Below are positions 1 to 64,000 of a DNA stretch of 64,000 nucleotides, one piece after another. The notes beneath the pieces were generated by a model. The model saw nothing but the letters and a program-made list of their open reading frames with translations. It made no database searches and was not told the DNA's origin. The translations under genes and the position numbers were made by a program. The stretch is from assembly GCA_951406725.2 (NCBI GenBank), contig OX597820.1, positions 32,302,001 through 32,366,000 of the forward strand, read 5' to 3'. The stretch comes from Octopus vulgaris (Eukaryota). The stretch's first letter is position 1; each line of letters starts with the position of its first letter.

Positions 1-266
1 TGCTTTCTCCCGTTTTTCATGTATACACATATACATATTGTGTATTTGATGTATTTTACGGATTTAATATATTTGATGTGTCTAATTTGTTTATCCGCAC
101 TCACCTTGATCCCTCTTATAGTCTTTCTTTATCCTGTGGAATGCCCCCCCTGTAAAGACGTCGGGGTTTAAGTTTGAATCTTTTGAGCACTATCAAGTGT
201 CTTCTATACGGAGAATCTGTGAACTACACACGCACACACACACACACACACACATACATACATACA

Positions 267-329
<63 letters not shown>

Positions 330-496
330 CGTAAAGTATACTAGCCATCTCAATATGGCTAACCACTAAGGGTGGGTGTTATTGTAGCTTTTAGCCCCAG
401 GAGATTATCGTCTCCAGCTGGCTTTAGGCACACTTTCTGCGCCCTTATGATATTTGCAAAGGGAGGTCATCCCTCTCTCGTAAACCTAAGTGATAC

Positions 497-539
497 GCAC
501 GGACTGCAGTTTCGAGGTATTTGCCTCTTGTCAACGTAC
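497..539 (-). ncRNA. Minimal type I hammerhead ribozyme (U3-A8 core variant)
   Basis: Minus strand reads GTACG-TTGACAA-GAGG-caaata-CCTC-GAA-ACTGCAGT-C-CGTGC: 5-bp stem I, 4-bp stem II, perfect palindromic stem III, GUC cleavage triplet. Confidence 0.85.
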
Positions 540-658
540 GGTAATCACCGGTTTTCGATGAAGAGAGACCTGTTTGCAAATATCTATTTAATGTTTTTCC
601 CAGTAACCACTGTCGCTGATTTCGAAAAACTGTCTGACACTGCAAAGGGGAGTGAAGT

Positions 659-693
659 ATCCAATGTTTCGGACAGATTTCTTCTTCAGAGCT
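659..693 (-). ncRNA. Degenerate hammerhead-like motif
   Basis: AGCT-CTGAAGA-A-GAAATCTGTCC-GAA-ACAT-T-GGAT. Core is intact but stems are mismatched. Confidence 0.35.
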
Positions 694-1169
694 AAGTCGG
701 AAGGAGGGAAATAAAATAAAGACAGAGATTTACACCCTCTATGTCTGAGAATCTCGTTGTTTCAATTGATGAGGAACACGAGACAACACGAACTTTGTAC
801 CTAGATAGAAAATGATTGATAAGAAAAACTAAGTGACAGATGGAGAAGAAAAGATAAACGAAAAGAGGAGAAGCAAGGTTAGGGTGAAGTGGAAGGGTAA
901 ATTCAGGTGTAAGAAGAGCAGAACTTAGAGGATGTATAAGACTTTTTTTAATACTTGTCGGATATATAGATCCGGGTTTCAATATGGAACGTCCTTCCGT
1001 TTCCTTAAGTGTGCAGGTCCACCACGAGCAGAGATTTCGCACGCTGATAAATTGGTAGTGGACTGGATAAAGTGTGTTACAATGAGTGGCGACAGTCTGG
1101 CCTGGCGCACATCTTACAATACTTTGAATGTGATATCGGTAAGTTGACGGTCAGTTTATACATACATAC

Positions 1170-1478
1170 ATACGTCCACTGTCTGAAAATAATGCAAATC
1201 TGGATCATCTGAGAAAATCATCTCAAAATAAACTGTTTTTTTCTGACATCTCCTTAGCCCATAATCTTCTTTTTAGATATTAATTGGTTGAAGGAGGGGT
1301 TTTCTTCTAGCTGCTCGTCCATAATACCCAAGCTTATGCAGATATGTTACACACATTCTTGGACTAACTTCTAACTGTTTTGCAATGTCAGAAGCTTTCG
1401 AACGGGGTTCGTTTTCCACAATTCTCTTCAAACAGCGAAGCTTCATTTCCGAAGACCCAGGTCGGCCGGGACGAGAAT
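1170..1478 (-). pseudogene. Tc1-like transposase fragment
   Basis: Minus strand encodes RAARRKPLL and an IFSDD(E)SRF-like segment. Similar to the Tc1 copy at 52700-53780. Confidence 0.55.
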
Positions 1479-1483
1479 CACCA

Positions 1484-1628
1484 GTTACTTAGCGGTTCGG
1501 CAAAAGAGACCGATAGAATAAGTACTGGGCTTACAAAAGAATAAGTCCCGGGGTCGAGTTGCTCGATTAAAGGCGGTGCTCCAGCATGGTCGCAGTTAAA
1601 TGACTGAAACAAGTAAAAGAGTAAAAGA
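1484..1628 (+). mobile_element. tRNA-derived SINE family A, 3' fragment
   Basis: Matches the 3' half of full copies (cttagcggttcggcaaaagagaccgatag...gactgaaacaagtaaaagagtaaaaga). Confidence 0.85.
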
Positions 1629-1751
1629 TATATATATATATGTGCTAGACTATTGGTTGACAGTCGTACCACAAACAGATAGTGACATACATACATACAT
1701 ACATACATACATACATACATACATACATACATACATACATACATACATACA

Positions 1752-2375
1752 TTATTATGGCTGCCCCCTCGTTATCGAGTATGGCCATTGCACGAAGCTT
1801 AACTGTTACTGGTGCTGTGATCGAATGTCATTTTTTAGCCCAGCTAAAGATCTACAATGTCTTGTACAAAGTTGGCAACTAAAACCTTTACTGGTAATAG
1901 CCGGCTGTAGTTGTAACTGGGCTTCATGTACCTTTGCATGTCGTTCAAGTCCTCCTGTCGAATTACACTCTCTTCCACATGCCCGACAGATATGATTAGT
2001 ATGGTGTGTTACACCACCACCAGTGGCCAGGTTGTCACTCATCTGTCTCGTTTTATGACTTCGAAGATGACTCATGAGTCCAGCTTTACTGAGGCAGGGT
2101 CTTGCACAGACATTGCATGTCAGAATCAAAGGAAGACCCTTCCCTTCTGGAAGTGTAACAGCGATGCCCTTCCTGACACCCCTCCTTACTTTCTCATGTG
2201 CAACTCGAGATTTCTCAAGCGTGGCTGTCCCCTCATGCGCAATCCTTCTCCACCTGCTAGGATCAATAGCTATGCCTTCCCATGTGTCAGGAGAGATGCA
2301 AGCATCTCTTAAGGAAGCCTTCAGCAAGTCCTTATATCTCTTTTTTGGTTTATGTGGAGGTCGTTCTCCTTTAGC
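1752..2375 (-). mobile_element. RTE-clade LINE 3' end with three C2H2 zinc fingers (5'-truncated)
   Basis: ORF 1806..2597: GERPPHKPKKRYKDLLK...WEGIAIDPSRWR (RTE C-terminal motif), then CxxC..H..H fingers (CNVC..HLRSH, CRAC..HAKVH, degenerate CQLC..). Embedded in (TACA)n on both sides. Confidence 0.85.
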
Positions 2376-2423
2376 ATATACATACATACATACATACATA
2401 CATACATACATACATACATACAT

Positions 2424-2472
<49 letters not shown>

Positions 2473-2697
2473 TAGACAAGCAGACAGACACATATGTACA
2501 TGCATAAGTATACGACTAGATGAATAAACGAACTGAACATTTTAAATCTAATATCTTGGTATTTGATAACAAAATGACGCAGCTCCATATTACACACAGT
2601 TTTTGAATGTGCAGAACGTATCCGTATTCTCAGATGTACGGAATCAGACTCTGAGGATTTGGACGCATGTTACACTTACGAGCAGTTGATTCAATCC

Positions 2698-2795
<98 letters not shown>

Positions 2796-2820
2796 CTATC
2801 TGTCTGTCTGTCTGTCTGCC

Positions 2821-2858
<38 letters not shown>

Positions 2859-3346
2859 CCTTCATTTCTCTCTCTCTCTATATATATGCATATATTCACT
2901 TATGTTTGTATATATATATATATTGACATATATATATATATATATACATACATACATACATAAATATATATATATATATATAGGCACACTCACATACACA
3001 CACACATATATATATGTACCCACATAAATTTATATGCATTTATGTTTGAATGTATTTATCTATAAGTGCATATGCATGTATGCACATACATCTACTTACC
3101 CATATATACATACGTATATACACTCGCTCTCACAGACACAACGTTGTTGGTGTTGCAACCGGAAGTGATTTTAATTGTTATTGAATGGCGGCTTGAGAAT
3201 AAGTGTTACTGTTTATTTCTGTTGTTTATTGATTCTTCTCTGCACGTGTTTATGCCACTTGATTTGTCTTTTGTATAATGTAGCACTTTCAATTCATGCA
3301 ATTTGTTGCACCGGTAACCGTTGCTTTTAGCAGTAGTGGTAGTAGC

Positions 3347-3382
<36 letters not shown>

Positions 3383-4134
3383 TGTAGTAGTAGTAGTAGT
3401 AGTAGTAGTCTTGGTGGTTATGTCGGTAGTGGTGGTGGTAGTGGTGGTGGTTATGGTGGTGGTGGTGGTGATGGTGGTGATGATGATGGTGGTGATGGTG
3501 ATGGTGGTGGTGGTTGGTTGCAGGAGTGGGGTTGATGGTGGTGCTATTGAAGGCAGTTATGGTGGTGGCTTTATGGTCATGACGGTGCTGATAGCATAGG
3601 TGTGTGTGGTGGTGGTGGTCCGTTGTAGTAATAGTAGTAGTAGTAGTAGTAGTAGTAGTAAGTAGTAGTAATAGTAGTAGTTGTTGTTGTTGTTGTTGTT
3701 TTTGTTGTACTAGTAGTAGCAGCAGCGGCAGCAGCGGCAGCAGCGGCAGCAGCTGCAGGTCCTTTGTTTTTGTTTATCCTGACTGAACAAACATCGGTGA
3801 TCCTCACATCATTTTTACTATGCTATTTTCTTTTCTGTTTTTCAAGCATATTGTCTATCTTTTAATAACTACATTATACACTCTGCGTCCATATTTCTTT
3901 CAAGACAGTAAGATGTGATTTAAAGGAGATTTATTCTACTGTTACGTGCACATTGAGTAACCACTTAGGCCTTGGCGTTGTTACCTCATTATTGATACTG
4001 TTTAGCCCTAGGTGAACGGTCCTCCTAGTGTCTACATGTTGTTTGCCTTTCAGGCATAGTTTATTTTGGATTACAAACATTCTGCTATCCATGTGAGTCT
4101 TTAACACAATCCACTCGGATGTACGTATATAGAT

Positions 4135-4861
4135 CAGGGGCCCGGTTATGGACTCTTTTGAATACTTTTTTTACTATGGAGGGAAGGCACATAGTTCAGT
4201 GGTTTGAGTATAGGGTTCACAATCATGAGGTAGTGAGTCCGATTCCCGAACCGGGCTGTATGTTGTGTTCTTGAGCAGGACACTTTATTTCACGTTGCTC
4301 CAGTTCACTCAGCCGTAGAAATGCGTTGCGACATCACTGGTGCCAAGCTGTATCGGCCCTTTGCCTTTCCTTTGGATAACATCGGTGGCGTAGAGAGTGG
4401 AGACTGGTATGAGAGGGTGACTGCTGATCTTCCATAAACAACCTTAGTCAGATTTGTGCCTCGGAGGGGAACTTCCTAAGTGCAATTCTATGGTCATTCA
4501 TGACCGAAGGTTCTTTACCCTTATCCTTACTCTAGTGGACCCTTACAGCCATTCAATGTTTAAAAATTAGTTTTATAGAAACTTCTTTCAAAATTCCTAT
4601 TTTGTTTTTCACGCATTCTCTTGTGAGAACAGGTTTCCGTAACTCTGAGAGAACAGGTTTCCGTAACTAGAAGTCGAACTTTGTTAAACATTAGAGAAAG
4701 AAACCTAGTTGTTTCTTGCAATAATTCATCTAACCCAAACATTTTAATAGACGCTAAAATACTACTGTGGATCTCCAGTTTACTGTTTCATTTGCTAGGC
4801 CCCCCGAAATCTTAAAGTGCCCGAAATATTGGGGTCATACGGACACGGCTGAGAACCACTG
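4135..4861. mobile_element. Putative hAT-type MITE interrupted by a SINE
   Basis: Starts CAGGGG, ends GAGAACCACTG (Charlie-like terminus). Flanks atatagat/atttagag resemble a degenerate 8-bp TSD. Confidence 0.4.
4183..4525 (+). mobile_element. tRNA-derived SINE family D (CORE-like central domain)
   Basis: A/B-box-like head (tagttcagtgg...gtccgattcc) then ttcttgagcaggacactttatttcacgttgctccagt. Relatives at about 19610-19780 and 39805-40040. Confidence 0.7.
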
Positions 4862-5360
4862 ATTTAGAGAGTAACTTCCTTCACGAGTATCAATGATAAT
4901 TCAAAGGCTCATGATTGTTAGCCCTTCCTTCTTCTGCTATATGGGAGCAGACTTATGTTTTAAGCACAACAGATACATAATGCCCGCACAAATTTGAAAC
5001 CGCTCCCTTAAGATGTTTGAAGTGTTATGAATATACCTAATTAAACGCAAGTGAATTTGTAAAAGTTAAGGATTCATAATTCTTCTGAGCACTGGCGCCA
5101 TTCTACATGTTCTTCTTGTAAATTCCTGGTACTAAAATGGGTCTTTACTCAAAGGATATCATTTTGGCTCGTACAATTGCCGAAGGGGGCCATTGGGGAA
5201 GATTGTGAGACATTGTAGCTTTACACCTTTAAAAATAAAAAATCAACGATACATTTTAGACACTGCGCATATTGATCGAGAAAATGAGATGTCGGTTCAT
5301 TGGTGCAAGTACATACACACAAACACAAACACACAAACATACACACACAAACACACACAG

Positions 5361-5440
<80 letters not shown>

Positions 5441-5547
5441 GTATGTATATGTATATATATATATATATTTACATGTATACATATATGTACATATATATGT
5501 ATGTAGATATAGATATATGCATATGTTTGTGTGTATACACTAACATA

Positions 5548-5585
<38 letters not shown>

Positions 5586-5838
5586 TCTATATATATGTGT
5601 ATAATATTCATGTGTATATGCATACAAATATATATGCATGCATATATATATGAGTGTGTAATATACTATACTTTGCTACTGTTCAGACCAAATTCTCCGT
5701 TGACAAAACTCTGGTATGTGAATCTTTAGTGTTAGAAGTTGTAGAAACGATGATTATGTACACTGTCATACGTATTGGGGAATTTGAGATATGTTAGGCC
5801 TCTTATGAATGCTAGGACTCTTACATATGTATATATAT

Positions 5839-5886
<48 letters not shown>

Positions 5887-6237
5887 ATGTGTGTGTGTGT
5901 CTGTGTGTGTGTGTATGTATACACATCCATGTCCAACATGTGTTTCTACTGCTTAGAGAATTAGCAGTTACATTTGCATCAAATTATTTCCATGCACATT
6001 TATTCAAAGTCTGTCCGCAAATGTGTTTCGAAGTAAACTGGATGTATTTACGCACCAGAAAATATTCATAACTCTGTGAAGCGAACCCAGGATTTATCCA
6101 TTGGATAAGTTACAGTGGGGTTACTCTCCTTAAGTAGTCTTAGGGGCACCGTGCTACTCGATGCGGTTAGCCTGAAGTCGGGTTATAACTGAGTACCCGT
6201 AAGTTTCCGGCGGTATAATTTATCCCTACATACATCG

Positions 6238-6314
<77 letters not shown>

Positions 6315-6319
6315 GTCTA

Positions 6320-6718
6320 CAAAAAAGATGGGTGAATGTAGCAAGGATGGCACGTATGAATGACGAAGCCACCTTGAGCATAATCCTATGAACCCGGAAA
6401 AATTTAAAACAGAGGGTTACCTACTTGCAAACAAATGGGGTGACATGTAACATTATTCACCAAGGTTACCGTGGTCTTTTCCGTAGGCTTTTCTGTCCAC
6501 GGATAAACCTTATCTGCTTCCCCCTTTACACTTTACATCATGACATTTCTGTGATACACGATCCCTATTGATCGTTTTTTTTCTTTTTCTTTTTTTCTTT
6601 CCCTTTTACGATCCCTTTTGATCGAAAACTTACCCCAGTTTTTTTCTCCCCAAAAAGAAAAGCTCTACTTTGTAATCTGTCCCGATGTGTGCAGCCCTGT
6701 GTGGCTAATAAAGAAACA

Positions 6719-6720
<2 letters not shown>
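6320..6720 (+). mobile_element. Tx1/L1-type LINE 3' end in a (TCTA)n tract
   Basis: Same family as the inverted copy at 12485-12935. Ends gtggctAATAAAgaaacata followed by (tcta)n, with (tcta)n also upstream. Confidence 0.65.
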
Positions 6721-6809
<89 letters not shown>

Positions 6810-7379
6810 ATATCTATCTATTTATCTATCTATCTAAATGGGGATACACTGCTTAAATGTAAGTTTATCCACACATATCCATAAATGTACAGATGAACAC
6901 ATGAAGTTATCCAGGTAACCAGAAACTCTATGCGCTATCTAGACTTACTCGAAGGTTACTCAGCTACTGAGCGACTTGAATTCTGTAAAGCAGAAAAACT
7001 CCAGCACATCACACACACACACACATACATACACACACAAACAAGCACACAGAAACGCAGGCATACACACACACACAAACACGCGCACATACACACACTC
7101 TCATACAAACACACACACATATACAGTATATGTTTACGTGCATGTATGTTATTAGGAAGAAACATACATCCGTACATGCATATATTTATATGTACATACA
7201 TGCAAAAATAAACCCATACATCATGCATACATACCTACCCACGCACATGATTACACACATACATAATTATATACATACATACATACATGCATACACGCAT
7301 ACATACAAGTATATATCATAAAAGCATACACATAAGCATAGATGCATTCAAGCATACATACATACATTTAAGCATACAT

Positions 7380-8010
7380 GCACCTAAAATATCACCCTCA
7401 TCACAGTTGTCCGAAAATGTCATCACGGTATTATCTACTGATGAGATATGATGTTGTAGCTAGGACATTGTATAATGAAATCCGTCGGAAGGATAACTTC
7501 GAGGACAAAGAAATAAGAACCCACAGTATGGTAGAAGCCATAGCCGCTCATAATGAAATGGAGTACTGGTGGAATGTCCCAGTGAAGACCTCAGTAATAC
7601 GTAAGCACAAGAGACATGATATAATGATTTGGAATAGAGAAGAGAAACTGTGTACAGTTGTGGTATTTAACATAAAGCTGAAGATATCTGAAAAAGAGAA
7701 TATCTACGCTGAACTTTTGAGAAATTTGCAATTACTCTATCTCAATTACAATTTCAGATTTATACCTGTAATTATTGGAGCCCTGGGATATGTAACACAC
7801 TGCCTAATTACCAATCTTGAGAAATTCGGCTTCTCAAAACCAGAAAGAAGAAAGCTAATTCGATGACTGCAGCTCCAATCCATCAATGGAACTGTAAAAA
7901 TCTGTAAGACTTTCCAAAAGTTTATCATTCAAATATATATGAGCATGTTTAGATATGCAACTATAAGCATGAGACTGCATATATAAAGCAAAACATAATT
8001 CTGCACATAT
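7380..8010 (+). mobile_element. RLE-type (R4/Dong-like) non-LTR retrotransposon 3' end
   Basis: ORF 7378..7866: H...C, RYD (RHD-like), HDIMIW (PD motif), K..KENIY, FIPVIIGALG. This is a restriction-like endonuclease C-terminus, flanked by (CATA)n. Confidence 0.8.
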
Positions 8011-8224
8011 ACATACATACAAACATACATAAATACATACATACATACATACATACATACATACATACATACATACATACATACATACATACATGCATAT
8101 ATAGATACATACATGAAAAATTACCCTGTTGTTGTTGCTGTTGACATTCCAATGAAGGAGTCTCTTTACTGGCAGGAAATCTTAAAATAAAGCTGAACAA
8201 TGACCATTCATACATACAAGGATA

Positions 8225-9125
8225 TAGGTTGTTTGATCAATAAGTGTCCAGACTGTTGCTATAGTAACGAAGCTAAAGCATACAGAGTGAAGCTGTTTGG
8301 CACGAATTGACCTTGGACTCTGCCGTGCATTCGAACTAGGTTTGAACGTTCTAGCTCACTTTTTATGTTTACAGCAATGCTTGGTAGGAACGTGTGTAGC
8401 GTGTGATCGTCGCATTGACCATGACAGAGAAACTTGTCATGGCGATAGCTACCCAGAGGCCGACGAAAAGTTGCAGAAAGTGTATGGAGAAGAGTGTATG
8501 AGCTGCACACAGGTGTACGAGTGGTTCAGACGTTTCCAAAATAGCTGAAAAAAATGTCGACGGTGACGAACTTTCTGGGAGACCCGCAACCAACAGAACT
8601 GAAAAAACATTGCAGATATGCGTGCAGCGGTGAGGGGAAATCGTTGAATCACCATCCGTGGGTTATCAGAAAATATGCAGATTAGCTACGGTTCAGTTCA
8701 GTCCATTATTACTGAAGATTTGGGTATGCGACGCGTGTCTGCCAAGTTTGTGCCCAAATTGCTTTCAGCTGACCAAAAAGATACCCGGGTTTCAGTTGTA
8801 CAAGTCCTCATTGATTGTGTGGAGAACGACAAAAACTCTTAGAAGATTTTGCGAAGGCCTCTGAGCAGGTATCACCAAGCTTTTGTCAAAATTTGATGCA
8901 GATTTTCTGTTCGTCTTTCGCTGTCATGGTCAATGCGACGATCGGACGCTACACACCTTCCTTCCAAGCACTGCTGTAAACAGTGGAAGTGAGTTAGAAC
9001 GTTAACACTTAATGCGCATGACAGAGGCAGAGTTCGAAATCAATCTGTGCTAAGCGGCATTGCTCTGCGTGCTTTAACTTCGTTACCATAGCAACTGTCC
9101 GGATACTTATTGTTCAGACCACGTA
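8225..9125. mobile_element. Mariner-derived foldback element (two left ends, head-to-head)
   Basis: 8225-8838 holds the left TIR plus broken transposase N-terminus (KVYGEECMSCTQVYEWFRRF; DLGMRRVSAKFVPKLL). 8840-9125 is an inverted diverged copy of the left end including the start of the transposase, ending in TA. Confidence 0.8.
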
Positions 9126-9535
9126 TACACGCATACATTCATATGTATATACATATCTAAATACATACTACGTAGATACATGCGCATGCATATACATATT
9201 CACACACACACACACATACATACAGTCCGTGCATACATGCATACACGCATAATTATGTGCACTATGTATAAACACACATATACACTGATACCTGGATGTA
9301 TATAGTACCTACATGCAGAAATCTATCCCTGCATGCATAAAAAACATAAATACATAGACACACACACGCGCAAACGCACGCACATTATCACGCATATGCA
9401 CAAACACACTAGCTACATGGTTGTATATACATACATACATATATATATACACACATACATATATACATACATACATACATACATACATGCATACATACAT
9501 ACATACATACATACATACATACATACATACATACT

Positions 9536-9585
<50 letters not shown>

Positions 9586-9900
9586 TGTCCAGACACTAGC
9601 ATGAGACAAAATAGAGAAGATATATAAAGCTGAAACAACGCACATGAAAGCTGTAGCACTTAACTAAATGTATTAGACTAATATTATTGTGTTTATTTCT
9701 TTGTCTGCACTATTTCAGGAGGACCTCTTTGTAGCTGAGACCTATTGCTCTTAGTAATAACAAAGAATATAGTCATGGAAGGTCGTATGCACAGACATGC
9801 ATGCATACAAATGCGTATATATAAGTATATGTGTGTGTGTATATATATACATATATATATCTATGTATATATGCTTATATATATATCTATATTTACATAC

Positions 9901-9943
<43 letters not shown>

Positions 9944-10217
9944 CGCAGTATATATGCATATATATGTATGTGTGTATATACAAAACTTCAATTAAGTAAC
10001 GGTCATGTATACAACTTGAACAGGCACATATCGGTACATAAACACATGTTCATATGTACATACACATGTACACACACACACACACACACTCGTCAACACA
10101 CTTACCTAAATATTCACGTACATGCATACATACATACATACATACATGCGTATAGGCATGCACGCATGCATACGCATGTACAGCTATGCATGCGCTCATA
10201 CATGCATACATAAATAA

Positions 10218-10260
<43 letters not shown>

Positions 10261-10390
10261 CATACATACATACATACATACATACATACGTACATACATA
10301 CACACATACATACATACGTACATACATACACACATACATACATATATTTATCACGAACTAACTGTTACTTTCTCAGATGCAGCACGGAAT

Positions 10391-10441
10391 TTTGTCAGTG
10401 AACAGGTCGCGGTCTCAAAGCGACGAAAATATTTTGGCAAA
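10391..10441 (+). ncRNA. Minimal type I hammerhead ribozyme (G3-C8 core variant)
   Basis: TTTGTCA-GTGAACA-G-GTCGC-ggtctcaaa-GCGAC-GAA-AATATT-T-TGGCAAA: 7-bp stem I, 5-bp stem II, palindromic AATATT stem III. Confidence 0.8.
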
Positions 10442-10528
10442 TTAAATTTAAATGTTGAAGTGAATCCAGCGGTCTTTGTGCGTTTTTAAATTACTCGTAA
10501 ACACCTTCCACGCTGATATTGTCATATG

Positions 10529-10585
<57 letters not shown>

Positions 10586-10681
10586 GCACACATACATACA
10601 GTATATATATATAATATATATATATATATATACAGTATATATATAGGTATGTAAGCATAAATATGTATGTATGTGTGTGCA

Positions 10682-10732
<51 letters not shown>

Positions 10733-10733
10733 T

Positions 10734-10781
<48 letters not shown>

Positions 10782-10782
10782 G

Positions 10783-10813
<31 letters not shown>

Positions 10814-10861
10814 TATATATATATAGGTATGTAAGCATAAATATTTATGTATGTGTGAGCA

Positions 10862-10973
<112 letters not shown>

Positions 10974-11072
10974 CACATATATGCATGTGTATTATATGTG
11001 TGTGCATACATATGTGTGTTTGTATGTATATTTAGATACATGCATATACATAGATGTGTGAGTATATACATA

Positions 11073-11150
<78 letters not shown>

Positions 11151-11152
11151 CG

Positions 11153-11205
<53 letters not shown>

Positions 11206-12241
11206 CCATAAATGAAGTCTGAATTAAATGTATATGTGTGCATATGTATAGGAATAATTAAGACTGTTTGTCCTTGTTTATGTTTGTATGCTTGTGTGTA
11301 TGTATGTATATATGCATGTGTGTGCTTGTGTGTTTATTATGTGTTTATATCACGTGAGGAATAGTGCTGGTTGAGAGAGATACTCCCGCCATGACTTCCG
11401 CTATAGACAATAAAATTACTGTTTACTGTTATATCGACGAAGTACATTTTATTATCGTTTTGGAAATACAATAAAAACAAAATAAATAAATAGGATAAAT
11501 AAAATAAAGCAGACAAACATATAAAAACGGAAAAAAAAATGTAAAATCAAAGGAAACGAAAGGAAATAATATTAACACTTGAGGAGTGATTAAGTTATCT
11601 AATGGACGCTGTTGAGATTACCCGCTATGTTGGCACTTCTGGGACAAGATGACGGAAGAAGAAGAAGTGGATGTGATTAAGGGAAAGTTCAGATTGGTGT
11701 AAGAAAGTATTGTTAAGTGATTGTGAATTGGTAGGAACAATACTGGGTGATATTTGTAACGGATGTAATGTCGTTTCTGATTGGTGGGGGTTTGTAGAGT
11801 TATTGAGAGAATGGTGGTTTTAGTGACATAGATAAACAATGAAAATAGGTGAAAATAGGAAGAGAGCGGGTGAGAGAGTGAGTGAGAGAGGGGGCGGAGA
11901 GAGAGAGAGAGAGAGAGAGAGAGGAGGGTCCACAAAAAAGTAAGTTATAAAGAAAAGGATATTGAGAAGCTAATGATGAGGAAATGAATTTCAAGAGAGA
12001 TAGTGAAAATGCGTTTAAGAGACAGTGGTGTAGCGAGAAAAATGAAAGCAGGTGGATAGGTAGAGAGAGAGCGAGAGAGAGAGAGGGGGGGAGAGAAAGA
12101 GAGAGAGAGAGAGAGAGGGAGGGAGAGGAGTCTAGTTTTGAAGAAGAGATCTAGAAAGTCTTATGATGAGGAAATGATGTTCAAGACAGATAACAAAATC
12201 GTTTAAGAGACAGCGGTGTGGGGAGAGAATGAAGGACATTT

Positions 12242-12310
<69 letters not shown>

Positions 12311-12332
12311 GGATAGATAGATAGATAGATAG

Positions 12333-12935
<603 letters not shown>

Positions 12936-12990
12936 GTGATAAAGAGATAGATAGAGAGATGGTTAGATAGACAGATAGATAGATGGATAG

Positions 12991-13483
12991 ATAGTTAGTT
13001 AGTTAGTTAGTTAATTTTTTGGCTCAAAAAACAAAAAGCAAGGCCATGTAGGGGGACATGGAGTCATGTACAGGGTGGTGTTCATGTAAAGAGTTCAGGC
13101 CACTTGAGGTCAAGGGAGACTTTGAACCGAGCGGTCGTCGGCATCTTCACCATCTCGTCTGGCAGTTTATTCCACAGATCCGCAACCCGGACGGAGAAAG
13201 CCCCTCTCCTTCGATTGAGATGAAATCGTAGCAGATAGAGCTTTTCGGAATGACCCCGCAGCCGACGCTCTGGAGCAGGAGTGAAGAACAGCTCTTTCGA
13301 GAGGTTACACTTTCCGCTTATGATGTTGTGAGCAAGAATGAGATCTCCACGCCTTGTCGTTTTTCTAGAGAATAAAGGTCGAGCGTCTTCAGCCTTTCTT
13401 CATAAGACAAATTCTTGAGACCAAGAGCCATGCGGGTAGCCAGCTTCTGGACTCTTTCGAGATGCTGTATGTCTTTGAGGAGA
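12991..13483 (-). mobile_element. CR1-clade LINE 3' end
   Basis: KDIQHLERVQKLATRM...LSYEERLKTLDLYSLEKR (frameshift) GDLI...RLRGHSEKL...FSVRVADLWNKLP; (AACT)n tail. Confidence 0.88.
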
Positions 13484-13709
13484 TAGACAGAGATTGAGAG
13501 AGAGGGAGGAATGATGGAGGGAGAGAAGTCAAGGAGAAAGAGAGGTAAGGAAGAAAGGATATAGAAAGGTTTATAACGAGGAAATGAAGTTGAAGACAAA
13601 TAGCGAAAACTCGTATAAGAGTCAGTCGTGGAGGCAGAAAAGGGGAAAAATTTGGATAAAAAGGAAAAAGATTCAAAGTGAAAGAGAACGATGATACAAA
13701 GAATGTAAG

Positions 13710-14388
13710 AAGGAATTTGAAGTCAGAACGTAAAGAGGGACGAAATACAGATAAACATTTCGCCCGGTGTGCTAACGTTTCTGCCAGCGTGCCGCCTAGT
13801 ACATCTAATAATCTTGGAACAACAGTATACGTGACCATCAGCCGGGAGACAGGATTATAATTTATCGTATAGGCATAAGGCCTGAAATTTTGGCTGAGGG
13901 GTTTGTATGCTTCAGCCGTTGTAGTTCTTAAACGGTGTAATATTTTATTGATCCCTGAAAGATGGAAGACGAAGTTAACCTCGGCGGGATTTGAACTCAG
14001 AATGCAAGGAGCCGAAACAAATAACGTGAAGCAATTTTTATTCCCCGACGCTTTAACGATTCTGCCAATTAACCACAATAAGCGACAGGAGATGAGAGTT
14101 TTAGGAGAGAGAGAGGGCGGAATTTGAACTCAGAACGTAGCGACAGACGAAATACTTATTTCTTTACTACCCACAAGGGTCTAAATACAGAGAGGACAAA
14201 CAAGGACAGACAAACGGATTAAGTCGATTATATCGACCCCAGTGCGTAACTGGTACTTATTTAATCGACCCCGAAAGGATGAAAGGCAAAGTCGACCTTG
14301 GCGGAATTTGAACTCAGAACGTAGCGGCAGACGAAATACCGCTAAGCATTTCGCCCGGCGTGCTAACGTTTCTGCCTGCACGCCGCCT
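13710..14388 (-). mobile_element. Cluster of SINE family B copies (Meta-domain-like), partly nested
   Basis: Reverse complements of 14631-14861. The copy ending at about 14156 abuts a partial copy of the same family. Confidence 0.8.
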
Positions 14389-14630
14389 TCTATCATTCTC
14401 AATATTGTCAACTGTATCTGCGAGTAATATCCTTTTTCTTATGCCAGACTATCCAGGCCACCATCTCATGCATCGTGGAAAGATAATATCTAGAGGGCAT
14501 TCTCCTGTTGAAAGGAATCAGTCAATGTGTTTTGCTTTTTATACTTTAGGCACTTGGTAGAGATATCCTGTTCTTGAATTGCTTAGTGAGAGCCTTCAAA
14601 ATAGGATGTCATAAACGTGTCGGTATTCCA

Positions 14631-14861
14631 GGCGGCGAGCTGGCAGAAACGTTAGCAGGCCGGGCGAAATGCGTAGCCGTATTTTGTCTGCCGTTACGTT
14701 CTGAGTTCAAATTCCGCCGAGGTCGACTTTGCCTTTCATCCTTTCGGGGTCGATAAATTAAGTACCAGTTACGCACTGGGGTCGATGTAATCGACTTAAT
14801 ACCTATGTCTGTCCTTGTTTGTCCCCTCTGTGTTTAGCCCCTTGTGGGTAATAAAGAAATA
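14631..14861 (+). mobile_element. Full-length SINE family B (tRNA head + MetaSINE-like domain) with 9-bp TSD
   Basis: A box tggcagaaacgtt, B box gagttcaaattcc, gcctttcatcctttcggggtcgataaa domain. TSD GGTATTCCA at 14622-14630 and 14862-14870. Confidence 0.88.
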
Positions 14862-15234
14862 GGTATTCCATGCAAGCATTTGATACGATTTATTCCCTCT
14901 ACGGCTTGCGTCTTTCGTGCCAATTTTTTTTTTCTAATTTTCTTCTCTTGATAAATGGACTTTTCCAATGCTCCCTGGGGTAGATATGTTTATCAGTTAA
15001 TTCATGTCTCTCCTAGTTTACTAGCTACCCCAATTATGTTGTTGATTTCCTGGGTGAACAGCTATCCTAATTATGTTGTTGATTTCCTGGGTGTACATCT
15101 AAGCAAGATAGTTACTGGCCTCCATTTTCTGTTACAGATGTGGCTTCAGTGTCACAATACGTGCTTCATATGATTTCAATACAGACTCTAGACCACGGTT
15201 TGTATGTATGTATGTATGTATGTATGTATGTATG

Positions 15235-15560
15235 TGCAGATTTGTATGTTTTGTTTATGTATTCTCATACATATCTAGACATGCTCATATATATTTAAAT
15301 GATAAACTTCTGGAAAGTTTTACGGATTTTTACAGCTCCAGTGATGGACTGGATTGTAGTCTTCGAATTAGCTTTCTCCTTTATGGTTTTGAGAAACCTA
15401 ATTTCTCAAGAGTGGAATTTAGGCAGAGTGTTACATATCCTAGGGCTCAAATAATTACTGGTATAAACCTGAACTCAGTAGTTCAGCAGAGGTGTTCTCT
15501 TTTTTACTGATCTTCAGCTTTATCTTAACATCCGCTGGGGAGCTCATTTCTACAACTGAC
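15235..15560 (-). mobile_element. RLE-type non-LTR 3' fragment (same family as 7380-8010)
   Basis: Reverse complement matches about 7600-8010. (TATG)n on both sides. Confidence 0.8.
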
Positions 15561-15602
15561 TGCATGTATGTATGTATGTATGTATGTATGTATGTATGTA
15601 TG

Positions 15603-15636
<34 letters not shown>

Positions 15637-15799
15637 TGTATGTATGTATGTATGTATGTATGTATGTATGTATGTATGTATGTATGTATAAGTTTCAGTA
15701 TTGTTGTTAATGTATAACCCTAGGTCAATCCAGTCGCTATAGACTCATGATCAAAGATATTCAAGCCATGACCACTTCGTATGCGAATTTTGATACGCT

Positions 15800-16010
15800 T
15801 TTCTTGTTTCAGTCATTTGACTGCGGCCATGCTGGAACACCGCCTTTAGTCGTGCACATCGTCCCCAGGGCTTTTTCTTTATAAGCCTAGTAATTATTCT
15901 ATCTGTCTCTTTTGCCGAACCGCTAAGTTACGAGGACGTAAACACACTAGCATCGGTTGTCAAGCGATGTTGGGGGGACAAAAAAAGACACACAAACACA
16001 AACACAAGCA

Positions 16011-16088
<78 letters not shown>

Positions 16089-16252
16089 CATTCGATGGGC
16101 TTCTTTCAGTTTCCGTCGACCAAATCCACTCACAAGGTTTTGGTTGGCCCGAGGCTTTAGTAGAAGACACTTGCCCAAGGTGCCACGCAGACTGAACCCG
16201 AAACCATGTAGTTCGTAAGCAAGCTACTTACCACACAGCCACTCCTGTGCCT
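15800..16252 (-). mobile_element. SINE family A, full length, with internal (TA)n(TG)n
   Basis: tRNA head (gtggctgtgtggtaag...gggttcagtc), ccttgggcaagtgtctt core, internal microsatellite, conserved tail. Confidence 0.9.
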
Positions 16253-16522
16253 ATAAAGCATATTACTGAATGTGTTTTGCTTTTCTTAACATAATATAAT
16301 GTGATTGAAGGGAGATTTAGTTGCTATTTCTAACCTGTTGAACGGGCACCTAGAGAATTAAGTGTTTGCGTATTTGTGTGTTTACGACATATATATGTGC
16401 GTATGTGTGCCTGAGTGTATGTCTACGTGCATTTGTGTGTGTGTGTGTATTTGCTTAAGAAGATGTTTCTGTGTAATTATTTATGTGTTTGTAAGCGTGT
16501 TTATTCTTGAAAACCTGTAAGT

Positions 16523-16564
<42 letters not shown>

Positions 16565-16893
16565 TTGTGTATGTAAAGGACTGTATATAAGATTGCGCGC
16601 GCGTGTGTGTATGCATATGTTTGTGTGTACGCGTGTATGTTTATAGTTGCGAATCTCTGAGTGCGTGTGTCTGCAAGAGTATACCTCTGAGTGAGTATGT
16701 GTATATTACCACCTGTGTGTGTGTGTGTGTGTGTGTGTAGATGTGCGTCTATGTGTGTCGTGTTTACGTATATCAGTATGTGTATTTGGGACTTGTATGC
16801 GTGAGAATATGTGCTTATGTGTTTGATTACACATGTGTGCGTGTGTGTCTGTCTGTCTGTGTGTATGTGTGTATCTGTGTGTGTGTGTGTGTA

Positions 16894-16931
<38 letters not shown>

Positions 16932-17591
16932 CGCGTCTGTATGTGTGTTCAGAAATGTCAATGAGGGATGCGTATGTTTGTACCTGTCTATTAAAATTTG
17001 TATGTGAATATGCTTATATGTGTGTGTTTGTGTGTGTGTTGTGTGTGTGTGTGTGTGTGTATGGTGTCTACGTGCATTAACATATCTATAAGTATTTGTG
17101 TTCATGTGTGTATGTGCGTGTGTATAAATATATATATGTGTGTGCGTGTGAGCGTGTGACTGTGTATGCATGTATGCCAGCGTATAGCTGTACACAAATG
17201 TATCTACATATGTATATGAGCGTGTGTGAGTATGTGCACGTGTATGAGTTTGTGTGCATGTATATGTATGCGTGTATATATGCATAAACGAATATGTATA
17301 CGAGTAAGTGTATATATGTGCATATATAGTTGTGAGTGTGTTTATGCTTGTCTGTGAATGTGCTTGTGCGTCTGTATGCGTGTATGTTTGTTTGTATGTA
17401 TGCATGTATGTATGTATGTATGTATGTATGTATGTATGTATGTATGCATGTGTGTATGATGTATGCATGTGTATATGTATTTATGTATGTATGTATGTAT
17501 GTATGTATATATGTATGTAAACAGGTGTGTTTACAAGAACCTATCTGTATATGTGCGTACGTGGATGTATTGTTTTTATGAACAATCGCTA

Positions 17592-17634
<43 letters not shown>

Positions 17635-19154
17635 CGCACGCGCGATACAAGGAACGGGCCAGTTCGATACTTTATGCTATGATCCTATCAATGCAATCAA
17701 TAGTTTTAACTTATTTCTTTCATGGACAAATCTGACCAATTGCTTATTAATTAGCAAAACGATGACCAAACCCAGATTTCCGGATTAACTACTACTACTA
17801 CTATTACTACTACTACTACTACCGCCACCACCATCACCACCACCACACCACCATCACCGCCACCACCACAGCTGCTGATCAGGATAGCAAAGGATGATGA
17901 TGATGATGAAGATGATGATGATGATAATCATGATGACGATGATGACGACAACGGTGATGATGATGATGGTGATGATGATGAGGAAGTCGATGACAACAAA
18001 GATCGTTTGTTTTCAGTGGTGAAGGTTGGTGTAGGTCCAGTCAAGCTTTTTGGAAATGTTAATTGCAGAAAGTTTTCCATCTTTGGGGTTTTCCACCTTT
18101 GGAGTTTTCCATCTTTGGGGTTAGCTACCCTCACCACCGTTAAGAGATAAACTCACTCTAGTAGGCTAAATCCACACCTAGGTACCAAAGCAGGAGCGTC
18201 TACGTTTCTCATATACATCTTAGGGAGATTCAGCGTGACACAGAATATGAAAAGCTGGCCCTTTGAAATACAAATACAACTCATTTTTGCCAGCTGAGTG
18301 GACTGGAGCAACGTGAAATTAAGTGTCTTTCTCAAAGATACAAAGTGCTGCATTGGTAGCCGAAACGGCCGTAAGCAATGTTAACTTTTGTATTAAAAAA
18401 TAATTAACTGATGTTGGTCAATTCGTTTGTTTGTTGATCAAAAGTTTTCTCCATTTACTGCTTACTTTAAATTTGATTCCTGAAAAACTATTTTTTATTC
18501 CGTTACTACCTATACCCTATGAGCATAGCGTGCATGCATTCCTATGCCCAAGGTTAACATAGGTAATTAATACCGATAGAAAAACGGGTATTCTTATCCC
18601 TTAGACAGTTATTCCAGCCGCTAACTCTAAGATTTTATATATAGATTTTATACATGTTTCGGATTCCTTATGAATCATTTTACATTCACCTTTTTTTATC
18701 TTCCTCTTCACTGAATCAAATTTGAACATTCAGATTTTGCAGGTACATTTATGGACATATATTTTTATATATTCATATTTATGAATTTTTATGTGTTTAT
18801 AATTTTTCTATGTCTATGAATTTTTATACATTAATAAATTTTTGTGTATATGTATGCATTTAAAAATTCTTAGAAATTTTATCATATAGATGAATGCATC
18901 TATGTATATTGTATACCATAGAGAATTTCGTTAATATGGACCAAATGAATATATACATCGACCTTTGAATATATACATCGACCTTCTTCTTCTTCTTCTT
19001 CTTCTTCTTCTTCTTCTTCTTCTTCTTCTTCTTCTTCTTCTTCTTCTTCTTCTTCTTCTTCTTCTTCTTCTTCTTCTCCTCTTCTTCTCCTCCTCCTCCT
19101 CTTCTTCTTCTTCTTCTTCTTGTGGGGGTAGCGGGTTACTACATGTGACCTTAT

Positions 19155-19209
<55 letters not shown>

Positions 19210-20664
19210 AAGATCAGTCGAAACGATCTTGGCATGTCATATTGTCTTGCACTCCGGCTTTTACGATGACGTGTGTTTCAGTTGATCCGATTAATGGAAT
19301 AGCCTGCTCGTGAAATTAACGTGAAAATGGTTGAGCACTCCACAGACACGTGTACCCTTAACATAGTACTCAGGGAGATTCAGCATGGCAGAAGAGGTGA
19401 CAAGGCTGACCCTTTGAATTAAATGTACAATTCATTGAGCGGATACTGGTAACACGCATCCCAGTACAACTTGTTATATAGTCAGGTCATCGTGACGAAA
19501 CTTGCAGTACCATCAGGCCTGTGAACGAGAAGTGTGATCTGTGACACCCCGTAGGATGGAAAACAAGATTCGTCAAACTACAGATGAACTCAGGATAATT
19601 GTATATGAAGGCGGAGAGTGTAGTGGTTATAGCATTCGACTCACAAACGTAAGGTCGTGCGTTCGATTTCCAGCAGCACTTTGCAGCCTTGTGGAAGACA
19701 CTTTATTTCACGTTGTTTCACTCCACTCAGCTGGCAACAGTGAGTAGCACCTGTATTTAAAAGAGCCAGGTTTTTCATATTCAGCAGACTGGAGCAATAC
19801 GGAATAGGGTGTCTTGCTCAATAACACTACGCGCCGCGTGGAGTCGAACTGCCGACCTTACGATTTTAAGCTGAATACCCTAACCATTAAGCCGTGCGCC
19901 TTCACAGTCGTATTACGCCATTCATATATCACTTCCTAAAGAACAGTCCCCATAGACTTATACGTCCATTAAGTGGTGAAACAGTAAGAAAAATAGTGTT
20001 ACAAATACTAGGAGTACACGTAATAAGGAGTATATGGTTTCAAAACAGCCAGGCGGGTCCATTCCCATGTTATGAATAAGTATGCAACCGGAAATATTCT
20101 AATATTAACAGGAACTGTAACCGTAACCATTCTTGCAATCGAGATTTTAAAATCACGCCATATGAACAACTCAAGGATCAAATATTTGGAAGTAAATAAA
20201 TATACTCACTTGAAACAGCGTTAGGTTAAAATACCGGTCTGTATAACATTCATTATGTGTATACGAAGACGGAATGATACTATATGAAACCCTTTGGCTC
20301 AGAGAGATGAGGCAGCGAGCTGATAGAACCATTAACACGCCGAGCAAAATGTTCAGTGGCATTTCGTCCAATTTTATGTTGCCAGATGCCGGATTTCGTG
20401 TTTCGACTTGATATGGCTTCCTCGGTGACGAATATCCCAGATGATTTGATCTAAGCTGAAAATGTTTGTTCCAATATAGAAAGCGTTAAGCAAAACATTT
20501 AACTGCTTGTGCAAATCGAGCAAAGCTAGAATCAAATTAATATCACTTCTTGAAATACCCTTAGAGTAAAAGTATCAGTGTTCATACATACATACATACA
20601 TACATACATGCATGCATACATACATACATACATACATACATACATACATACATACATACATACA

Positions 20665-20698
<34 letters not shown>

Positions 20699-20780
20699 CA
20701 TACATACATGCATGCATACGTTTTGTGACCGCTAAATCCATAAGTTTTCTTATTCTCTCTCTGTTTATTTCCTCATGTTC

Positions 20781-20816
20781 CTTTCTGTTCAAGAGCGTAG
20801 GCTCGAAATGTAAAAG
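20781..20816 (+). ncRNA. Degenerate minimal hammerhead (family of 60566-60603)
   Basis: CTTT-CTGTTCA-A-GAGC-gtag-GCTC-GAA-ATGT-A-AAAG. Stems are intact, core is mutated. Confidence 0.55.
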
Positions 20817-21098
20817 AGTTTCTCACCTTCCCGAGCGTTAAACTTATACACCTGCTTGTTGTTTATACACCTGCCTTCGTCTGCTGTTTTTCTGTAAATT
20901 TCAACTATATAGACTTCGAATGACCCATCCGTGTTTTTGGTATCACCTATCTGGATGTTTTTGCGTTCTTGTCCTGTTTTGTGTTTTTTGTATATATATA
21001 TATATACATATATAACAAATTAAAGTTGTAAGGTACCGCACGAGTTGGAAATATATATGAAAGAAGGTTTGAAAATGCAATTTTAAAGATGTTTATTG

Positions 21099-21140
21099 AC
21101 TTGACCGGTTTCACTTTTTCAGAAAAAGATTGTCAAAAGT
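21099..21140 (-). ncRNA. Minimal type I hammerhead (U3-A8)
   Basis: ACTT-TTGACAA-t-CTTTTT-ctg-AAAAAG-t-GAA-ACCGGT-C-AAGT, followed by AATAAA. The element ends in (TA)n near 21010. Confidence 0.78.
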
Positions 21141-21469
21141 AAACTGTAAAGCTTTGTATAAGCTTTGTTGTGTTAAGTACTAGTTGTCACAAAAGTATTA
21201 AAATACAGTTAGACATTCTAAAAACTGTTTACAAGAAGGTATTTAAGAAAGTATTCATATCGAGGCTACAAAAAGTATTATGAGTTCAATAAAAATCATG
21301 TTTGTTTGGTAGTATATATAATATATATACACACAGAAGGAGATATATTTAAGAATTTACAAAAAATTGGAGAGGAACAGAAAAAGTCAGAAAGACAAGT
21401 CAGTTCCTCTCCAATTCTGCTTTACCTGGAAGATGAACGGCGTAGACCATTATGGGGTACTGAAATAAA

Positions 21470-21985
21470 GTATGACCATACTATGACGTTTATTGTCAAC
21501 AAAATGCGCGCGTAAATGAAATATTACGTTAAAAGTGGCCAGCTTTGATAAACAGACAAAAAGAAAAGAAGAGGTGTTATGTTCCTGCATGACAATACAA
21601 GGGCTCATACTGCAAAACAAACCCAGGAAAAGATAAGATCCTCGAGATGAGAAGTTCTCCCACAGTCTTTACATTTACCGAATTTAACACTACTGGCTAT
21701 CACTTGTTTCTATCGCTAGAAGGAAGTAAACAAAGATGATGTTTAAGAACGATTTGTTAAACATTTGGATTTTTTTTGAGAAAGAAAAAAATAAATAAAG
21801 CAAATAAATAAATAAATAAGAAAGATAAAATGAAATAAAAATGAAATAAATAAACATTTTACTTTTCCTGTTGGACGAGAGATATTGATAATGATTGCGA
21901 TTACGTTACTGGTAAATAGTATTAAACTTAACCAACACATTGCGTTTTCCCTCTTAAAAATATATAATTACTTTCCGAAGACCCA
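21470..21985 (+). pseudogene. Mariner transposase C-terminal remnant
   Basis: GVMFLHDNTRAHTAKQTQEKI...EVLP...YHLFLSL (mariner D..D region). Confidence 0.65.
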
Positions 21986-22440
21986 AATGTAAATACATAA
22001 CATACGCAGACATGCACATACACACATGCACACATATACAAACACACACACAGACAGACAGACACACACACACACACATACGCACAGATACGCACACACG
22101 TACACACACATGTATATGCCTCTGTATGGATTATTGTTTCCAGCTATTATTGCCTAATGGTAACAAGATACATCAGATAAATACGTTGTGCACAACAAGA
22201 ACTCATAAGTACATCAGCATGTCGATAAGGCTCTTGGCTAGTACACACACTCGCACACGCACGCACATATAGACATTTCCGAATGTATGTTTGAATGCAT
22301 GTATGTATGTATGTATGCATACACACACATACACAGATATACAAACATGTATGTATCCATGTACATAGATATATATGTATGCATGAATGTATGAATATAT
22401 AAATACATATCGATATACATGCATATGTATATATTTATAT

Positions 22441-22493
<53 letters not shown>

Positions 22494-22560
22494 CATATGT
22501 ATGTGCATATATATATATACATGTATATATACATGTATATTTATGTATATATATATGTAC

Positions 22561-22591
<31 letters not shown>

Positions 22592-22608
22592 TATACATAT
22601 ATATATGC

Positions 22609-22647
<39 letters not shown>

Positions 22648-22692
22648 TATACATACATGCATACATACACACACATACACACACATACACAC

Positions 22693-22723
<31 letters not shown>

Positions 22724-22888
22724 CATACATGTATGTATGCACATACACATATTTCGTTTTGGGATTATGTGAGTTCGTGTGTTGAAGCATATACTGATGT
22801 GTCTGGGGAGAGTCATTCTCTTTTAGTACCCTTATAATTTAATACACTCACCGATAAAATTTCCACTCATTTCTTTCTTTATATTTTT

Positions 22889-22925
22889 CTAAAATTTTCG
22901 TTCCGTCTTGAAAACTTCTCAATAG
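22889..22925 (-). ncRNA. Minimal type I hammerhead (U3-A8)
   Basis: CTA-TTGAGAA-GTTTT-caagac-GGAAC-GAA-AATT-T-TAG; palindromic AATT. Confidence 0.65.
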
Positions 22926-23520
22926 TTATTCACAATGCGTTCTTTTTGTTTTTTGTGTGCATGTGCGTGGGTCATACACATGTATGTGTATGCATGCATG
23001 TGTGTGTGCATATACATATATATGTATTTATGTGTGTACATTTGCGTGCATGTATTCTGCATTTTCATGTGTTTGCTTGTCCGTGTTTGTGTGTTTTTAT
23101 GTATGTGGTGTGTGTGTGTACCTCTCTTTCCTTGTGTGTGCATGTCTGAGTGTGTGTGTATGTGTGTGTGTGTGTGTGTGTATGTGTGTGCATAGGTTTT
23201 TGCAACTATATACTGTGTCTGTATGTATGGATATGTATCTCCATATGTGTGGATGTGTGTCCCCATATGTGTCCTTGTGTGAAGTTAAGTGTGTATGTAC
23301 ATATGGTCATGTGCTTCTGTCTTCATTTGTGTATATGTGTGTATGTGTACTTGTCTGTTCATATAATAGATTTGTTTACTTTTATATACATATACTTATA
23401 TACATGTGTATATACATATATACAAACACCCCACACACACACATGCATACATCTATCTACATAACAGCCCACTAACTATTCTACTCTACCTGTATAGACT
23501 ATGGGTTTGGAGTATGATAT

Positions 23521-24180
23521 CTACTGGGTATATTTCCCATTTAGTATTGGGTATGTTTTATTTATGAGGACGTACTCCTGTATTTGTCTGAGTGTCGGGT
23601 CCTTTGGGTGCTTGGATAAGATGCAGATGTCAAGTTGACCCAGGTTGCCGCCATGTTGGTCCTTTGCATGTTGGTAGAGTATGGAGGACTGTTTTTTGTC
23701 GTCATATTCTCTCAAATGTTCATTTAGTCGTTCCGCAATGCTCCTAGATGTCTCTCCTATGTATGTCATGTTCATGTCTTTACAAGCACCTTCTATGCAT
23801 CTTATGCTGTAAACTACATTTCTAGTTCTACAGTTGATGTCAGGTCTAATCCTACATATGCAGTTACCATTGGTGCATATGACATTCTCAAAGGGGTACG
23901 TCCTACATAGTTGTGATCTGACGGAGTTCCCTGGCTTTTCAACAATCTTAATGTTGAGTTTGGTTTCCTTCAGAGCTTTCCTAAATGTACGGGCTAGTTC
24001 TCCATGGGCTGTGGCCTCTACAAACACCACTCTTTGATATTTTCTGGATTTATACCTCGTGTTCACTCTGTTTGCTTTGTCACAAGTTCATTGTATCCTA
24101 TTCCAGTCTTTGTTTCTGTATCTAAGGCAGGTACCACTGGTATCATTACATATAATGTTATCTAATTTCTTTCTAGCACC
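23521..24180 (-). mobile_element. Penelope-like element fragment: C-terminal GIY-YIG endonuclease
   Basis: ORF 23521..24066: Cys-rich linker (CTNGNCIC...NCRTR), NVVYSIRC...YIGETSRSIAERLNEH...HAKDQH...RQIQEYVLI...PILN. This is the PLE GIY-YIG signature. Confidence 0.9.
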
Positions 24181-25413
24181 CTTGTACCCCTATATAAACA
24201 TACAAATCAACATACAGACGGATAGGTACACAGGTTATATGAACAGACAAGCAAACATACACACACGTACACAAATGAAGACAGAAACACATGACCATAT
24301 ACACACACACTTTCCTTCACAGAAGAACACATATGGAGACATACATCCACACGTATGGAGATACACATCCATACATACAGACACAGTACATAGTTGCAAA
24401 AACCCATACACATACACACTCAGACATACACACACATCAGACATACACACACATGAAGACAGACACACACACACACACACACACACGCACATCTAAAGTT
24501 TATCCTTTAGATGGAGAAAGATAGGGATCACCTGTTGCTGCCGTATTTTCCACATGATGTTAAATTATTGAGAAGAATCCATGCAGCATATACAGTTACT
24601 GGCGTAAATAGATAGAGCTGCTAACAGATAAACTACAATATAATCCCTGATTATCATCCGCTAAATATGATTTAGTTATTACTAACGTCTCTAATAAACA
24701 GCGTATTATAAAGAGGATAAAATGTATATACTATATATAGAAAAAGCAAGCAGAAAACAACATCGAAATTAGTGATGACTTATACCTGCAAGAAGTTTAA
24801 TTTTTAACACGTTATGCCAAATAACTTCGGACATCTTTTGCTGTTATTTTGACCTCTTCAGCAAAACATAGCCATTGGCTGTGCTTGTTAAATTGGTGAT
24901 GAATGAATAACTAAAACGAAATTCGAACTCCTGTAATTGATATGTTGTTTTCGTGCCTATTAAATAGCAAGGTGAACGTCCTGTAAAATGATATATTTCG
25001 TCAGCTCATTATTCGGTGAATGTCCTAAATATGGTGTGTTATGCTCTGTCGACTCTTATCCAGATGATCGCCCTACTTTTAATACGAACAGAACCTGAGC
25101 CGGTGACGTTGTCTTTGAGTTGTCACTCAACAAGCTGAAAAGCGTAGCTAAATCCCTCATCGATTACCTATCATGCGTGCTCGTTAAAACACAGGGTGGG
25201 TTGGATTTTAGACACTAACGTCCGGGCTACGCTAACTAGACGGGATTTTCACGGCTGGTATTTAGTTGAAGAGAGGTTTGATTGCTCAGTTTTGGCCTAG
25301 GGTTAAACAACGGGAGCAAACAAAAACAACAATTATTAGAGAAATCAAATGTATATTTAAAAAATAATCATGCAGCAACACAAATTACAACAATGCCCAG
25401 ACGAGAAGAACAC

Positions 25414-25452
<39 letters not shown>

Positions 25453-25586
25453 TGTGTGTGTGTGACTGTACATCAATTGGTCGTACGGATGTGTATACAG
25501 ATATGGGCGGGTACACGCATAGATTCACATACCGGCACATACCCGCATATATACATACACATACCCACAGATACATATGGTTCGTT

Positions 25587-25872
25587 CTAGAACATTTCAT
25601 AGGGAAATATATTTAATATTAAAAGTGAAACTATTACCTCTCGTTACAATAGAGATTTTATTGTTCCACTTTTGACACGTAATACCGAAACATTCTAACT
25701 GATTGCTCCGGGTTCGCATTAGGCAAGAATTTGAAAATTTCTTTGGCCCGTGATACTCCAGAGTCCCTAAATAGTACATGTGTAAAATTTGAATGAAATC
25801 GGTTGTGTATATCTCGAGTTTTAGTGATGCACACATACAGACAACAAGCAGATACACATTCTCAGTTCTATA
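25587..25872 (-). mobile_element. Putative non-autonomous Helitron/HINE-like element
   Basis: Minus strand has aactcgagatatacacaaccgatttcattcaaatttt (DINE-1/HINE-like core), a small hairpin atttc-cctat-gaaat and terminal CTAG. Confidence 0.4.
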
Positions 25873-26014
25873 CACACACGCATACACACATATGTATATA
25901 TACATATGTATATACACATATGTATATATACGTATACACACACACAAACACACACACACGCATATATACACGCACATATATGTATACATATAAATATACA
26001 TACATATATATATG

Positions 26015-26065
<51 letters not shown>

Positions 26066-26070
26066 GTATG

Positions 26071-26122
<52 letters not shown>

Positions 26123-27070
26123 GCACACACATTAATTGCCCCGACCTGGCTGTTTGGTTTTCATGTAGAGGGGACTCCTGAGAATTTCTTTCCCTATGGC
26201 TGTATAGGGACAGTCTCACTGACTCACGGCTGACGAACCGGAGGACTGTTGGACAGAAGTAGCGAGGGACAAATGGATAGAGGAATGGTGAAAGGTAGTG
26301 AGAAAGTGAGAGAGTAAATGAGAGAGGAGAGGTCATGGATAGTGAAAGGGGGGGTATCAGACAGGGCTGGTCAGTGACGTATCAATGGTAATCAATTAAT
26401 TGCCATTACTGTTTTATGAACCCCTGCAATGGGTCACAAAGGAACTCGGCTACACATCAAAGAAACCGAATGCTTAAACCCTAGCCCAACACACATAGAC
26501 AAGAAGATGCATACGTATAGTCATACATACATTCATATACATGGGCATATAAGCTGACGTAATCATCTAAAGTCGGGTGTGTGTGAACGTAGAAATATGT
26601 ATGTGTGTGTGAGTGTATTTTCATCTTTTTTATTTCATTTTATTTTACTTTCGCTTTCATTCATTCTTCCCCACATCTATCCCATTCCTTTCTTTACTCG
26701 CTTTCTCCTTTCTCTTCTATTCAGAACCCCTATCTGTCCGTCTGGCTATCATGATGTCTGTCTTTCTCACTCTATGTACGCACGCGGACCATTTTCATAC
26801 TAGCTAACAAACTTAATTCTATTCCTTCAACATAAACGCAACATTCAAAATACTGTCAAAATACTGTCTGAATTTACTTGGGATTATACTTAAAGGCCTA
26901 TACCTTCACCGAAGTACGGACTAATCTCCATACCATCTGGAAGAAGATGAGCTTTATTCCCCTGTCTGTATTCTTCTACCTACTGTTTCACTCTTTCTTC
27001 TTCTATCTACTATTTTAATCCTTATAAACTGTGAATTTCCCTGTCTAAATCTTTCATACATACTCATCTT

Positions 27071-27146
27071 GTCTCTGATGATGGATTACCCAGTGTACGG
27101 ACATGCTAGCCTATCATTTGGGATATCCCTGAAACAGCTGTAAGAC
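27071..27146 (+). ncRNA. Type I hammerhead with canonical core and long stem II
   Basis: GTCT-CTGATGA-tggattaccca...tgggatatcc-ct-GAA-ACAGCTGT-A-AGAC; perfect palindromic stem III, GUA triplet. Confidence 0.82.
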
Positions 27147-27363
27147 TTCAAATTCACCTTAGCCTAATTAAATTATTTTAAATTACTTAAGATACCTGTC
27201 CTGCCTTGGTCTTTATTTTCCTTTTCCCGCTAATATAATGTGTGTGTGTGTGTGGAGGGGAGGTGTATATATATATATATGTATATATGAAAATATTTCA
27301 TAGATAGATACATACACACACACATTTAATATGATGTGCATATGGCGATATATATATATATAT

Positions 27364-30300
27364 TCTAGTAATCTCAAGATTAATCAGCCGAAATTACTAC
27401 GATGATCCGGTTCTTGACTGAAGACTGAGGGTTTCGAATGTCCTGTCCGTGTTTATTGTGTCGTCTTCTAAGAGTTATACGTTCTTGTCCATGTTGTATT
27501 TTTCTACATACCTTAACATATATTCCAGGCGCCCCGTACCCCCCTTAACATTTATGTGAGCACATATTCTTAATAATTGGTACGACTCTCTGTTTGTCTC
27601 TCTCTCTCTCTCATTTTTACTTGATCTGTCCCCCTCTCTCTCTTTTCTCTCTACTCATCCTCTTTTTCTCTTCTCTTTCCTCTGATTCTTTGGTCTAGTC
27701 TTCCACTACCCTCCTATTTCTTTGTCTCGCTCTGCACTCACAGGTCATTCTTCGACACCCATCCCTTCTCCTCTCTGATTCCTTCTTTCTCTCTCTTCTC
27801 TCTCTTTGTTGCGTTTGTCCCTCCTCTCTCTCTCTCCTCTCTCTCTCTCTTCCTTTGCTTCTCTTTCTTTTCTTTTCCCTCTTCTCTGTCACGTGACTGT
27901 TGGCCGAAATCTGCCTTTCAGCTTCTGACCCTTGTCTTGTTAACATCGCTGTTTTCGTCCGCCACTATAAAGGCTTTTTCCATTGCGCCAGAGAAAAAAT
28001 TTGTTTGCTTGTTATCAGTCGTAAGACACTGTTGTTTTCACCGTTAATGCTTCTGTATTTCATGTTTCTGTATTCCATTATTGTTTTTTGTTTTTTTATA
28101 TCTGTCCCTTTTGCTGTCCTGGTGTTCGTATGCATTCGATCCTTCTTCCAGGAAATCTACGCTTCCAGCTTAGTTTTTCTAATGCTCGTTGCTTGGTTTT
28201 TCTTGGAGGGCTGGCCGTGATCTAGTAATCTCAAGATTAATCAGCCGAAATTACTACGATGATCCGGTTCTTGACTGAAGACTGAGGGTTTCGAATGTCC
28301 TGTCCGTGTTTATTGTGTCGTCTTCTAAGAGTTATACGTTCTTGTCCATGTTGTATTTTTCTACATACCTTAACATATATTCCAGGCGCCCCGTACCCCC
28401 TTAACATTTATGTGAGCACATATTCTTAATAATTGGTACGACTCTCTGTTTGTCTCTCTCTCTCTCTCATTTTTACTTGATCTGTCCCCCTCTCTCTCTC
28501 TTTTCTCTCTACTCATCCTCTTTTTCTCTTCTCTTTCCTCTGATTCTTTGGTCTAGTCTTCCACTACCCTCCTATTTCTTTGTCTCGCTCTGCACTCACA
28601 GGTCATTCTTCGACACCCATCCCTTCTCCTCTCTGATTCCTTCTTTTCTCTCTTCTCTCTCTTTGTTGCGTTTGTCCCTCCTCTCTCTCTCTCTCTCTCT
28701 CTCTTCCTTTGCTTCTCTTTCTTTTCTTTTCCCTCTTCTCTGTCACGTGACTGTTGGCCGAAATCTGCCTTTCAGCTTCTGACCCTTGTCTTGTTAACAT
28801 CGCTGTTTTCGTCCGCCACTATAAAGGCTTTTTCCATTGCGCCAGAGAAAAATTTGTTTGCTTGTTATCAGTCGTAAGACACTGTTGTTTTCACCGTTAA
28901 TGCTTCTGTATTTCATGTTTCTGTATTCCATTATTGTTTTTTGTTTTTTTATATCTGTCCCTTTTGCTGTCCTGGTGTTCGTATGCATTCGATCCTTCTT
29001 CCAGGAAATCTACGCTTCCAGCTTAGTTTTTCTAATGCTCGTTGCTTGGTTTTTCTTGGAGGGCTGGCCGTGATCTAGTAATCTCAAGATTAATCAGCCG
29101 AAATTACTACGATGATCCGGTTCTTGACTGAAGACTGAGGGTTTCGAATGTCCTGTCCGTGTTTATTGTGTCGTCTTCTAAGAGTTATACGTTCTTGTCC
29201 ATGTTGTATTTTTCTACATACCTTAACATATATTCCAGGCGCCCCGTACCCCCCTTAACATTTATGTGAGCACATATTCTTAATAATTGGTACGACTCTC
29301 TGTTTGTCTCTCTCTCTCTCTCATTTTTACTTGATCTGTCCCCCTCTCTCTCTCTTTTCTCTCTACTCATCCTCTTTTTCTCTTCTCTTTCCTCTGATTC
29401 TTTGGTCTAGTCTTCCACTACCCTCCTATTTCTTTGTCTCGCTCTGCACTCACAGGTCATTCTTCGACACCCATCCCTTCTCCTCTCTGATTCCTTCTTT
29501 CTCTCTCTTCTCTCTCTTTGTTGCGTTTGTCCCTCCTCTCTCTCTCTCTCTCTCTCTCTCTTCCTTTGCTTCTCTTTCTTTTCTTTTCCCTCTTCTCTGT
29601 CACGTGACTGTTGGCCGAAATCTGCCTTTCAGCTTCTGACCCTTGTCTTGTTAACATCGCTGTTTTCGTCCGCCACTATAAAGGCTTTTTCCATTGCGCC
29701 AGAGAAAAAATTTGTTTGCTTGTTATCAGTCGTAAGACACTGTTGTTTTCACCGTTAATGCTTCTGTATTTCATGTTTCTGTATTCCATTATTGTTTTTT
29801 GTTTTTTTATATCTGTCCCTTTTGCTGTCCTGGTGTTCGTATGCATTCGATCCTTCTTCCAGGAAATCTACGCTTCCAGCTTAGTTTTTCTAATGCTCGT
29901 TGCTTGGTTTTTCTTGGAGGGCTGGCCGTGATCTAGTAATCTCAAGATTAATCAGCCGAAATTACTACGATGATCCGGTTCTTGACTGAAGACTGAGGGT
30001 TTCGAATGTCCTGTCCGTGTTTATTGTGTCGTCTTCTAAGAGTTATACGTTCTTGTCCATGTTGTATTTTTCTACATACCTTAACATATATTCCAGGCGC
30101 CCCGTACCCCCCTTAACATTTATGTGAGCACATATTCTTAATAATTGGTACGACTCTCTGTTTGTCTCTCTCTCTCTCTCATTTTTACTTGATCTGTCCC
30201 CCTCTCTCTCTCTTTTCTCTCTACTCATCCTCTTTTTCTCTTCTCTTTCCTCTGATTCTTTGGTCTAGTCTTCCACTACCCTCCTATTTCTTTGTCTCGC

Positions 30301-30939
30301 TCTGCACTCACAGGTCATTCTTCGACACCCATCCCTTCTCCTCTCTGATTCCTTCTTTCTCTCTCTTCTCTCTCTTTGTTGCGTTTGTCCCTCCTCTCTC
30401 TCTCTCCTCTCTCTCTCTCTTCCTTTGCTTCTCTTTCTTTTCTTTTCCCTCTTCTCTGTCACGTGACTGTTGGCCGAAATCTGCCTTTCAGCTTCTGACC
30501 CTTGTCTTGTTAACATCGCTGTTTTCGTCCGCCACTATAAAGGCTTTTTCCATTGCGCCAGAGAAAAAATTTGTTTGCTTGTTATCAGTCGTAAGACACT
30601 GTTGTTTTCACCGTTAATGCTTCTGTATTTCATGTTTCTGTATTCCATTATTGTTTTTTGTTTTTTTATATCTGTCCCTTTTGCTGTCCTGGTGTTCGTA
30701 TGCATTCGATCCTTCTTCCAGGAAATCTACGCTTCCAGCTTAGTTTTTCTAATGCTCGTTGCTTGGTTTTTCTTGGAGGGCTGGCCGTGATCTAGTAATC
30801 TCAAGATTAATCAGCCGAAATTACTACGATGATCCGGTTCTTGACTGAAGACTGAGGGTTTCGAATGTCCTGTCCGTGTTTATTGTGTCGTCTTCTAAGA
30901 GTTATACGTTCTTGTCCATGTTGTATTTTTCTACATACC

Positions 30940-30943
<4 letters not shown>
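27364..30943 (+). repeat. Tandem array of ~857-bp non-coding unit, 4.2 copies, in (TA)n
   Basis: Units start at 27364, 28221, 29074, 29932 and 30791 (last is partial, 153 bp). Visible differences are essentially homopolymer/(TC)n length changes. Confidence 0.97.
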
Positions 30944-30982
<39 letters not shown>

Positions 30983-31334
30983 ATATATAAATATATGTAA
31001 GTATACAGACATGTATCTGTGTATACATGCATATGTCTGTCTGTCTGTCTGTCTATCTGTCTCTCTATCTATCTTGTAAGGATCACCCACCATAAGCTCA
31101 TATGGCCGTTTTTCCGGATTCTGTGGCATGTGTCGAGTCTAGATTAGACCTATATCTCACACTAAATTGCAGAAAAGGCGTCCAATATTAGGTAATAGTA
31201 AAGGAAAATATTATGGCACTTAATATGCACCTACCCTCCTTATTCGCTCGACTTTTCTCCATCTCAATATCATCTCTTTGAAACGTTATTTCGAAACATT
31301 ATTTAAAGGGAAACAGTCTACAAATTGTGAATAA

Positions 31335-31882
31335 GGTCTTCATCCACATAGGGTGTTGTTATGCGTTTAGTGGGATATGAAAGGTTTAGTCCACTTTGAA
31401 CTTTTAAACCCCAACCAAACGATAACAAAAGGAGATCTACTGCGAGCAGCTTGAGCAGCTTAAGTCAGAGCTGGAAGAAAAACGACCGTCGAAAGGTGTT
31501 CTTCCCTCAGGATTATGCTCGGCTACATACACTGAGGATGACATTCCAAAGGCTGAAGCAGTTTGAATGGCAAACGATTCCCCACTCACCATAGCCGCCA
31601 GACATTGCCCCATCTGATTATCATTTATTCCACAGTCTTCGAAATCATTTGGACGGGAAAAATATGAATTCTGTTGATGAAGTCAGAACAGTACTTGAGG
31701 AATAGTTTTCGTCACGGACAAGTGAATTTTGGGAGAGGGACGTTGCAAGTCTACTAGGTAGATGGAAGAGCATTGTAGAAAATGAAGGAGAGTATATCTT
31801 GGATTAAAAAAGAACTTAGTATATCTTAATTTTGAAAAATAAAAGTATAAAAAAACCGTATTATTTAAGGGATGACCCAATA
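31335..31882 (+). pseudogene. Mariner transposase 3' half with right TIR
   Basis: WDMKGLVHFELL...YCEQL...QDYARLH...HSP*PPDIAPSDYHLFHSL; terminus ...gggatgacccaaTA. Confidence 0.85.
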
Positions 31883-31896
31883 TATATATATATAGT

Positions 31897-32262
31897 GGAG
31901 GCTCAATGGCCCAGTAGTTAGGGTAGCGGTAGTAGGGTCGCGGTTTCGATTTCCAGGCCGGGCATTGTGAGTGTTTACTGAGCGAAAACATCTAAAGCTC
32001 CACGAGACTCCAGCAGGGGTAGTGGCGAACCCTGCTGTACTCTTTCACCACAACTTCCACTCACTCTTTCTTCCTGTTTCTTCCTGTATTTCAAAGGGCC
32101 AGCATTGTCACACTCTGTATCACGCTGAATCTCCCCGAGAACTATGTTAAGGCTACACGTGTCTGTAGCGTGCTCAACCACTTGCACGATAATTTCACGA
32201 GCAGGCTGTTCCGTTGATCGGATCAACTGGAATCCTTGTCGTCGTAACCGACGGAGTGCCAC
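31897..32262 (+). mobile_element. SINE family C (tRNA head)
   Basis: ggaggctcaatggcccagtagttaggg...ggtttcgatttcc head. Inverted relative at 34380-34685. Confidence 0.75.
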
Positions 32263-32269
32263 TAAATAT

Positions 32270-32500
32270 ATGTGTGTGTGTGTGTCTATATGTCTGTGTG
32301 TCACCTATCACCGCTCAACAACTGGTGTTGGTTTATATGCGTCCTTGTAACCTAGCGGTTTCGTCAAAAGAAGCCGATGGAATATGATTGAGTCTAACAA
32401 AAAAAAAGTACTGGTATCGATTCGTATGGCTAAAATTCTTCGACGCGTTGCCCCAGCATGACCGCCGTCTAATGACTGAAACAAGTAAAAGATAAAGGAA
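32270..32500 (+). mobile_element. SINE family A, diverged 3' half
   Basis: Matches the family A tail (ccagcatgaccgccgtctaatgactgaaacaagtaaaaga). Confidence 0.75.
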
Positions 32501-32505
32501 ATAAG

Positions 32506-32629
<124 letters not shown>

Positions 32630-32759
32630 ACCTACCTACCTACCTACCTACCTACCTACCTACCTACATACATACATACATACATACATACCTACTTACC
32701 TACCTACTTACCTACCTACCTACCTACCTACCTACCTACCTACCTACCTACCTACCTAC

Positions 32760-32816
<57 letters not shown>

Positions 32817-33443
32817 AATCTTTCTACTTACGCATTTCAACAATGAAGTATAATATATAAATATATGTAGTGTTTCATGGATTGTGTTGCTGTTGTTGCT
32901 GTTGCGGTTGTTGATGTTGTTGCTGTTGATGTTGTTGTGGCGTAACTCCTGATAATGATGATTGTGACGATGATGATGATGACGACAATAGCAATGATGA
33001 CGACGACGAGGAGGAGGACAATGGCGGCAGCGACGACAAAAATCAAGTCGATCACAATGATGATGATGATGACGACGACGACGATGATGACGATGATGAT
33101 GATAATAATAATGAGTGACCACCACCATCTATACGGTAAATGTAATACAAAGTAAACAAGATCCAACTCGCCATATTGCTTGCTGTTTGCGCATGTTGGT
33201 TCGTTTACACGAGTGTGCGTATATTTATCAAGTAATGTAGATCTTTATACACACACACACACACACACACATACACACACACTCACACACATATATAGTA
33301 TTTATAAATATTTTATATATAACTTATATATGTAAACGTGTGTAAGTGTGTATGTTTGTATCTGTGTGTATATGTGTGTGTTTACGTATGTTTGTGTCTC
33401 AAAATCGACCAAACTGTATTTGTGTTAGCATGCGTGTACACGC

Positions 33444-33595
<152 letters not shown>

Positions 33596-33714
33596 CATTT
33601 ATTTATATGTACGTATGTATATATATATTAATAGATACATATGTACGTATATACTTACCATTCGTGTGCGTATAGTGTGTGTATGTGTGAGAGAGGAGGA
33701 AGAGAGAGAGAGAG

Positions 33715-33749
<35 letters not shown>

Positions 33750-33753
33750 ACGA

Positions 33754-33792
<39 letters not shown>

Positions 33793-33976
33793 GGAGAGAG
33801 AGAGGAAGGGAGACAGAAAGTGAGAGAGATTATATTATCATGGAAGAATACAAAATAAAACGAAAACAAAATGCATATAAAAAGGAAGAGCGGGAACTTG
33901 GAAAAGAAATGCAACGGGAGGGGAGAGAGAAAGAGAGAGAGACTAGGTGAGAGAGGTGAGGGGTAGAGAGAGCAAG

Positions 33977-34031
<55 letters not shown>

Positions 34032-34379
34032 TAGAGAGCATGAACAAGAGAAAGAAACCTCGAGCGAGAGAGACGAACGAACCACTATAATAATATATAT
34101 CTAGTATATATTAACCGACATTTTAACGTTGTTTGTTTATGTATGTGTGAATGTGTGTGCATATGTAAGTGTTTGCGTGCGAGTGTGTGTATGTGTGCGC
34201 GCGTGTGTGTGTGTGTAACTGCGTATGTGAACGTGTGTATACAAAGCCATTGTTGTCAGACAGACACTTTATAACTCGATTAATATCCTCGTTGAGCCTC
34301 TTGTTGTTGTTCTTGGTGATGTTGTTATTGTTGTTGCTGTTTAGACTTATATCTGCTTCTGAGAGAGTTTATTATTTTT

Positions 34380-34685
34380 TTTTTATTTACGCACCCTTTT
34401 CAAGCCTAGCCAGGCTCATTGGCCCGGTTTCCCGGTTTCTATGGCGTATGTGTTCCCCCCAGCTGGACGGGACGCCAGTCCATCGCAGCGTTACTCAAGA
34501 AACAGGAAGAGAGAGTGAGAGAAAGTTGAGGCGAAAGAGTACAACAGGGGTGTCCACCACCCCCTGCCGGAGCCTCGTGGGGTTTTAGGTGTTTTCGCTA
34601 AAAAAAAAACGCCCGGTCTGGTAATCGAAACCGTGATCCTCCGACCGTGAGTCCGCTGCCCTAACCACTGGGCCATTGCACCTCA
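34380..34685 (-). mobile_element. SINE family C
   Basis: Reverse complement of the 31897 head; A-rich tail. Confidence 0.75.
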
Positions 34686-35164
34686 ACATTTCTGAGAAAG
34701 AGAGAGTAGACTGTCTTATAATCTAAAAATGTTTTCCAGCCGTGAGCATCCCCTTTGAAACAAATTGCATTATTCAATCCCAATATACGCTTTTTATCTT
34801 AAATTTTTAAGGTGACAAACCGGATGTGACTTTAGATAGATTTGGCTGATATTTCTAGCCGATATTTTGCACGACTACGTAGAGCTCGTCCATCGCTGCA
34901 CAATCACAGAGAACAACTGAAAAGATCCTTTCTTTTTATCGTATGAATCTGTTGGCATCTGATTCTCTCACCGACAATACCCCCAATGCAAAATTTTAAT
35001 ATGGAATACATCTATAGGTTTTAGCAGTCACTGCAATTTCATAACACTGTCTTTTCCTATCATTTACTAATCTCTTATTTTCTGGTTCTTTTTTTTTATC
35101 ACATGAATCTGCTGGCATTTGAGTCTTTCACTGATGGTACTCACAATGCAAAACTTTACTATAC

Positions 35165-35386
35165 TCTTTACTCTTTTACTTGTTTCAGTCATTTGACTGC
35201 GGCCATGCTGGAGCACCACCTTTAGTCGAGCAAATCGACTCCAGGACTTATTCTTTGTAGGCCTAGTACTTATTCTATCGGTCTCTTTTGCCGAACCGCT
35301 AAGTTACGGGGACGTAAACACACCAGCATTGGTTTTCAAGCGATGTTGGGGGACAAACACAGACACACAAACACACACACACACAC

Positions 35387-35446
<60 letters not shown>

Positions 35447-35605
35447 GTATACATATATATATATATATACGACGGGCTTCTTTCAGTTTCCGTCTAACAA
35501 ATCCACTCACAAGAAGACACTTGCCCAAGGTGCCACACAGTGGGACTGAACCCGTAACCATGTGGTTGGTAAGCAAGCTACTTACTATACAGCCATTCCT
35601 GCGCC
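35165..35605 (-). mobile_element. SINE family A with CTATACT TSD
   Basis: Near full-length copy with ctatact on both flanks. It interrupts the second copy of a local duplication of about 34925-35060. Confidence 0.88.
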
Positions 35606-35799
35606 TATACTACGGAGAATATCTATAGGGTTTAGCCTTCACTGCAATTTCCCAAAATTGTCTTATCAAAGTAACTAACACTAAATACAGTTGGTTGGAG
35701 TTACATATTATAAATAAGATTTTCACAGAAAACATCTGATGTTATGGACGTGTCGTACACGACCACGAAACTTTTAGACATGTAGGAGTGAGTCAAATT

Positions 35800-35952
35800 G
35801 AGTGGCTATGTGGTAGGTAGCTTGCTTACCAACCACATGGTTCTGGGTTCAGTCCCACTGCGTAGCACCTTGGGCAAATATCTTCTTCTATAACCTAGGG
35901 CCGACCAAAGCCTTGTGATTGGATTTGGTAGACGGAAACTGAAAGAGGACAG

Positions 35953-36000
<48 letters not shown>

Positions 36001-36188
36001 GTATGTGTCTCTGTTTTTCCCCAACATCGCTTGATAACCGATGTTGGTACGTTTACATCCCCATAACTTAGCAATTCGACAAAAGTACTAAGCTTACAAA
36101 GAGTAAGTCCTGGGGTCAATTTGTTCGACTAAAGGTGGTACTCTAGCATGGGCGCAGTCAAATGACTGAAACAAATAAAAGAATGAAA
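35800..36188 (+). mobile_element. SINE family A
   Basis: Full-length copy with internal (CA)n. Confidence 0.88.
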
Positions 36189-36264
36189 AAGAATATACCG
36201 CGTGTGTACCGTTGGTGATTTTTTTCCTCCGTCTTCCCTTCTTTGGATCTTTCCTTTTCCTATA

Positions 36265-36297
36265 TTTCTGACGAAGAGTTCCGCTCGAAACGTTAAA
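36265..36297 (+). ncRNA. Minimal type I hammerhead (ACGT palindrome)
   Basis: TTT-CTGACGA-A-GAGT-tcc-GCTC-GAA-ACGT-T-AAA, in a ~210-bp element ending in (TA)n at about 36402. Confidence 0.8.
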
Positions 36298-36797
36298 CTC
36301 TCCTTCTTTCCGTCTTTCCTGAGCGTCCAATAATACTATACTTGTTCCACGTCCTCGCGTTGTGGTGTTTTCTCTTTGTGTTTTCATGTTTGGATTAACT
36401 TTATATATATATATATATATATATATCATATCTGTATGTACGCATATATATGTGCGTGTGTGAGTCTAACTGTGTGTGGGTGGGTGCACGTGCGCGTATG
36501 TGGGTGGGTGTACGTGCGCGTATGTGGGTATTTCATATGGTTGTTTATCAGTAATAGTAGGTTAAGATGCAAATATGCTCACACAGATCCACACACCGTA
36601 CACAAACACACACACACATACACACACACATACACACACACGCACACACACACACACATCTGTACATACTGTAAGTCGGAAACTTAGCACAACTGATCGA
36701 AGCAAATGAGCCAGCGATACGAGGAAAAGCCTTCAATTTGTCTTTCTCTCTGTTTCTCAGTCTCTGCCTGTCTGTCTCTCTTTCTCTCTCTCTCTCC

Positions 36798-36859
<62 letters not shown>

Positions 36860-37192
36860 ACGTGCGAGCGCGTGCACGCGTGTATGTGCTTGCATTCCAT
36901 GTTTGTAAATACCCCAAATCTCAAGGTCTTTTAATTGGAATCGTATAGCTGAAGTAGTGTAGGAGAGGAAAGAAAACTTAACAAAACACATAATATACAT
37001 TGTCAGGAGCTTAGATGGTACGAAGCAGAAAAGTTACGGTCAGGATATGTAAGTATGTCAAATAAACAACATGATATATATATAGCCGTTTTTGTCAACA
37101 AATGAGACAAAAAGTTACATTCAATAAAAATTAGTAGAGATGGTATAAGTATGTACATTACCTTTGTACGTATGCGCACACACATACACACA

Positions 37193-37270
<78 letters not shown>

Positions 37271-37384
37271 CATGCATAGATAGGTGCAGGACGTCACTAG
37301 TGGTGCAAAGAACATGAAATACGTAAACAACGAGAGAAAGCAATGGAAAACAGGACAAGTAAACACAGAGCGTTATATTCTTTT

Positions 37385-37840
37385 ATTCTTTTATTTGTTT
37401 TCAGTCATTTGACTGTGGCCATGCTGGAGCACCGCCTTAAAAGTATTTAGTCGGAGAAATCGACCCTAAGACTTATTTATTCTTTGTAACCTTAGTATTT
37501 ATTCTGTCGGTGTCTTTTGTCGAACCTCCAAGATACGGGGAGGTAAATACACCAGCGCCAGTTGTCAAGCAATGATGGGGAAAACTCACACACACAGAAT
37601 CGACACACACACAGACATCGACACACACACACAGACATCGACACACACACACAGACATCGACACACACTCACTTATATACGATGGGCTTCTTTCAGTTTC
37701 CGTCTACCAAATCCACTCACAAGACATTGGTCGGCCCGAGGTTATAGTAGAAGACACTTGCCGAAGGTACTACGAAGTGGGACTGAACCCGGGACCAAGT
37801 GGCTAGAAAGCAAACTTTTTACTACACAGCCACGCCCGAG
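37385..37840 (-). mobile_element. SINE family A with internal ~20-bp minisatellite
   Basis: Family A consensus with (acagacatcgacacacacac)n inside. Confidence 0.85.
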
Positions 37841-38246
37841 CCTATATATTCTTGAGTTACTTACAATGGCAATTGACAACAACACTATGCGATAATGTGA
37901 AATAGTCCCGGAAATCTTGAAATCTCCAAGGTTTATATTAGCATTAAAGAAGAGGAGATGGTTATTGTCTGGAGTTAAGCGGACAGTCTGGGACACATAC
38001 TTCCGCTTCAATAGGCGTCGTATGTACTACAGTTGTCCGACTTTACCTCCAAGGCTAAAGCACTTAGAATCATACAAAAACGAGTGGAATATATGTTTGA
38101 CCTTCGTTATTTGCATAACATTAATAAAAATGAAGGAGGGGAAATAATTCAGAAGGGCCAGGGTACGCATATGAATAATATAGACAAATACTTATAGACA
38201 TATATTCATAATTTATTAAAATTATATATATATATATCTTTGTTTC

Positions 38247-38324
<78 letters not shown>

Positions 38325-38429
38325 ATATAAGTGATCCATACATATCTTGCATCTATTTTCTTTCCTCCACCTCACTCTCTATTTTGTATCACATCTAAAC
38401 GAACTATAATTTAACCATCCTCTCACGCC

Positions 38430-38481
38430 GTCTCCGATGAAGGGATATAATTAATAAATATCCTGGAAACAGGTGTAGGAC
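38430..38481 (+). ncRNA. Type I hammerhead (U4C core; relative of 27071)
   Basis: GTCT-CCGATGA-a-GGGATAT-loop-ATATCCT-g-GAA-ACAGGTGT-A-GGAC. Confidence 0.72.
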
Positions 38482-38572
38482 CTTTTATCTATAAATGTTC
38501 TAATATCTACATAGCCACGGTTTTTTATCTCAGTACGCAAAGCGTTCTTATATATGTATATATGTATATATG

Positions 38573-38640
<68 letters not shown>

Positions 38641-38655
38641 TATACATATATATAC

Positions 38656-38718
<63 letters not shown>

Positions 38719-39240
38719 GATCGTTCGATGTCACCTGATCGAGCCGGTGTAGTGGGTGAGTTTTTTTCCCCCTAGCATTTCTAGATTTATAGGAAATATT
38801 ATATTGACAAGGAAATGAATTTTCGTCTATAATTAATCCAAATAGGCTGTGATTTCGTTATTTTCTTTCTCTTTGCCATATACGGGTTGCAAATTCTGTT
38901 TGTTTGTGGAGACTTTTTTTACTAGTAGGAGAAATGGTGACCTATTTGGCTGCCATTTCTCATATTTTCGGCATGTGGTTTTGAGCAACTTGTTGCAATT
39001 AACCCTTTATTATAATTAATATAATCCTTACCAAATATAGTCTTTTCCATACCGATAAAACTACTAGGTGAAATTTATTAATTTCATTAAATTACTTATA
39101 TTTCAACCTTTTTGTATATATATATATATATATATACCGGAGTAAACACATAAATGTGAAACAAGGTGGAAAAAAGAGTACTCAAATACTAGTGGTAGAG
39201 TAATATGCTTTATTTAAAGCAGCAGAAAATTCAACAAAAC

Positions 39241-39279
39241 CTGTTAATCTGAGTTTCCCGTTGCCGTTCATCGGATAGT
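39241..39279 (-). ncRNA. Degenerate hammerhead (family of 43001 and 41342)
   Basis: ACTAT-CCGATGA-ACG-gcaa-CGG-GAA-ACTCAGATT-A-ACAG. Confidence 0.55.
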
Positions 39280-39349
39280 TTTTGCTATATATATATATAT
39301 GGAATAAGTCAAGGTAGAAAATGCAAAAGTAATTTTATAAGAAACATTT

Positions 39350-39385
39350 CAGTACCGGTTCCAGTCATTGAGACTTTTTCAACTG
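39350..39385 (-). ncRNA. Minimal hammerhead (U3-A8; GAA mutated to GGA)
   Basis: CAG-TTGAAAA-AGTC-tcaat-GACT-GGA-ACCGGT-A-CTG; same family as 43229 and 43540. Confidence 0.65.
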
Positions 39386-40249
39386 TAAGCATGGAAACCA
39401 ATAAAATTTTGGAAAAGTTAAAAGAAAAGTTTTTTAAAAGAATATTTGCAAAGTATTCAAATACAAGGGGTATTTTCTTCGTTTCTCCGTTGTGAATTTT
39501 TGTCAGAGAAGAAGAAGAAGAAGACAGAAATATTTTTTTTATTCTCTGACGTGTAATCACAGGGATGTGAGTTCGATTTTCATGGCTGGCCGGTAACGTA
39601 TTTTTCTGCAATGTATGGATAATTTATCCTGTTCACGCTATTTTATTAGCATTTTCACGCGTCTGAGAATAAGAAATTTATGTCTGTCTCTTATATATAT
39701 ATCTGAGGAAAAACCATGCTCGAGATGTTATACAAGTATTCTTTATTCCATCTTATACTGACCGTCTAATACAGTCCATGGCTACGCCCTTTTTGACTGT
39801 CAGTGGAAGCGCGTGGCTCAATGATTGGGGTGTTATACTCATGCTCAAAAGATTGATCTATTCCTAGATCGGGAGACACATTGTATTCTTGAGCAAAATA
39901 CTACGTTTCACGTTGCTCCAGTCCGCTCAGCTGGTAAACAATGTGTAATCCTGCGACGGATCGGAGTCCCGTCCAGGCTGGGAATTTATACGTCATGGAG
40001 CCATGGAAACCGGCCCTAATGAATCGGCACGAGTCGAGGAGGAGGTTTTGTCCTTACTGTACCTTTTGACTTTTGTTGTTTGGTCATTTTTAATTTTCGA
40101 TTTGCCCCCCCCCCCCCCACATACCCCGCACACAAACACACGCGCACAAACACACACACACACACACACACACACAAGCTCACACACACACACACATACG
40201 CACGTACAAGCACACGCACAAGCACACACCCACACAGACAAATATACAT

Positions 40250-40490
40250 CATCATCATCATTGTTCGACTGTGGTCGAGACAATGGAATTTACCATGCTA
40301 CGCCAGACTTCACGGTCCATCATGGCATTACGGAGGTCCTGTTGCTGGATGCCTGTATCCCTGGAGATTACATCAGGGTAGGAGAGTGTGCGCCCTCTGG
40401 TATTGCGAGTAGATGGCTTCCAGAGGAGAAGAGTAGAAATTACTTCTTTTTCAGCTCTACAACAATGTCCAGCAAACTGGACTCTCCTAC
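40250..40490 (-). mobile_element. RTE-type LINE extreme 3' end
   Basis: QFAGHCCR...LLLWKP...RGRTLSYPDVISRDTG...LRNAMMDREVWR; (ATG)n tail. Confidence 0.8.
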
Positions 40491-41121
40491 CTTTCACAAG
40501 ACAAATACACACAAACACACAGAAACGAACACACACAAACACACACAAGCATATACATACGAGCACACACACACACATGTATGTATAACAACAAAAATAA
40601 GAATGGAGAAAAATCGCATCTATAATTGGTGACTGCACCATACTAAACCAGTGATCGATTCTGATGTACCAGCATAAATGCATAAAATGACAGAACTCAT
40701 CTGACTTTGAATAACTAATTTCGGATTGCCTTGATAACATCGTGTTAACGTATTAATTTGACTGATATTTTAGACCTTCTCCTATATCTAAATATGCGAG
40801 CGCAAGAGAAACAATCACCGGTAATGTATGGTATCATCACAAATAAAAGATGGGATTTTCTCCATTCTTATTCTTGTTGTCTAATTGTCCGAAATTCTTG
40901 AAATTCTTTTAAATGATATTCGGATTTACTTGTCATACATGGAGAATTACTGTGGATGTTTATTCGACTTAACGCTTATTGCTATCTGGCAGTTGGATAT
41001 AATTCGTTTAACAGTGAGCGCTTTATAGATATCTGGCTGGATTTATTAATCCCTTTTACTTCTTGCATATGTCTATATATCAGAGTGTGTGTATATGTGT
41101 GTATATCTATCCACCCATCCC

Positions 41122-41205
<84 letters not shown>

Positions 41206-41231
41206 CACACACACACATATATATATATGTA

Positions 41232-41271
<40 letters not shown>

Positions 41272-41341
41272 GGAGTAAACACATAAATGTGAAACAAGGT
41301 GGAAAAAAGAGTACTCAAATACCAGTGGTAGAGTAATATGC

Positions 41342-41464
41342 TTTATTTTAAGCAGCAGAAAATTCAACAAAATCTGTTACTCTGAGTTTCTCGTTGCCGT
41401 TCATCATGAACGGCAACGAGAAACTCAGAGTAACAGATTTTGCTGAATTTTCTGCTGCTTAAAA

Positions 41465-41469
<5 letters not shown>
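41342..41469. repeat. Near-perfect palindrome (~64-bp arms) from a HHR-bearing element
   Basis: Centre at 41405. Arms carry ATGA-ACG-gcaa-CGA-GAA-ACTCAGAGT-A-ACAG. Element 41270-41469 is flanked by (TA)n. Confidence 0.92.
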
Positions 41470-41537
<68 letters not shown>

Positions 41538-41788
41538 TGTATGTATGTATGTATGTATGCCTGTATTATATAGAAAGAGAGAGAGATAGAGAGATAGATA
41601 GAGAGAGAGATTTGCTGAGACTAACAGGAAAATAAAACTCAAAACATGAGTATATGTATTTTTTATTAGTATCAATCAGAGGTTATACAAGGACCTAGAG
41701 TTCCGTGTATTGATACTTATCAACCAATGAGTGCCAGTGAACAAAACTCTCGGCCCTTGACCTGGAATTTCTAACTTGTGCCAATTAG

Positions 41789-41908
<120 letters not shown>

Positions 41909-43000
41909 TAGTAATTCTCTAGAACAACACTATGTACAAAACCAAATATATGGCACCCTAGGCATAATACCAACATGAACTCATTTGAACTCAGAACGTA
42001 AAGACGCATGAAACACCGCTCAGCATTTTGCCAGGCGTGCTAACGATTCTGCCAGCTCACCGTCTTAATGATGATGATGATGATGATGATGATGATAAAT
42101 GCCCTGATGCAGTACCAGGCAGTGGCTCTTATGGCTTCTGATCTTAACTGATTGAAGGTGTTACTTTATACATGCTTTGTCTTGTGCTCAATACCACAAA
42201 TTTGCTTGTCAGTTGTTTGACCTTAACCAGTTGAGCATGTCCTTTAGTGGCTGACGATATGTGCTTGGGGGTTTGAATAATTCACCTCAGGAAACATGGG
42301 TGTTTCGTTCAACAATCTTAAACAACTTTTATTCAGGGAACATTTGAGCGGGATAGGTTACTCGATCTGAAGAAAATTCTACCTGGGCTGCACCTGCAAG
42401 GTCATGCACAGTGTATCTTGATATCTGATCACTATGATAACAATAATAATATAAATATATACACAAATACACATATACATATATGTACGAATACATGCAC
42501 GCGCACAAAACCTCTTAGTGTATACATATACAGAACAGTTATTTCTCTCGTCTGTAATATTTGTGTATATATTTATGTCTTACATATGTATGTCTAAATA
42601 TGTATATAACTATGTACATGCATCTGTGTATTTTGGTGTATATATATGTATATTATAAATGGTCTAGTATGCGTGTATACTGCTGAAAAAATATTTGTGT
42701 AATACAGCGTGAAAATTTCTAATTTTAATTTTAACGTATTAATTGACTTATATTTCGTATATGATTATTTACCATATATTATATTTCGTATATGATAATC
42801 TGTCCTTCGATTTGAGGTTTTCTTCGATTTTAGAATAGGATGAATTTATACTGAATTTATTTTGTTTATTGCATGCTTAAGACCTTTAGTTGAAAGGACC
42901 AATGAAACAAAGCCAATTTCAAAGGTGTATTCTTTTAAACTATTTTTTTTTTGTTCTTGTTTGATTTTAGTTCTTGTCGTCATTTCTGTTCCATTCTAAC

Positions 43001-43046
43001 AAAACTGATCGACGAACGGGAACGTGAAACTCTGAGTAACAGTTTT
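43001..43046 (+). ncRNA. Type I hammerhead (core degenerate, TCGACGA)
   Basis: AAAACTGa-TCGACGA-ACG-ggaa-CGT-GAA-ACTC-t-GAGT-A-aCAGTTTT. Confidence 0.65.
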
Positions 43047-43101
43047 TGTGATATTTCTGCTGCTTTTAAATAAAGTATATATATATGTATATATATTATA
43101 T

Positions 43102-43148
<47 letters not shown>

Positions 43149-43176
43149 ATATGTAGAAGGTTGAGTTGATATATAT

Positions 43177-43626
43177 GGAAAGAAAAGTCAAGGTAGAAAA
43201 TGCTAAAATAATTATATAAAAAACATTTCAGCACCGATTTCAGTCACTGAGACTTTTTCAACTGTAAGTATGGAAAACAATTAAATTTTGGGGAAAATTA
43301 AAGAAAAGTTTTTTAAACGAATATTTGCATAGTATTCAAATACAAGGGGCATTTTCCTTGTTTCTGCCTGTCTCTGTCTCTCTTGTTTACTCTTCGACCT
43401 CGAACTCACAAGAGTAAACAAGAGAGACAGAGACAGGCAGAAACAAGGAAAATACCCTTTGTATTTGAATACTATGCAAATATTCTTTTAAAAAACTTTT
43501 CTTTTAATTTTTCCAAAATTTAATTGTTTTTTATACTTAAAGTTGAAAAAGTCTCAATAACTGAAACCGGTACTGAAATATTTTTTTATAAAATTATTTT
43601 AGCATTTTCTACCTTGACTTTTTTCC
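43177..43626. repeat. Large foldback (~215-bp arms, 15-nt spacer) with a hammerhead in each arm
   Basis: Arms about 43177-43394 and 43410-43626. HHR motifs at 43229-43264 (-) and 43540-43575 (+), consensus CAG-TTGAAAA-AGTC-tcaat-GACT-GAA-ACCGGT-A-CTG. Confidence 0.88.
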
Positions 43627-43645
43627 ACCCACCCCCACCCACCCC

Positions 43646-43676
<31 letters not shown>

Positions 43677-43710
43677 GAAATAAAAGAATAAAAGAATATA
43701 TATATGTATG

Positions 43711-43744
<34 letters not shown>

Positions 43745-43746
43745 TG

Positions 43747-43782
<36 letters not shown>

Positions 43783-44771
43783 TGTATGTATGTGTATATG
43801 TATGTACATATGTGTATGTATGTATCTATTTATCTATCTACTTGTCTGATTGTCTGTATGTGTGTGTGTGTGTGTGAGGTGGGTATGCGGGTGATTGGAA
43901 AACAGCTCACGGGGTGACAACCATGCTCAGCATAGTTATGGGTCCCTTTGGCAAGGCATACCATCGTTTCAGCTACCCAGCCAGGGATACGGCGAAACCA
44001 TGGGACTGCAGCATGGCGGATTGTGAAGAGGTAGCGAAAGAGTTCAACTGATCCAACGGAGCTTGTTGGTGCTGATCGGAGGGATCCTAGAAGATCAAAG
44101 GTCAGGATCACCAAGCTCTGTCAAGAGAGTAGCTGCAACACATCCATAGGGGATGGTGTCCATGGTTTTGTTATCAGCTAATGAAAGATTCACTATGACT
44201 CAAGCTCCCAATTCAAATTCATAATAGAACTGGATGGTGGCAGAGAGTCATGGGAATCTGCGGTAGAAACAAAAAATATGCATGTATGTATGTACGTATA
44301 TATATATATATATGTATGCGTGTATGTATGTATGTATGTATGTATGTATGTATGTATGTATGTATGTATGTATGTATGTATGTATGTATGTATGTATGTA
44401 TGTGTACACACACATATACACGATATCGTGATGTTTCTGAACAAAATACTCTAAATAATTTTTAAGTACCAAGGATTATATTATTTAAGTTTTTCTGGGA
44501 AAAGCTGACAGGTACATGTTGTTTGCCGGAGTTGTTCTTATCGGCAGACATCCTCCCCCAACCAAAATTTGAAATCACCATCACCACCATCACCACCACC
44601 ACTACCATCATCATCGTCATCATCATCACTATCATTATTGCTATTGTTATTCAAATCCCGCCGAGGCCGACTTTACCGCTCATCTTTTCGTGGTCGAAAA
44701 AATAATTACCAGTTGAGTACTGGAGCCCTCCCACTAATTTCAAGCCTTGTACCTAAAGTAGAAGGAATTAT

Positions 44772-46010
44772 TTGTTGAAGGGATGCGTTCCAATGGTTAG
44801 GCAGTCAGTCTGTTGCCAGCTTCCTCTTAGTGGCGGATTATGTAAGCTGTGGTTCCTAATGCGCAGACACGCTCTTAGGTTATGCCACCTGCAACGATTT
44901 CTGGACGGTGAGCGTGTGTGGGCTCCGTTTGTGAAGCTCACCTTTCTGCAGCTCGTCTTCTTGTCGGAGCTGCAGTCTTGGGTGAAGAAAAAATCAGGAC
45001 TGGGCGCTTGGCACCTAGAATTTTGTCAGGCACTCACAGCCCTCGACCAGTCGGGCAATGAGATCGGTGGATGTTCCGCTTTAGAAACTTATAGAGGAAT
45101 GGAGGCGGGGATGTGTGACGACGTTTTGGGGGAGACTCTGGGCACCGAGGAGAACGGACTGGCTTGTCTGTTCCGGAGTACTTTGTGGTCGAGAACTATC
45201 ATGGATAATTTCCAGATGTCCTTAGCCTGGCAGTGCTACCGGAGGGTGCTACCGGTTCGAGATAAACTCTACAAGCACGGTTGTGCTATCAGTTGGGCTT
45301 CTCCGTGGTGCGCGCTGAGCGACAAAACCGTTCTGCATGCCCTCGTTCAGTATCCGAGCATTGCTGACTTGTGGCGTTTTGTCGAACAGCTGCTGCCCCG
45401 TGTGATACGGATCCGTCCGTCGGCCGACTCTGTAGTGCTGATCGCACCGCAGCCCTCCTTTAATCGGGCAGGAAAGGTAGTTTTCCTTTGCCTGGTGGCT
45501 GTGGAGAAAGAAGTTGTTTGGTGGACAAGGCTGAAAGGCATGAGGACTGACACATGTTCTTTGGTAGATCGCTCATTGACTTTTTAAAGTTTCACTTAAA
45601 AAAGAAATTGGGATTGGAAAGTGAAATGCTATCCTCGAGTGAGTTTATTGAATGGTGAGTGAAAGTTGCGAAAATGACAAGAGCGTAGACCCGTGAGTCG
45701 GAGAAAAAGAATTGGAAAGGACACTTGGTCCTGGGTTTCAGGGAAATCTCGGACAATGGAGTTCCTCGATTATCCCTACAGACTTTCCTGTGTCAGGAGG
45801 GCCACATCCCTATCATCCTCCCCGCCACTTTATAATTTTTATTTTATTTTAAACCTTTTTGTGCTGTGCCTGTGTCCCTTCTTTTTCTGTGTATACCGTG
45901 TATACTTAATTTTTCCTGTTACATTTTTTTTTATCATTTCATTATATGTCTGTCTTTATGTCTGTCTTTGTATTGTCCTCCTCATCTTTCGCCCTTGTGG
46001 CAAATAAATG
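44772..46010 (+). mobile_element. Tx1/L1-clade LINE ORF2 C-terminus (zf-RVT-like) plus 3' UTR
   Basis: LAWQCYRRVLPVRDKL...PWC...TVLHALVQ(C>Y)P...LW motif; AATAAA then (ATC/ACC/ATT)n. Confidence 0.8.
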
Positions 46011-46054
46011 AAATCATCATAATCATTACCACCACCACCACCACCACCACCACC

Positions 46055-46088
<34 letters not shown>

Positions 46089-46113
46089 TCATCATTATTA
46101 TTATTATTATTAA

Positions 46114-46155
<42 letters not shown>

Positions 46156-46351
46156 CATTATTATTATTATTATCATTATGATTATTACTTTTTTTTTCTT
46201 CTTTCAAATTTGCTTCCATTTCTTGCCGAGTGTCTTCCCGACTCCTAGGGCAAAGAAACTCATAGTATACAATGGTAGGCCATTAAACCAAACTCAGTAG
46301 ATCGTTCATTTTTTTATTATTATTATTATTATTAATATTATTATTATTATT

Positions 46352-46467
<116 letters not shown>

Positions 46468-46489
46468 CATCATCATCATCATCATCTCT

Positions 46490-46822
46490 TTATCACAGGT
46501 TCTGTTGGAGGTCCTGGAGTCTTGCATGGAGTTTACTACCTGCAGCCTACGGTACCATACCACCCGTTCTTTGCAGCTATATAATACTTTCCTGGTTATT
46601 CTGACCGTGCCAAGGAGGCAAACCTTCTGTAACAGTTCTATTGGGCACACTATTCCAATTTCCTTTGTATTCCTCTTGATGCCTTCTGATACTATTCCCA
46701 AGGACACAACAATGATTGGCACTATCTTCCCAGGACCCCAGTAACTACAGGTACTGAACCTGAACTTGTAATCTGGATAGAGTAACTGCAGATTACTCAA
46801 TAGTTCAGCGTAGGTGTTCTCT
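46490..46822 (-). mobile_element. Two fused RLE-type non-LTR fragments
   Basis: ENTYAELLSNLQLLYPDYKFRF (family of 7380) joined to IVPIIVVSLG...LLQKVCLLGTVRITRKVL (Dong/R4-like C-terminus) with (ATG/ATA)n tail. Confidence 0.72.
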
Positions 46823-47055
46823 ATGTATGTATGTATGTATGTATGTATGTATGTATGTATGTATGTATGTATGTATGTATGCATGTATGTATATATGTAT
46901 GTATGTTGAGACGCTTTCAGGTATGTGTTGGCACGCATGAGTGTGTCATAATTTAAAAACAAAGTTATGTGTGTGTGTGTGAGTATGAGTGAGCGTGAGT
47001 GCGCTTCTGTGTTGTATATACGACTGTGAGTGAATGTTTGTGTGTGTACTTGTAT

Positions 47056-47092
<37 letters not shown>

Positions 47093-47289
47093 CGTTTGTG
47101 TCCATGAAGGCCATGTACAGATAATGTGCGCAGAAGAAACGTATGAATGGCCGTCTTTGTAAGTCGACTGACACCTGCTATGTCATCAACCGAATTGCTA
47201 CATGGACAAAACAAATACAATTATTATTATTATTGTCATTATTATTATTAATAGTAGTAGTAGTAGTAGTAGTAGTAGTAACACTGCTG

Positions 47290-47337
<48 letters not shown>

Positions 47338-47614
47338 ATAATAATAATAATAATAATAATAAAATAAAATACTACTAATACTACTACTACTAAAGCAGTT
47401 GTAGTTTAGTGCCAATATCTGTAATTGTAGTAAAAGTAGTAGTAGTCGAAGTTGTAGAAGTAGCACTAGTCCCAACAGCAGTACTAGGTGCTGTTGTAGT
47501 AGTAGCAGTGGTAGTGGTGGTGGTTGTGGTGATGGCGGGTTTTTCCTAGTAGTACTAGATGCTGAAGTTGTTCTAGTCATTGTAACAGCAGTAGTAGAAG
47601 TAGTAGTATTAGTT

Positions 47615-47650
<36 letters not shown>

Positions 47651-47789
47651 TTGGTGGTAGGGTGCCAGTAGTTGTAGCAGCTGTTGATGTCGTTGCTGTA
47701 ATAGTCATAATAGTGATGGTGCTGGTACTATCATTATTATTATAACTAGTAGTAGCACAGTAGTAGCAGCAGTAGTAGTAGCAGCAGCA

Positions 47790-47822
<33 letters not shown>

Positions 47823-47994
47823 CAGCAGTAGTAGTAGTAGTAGCACAGTAGTAGTAGTAGTAGTAGTTGTTGTTGTTGTTGTAGTAGTAATAGTAGTAGT
47901 AGTAGCTGTATTAGTAGTAGCAGTAGTAGTAGCAGCAGCAGTAGTAGTAGTTGTTGTTGTTGTTGTAGTAGTAGTAGTAGTAGTAGTAGCAGCT

Positions 47995-48054
<60 letters not shown>

Positions 48055-48359
48055 ATGGTCGTAGAACTAGTATGGTGTCAAAGCAGGAAGTTTTGTCAGT
48101 GGATTTCTGAGAAAAACGACGGCATTCACAATAACAACTAGATCACATTTCGTTGCAATCACTACGCAGTGATTAAGTGGAGTGGTGTGGATGGGTGTAG
48201 GGTGGTGTTTCGTGCTTGCACTTGCGGCAGCATTCACTCGGTGTGGGTGGAACCGACTCCGATCAACGCGTTCACCACGTTGGTCACCTCATGAATGTTA
48301 ACCACTTGCGACGGTCGGCCTCAGGTCGAGGCTGTCAAATTTGGCAAATGACTCACTTT

Positions 48360-48930
48360 TCTACACTAGGCACAAGGCCCGAAATTTTTGGAGAGGGTGC
48401 CAGTCGATTAGATCGACTCCAGTACGCAACTGGTACTTAATTTATCGACCCCGAAAAGATGTAAGGCAAAGTCGACCTCGAAAGAATTTGAACTCAGAAC
48501 GTAAAGACATTTTCACCCGGCGTGCTAACGTGTCTTATCTACTCTAGGCACAAGGCCCGAAATTTTTGGGGAGGGGGCCAGTCGATTAGATCGTCTCCAG
48601 TACGCAATTGTTACTTAATTTATCGACCCCGAAAAGATGTAAGGCAAATCCACCTCGGCGGAATTTGAACTCAGAACATAAAAACAGACGAAATACCTAT
48701 TTCTTTATTACCCACAAGGGGCTAAACATAGAGGGGACAACCAAGGACAGACATAGGTATTAAGTCGATTACATCGACCCCAGTGCGTAACTGGTACTTA
48801 ATTTATCGACCTCGATAGGATGAAAGACAAAGTCGACCTCGGCGGAATTTGAACTCAGAACGTAACGGCAGACGAAATACTGCTAAGCATTTTGCTCGGC
48901 ATGCTAACGTTTCTGCCAGCTCGCCGCCTT
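48360..48930 (-). mobile_element. Tandem/nested SINE family B copies
   Basis: Three repeats of tttatcgacc(c/t)cga...ggaatttgaactcagaac. Confidence 0.85.
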
Positions 48931-49550
48931 GGTGGCAAATGCCTCACTGAGAGAGTAAAGCCGGTCGGATGGTGCGGACGCCGGAGATGTAGTCGTGGTC
49001 ATCATTCAATGTTAAGGTGTAGAGTACATGATTGGAGTTTCAGGAGGAATACTAGTCAGCATATGGTTCCCGGTCATACGTATACACATTTTAGGGTTGT
49101 GTGATCCCGTAGCTGCTCATCTTGCCATCGATTGTCGACCATCGCAGAGGATTGGCTGATTAAATCACCGCCGATTATCAGAGCAGACGTAGCCTGTGTT
49201 TGAAGCGGGTTCTAGAAACATCCTCTATGAAAAAGTTAAGGGTGTGCCTCACTGTAATTTTAAGAATTCGGCGTCTCATTAAATTTGGAAACTGGATTTG
49301 CATAAGTAACGTATTGCCGGCAGCAAGTTCAATTTTGTAACGGCCGACTCATTAAGCAGTTTGTGATTCAAAGTTATGACGCACTTTAGAGCGAATTTAA
49401 ATGTTGAACCGATCCTGCGTGTGTTTAAACGAAACAGAATTAAAATGAAACACTGAGTTTAATGAAAACTCAAAGTATCAGATATAAAGACAGAGCATAC
49501 TCTTAGTCACGTTACAGTTCATTACAGTTAAATACATTATAGAATATATC

Positions 49551-51328
49551 ATTACCTACGCCTTCGCTAAGGTGGAGGTATTGTTTTCAGTCGTGTTTGT
49601 TAGTTTGTCCGTGGACAAGATATCTCAAGAACCGCTGGATGGATTCGGATGAAACTTTCAGAGATGTTTGGCCTTATGACTGGCACGAACTGGTTGGATT
49701 TTGGGATCGATATGGTAACGGACAAAGGTTCTGGATTATTATCAGTTTTTTTTTACCGAATTTTTGAGAGCGGTCGTGTTCATTTTTAGTATTTCCGTTT
49801 CTAAAAGCAGTCGAGTTTATTTCAGAAATTTTCATTTTAAAAATTATCTCCGGCTAATCGCTGAGAGGACGTTGGTGTTCTAGTAGAGTCAGTTGATTCC
49901 CTGTTGCATTTGATGTGGGTTCGCTTCATGTGAGTCTTGTTGTTGTTTAAATTGTTGAAGGTCTACCGCACTTAATTGGTGTATTACTGAATTGTTAAAT
50001 TTATTGTTACCTGTGAATTTTTATTGTCTTCCCCATTTATGGGTGAAGTTGTGAATAACAACATTATGGAAAGTCAATCGGTTCTAGCAGGCAGTTACGC
50101 TGCAGTAACGGGGAATAGTCTAACGGCAGATATCCTGCAAGTAAGAGAAATTCGACTGAACGACACAAATTTTAAGAAATATAATGAATTGCTACGGAAG
50201 GAGGGAGACAGCTTGAGGCTGACGCCGCCCCACGAAATTATGGAAGAAAAAAAACAGAAAAAAAGACAGTAATATACAAAGCACTGTCTATTGCTACAAA
50301 AAGAGTTGAAATAGCTGCAGCAGAATGCTTGAAAAGAATGCTTGAAAAAAATCAAAAGCCTAACTACGTATTACGCCAGAGGAAACAAATATGGCACAGT
50401 GGAGGTACGCTTCGCGAGTGAACAAGAAGCGATAAAACACTCCACTGTACCTTTGAGAGTGGGTACTGCTACCAACCTACTGTGGCAAACGTGCGGCCAG
50501 AGTTAGGATTGGTTGAGTGCCCCCAGAAATTGACGAGGCGTGGCTGGTGGCAGCCATCCTCTATAAAACAGAAGAGGAAACTAAAATACTTAAAATTACA
50601 AGAACTACGGAGGTAAACTGCTGGAGATACGGCCTTGAGGTGATAGTCCACATTACTTTGCTAGATCTTCATAAAATCACAGAACTAGTTTTGCCCAATG
50701 AAACGAAGTTAAGAATCGTGATGGGAGGAAGACCTATTTGCTTTCAATGTGGAGTATGGGGACACATGAAAGCTAAGTGTCCCCAGAAACACGAAGAGGT
50801 GGAGATAGAGAAAGAACAACAAGAAGAAGAGGTTTCAACTTTAGAGGAGCAAAGTATGGAAGAACAGTACACAGTGGTGAAGAGGAAGCAGAGTAACGCG
50901 GACTAACCACCAAAAAGTCCCAGGAAAAAAAGAAAAGGAAATGGAGAGGAGACGCAGAGCGTGAAGCAAGGAAAAGCGAACAAGCAGAGAAAAAAATGGA
51001 AGGTCAACAAAAGTAAGCGACAAAGTCGAAGAGCGAAAAGAGAGACCGTTACCAACAACCAGCAAGGAGGATAAAGTACAGAAGAAAAAGGAAGATGAAA
51101 GAGAAATGATGACAACAAAGAATGAGAGGCAGAGATAGAAATACCAGCAACAGTAGAAGAGATTAGTGAAGAAAAACAGAGAGAGAGACACCGAAAGGAG
51201 AACAATTAAGAAATATGATACAAGATACAAAAAGTGTAGAGATAGTAAAAAAGGTTGCGAAAATGAATGTAATTAGAATTACATTGTCACCCAACGAGAA
51301 CAATGGTTTGAAAGTTATTCTGCTGGAA

Positions 51329-51377
<49 letters not shown>

Positions 51378-51860
51378 GAGAGAAAGAGAGGAGAAAGGTT
51401 AAAGGAATCGTTTGGTGAAAAGTTAGAAGTGATACCGGTACAGTATCGTTTTGATGAACTGCCGCCGGTGGTGGCATTCGAAGATTTAACGGAGTATTTG
51501 GTGTAAATGAGGGTAGGTAAGGAAATTTAAGACTTTGTGTAAGACTTAGTGACTTTGTGTAAATTTTAAAAAAAAGGGAAACCAACGGATACAAGACAGA
51601 ATATTGAACTGTTAGTAAAACGTTATATAAAAACAGTAAAATGAAACTGCCTGCTTATGGGGTGGGGGGTGCAGATAAGCCATTCCATCCTCATTTTTCA
51701 TTGTATCCATAATTTCATACGATATGTGTTTTTATGTACACCATTGTATTGCTTTGTATGTCATTGTACTGTCCCCTCTCTATAAGAGCCATGTGCTCAA
51801 TAAAAGAAGAAAGGACGTAGGTGTTGTCTTGGCGGAGGTTTGCGCTCTCTGAGTGCTCTT
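49551..51860 (+). mobile_element. Helentron-associated (HINE/DINE-1-like) element interrupted by a LINE
   Basis: 5' palindromic subTIR acctacgcc...ggtggaggt; core gatatctcaagaaccgctggatggattcggatgaaacttt; 3' subTIR ggcggaggt plus hairpin gcgctc-tct-gagtgc before TT. Confidence 0.7.
49880..51811 (+). mobile_element. ORF1-only L1/Tx1-like retroelement (1.9 kb) with 14-bp TSD
   Basis: Broken ORF1 (MESQSVLAGSYAAV...; gag knuckle CFQCGVWGHMKAKC), no RT, ends AATAAAagaaga. TSD aggacgttggtgtt (49866-49879) / aggacgtaggtgtt (51812-51825). Confidence 0.78.
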
Positions 51861-52489
51861 GCTTATGTTTGAAAGTTTAGGGCTGGATTAGAAAGTGTCG
51901 GTTACTATCACTAAGACGGCGAATTAGGCAGAACATATGGAATGTATCGCAGTAATTGTTTTGATCCTCTGTGCTCTGAGTTCAAATCCCACCAAAGCGA
52001 GCTTTGCTTTTTAATCGCCCGGGGGTCGATAAAAAGGTGCCAGTCTAAGTCAGTGAATTGGTCGAGCTGTGAGAAGGTTGAGCAAGATGCTTTGTGGTAT
52101 TTGTATCGAAATATAGTTATCTGAGTTCAAATCACAACGAAGAAAATTTTGTCTTTTATTCTTCCCGGGGTCGATAAAAAAAGGCATCAATCTAGGTCAG
52201 TGGATTAGAGGAAATGTAAGAGTGGCGGATAAGATACCTTGTGGTATTTGTTCTGTTTTTTTTTTTTACATTCTGAAATCAACGACTGCCGTGACACTGG
52301 TGCCCAGCGGCATCGGCCCACGTGAGGGGTCTTTCTATTTGATAAACTTTAGTAGTGTGGAGAGAACAAGATTTAAACGCGTAGGCAGTTACTAAACTTC
52401 CTTAAAGAAATTTTACCCAGACCTGCTCATACATGATTAGATGTATGGTCAGTTTGACCGATAGAAGCCCTTATTGATTGCTACGTATG

Positions 52490-52523
<34 letters not shown>

Positions 52524-52699
52524 TGTATGTATGTATGTATGTATGTATGTATGTATGTATGTATGTATATGTATGTATGTATCTATGTATATATATGTAT
52601 GTACGTATGTAAGTACGTATGTATATATTTATGTATGTATGTATGTATGTATATATGTATGCATGTATGTATGTACGTATGTATGTATGTACGTTGTTG

Positions 52700-53780
52700 T
52701 CACCACATCCTTCTCGGACAGGACACTGTGACGCAAAACCTAGGTTTTCATGTGATTGCTGGTCATCTCGCTTCGGCCAGTCGTTGAGTAGTAATCACGG
52801 AAGTTCGTGTCGTACAATCGTTTATTACTATAAGCCAATTGTTACTATAATCTGCAACTAATATGGTGATTGTGAAATTCATCAGAGAGGGGAAGGAGTC
52901 CACATCACTTCGCCCAGGTCAACCAGAGCCCACTGACAGGACCTTTTGCTTTGTTGAGTGAAGTGTGGAGGATAATCCTCATTGTAAGTCAGAACAAGTT
53001 GATGTCAGTCCCAGCACAGCTGTCAGGTATCTCCACAAACTTGGCTACTATGGCAGAGCAGCAAGAAGGTAACCACTTCTTTAATCAGCTAATATCAAGT
53101 GGAAAAATATTGGGGCAGTGAGATAATGGAGTAGCCGCTAGCATTTTGGGACACTATCGTATTCTCTGATGAGTCCAGATTTTCTGTATTTTCTGGCAGT
53201 GGTCGAGTGAAGGTCTAGATACTCTGTGATAAAGAATTTGACATGAAAAGAGTGCTGCCAACAATGAAATGAGGCAGCTATTCTGCAATGGTCTGGGGTG
53301 CAGTTTGGAGCAATGGTCAATCAGAGCTGGTGGAGTGTGATGGAAAGATAAACTCAGATAAATATGTATCCTTATTGCAGAAAGAACTCCTTCGAATCTT
53401 CTCCAACGGTGAAATAATTAAAGAAAATTCTTGACACACGGCTAAAAAGATCCAAGATTAGTTGGAAAAGAATGGCATTAAAAAACTTTCATAGCCAAGC
53501 CAGCCACTAGATATGAACCCCATTGAACACCTCTGTGGCATAATGGGCAGGACATTTCGTAAAAAGAACAAGAAAGCATCTTCAAAGCCAGATCCTTTGA
53601 GATTACTGCATGAATCTTGGCAAGACATTCCCCAAGAGAATATTCGTCATCTGATCAGAAAAATGCAAAGGGCATGTCTACTAAATATTAGATATTCACA
53701 TTATAATAATTAATAAGTAATTTGAATGTATAATTTTAGATTAAAAAAATTTTTAATGATTATAAGGGTGTCTATTTACT
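52700..53780 (+). pseudogene. Tc1-like transposase remnant
   Basis: IVFSDESRF, MVWG, PLDMNPIEHL (SPDLNPIEN-like) motifs with stops and frameshifts. Confidence 0.8.
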
Positions 53781-53835
53781 TCTGTCATGTGTGTGTGTGT
53801 GTGTGATGTGTACGTATATATATATATACATATAT

Positions 53836-54053
53836 ACGAGGGGGTGCTGAAAAGTTCCTGGCTTTAACAGTATTATGAAAGACCTGGTTGGAGGCCAAAC
53901 CTTCCAAGTTCTTTTACAGGGCTTAAAAAACTGAAGGACCGTTGCAAAAAGAATGTGTATCTGAGGGGGGAATACGTTGTAAAAAATCATAATTAATGAT
54001 ACTCCTGTATTTTCTTTTACCAAAGGCTAGGAATTTTTCAGTTCACCCTTGTC
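53836..54053. mobile_element. Mariner-type MITE
   Basis: TA-cgagggggtgctgaaaagttcctggcttt ... aaggctaggaatttttcagttcacccttg imperfect TIRs. Confidence 0.65.
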
Positions 54054-54142
54054 TATGTAAATATACATAGAGTATTTTTTTTCTGCGCTCGATTGAAATC
54101 TTTTATCGTTTAGTGTTTCTAGCAAGCTTAGTGGACATGTTA

Positions 54143-54256
54143 AGCAGTCGCGAGCAACCTGCGGCCCACGGGACTTTCTGAATTTAACGAAAAATTAGCG
54201 TGAATTTTTTTGGTGTCTCATGCGGCCTGCCTCTCGAAAGCGGGTGCTCATACCTG
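54143..54256. mobile_element. Small hAT-like MITE remnant
   Basis: cag...gagcaacctgcggccc ... gcggcctg...ggtgctcatacctg. Confidence 0.4.
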
Positions 54257-54379
54257 GTGTAATGGCTCCTTCATTGGTTCTGTAGGCAGTGACTAAAGTG
54301 GTATTAGAGTTGTTGTTGTTGTTCATTATTTACATTGTTTACATTCGACGGATACTTGTCCTCATCTTGTTTGTTGTTA

Positions 54380-54423
54380 ACAAAACGTTTCGGCTGATAT
54401 ACCCTCCAGCCTTCTTCAGGTGT
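54380..54423 (-). ncRNA. Minimal type I hammerhead (classic Penelope form)
   Basis: ACAC-CTGAAGA-A-GGCTG-gagggtatat-CAGCC-GAA-ACGT-T-TTGT. Confidence 0.8.
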
Positions 54424-54471
54424 CTTGGGGGAAATGTTTGAACCTATGTTATTCTTCTTCTTCTTCTTCTT

Positions 54472-54633
<162 letters not shown>

Positions 54634-54786
54634 GTTGTTGTTGTTGTTGTTGTTGTTGTTCGGGTCACTGCTTAGAATCGGACTCGGAATCTTGGGGGTT
54701 AGTAGCCCGCTCTCTTAACCACTACGTCATATGCCCGTGGGATTATGTAAATATGTACATAATTCCTCATCTCTTAAATATAGAAC

Positions 54787-54820
<34 letters not shown>

Positions 54821-55426
54821 GACGTTGTTGTTGCTTAGTCACGTTTCAACCTTGATGGAACATGTATATAACCAAAACATTGCACTCTTGAGAATAACTT
54901 GTAGTGTATTGGGTGGGGTGAGTGACTTTTGGTGACGAAAGTTTACTTAGATTATTCCTTGCTGACTTCATTTTTTTTAAAGATGTTAACGTTTGATATG
55001 AAGGAAGTTTGGCTGTGGTTTCTAACATGTAGGGCGATCACATATAGGCTATCTCATTACCAAAGTAGCCTTTCTGTGTCTGATTCTCTACCGATTGTTA
55101 TTTCTTTATTGCACACAAGGGGCTAAACATAAAGAGGACATATAAGGACAGGTAAGATGCTTTACCGATTGTGCCACACCACTCCGCTCATCTAAACCGT
55201 GATGAAATTCCTGTAATTTCTCCAGATATTCCTAGAACACAGCGTATTTCGAACAGGAAACAAATAAACGCATGACGCACAATCATACGAACACACATGC
55301 ACACATACATATACTCACGCACTTACACACACACACACACACACATTCACATGACAATCACACGTACATACACATATATTCACTAACATATATATACACA
55401 CACATACACACATATACACACACAAA

Positions 55427-55481
<55 letters not shown>

Positions 55482-55490
55482 AATCACACA

Positions 55491-56230
55491 TACGAGGGTC
55501 AGTTGAAAAATTCATAGGCTGACCAAGATTCTCTCATGGAATGTAACCAAATCACGTTTATCTTCCAACATTGCGATCTGCACAATTCTTCCATCAGCAC
55601 AGTGTAGATCCAACTGGATCTCACTGGATCCCACTGGTGTAGAAGCTTTCAGCCTGTAACTCTTTTAATCTTTTACTTGTTTCAGTCATTTGACTGTGGC
55701 CATGCTGGAGCACCGCCTTTAGTCGAGCAAATCGACCCCAGGGCTTATTCTTTGTAAGCCTAGTACTTATTCTATCGGTTACTTTTGCCGAACCGCTAAG
55801 TTAAGGGGACGTAAACACACCAGCATCGGTTGTCAAGCGATGTTGGGGACAAACACAGACACACAAACATATACACATACATACATATATATATATATAC
55901 ATATATACGACGGGCTTCTTTCGGTTTCCGTCTACCAAATCCACTCACAAGGCTTTGGTCGGCCTGAGGCTATAGTAGAAGACACTTGCCCAAGGTGCCA
56001 CGCAGTTGGACGGAACCTGGAACCATGTGGTTGGTAAGCAAGCTACTTACCACACAGCCACTCCTACGCCTGTTGGTAAGAAAAAACTCGTCGATAGCAG
56101 ATGTGATGCTATCATCACTGAGATACTGGTTACCAGTCAAGTGTCTTTTCATGTTGAGGAACAGATGATAGTCAAATGGAGCTAAATCAGGACAATAGGG
56201 AGGGTGCTCAACTAGTTCAAAGCCACAATT
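55491..56230 (-). mobile_element. Mariner remnant interrupted by SINE family A (about 55660-56068)
   Basis: TIR TAcgagggtcagttgaaaaattc; minus strand PYCPDLAPFDYHLFL..MKRHL. Confidence 0.75.
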
Positions 56231-56456
56231 TTTTACTCACACGCACACACACAATCGACTAGTGACAAACCTATCGGCCAAAGTCAGTGGCCTCTTTCGT
56301 GAAACGGATATAACAATACCCCTTTGTTTTAAATAAATACCGTTCGCGGCAAGGCGGGAGAGTGCACGCATGGACAACAACTTGTCTTCCTCAAGAAACA
56401 TTTTGCTCTTGTCTGTGCATGATTGAGCAACAATATGATCAACATTGACCCTATTG

Positions 56457-56509
<53 letters not shown>

Positions 56510-56657
56510 ACATAGTGTACATTAAAGCACAAGAGAAACTACCTTTAACAGGTAATTTTACACGCTAGAAGAAGCAGTCAAAAACGACCGAAAACACATT
56601 TAAGAGCAATTTCGAAGGGAATGAAAAATAAGAACTTTTACCTTTTTATTTTTTTAT

Positions 56658-56727
56658 GGTTATACCTAGTTTTCAAATTTTTTTAGCAAATAAAATAATG
56701 TGCCTGGTGAAATTCTCATCAGTAACC
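56658..56727 (-). ncRNA. Type I hammerhead, canonical core
   Basis: GGTTA-CTGATGA-GAATTT-loop-AAATTT-GAA-AACTAGGT-A-TAACC, then AATAAA. Confidence 0.8.
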
Positions 56728-57459
56728 GCGCCATAACATTAACATATAATTTAGAGACAAATCACACGTGTCTGCATTTGCGCGGTGAATTTGAAAAAAT
56801 TATAACGTATAAGCTAGTTATTTGATATCACGCTGATACCAGTTCTCGTTCTTCGAGGTGAAGAATTCCTTCACTGAAGCTTCCACCTCCTTTTGATTGA
56901 GGAAGCGTCATGAGTGCAGGTTGTGAGCCATGGATCGGAACAATTAATAATCCGATGGAGATATTTTTCCGAAATCCTAACATGCACAATTAATGGCTGA
57001 GCAAGGACTAGCTTTCGGGACTGGTCGCCAAACATGAGTGTTTCGAGTACACGGTGATGTTCTGAGTTTGATGGAATTATGATAGGATCATTGACTACGA
57101 GTTCGTTTCCGACACTCGAACCATCAATGCTAATCTGTACTCCGAACAACTGGAGCAGATGTATGCCATTATGTGGCAAAAATACTCGGCAGTAGTTAAG
57201 AGAAGGGGAGTTGAGGGAATCTAACTGATGCCACACATGTTACGAGCAATAGATCACTTCCTGCACTCGCGACGATTCATCAAGTAAGAGGAGATGGAAG
57301 CTTCAGTGATGAACTGGTAAGAGGTGGTTTCAGGTGATGCAACATGGTGGCCTCCACTTTGAACGCCAAGTTGCTTTCGTTGTAACTTGACGAGTAACAA
57401 AACTAACGAAAATATCGCAAAACATTTGAGTCAATACAATATATTTAGTGAAAAATATC

Positions 57460-57613
57460 GATCCTAGAACTTATTCTTTGTAAGCCTAGTACTTATTCTA
57501 TCAGTCCCTTTCGCTGAACCGTTAAGTTACGGGGACGTTAACACACCAACATCAGTTGTCAAACACAGACACATACATACATACATACATACATACATAC
57601 ATACATACATACA

Positions 57614-57647
<34 letters not shown>

Positions 57648-57737
57648 ATCATATATACGACGGACTTCTTTCAGTTTCCGTCTACCAAAGTCACTCATAA
57701 GGCATTGTTCCGCCCGAAGTTATAGTAGAAGACACTT
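57460..57737 (-). mobile_element. SINE family A, truncated by the adjacent HHR element
   Basis: Family A body with internal (TACA)n; homology stops at gacactt (about 57737). Confidence 0.8.
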
Positions 57738-57749
57738 CGCGGAAGAAGC

Positions 57750-57790
57750 CACGCTGAGGACGGGTAGCCACCCAGAAACTCGAGTCTGTG
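57750..57790 (+). ncRNA. Type I hammerhead, canonical core, GUC site
   Basis: CACG-CTGAGGA-c-GGGT-agcc-ACCC-a-GAA-ACTCGAGT-C-TGTG; perfect palindromic stem III. Confidence 0.85.
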
Positions 57791-58015
57791 AGTATCACGT
57801 AAAGCTAGAAATGACCTCCCCTCGCAAATACTAATCGGACACTATATGTGTCGTTAGCCAGCTGGAACAGATGTCTTTCTGGGACTATAAACGTCAGTAT
57901 CACTGTCCTGTACAGGATGCTACACTTGGTTGGCAAATATATGTTACGATATAATTATATGTATTGCTATTGTTTACATCTCACTCACAGATTTTATATA
58001 GCCTATATATATATA

Positions 58016-58067
<52 letters not shown>

Positions 58068-58365
58068 TAGATATATGTGTGTGTGTGTGTGTGTATGTAT
58101 ATATGTATATATATATATAATAATAAATATTAGGGAATAAATCCAAACTTACAGGGAAAAATCAGATTTAGGATTTAATCCAATTTTATAGTAAAATATT
58201 ATATTATATTAAATTAGAGACAAAACCACTATTAGGCAAATCAAACAATGAAAAACTTAAGCCAATACATAAGATTATTATATTTATATTATTTAAATAT
58301 ATGACAAAATTATTAAAAAATATAATTAATATAATTAATAGTGGTTTTGTCTCTAATTTAATATA

Positions 58366-58423
<58 letters not shown>

Positions 58424-58471
58424 AACAGAAAAAGAAAATGGAGATTGGGAAGTTAATAATTATTTATTATT

Positions 58472-58546
58472 GACAATGTTTCAATTAATACTCAGTAAAT
58501 ATTAAGTAAATATTAAATTTATATGCTCTGAGCATAATATCTTCAG
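58472..58546 (-). ncRNA. Hammerhead-like motif lacking stem I pairing
   Basis: CTGAAGA-tattatgctcag...ctgagtattaatt-GAA-ACA-t-TGT-C. Lies inside an inverted repeat (about 58428-58470 / 58641-58683). Confidence 0.45.
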
Positions 58547-58948
58547 AGGGGGAAAATGATTCTCTTTGATGTCTTATATGTGTTTATGGATTCATTATTG
58601 TAGAGCGAATGATGTAAGGGATGATGACTGATTTCCTGTTAATAATAAACAATTATTAACTTCTCAATCTCCATTTTCTTTTTCCTCTCTTTTATGTGAA
58701 TATAAACTATATGTTTTTTTATATATGTATATACACCTATCATTTTAAGGAAATGAATTCCCCTGAAATACTAGGTATTGAACCAGCATTTCTTTGATTG
58801 AAAGCATCTCTTCATGACGTTAACATAACCTCAAATCGAAGTATATATAGTTAATCCAAACAAGAAAACACAGAAAAATACACACAGACACGCGAGGACG
58901 TGGAACAATTAAAGTATTATTTGACGCTCAGGAAAGAAGGGAAGGAGG

Positions 58949-58983
58949 GTTTAACGTTTCAAGCGGAGCTCTTCGTCGGAAAC
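58949..58983 (-). ncRNA. Minimal hammerhead (U4C; family of 36265)
   Basis: GTTT-CCGACGA-A-GAGC-tcc-GCTT-GAA-ACGT-T-AAAC. Confidence 0.75.
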
Positions 58984-59118
58984 AAAGGAGAAGGAAAGAT
59001 CCCGAGAAGGGAAGACAGAGGAAAAAAATTATTATTTTTTTTTGCTGGTGGTGCTCAAGAGATCACATGTATATATGTGTATATATATATATGTATATAT
59101 ACGTATATATGTATATAT

Positions 59119-59149
<31 letters not shown>

Positions 59150-59150
59150 T

Positions 59151-59986
59151 ATTTATAAATGAGGGTGAAAAATCGATATTAATTTAATAATACCATTAAT
59201 TTAACACCGAGTGGCTTAGCACAAAAAACTAGGGAGAAAATACAAATTTATACATAAATTATTAGAGAGTTACCACTATGTGGATAGCTCTAGTGCTAAA
59301 AATAGCTCCGATAGTATAGCCACCGAAATGATGTTTCCAACTAGAAATAACATTACATTTAACGGAAGGAAAGTGAAACATAACGAATAAATTGATTGAC
59401 CCTGAACAATTGTTTCATTACTAATGTAATTTTACTTACATCTATAAATCATTTTTAGCACTAGAGCTATCCACATAGTGGTAACTCTCTAATAATTTAT
59501 GTATAAATTTGTATTTTCTCCCTAGTTTTTTGTGCTAAGCCACTCGGTGTTAAATTAATGGTATTATTAAATTAATATCGATTTTTCACCCTCATTTATA
59601 AATTTATAAATTTAATTATGCGGCAGTAAATATTTTATTTGATGCAGCATACGTTTCCAACGAGTCCTAGCATGCCTTTCGCGGGGAATTTGAGGCATAA
59701 CTAAAAATGCAATTGGTTAAGCCGCACGTGTATTTTGACGCTCGTGTTGGTCTAATAAATTGTATTTAAGACAAACCTCTGCTGATGATTTATAGATGTA
59801 AGTAAAATTACATTAGTAATGAAACAATGGTTCAGGGTCAATCAATTTATTCGTTATGTTTCACTTTCCTTCCGTTAAATGTAATGTTATTTCTAGTTGG
59901 AAACATCATTTCTGTGGCTATACTATCGGAGCTATTTTTAGCACTAGAGCTATCCACATAGTGGTAACTCTCTAAAAATTTATGTA
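59151..59986 (+). mobile_element. Retrozyme-like element: 483-bp monomer in partial tandem with 5' inverted copy
   Basis: tttttagcactagagc recurs at 59452 and 59935. 59151-59451 is the reverse complement of a segment spanning the monomer junction. HHR at 59777-59837. Confidence 0.78.
59777..59837 (+). ncRNA. Type I hammerhead, canonical core
   Basis: CTCTG-CTGATGA-(ttta...ATGTAA-gtaaaa-TTACAT...taat)-GAA-ACAATGGT-T-CAGGG. The inverted copy has the perfect palindrome ACAATTGT. Confidence 0.75.
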
Positions 59987-60069
59987 TGTATCCCCTTCTC
60001 CCCCCTCTTCTCCCCTCCCCCTCTTCTCCTCACTACACCACATGACTTTACACATCACATCACATATGA

Positions 60070-60410
60070 TGTGCCATACTAATACACACACCAACTAATA
60101 CATACTAATACGTACTAATACATACTAGTACATACTAATACTTACACCAACCCTATACATACACACGTCCAGACCCCGCATACGCACTTATACTCTCTCA
60201 CACACACACACACACACCTATACATACCAATACGTACTAATACATACTAATACATACTAATACATACACCAACCCCATACATACGCACGTCCAGACCAAT
60301 CCCACGCACTGATACTCTCTCATACACACACACACACACACACCCTTATACATACTAATACATACACCAACCCTATACATACACATCCAGACCCCTCCCA
60401 CGCACTTTTA
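60070..60410. repeat. Composite minisatellite (about three ~110-120-bp units with (tacatactaa)n)
   Basis: caccaacccyatacatac...tccagacc...acgcact repeats three times. Confidence 0.75.
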
Positions 60411-60565
60411 GCTGGTCCCTCAACCCTATTATCTCCCCTTATTTCGCTCTCGCGTCTCATGTTTGATCTTTGACCTCTGGCCGAAATCAGATCGCCATGT
60501 TGATTCGTTAGCTACTGCACGCATTTTTTTCTCTCCTTCTTTCTGTGTTTTTCTCTCTCTGTGTA

Positions 60566-60603
60566 TCTTTCTGTTGAAGAGCGTAGGCTCGAAACGTTAA
60601 AGA
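60566..60603 (+). ncRNA. Minimal hammerhead with A6U core variant
   Basis: TCTTT-CTGTTGA-A-GAGC-gtag-GCTC-GAA-ACGT-T-AAAGA; element ends in (TA)n at about 60702. Confidence 0.68.
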
Positions 60604-60753
60604 CTTGTTTTATTTATATTTCCTGAGCGCCATACTAATACAATTGTTCGTTTGTTTTCCACCTGCCTTCGTCTTTTGTTTATTTTCATAAAGCTTCCCG
60701 TTATATATATATATATATATATATATCAGAGAGAACAAAGTGTACGTACACCG

Positions 60754-60805
<52 letters not shown>

Positions 60806-60806
60806 T

Positions 60807-60846
<40 letters not shown>

Positions 60847-61150
60847 GTACGAAATGGGACAAGATCGCAAAACATCCGGATAACTATGTGATACAAAAAG
60901 GGACAACAAAACATCCAGATAGACGATGCAAAAAAACAAGGACAGGTCATTCGATGCTTTCTATCCTCAGTCAAGAACCGGATCCTCAAGATTAATCAGT
61001 TGAAATTGCGAGGATGATCCGGTTCTTGACTGAAGATAAAAAGCTTTGAATGACCCGTCCTTGTTTTTTGTTATCGTCTATCTGGATGTTTTGTTGTCCC
61101 TTTTTGTATCACCTAGTTGTCCGGATGTTTTGCGTCCTTGTCCCATTTTG

Positions 61151-61153
<3 letters not shown>
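60847..61153. repeat. Foldback (~135-bp arms) related to the 857-bp tandem unit
   Basis: About 60847-60984 is inverted to about 61016-61153. Shares ctcaagattaatcag..gaaatt..gatgatccggttcttgactgaaga with 27370-27424. Flanked by (TA)n. Confidence 0.85.
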
Positions 61154-61194
<41 letters not shown>

Positions 61195-61199
61195 AAGGG

Positions 61200-61266
<67 letters not shown>

Positions 61267-61269
61267 CCT

Positions 61270-61730
61270 TTTATTCTTTTACTTCAGCTATTTGGCTCCA
61301 GCCATGTTGGAGCACAGCATTTAGTCGAACAAATCGACCTCAGGACTTATTCTTTGTAAGCCTAGTACTTATTCTATCGGTCTCTATTGCCGAACCACTA
61401 AGTTACGGAGAGGTAAACACACCAGCATCGGTTGTTAAGCGATGGTAGCGGCGACAAACACAGACGCACAAATGCATGCATACATACATACATACATACA
61501 TACATACATACATACATACATACATACATACATACATACATACATGTATATATACATACGACGGGCTTCTTTCAGTTTCTGTCTTCCGAATCGACTCACA
61601 AGACTTTGGTCGGCCCGAGGCTATAGCAGGATAGCAGGAGGCACTTACCCACGGTACCACGCAGCTGGACTGAACCCGGAACCATGTAGTTGGAGGGCAA
61701 GCTTCTTACCACGCAGCCACTCTTGTACCT
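61270..61730 (-). mobile_element. SINE family A
   Basis: Full-length diverged copy with internal (TACA)n. Confidence 0.85.
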
Positions 61731-62004
61731 ATATACCTATAGACATGGAGTGGAAACGCTCGACTAATGATGCTTCAAGATGGTGCTCCAGCATGGCCAC
61801 AGTCTAATAACTGAAACAAGAGATAAATGATAAAAGATATATATGCCTATACATATATATATATACATACATACATACATACATACATACATACATACAT
61901 ACATACATACATACATACATACATGCATGCATATACATGTATATATATTTGCATGTATACAAGCATATATATGCAATTCTGTATACACACACAGACACAC
62001 AGAT

Positions 62005-62040
<36 letters not shown>

Positions 62041-62054
62041 GTATATATACATAT

Positions 62055-62272
62055 ATGTGTGTGTCTGTGTTTGTGTGACTGTGTTTGTCCCCCTAGCATT
62101 GCTTGACAACCGATGCTGGTGTGTTTACGTCCCCGTCACTTAGCGGTTCGGCAAAAGAGACCGATAGAATAAGTACTGGGCTTACAAAGAATAAGTCCCG
62201 GGGTCGATTTGCTCGACTGAAGGCGGTGCTCCAGCATGGCCGCAGTCAAATGACTGAAACAAGTAAAAGAGT
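62055..62272 (+). mobile_element. SINE family A, 3' half
   Basis: Near-consensus tail. Confidence 0.88.
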
Positions 62273-62728
62273 ATATATATATATTTACAATCATATAAAC
62301 GTACGTTGCTTAATAGTGCGCGAATGAGAAATGAGAACTCGATACATGTACGTATATATATATATATATACATGTATATATATATATATATATACACACA
62401 TATATAGTGATACCAATGGTGGTGGTGAGCTACTAGTATTTCTTGTATAATTGGTGGAAATAGTAGATTTGATTGGGGAGGGTATGGTAGTGGCGGTGAT
62501 GGTGGTGGTAATTGTGTTGGCTTTACAATGAAGTATTAAACAAGGAAAAAGATTCATTTAAGTTTCCTCATTAATGACCATCTGAATTAATTCATATTAT
62601 TGCAAATACAAAATCTGTGTGTGTGTGTGTGTGTGTGTATGTGTGTGCGTTTGCATAGTGTATACGTGTGTATGCTTGAGTGTGTATATGTGTGAGTGTT
62701 GATATGGACAGATAAAAGTTTGTGCTTG

Positions 62729-62788
<60 letters not shown>

Positions 62789-62899
62789 CCTATCTACCTA
62801 TCTATGATATATATATATATATATGTGTGTGTAGGTCCCGGGTTGAGTCGGGGTTAACCACAGTAAATAAGGTACTCAATACATAGCAGAGTAATATAG

Positions 62900-62971
<72 letters not shown>

Positions 62972-63056
62972 TAGATAAATAAATAGACAGACAGATAGAT
63001 AGATAGATAGACAAACAGACAGACAATCTATAGATAGACAGACAGACAGACAGACA

Positions 63057-63234
<178 letters not shown>

Positions 63235-63245
63235 TTATTTATCTA

Positions 63246-63291
<46 letters not shown>

Positions 63292-63718
63292 TAAAAATAT
63301 AAAATAATTAAGGTGGCGAGTCGCCACCTAAACCCATATCTAACTCTTAACTCTAGCAATGCCGGTGGTCACTGCACCTTTGGTCACATTTTGTGACGGG
63401 GAATTATATACCTATGTATATATATATATATGCGTTGTGCGTGCGTGTGTGAGTGTGTGTATGATGTAATCTTTGTCCTCAGTTTATTGAGAAATAATGT
63501 ATGTATATGTGTGAAATAACGTATGTATTTATACATACATATATATGAATATATATGTGTGTGTATATGTGTGTGCGCGTGTGAGTATGTTGCACACACA
63601 TATTTTACATACACATTACACATAGAGATAAAGGAGAGAAAGAGCATTAGATACACAGATACAGTCCATTGTCTAAGAATTTTCAAACATATGCTATCCA
63701 TAAATGCATATCTTTAAG

Positions 63719-63770
<52 letters not shown>

Positions 63771-63778
63771 ATATATAT

Positions 63779-63814
<36 letters not shown>

Positions 63815-63824
<10 letters not shown>

Positions 63825-64000
63825 AAATCTGTTCTGTCTGTCTCTGTGTGTATCTTCTAGGATCTCGGGCATCCTCCATCCGATTGCGCTCAAATTTGAT
63901 ATGTAAACACTGACTGTATCAGGGCATGTATAAGTCTTGAAAAAATTACAAAAGTCAATCCCAGGTGAGAATGCAATCGATAAAGCCGTGGGAACGTGCA
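63815..64000 (+). mobile_element. Putative Helitron/HINE-like element 5' end
   Basis: (TA)n-ataatataaaatctgttctgtctgtc...catccgattgcgctcaaatttga, typical of rolling-circle non-autonomous repeats; runs off the window. Confidence 0.35.

Follow-up and report, generated by a model that had tools for sequence, protein, structure and literature searches.

The analysed stretch, hereafter the window, comprises 64,000 nucleotides of Octopus vulgaris DNA and contains a series of hammerhead motifs together with remnants of the elements that carry them (Table 1). The motif at 10391..10441 reads, on the forward strand, stem I, the core GTGAACA, one extra G, stem II, GAA, AATATT, U17 and the 3′ strand of stem I. 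G3 and C8 of the core correspond to 10398 and 10403, and the extra G follows A9 at 10405. Stem I comprises 7 bp, with a G-U at one of them, and stem II 5 bp with a loop of 9 nt. The palindrome of stem III (10428–10433) directly precedes U17 (10434), 3′ of which cleavage is predicted to occur. Both stems dominated the predicted ensemble with pair probabilities of 0.87–1.0 (0.4 for the outermost pair of stem I), while the folding z-score was –1.96 and 8 of 200 shuffled sequences were equally stable. Anatomy and fold were thus in agreement with the preliminary description, which had reported GTGAACA with a 7-bp stem I and a 5-bp stem II. Stems I and II are arranged about the core in a three-way junction, and the invariant core residues (U4 G5 A6, A9, G12 A13 A14, A15.1-U16.1 and H17) are present in the window copy as well as in the family to which it belongs, here called family A. 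Positions 3 and 8 form a Watson-Crick pair in this family, as G-C. Rfam hammerhead models at gathering thresholds gave no match in the whole window; since the canonical motifs of the window were missed too, this test is weak for minimal forms.

Table 1 Hammerhead motifs and associated element features in the window, in order of position
Feature	Position	Strand	Basis
U3-A8 minimal hammerhead, other family	496..540	-	descriptor
5′-truncated 3′ pLTR of a family A PLE, between TA/CA microsatellites; 5′ edge approximate	9917..10522	+	alignment
CTAAC, pyrimidine tract, CAG: branch-point/acceptor-like	10358..10376	+	sequence; 14 nt before stem I
Minimal type I hammerhead, G3-C8 core	10391..10441	+	sequence, descriptor, predicted fold
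U3-A8 minimal hammerhead, other family	21099..21140	-	descriptor
U3-A8 hammerhead, sister family B, decayed copy	22889..22925	-	descriptor, family alignment
PLE ORF C-terminal fragment (endonuclease end), upstream of family B repeat, same strand	23533..24186	-	protein alignment
C3-G8 hammerhead, stem II closing mismatch (decayed)	27071..27146	+	family present in L124
C3-G8 minimal hammerhead	36265..36297	+	descriptor
U3-A8 hammerhead, decayed: GGAA for GAAA	39350..39385	-	inspection; pLTR relic
U3-A8 hammerhead, decayed: G17 and stem III mismatch; 39350 family	43229..43264	-	inspection
U3-A8 hammerhead, decayed; 39350 family	43540..43575	+	alternative stem assignment
C3-G8 hammerhead, stem I closing mismatch (decayed)	54380..54423	-	family present in L139
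C3-G8 hammerhead	56658..56727	-	descriptor
C3-G8 hammerhead	57750..57790	+	descriptor
C3-G8 hammerhead	59777..59837	+	descriptor

The pLTR around the motif belongs to a Penelope-like element (PLE) and is 80–82% identical to the family A copies L016, L317 and L323, with 82% to L317. The start codon of the family A ORF is altered in the window copy, which is probably a truncated, passive insertion. A tandem array of hammerhead monomers, by which a non-LTR retrozyme would be recognized, was not present in the window, where family A is represented by a single copy. Family A copies sit in TA repeats and are often inverted head-to-head and 5′-truncated; passages of PMC8557442 describe TA-repeat targets and inverted pairs for PLE ends.

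The other hammerhead motifs of the window were surveyed with a strict descriptor that left positions 3, 7 and 8 free and required A9 and a near-palindromic stem III. It recovered 9 of 13 noted sites (four C3-G8, four U3-A8 and one G3-C8), while 0.1 motif was expected in locally shuffled window DNA. The site at 43540 was recovered solely under an alternative stem assignment, and the four sites that were missed (27071, 54380, 39350 and 43229) represent decayed copies whose families are intact elsewhere. Degenerate families such as family C (see below) also escape this descriptor because of its demand for A9 and a near-palindromic stem III. At each of the 13 sites named in the preliminary description, the reported core was indeed present. 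The sites at 43229 and 43540, on opposite strands, are inverted partners. Their family, which includes 39350, shares 77–83% identity with the terminal repeat of an intact RT + GIY-YIG element whose two ends both carry U3-A8, and the pLTR relic at 39350 is 81% identical to the pLTR of an intact RT + GIY-YIG PLE.

G3-C8 proved to be the state of family A as a whole. A 22-letter pattern with positions 3, 7 and 8 free gave 6,147 exact matches genome-wide and a control pattern none. Among the matches listed (the first 100 of 6,147), 95 carried G3-C8 and none C3-G8, i.e., the literal consensus CUGANGA; judged by its sequence, the family A motif therefore departs from the hammerhead consensus and counts as a variant of the class. 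With a second family A pattern (3,743 matches), G3-C8 was found in 93 of 100 among the matches listed. When 60 copies were chosen by their 3′ end alone, 30 spanned the motif and 29 of these had G3-C8; the palindrome AATATT was kept in 28 of the 30, and the extra nucleotide after A9 was G in 29. A further 94 copies, fetched without regard to motif likeness, comprised 80 with G-C, 13 with a single change, one with a gap and none with C-G. U4, G5, A6, G12, A13, A14 and the palindrome are conserved across the family, and no second letter at 3% or above was seen at 10398 or 10403 (contigs; four runs; organisms B, C, D and E). One mismatch recurred: G3.G8 occurred in 8 of 152 family A copies (e.g., L004, L010, L018, L318 and L321, of which L318 is an older full element), as against only four with G3.U8, a transition. 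We considered the G3.G8 copies as relics of an intermediate lineage and rejected this, as their differing sub-lineage backgrounds make them look recurrent. The preliminary description had also named the case that would speak against it, a CUGANGA family consensus with the window copies as independent mutants; this case is excluded, as G3-C8 and U3-A8 are both family-wide.

The partner ORF of family A was found only via a search with the N-terminus of family C (150 places, 40 of them fetched), which led to full family A elements. In L317, a broken ORF is flanked by G3-C8 motifs at 534 and at 4795, and in L316, L323 and L324 the motif lies 3′ of the ORF. The location typical of minimal PLE hammerheads, in pLTRs around an RT + GIY-YIG ORF, is therefore found at both ends of L317 and at the 3′ end of the other three. 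The 1,025-aa frame of L323 matches GIY-YIG, and its best relative is labelled as a reverse-transcriptase-domain protein; Pfam returned no families for the family C frame or the L317 frame. Several other candidates for the partner were discarded: the PLE ORF beside L058/L061 belongs to another family, the similar neighbours in L007, L022, L055, L078 and L119 each have their own 3′ end, and a 2.2-kb composite subfamily, which is older and has G3-C8, lacks an RT. The 68-aa frame of this subfamily had no protein relatives, and its genome copies are all non-coding. This composite element (L182–L201) took up the G3-C8 repeat together with a short inversion, and TAACCC-like repeats lie inside some of its copies. 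L047 shows a 182-aa intronless frame directly beside a family A copy and opposite its hammerhead strand, which we take to resemble a dCMP deaminase and which might be a retrocopy.

Two sister families with other 3-8 pairs could be linked to family A. On the 3′ side of the motif, families A and B align with a score of 71 versus 44 ± 5.6, and none of 2,000 shuffles scored as high. The window copy of family B reached z = 4.2 against A, compared with z ≤ 0.9 for the flanks of seven other window motifs. Family B, with 1,817 matches, carries U3-A8 in 90 of 100 among the matches listed, and the ORF fragment upstream of its window copy is 46% identical to residues 793–1010 of the family A ORF. The U3-A8 families of the window had been described as four unrelated ones; their U3-A8 cores stand, but the family at 22889 is homologous to that at 10391 by flank alignment and RT tree. 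Family C gave 3,276 matches with C3-G8 in 98 of 100 among the matches listed; its motif precedes an intact 1,312-aa frame, and a second motif follows the frame. A tree built from 13 RT rows placed A (G-C), B (U-A) and C (C-G) in three groups within one clade (support 97/100, 83/95 and 99/100, respectively), with RT identities of 44–62% between families. G3-C8 arose once in this sampled tree, which contained no named PLE clade reference RTs and had a distant outgroup; neither a branching order among A, B and C nor an ancestral 3-8 state was recovered from the 13 rows. The observation that C-G, U-A and G-C are all present thus holds in a stronger form than originally claimed, as all three occur even within three homologous PLE families.

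To place these states in the genome background, we scored 600 kb of sequence, taken as 60 round-coordinate tiles of 10 kb each, with local dinucleotide shuffles as control. At a score of at least 9, the tiles yielded 20 motifs versus 0.7 in shuffles, comprising ten C-G, seven U-A, two G-C and one U.C, so that positions 3 and 8 pair in 19 of 20. Without the score cut 27 motifs were found; four of these, all G3.A8, were rejected as ribozymes since they stem from one AT-rich satellite. A larger set of 189 motifs in 1.69 Mb, targeted loci included, fell into 31 clusters, which by majority were C-G (20), U-A (5), G-C (1), A-U (1) and others (4). The majority state was Watson-Crick in 27 of the 31, the remainder being three singletons and one 1:1 tie. 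No A3-U8 family was found among these clusters (1.69 Mb), the state being met in one singleton only; this candidate, in L005 near 602 on the minus strand, has weak stems. The earlier estimate that searches for CUGANGA miss about a third of the motifs was of the right order: 10 of the 20 tile motifs would be missed when counted by copy and, in the sample that includes targeted loci, 6 of the 26 C-G, U-A and G-C clusters when counted by family. Descriptors restricted to CUGANGA therefore overlook roughly a quarter (families) to half (copies) in the sampled genome DNA.

Comparison of the three families further revealed compensated changes in the helices. With each family represented by two sequences (six in total), 59 of 60 cells were paired, and both sides had changed in five of ten pairs, namely the 3-8 pair and two pairs in each of stems I and II. 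For the 3-8 pair, the covariation rests on three families and thus on two events, and is not a count of independent events. Within family A, 13 of 52 loop and flank columns had an alternative letter at a frequency of at least 10%, versus 1 of 32 core and stem columns (Fisher p = 0.007, CpG columns set aside; the columns are linked and not independent). The sole variable core or stem column changes U-A to U.G, retaining a wobble pair. These patterns support selection on hammerhead structure and, less clearly, on cutting. The preliminary description had gone further and inferred selection on catalysis; its structural part is borne out, but the catalytic part is weakened by changes at A9 and A13 in young families, and by another PLE, that of Anolis, which inserts in vitro without cleavage.

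The first of these young families is family C itself. Position 9 is C in 96 of 100 among the matches listed (of 3,276), stem III is non-palindromic, and the elements are young and intact (L289–L315, e.g., L311 on the minus strand); some older copies retain the A9 of the invariant core. A second young PLE (L277–L279, L061) has a separate upstream frame followed by an intact RT-endonuclease frame of 784 aa, and the motif of the L277–L279 family combines U3-A8 with A13C and a stem I of 2 bp. In family B, the mismatch C3.A8 was found in 8 of 100 listed copies, well above other single changes, and the examples L204 and L214 share no obvious sub-lineage marks. Fold prediction for family A also allows a pair between G3 and U17 (probability 0.67), by which stem I would be lengthened and the fold become inactive. 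The palindromic stem III is present, but the modelled double-hammerhead dimer lay 4–5 kcal/mol above the energy of the best cofold. Published passages on other PLEs point in the same direction: minimal PLE hammerheads were weakly self-cleaving in vitro (PMC4209133), and for the Anolis PLE, insertion in vitro was normal with hammerhead mutants, no RNA ends were seen at the cut site and cleavage needed protein (PMC11167929).

From the observed anatomy, the family-wide G3-C8 state, its placement in both repeats and the C-G and U-A pairs of the sister families, we infer that the family A motif probably still cuts element RNA slowly, 3′ of U17, either as a dimer or with the help of the element's protein. 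Tandem or read-through transcripts would carry two copies of the motif, and the palindromic halves of stem III could pair in trans, completing two sites. G3-C8 would retain the Watson-Crick geometry that positions the 2′-OH of residue 8, and because this 3-8 geometry is kept, cleavage 3′ of U17 would persist at a lower rate; U17 would also avoid the trap of a Watson-Crick G3-C17 pair. Cleavage may trim precursor RNA to element units, and such trimming would give master copies a weak advantage, so that the motif could be kept in the long term and yet be lost. We regard it as evenly balanced whether family A represents an active natural G3-C8 hammerhead, the 3-8 pair having been exchanged among C-G, U-A and G-C within one PLE clade via a mismatch state lacking activity in vitro. 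If so, this clade and the A9C sister would form a natural series for testing the need of PLEs for self-cleavage.

It is unlikely, but conceivable, that the motif serves as a protein-binding or folding element of the PLE ribonucleoprotein, with the 3-8 pair held in Watson-Crick form for structure. The covariation of stems and 3-8 pair in spreading families with an altered A9 or A13 would suit such a role, as would the dispensability of the protein-dependent Anolis cleavage for insertion (PMC11167929, passages cited above). Binding alone, however, would not obviously need U4, G5, A6, G12, A13, A14 and the palindrome, all of which are kept. Moreover, positions 3 and 8 pair when the hammerhead is in its catalytic conformation, which weighs against a purely structural function.

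We also consider it rather improbable that the motif is vestigial, drift having fixed G3-C8 in a single master copy and the Watson-Crick match being a matter of luck. Such an origin would fit the single appearance of G3-C8 in the sample, the expectation that roughly a third of double changes yield a Watson-Crick pair, and the spread of degenerate cores in family C and L277–L279. Reaching G-C from C-G or U-A takes two transversions through a mismatch. On the other side, sub-lineage variants lie in loops and flanks rather than in core and stems, the invariant core and compensated stems persist across families whose RTs are 44–62% identical, and the Watson-Crick majority in 27 of 31 motif clusters is likewise hard to reconcile with drift. 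Finally, it is scarcely credible that the sites arose by chance or by separate mutations, after insertion, in copies of CUGANGA families: several window copies are decayed and AT-rich repeats do yield false motifs such as the G3.A8 satellite, but this reading is refuted by the family-wide states (C3-G8 in 0 of 100 listed family A copies, U3-A8 in 90 of 100 listed family B copies) and by the shuffle control (20 tile motifs against 0.7).

Small hammerheads of PLEs with a reduced palindromic stem III have reportedly been shown to cleave as dimers by Lunse, Weinberg and Breaker. Family A resembles them in its reduced palindromic stem III and PLE association. Passages of Cervera and de la Pena (2014) describe minimal hammerheads in metazoan PLE pLTRs with an extra nucleotide, a palindrome and natural U3-A8 variants, including U3-A8 families with about 1,300 matches in Schistosoma (PMC4209133). 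As judged from these passages, family A shares the type I architecture, the lack of evident tertiary loop contact, one nucleotide between 9 and 10.1, G10.1-C11.1, the palindromic stem III, the presence in both pLTRs and the many solo or inverted copies (PMC4209133). It differs in its G3-C8 core, a state shown by none of the 56 representatives in their Fig. S3, and in the inserted base, which is G in family A, whereas the consensus there is H, with G in 1 of 56; three 3-8 states within one RT clade are likewise particular to the octopus families when set against that text (PMC4209133). Covariation of C3-G8 to U3-A8 in nature was reported by Perreault et al. (2011), whose pertinent passages name U3-A8 only (PMC3088659), whereas G3-C8 is found here as well.

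The swapped pair itself is familiar from engineered ribozymes. According to the relevant sections of these reports, cleavage of a PLE hammerhead is abolished by either single mutation but recovers in part in the double mutant C3G/G8C (PMC11167929); in a pairwise screen, no double mutant other than the G:C swap gave rescue in that hammerhead region (PMC9901934); and a G3-C8 variant showed higher activity when position 17 was G instead of C (PMC3884650). The same pair, with activity partly restored relative to single mutants, thus recurs in the accounts of PMC11167929, PMC9901934, PMC8495972 and PMC3884650. These are laboratory mutants, whereas the swap in family A is fixed naturally in thousands of copies with U17 at the cut site. 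A natural G3-C8 hammerhead was not found in the literature searched, which held engineered mutants only and did not extend to some core papers and supplements; nor was one found in the available parts of PMC8495972, PMC6765202, PMC6155905 and bioRxiv 10.64898/2026.07.22.740005. U3-A8 covariation and the link to PLEs are known; what the present sequence comparison adds is G3-C8 linked to full elements and three pairings in one RT clade. The advance is modest, because U3-A8 and the PLE link had already been published. Nevertheless, a natural G3-C8 would confirm evolutionarily a tertiary pair that, in the literature searched, is swapped in this manner only in the laboratory. It also bears on why PLEs keep hammerheads, given weak cleavage in vitro and dispensability for insertion in one reconstituted system: three related autonomous families with three 3-8 pairs, one of them with an altered A9, provide a ready-made comparative test.

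Upstream of stem I, the window pLTR contains a branch-point and acceptor-like signal (Table 1), which could possibly mark the end of a pLTR intron. Eighteen of 30 family A copies start matching the window copy at 10376–10378. No splice joint at the acceptor was seen in contigs, the repeat-rich part being skipped. A donor-like GT lies at about 9994, some 380 nt upstream of the acceptor, and the microsatellite-rich stretch between them is reminiscent of the Penelope pLTR intron. In the L280 family, an acceptor-like CAG itself forms stem I.

What the first reader, a model, noticed from the sequence alone, without database searches (positions are those of the whole stretch)
27364..30943. Near-identical 4.2 x 857-bp tandem array in (TA)n with a non-canonical ribozyme-like motif
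SEEN: units of 857, 853, 858 and 859 bp plus 153 bp, differing essentially only in homopolymer/(TC)n lengths. Non-coding, strongly pyrimidine-biased, (TA)n on both sides. Each unit has GA-CTGAAGA-ct-GAG-ggt-TTC-GAA-tgtcctg-TC about 70-90 nt before the array's 3' end, the same relative position as HHRs in the other elements. Across each junction there is also a GGCTG...CAGCC-GAAA hairpin like stem II of the 54380 HHR. Diverged relatives at 60847-61153 and about 20915-20990 show it is a dispersed mobile family. INFERENCE: a very young rolling-circle-like/multimeric retrozyme insertion, possibly with a variant or permuted (type II-like) hammerhead. Neither motif is canonical.
Basis: partly seen in the sequence, partly recalled or inferred. 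Interest (0 to 1): 0.7.

Follow-up and report, generated by a model that had tools for sequence, protein, structure and literature searches.

The report
Split-core hammerhead ribozyme in tandem retroelement
Each 857-base unit of this four-copy repeat carries all the parts of a hammerhead self-cutting RNA in a scrambled order that I could not find described; the same order sits at the end of Naiad jumping genes from five animal phyla that were reported to lack hammerheads, so it is likely a new layout of this ribozyme, predicted (not tested) to cut the repeat's RNA into single units.

Summary
The array is real: 4 units plus 153 bp at 27364-30943 between (TA)n runs, differing only by indels in simple runs. 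Instead each unit junction holds every hammerhead core residue and three perfect stems in a non-nested order: stem II 5' strand, cleavage site, GAAA, then stem I strand plus CUGAAGA. No stem II strand follows the core, so the A9-G10.1 link is open. Four complete copies were found; 0 of 40 shuffled windows gave one at this stringency. A diverged contig shows a compensatory stem III change. Reading published Naiad consensus ends by eye, I found the same four-block layout in 9 of 42 and the related non-circular type CSG in 6 of 42, with wholly different stem sequences. Naiads were reported to lack canonical hammerheads, and the paper that defined non-circular hammerheads assumed this block cannot be split. 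Best reading: a young non-autonomous Penelope-type (Naiad-like) retrozyme with a new hammerhead layout, probably working between neighbouring copies. Cleavage, circular RNA and the mobilising partner are untested.

The parts
27364..30943 (+). Whole insertion: 4 full monomers plus 153 bp, head to tail
27348..27363 (.). Left (TA)n target remnant
30944..30972 (.). Right (TA)n target remnant; element 3' end at 30943, 92 nt after the CUGANGA core
27364..27424 (+). First, 5'-truncated ribozyme copy: stems I and III and both core boxes present, upstream stem II strand missing; predicted cut 27373/27374
28209..28281 (+). Four-block hammerhead, copy 2. Stem II 5' strand 28209-28214; helix X 28215-28222; stem III strand 28223-28229; C17 28230 (predicted cut 28230/28231); stem I strand 28231-28236; linker; stem II 3' strand 28241-28246; GAA 28247-28249; stem III strand 28250-28256; helix Y 28261-28268; stem I strand 28269-28274; CUGAAGA 28275-28281
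29062..29134 (+). Four-block hammerhead, copy 3; predicted cut 29083/29084
29920..29992 (+). Four-block hammerhead, copy 4; predicted cut 29941/29942
30779..30851 (+). Four-block hammerhead, copy 5; predicted cut 30800/30801
27374..28230 (+). Predicted 857-nt monomer RNA between two cuts
   Evidence: inference
27966..27971 (+). Single TATAAA box of the unit, about 260 nt before the next cut site; candidate internal promoter, untested
60985..61153 (+). Forward arm of a diverged relative in (TA)n; begins within 0-3 nt of the predicted cut site; stem II 3' strand mutated
60847..60984 (-). Inverted, shorter 5'-truncated arm of the same relative (Penelope-type inverted insertion)
20915..20993 (+). 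3'-end fragment of a relative, ending in (TA)n, without the ribozyme

Best explanation
The array is four-and-a-bit identical non-coding units in a (TA)n run, each junction holding all hammerhead core residues and three complementary stems in a non-nested order with the core opened between A9 and G10.1; it is likely a young non-autonomous Penelope-type (Naiad-like) retroelement whose ribozyme is predicted to cut multimeric transcripts into 857-nt monomers. Steps: (1) Shown in the sequence: the blocks, their order and their complementarity, plus a fourth helix joining the far ends of stems I and II. (2) Inferred: the + strand is transcribed and folds into a hammerhead that cuts after C17 (28230 and equivalents). 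(3) Inferred, about 50%: the fourth helix is continuous with stem III, so the two flanking strands (stem II 5' strand; stem I strand plus CUGANGA) hang from the base of a long hairpin whose loop holds the cut site and GAAA. They probably complete the loop of a neighbouring copy rather than their own, so cutting would need two copies, as for the dimeric minimal hammerheads of other PLEs. (4) Inferred by analogy with non-LTR retrozymes: the monomer is circularised. A PLE reverse transcriptase/GIY-YIG enzyme supplied in trans nicks (TA)n, primes at the fixed 3' end (30943 equivalent) and copies 4.2 times round the circle or along a multimer.
For: Descriptor scan: the split layout (stem I 6 bp, stem III 6 bp plus the A-U pair, upstream stem II 6 bp) occurs 4 times in the window, all in the array. 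In 40 dinucleotide shuffles (1000 CUGANGA cores) it occurs 0 times at that stringency and 2 times at the loosest. Duplex energies: II -8.3, III -3.8, I -4.8, fourth helix -9.0 kcal/mol., X1 record 4 (18 differences in 121 nt): C at 30796 with G at 30823, a T-A to C-G change in stem III, with the upstream stem II strand kept. The other listed family variants fall in the bulge (30827) or after the core (30852, 30856, 30859). File S5 of PMC8557442 read by eye (42 of 54 Naiad 3' ends): the same four-block order in 9 (7 independent: ctenophore, hydrozoan, box jelly, coral, acanthocephalan, ostracod, octopus), with different stem letters throughout and no stem II strand after the core; type CSG in 6 (5 nematode, 1 spider). 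PLE hallmarks: (TA)n target, tandem and inverted 5'-truncated copies. The relative at 60985 starts at the predicted cut. One nucleotide between A9 and G10.1 is conserved in PLE hammerheads and tolerated in a viroid hammerhead. 20 of 24 listed runs hold the unit, 2 of them on record as RNA. One contig shows 8 of 9 A read as G on the + strand over the motif (table 5c), as expected of an ADAR-edited transcript of this strand.
Against: No cleavage, RNA end or circle was observed; contigs cannot show them (table 6: none). No hammerhead with an open A9-G10.1 link has been tested in the papers read. The array's own 5' end lies 10 nt upstream of the predicted cut, not at it, and X1 record 3 and X10 record 9 cross the site uncut. 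In nested folding of 30770-30870, stem III has probability about 0.66 but stem II only 0.33, because a competing helix takes the upstream strand (crossing helices cannot be modelled). The cleavage triplet is AUC, which the title of PMC1636495 says is lacking in most natural hammerheads (search listing). Within-family covariation rests on one pair in one contig, and the next pair outward appears broken there. Naiad pairings were made by eye, with names taken from file order; Bfor has a 2-bp stem I; 27 of 42 ends showed neither layout in the stretch displayed. No sequence match to a Naiad consensus was found, so the partner is inferred from architecture. In the PLE PAc the hammerhead is not needed for insertion in vitro and needs protein to cut.
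Confidence: 0.62

Rival explanations
1. The same four-block hammerhead folds within one copy (cis), with the fourth helix bent back at its bulge or melted, possibly with protein help.
For: Linkers of 8 and 12 nt in the array could span the distances if the fourth helix is open (geometry from recalled hammerhead structure). Type-SGC ribozymes cut as single short RNAs. The PAc hammerhead is protein-assisted.
Against: The fourth helix is complementary in all 9 four-block and 6 CSG Naiads, and its counterpart was required for cutting in SGC-3. In Amil, 4_Dst, Hcon, Hpol and Smim it joins stem III with 0-1 nt on one strand, giving continuous helices of about 15-26 bp.
Confidence: 0.25
2. The array unit is an ordinary type-SGC hammerhead: the 4 nt after CUGAAGA pair with 28241-28244, leaving a 2-nt bulge before GAAA.
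For: Order S-G-C and a 4-nt linker as in HRIMA-1; a 4-bp helix of -3.2 kcal/mol exists; it would make the first, truncated copy complete.
Against: It lacks the G10.1-C11.1 pair. These positions differ in the commoner family variants and in the window relatives and do not pair in any of the 9 four-block Naiads, whereas the upstream strand always does.
Confidence: 0.07
3. The motif is a relic or a protein-binding structure that no longer cuts; the element is mobilised without it and the tandem arises by template jumping or from a multimeric transcript.
For: Hammerhead mutants do not impair PAc insertion, and no reads end at its cut site. PLE hammerheads often cut weakly in vitro. The array's 5' end is off the site.
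Against: CUGANGA, GAAA, U16.1-H17 and G10.1-C11.1 are intact at the right places in all 7 independent Naiad examples while stem letters change; this is hard to keep without catalysis.
Confidence: 0.15
4. The four copies are an assembly artefact or a local tandem duplication of one inserted copy.
For: Copies differ only by indels of the kind long-read consensus errors make; no spanning reads were available.
Against: Both monomer junctions occur in contigs of other runs; multi-copy head-to-tail insertions are typical of non-autonomous PLEs and retrozymes. Copy number does not affect the ribozyme finding.
Confidence: 0.08

Closest known systems
Non-circularly permuted hammerheads, types SGC (HRIMA-1) and CSG (Eckert et al. 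2023, PMC10085705)
   Same: Same handedness of block order, mutually crossing stems I-III, short linker from stem I to stem II, and an extra helix joining the far ends of stems I and II.
   Different: Their block C (stem I strand, CUGANGA, stem II strand) was assumed indivisible. Here the stem II strand lies upstream of the cut site and nothing pairing follows the core. [quoted passage not shown]
Non-LTR retrozymes of animals (Cervera and de la Pena 2020, PMC7229834; Li et al. 2026 preprint 10.64898/2026.07.22.740005)
   Same: Non-coding head-to-tail repeats with one hammerhead per unit, GC below 45%, PLE-associated.
   Different: Defined by type I hammerheads and 150-450 bp units; here 857 bp and a non-circular ribozyme that their type I descriptors would miss. 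Circular RNA not shown.
Naiad Penelope-like elements (Craig et al. 2021, PMC8557442)
   Same: (TA)n target, tandem and inverted truncated copies, and the same four-block ribozyme near the 3' end (9 of 42 consensus ends read).
   Different: Naiads are 3.4-4.4 kb and encode EN-RT; this unit has no ORF and no sequence match to the published consensi. The paper reports no canonical hammerhead, only 'HHR_core' and 'HHR_half_core' tags.
Minimal type I hammerheads of canonical PLEs (Cervera and de la Pena 2014, PMC4209133); example in this window at 54375-54430 (-)
   Same: Position near the element's 3' end; a similar stem II sequence; probable need for two copies.
   Different: Nested type I order with a tiny stem III and one extra nucleotide after A9, against a long stem III and a fully open A9-G10.1 link here.

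Membership tests
Hammerhead ribozyme | C3-U-G-A-N-G-A9, G12-A-A-A15.1, U16.1-H17 all present | tested here: met
Hammerhead ribozyme | Stems I, II and III start directly at the core positions (G10.1-C11.1, A15.1-U16.1) | tested here: met
   6, 6 and 7 bp, with the stem II 5' strand coming from upstream
Hammerhead ribozyme | Covariation of the stems | tested here: inconclusive
   One compensatory pair inside the family; full turnover of stem letters across 7 independent Naiad ends, by eye only, no statistical test
Hammerhead ribozyme | Self-cleavage after H17 | not testable with these tools
   Contigs only; one of two informative 5' ends in the window falls at the site (60985), the other 10 nt upstream (27364)
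Hammerhead types I, II, III (CGS, GSC, SCG) | Nested three-way junction, circular block order | tested here: not met
   Order is non-circular; the type I reading has no stem I
Type-SGC / type-CSG hammerhead | Non-circular order with crossing stems and a helix joining stems I and II | tested here: met
Type-SGC / type-CSG hammerhead | CUGANGA followed within 1-2 nt by the stem II strand (intact block C) | tested here: not met
   Linked stem II = 0 bp in all 5 copies
Non-LTR retrozyme | Non-coding tandem repeat with a hammerhead in each unit | tested here: met
Non-LTR retrozyme | Type I hammerhead; unit of 150-450 bp | tested here: not met
   Non-circular layout; 857 bp
Non-LTR retrozyme | Expressed as linear and circular monomer RNA | tested here: inconclusive
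   Unit held by 2 runs on record as RNA and 15 guessed to be RNA; both junctions in contigs; a circle cannot be told from tandem DNA
Non-autonomous Naiad (PLE) | (TA)n target, tandem and inverted 5'-truncated copies | tested here: met
Non-autonomous Naiad (PLE) | 3'-end sequence shared with an autonomous Naiad of the same genome | tested here: inconclusive
   No match to the published consensi by short motifs; same ribozyme layout only; host genome not available

The most novel reading that the evidence does not exclude
A seventh natural hammerhead layout exists, in which the backbone is opened inside the catalytic core between A9 and G10.1. It is ancient (ctenophores to molluscs and arthropods), it and type CSG are the hidden ribozymes of many Naiad retroelements, and it works as a domain-swapped dimer that cuts only when two element copies lie in one transcript, here releasing an 857-nt circular retrozyme RNA.
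Probability: 0.42. Interest if true: 0.88.

Novelty: new variant of a known kind. Interest (0 to 1): 0.78.

Why it matters
It would answer why Naiads, among the most abundant invertebrate retroelements, seemed to lack hammerheads: many carry them in layouts that standard descriptors cannot see. It would move non-circular RNA permutations from rare environmental RNAs into high-copy animal genomic elements, and break the assumption that six block orders exhaust the hammerhead. It implies a missed class of retrozymes in every survey built on type I descriptors. A 75-nt transcript tests it in a day.

Tried and rejected
Inverted duplication as the source of the complementarity: it would give nested, not crossing, pairs. 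Rfam: 323 matches at E up to 1; the best 150 shown held no hammerhead and none inside the array; the other 173 were not shown. No own genome is held, so no family alignment, CMfinder-type model or polymorphism test. DNA pattern scans: 0 hits in viral contigs; 0 and then 8 in metagenome contigs; 16 in prokaryote genomes. All 24 loci are chance matches, with flank identity 0.12-0.36. Short-motif searches of the Naiad consensi for this family's letters gave no family match. Atlas searches did not identify the host. The GIY-YIG remnant at 23524-24087 lies at the C-terminal end of its frame, unlike Naiad, and was not linked to the array. Contig depth in X7 (unit body 1-4 x 10^5, motif up to 1.6 x 10^6, unique flank 35-50) suggests a large family, but the tool states it is no copy number. 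The empty-site allele could not be seen because the TA flank was skipped as repeat. An idea that stem III plus the fourth helix has a fixed length of 13-15 bp was dropped after Amil (about 22 bp) and Bfor. Earlier-findings look-ups returned nothing.

Full report
Observation. The array is as described. Units start at 27364, 28221, 29074, 29932 and 30791, measure 857, 853, 858 and 859 bp plus 153 bp, and differ only by indels in simple runs. (TA)n lies on both sides. The unit is 71% pyrimidine and has no credible ORF. Relatives at 60847-61153 (an inverted pair of 5'-truncated arms in (TA)n) and 20915-20993 share only the ribozyme region and 3' end. The host is an animal with a microsatellite-rich genome; it looks like an octopus to me from recall, but no call established this.

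The motif. All hammerhead core residues are nevertheless present within 73 nt, in another order. In copy 2: 28209-28214 pairs with 28241-28246 (stem II, closing G10.1-C11.1 before GAAA). 28223-28229 pairs with 28250-28256 (stem III, including A15.1-U16.1). C17 is 28230. 28231-28236 pairs with 28269-28274 (stem I, directly before CUGAAGA at 28275-28281). A fourth helix (28214-28222 with 28261-28268) joins the far ends of stems II and I. The three stems cross each other. A scan of both strands for all block orders found this layout 4 times, plus the 5'-truncated first copy. Forty dinucleotide shuffles (1000 cores) gave 0 matches with stems I and III of 6 bp or more and 2 at the loosest thresholds. 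This scan did not pick up minimal hammerheads such as the one at 54419, whose stem III is below its threshold.

Family evidence. 20 of 24 listed runs hold the unit, in 9 studies and two organism labels; 2 are on record as RNA and 15 are guessed to be. Four runs were laid on 30086-31700 (contigs only, and 126 variant rows and 494 loose ends were not shown). Both monomer junctions appear in contigs with no differences. One diverged contig (X1 record 4) keeps the upstream stem II strand and has C at 30796 with G at 30823, a compensatory change in stem III; the next pair outward seems broken in it. Common variants lie in the bulge or after the core, so the letters after CUGANGA are not held to pair with stem II. 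One X7 contig shows 8 of 9 A as G across the motif when compared with the window (first 12 letters with the array, the rest with the 60985 relative), which looks like a hyper-edited + strand transcript, retro-copied if that run is DNA. The forward arm at 60985 begins within 0-3 nt of the predicted cut; the array itself begins 10 nt upstream of it.

Comparison. Eckert et al. (PMC10085705; parts 3-6 of 8 and passages read; supplements not seen and they may bear on this) divide the hammerhead into blocks C, G and S. They assume each is uninterrupted, which gives six orders, and validate SGC and CSG from metatranscriptomes and metagenomes, with none in genomes of known organisms bar one GCS candidate. 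Their forms have a required helix joining stems I and II, and they note that in some it connects to stem III with no spacer, which the known structure cannot easily accommodate. Craig et al. (PMC8557442; passages; metadata) report that Naiad PLEs prefer (TA)n, form tandem and inverted insertions, lack canonical hammerheads, and in some cases hold core boxes that fit no descriptor. I read the last 350-650 nt of 42 of their 54 consensi by eye, naming each from file order. Nine show exactly the array's four-block order; stems I/II/III/fourth helix in bp are Ovul and Obim 6/6/5/5, 4_Dst 5/6/10/5, Amil and Anas 6/6/12/10, Plae 6/6/4-6/8, 2_Movir 4/5-6/6/7-8, 3_Chem 5/4/5/8, Bfor 2/6/7/16. In none does the sequence after CUGANGA pair with stem II. 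Six (1_Nbra, 2_Nbra, 3_Nbra, Hcon, Hpol, Smim) are intact type CSG. The other 27 showed neither in the stretch displayed, some with a core but no clear fold. The four-block form is the CSG form circularly permuted with the opening between A9 and G10.1, the one core position known to accept an extra nucleotide (PMC4209133 and PMC3705267, passages).

Mechanism. Shown: the anatomy, its improbability by chance, and its recurrence with different letters. Inferred: cutting after C17, giving 857-nt monomers. Also inferred, with less confidence: a two-copy mechanism. In the four-block form the fourth helix and stem III make one long hairpin (also the feature found by nested folding). The cut site and GAAA sit in its loop and the other two strands at its base. 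From my knowledge of the hammerhead's shape (recalled, not modelled), these cannot reach their own loop when the hairpin is 15-22 bp with a 0-1 nt spacer, but they can complete the loop of the next copy. That parallels the dimeric minimal hammerheads of other PLEs, thought to allow cutting in multimers and spare monomeric circles. Circularisation and reverse transcription round a circle follow from non-LTR retrozymes (PMC7229834, passages; Li et al. preprint, part 1 of 5 and passages) and from internal, fixed priming by a PLE enzyme at AT-rich DNA (PMC11167929, parts 1-2 of 4). That last paper also shows that the hammerhead can be dispensable for insertion and protein-dependent, which counts against a simple model.

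Novelty. Eight searches of the held library found no report of non-circular hammerheads in animal genomes, in Naiads, or with an open A9-G10.1 link; subscription papers and unseen supplements could hold one. Unchecked notes of this scan mention a phage hammerhead opened inside its core, a PLE with a rearranged hammerhead, and twisters in Naiad tails; these are leads, not support.

Verdict. Observation confirmed; interpretation partly right. It works like a non-LTR retrozyme but fails that family's type I and size criteria, and it is not a member of SGC or CSG as defined. I put the fold being real and selected at about 0.85, cutting at the predicted site at about 0.7, and the need for two copies at about 0.5. 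New variant of a known kind; interest 0.78.

Noticed in passing
PMC8557442 File S5, 3' ends of Naiad-1/2/3_Nbra, Hcon, Hpol, Smim: Six published Naiad consensi end in intact type-CSG non-circular hammerheads, a type so far known from two metagenomic sequences; read by eye.
   Followed up: partly
PMC8557442 File S5, 3' end of Naiad-1_Movir; bivalve and Clytia 1/2 ends: No hammerhead core seen. Movir-1 resembles a twister ribozyme from recall, and the bivalve and Clytia ends share another conserved structured motif; Naiads may swap ribozyme classes.
   Followed up: no
window 30729-30827 as laid, run X7, table 5c: One contig at single-copy-like depth has nearly every A read as G across the motif and lacks the upstream stem II strand and cut site; looks like an ADAR-hyper-edited copy.
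   Followed up: partly
window 54375-54430 (-), 36262-36305 (+), 60565-60605 (+), 20785-20820 (+): Minimal type I hammerheads, some decayed, with an extra A after A9, at the 3' ends of other short PLE-type insertions.
   Followed up: no
window 27900-27915 (each unit) and 60468-60480: A second short GGCC-GAAA stretch in the unit body, also seen upstream of the 60570 hammerhead; may be a remnant stem II/GAAA block.
   Followed up: no
window 23524-24087 (-): C-terminal GIY-YIG endonuclease remnant of a canonical PLE (PF01541, E 2e-6).
   Followed up: partly
window 30493-30507: Four linked T/C differences split the young family into two subfamilies; one is fixed in runs X10 and X19, the window's type in X1.
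   Followed up: no
window 43349-43455: Near-perfect long inverted repeat (about 40-bp arms), hit by several miRNA models below their thresholds; probably a MITE or inverted PLE junction.
   Followed up: no
window 31330-31700: The 3' flank is itself a high-copy repeat with a transposase-like look.
   Followed up: no
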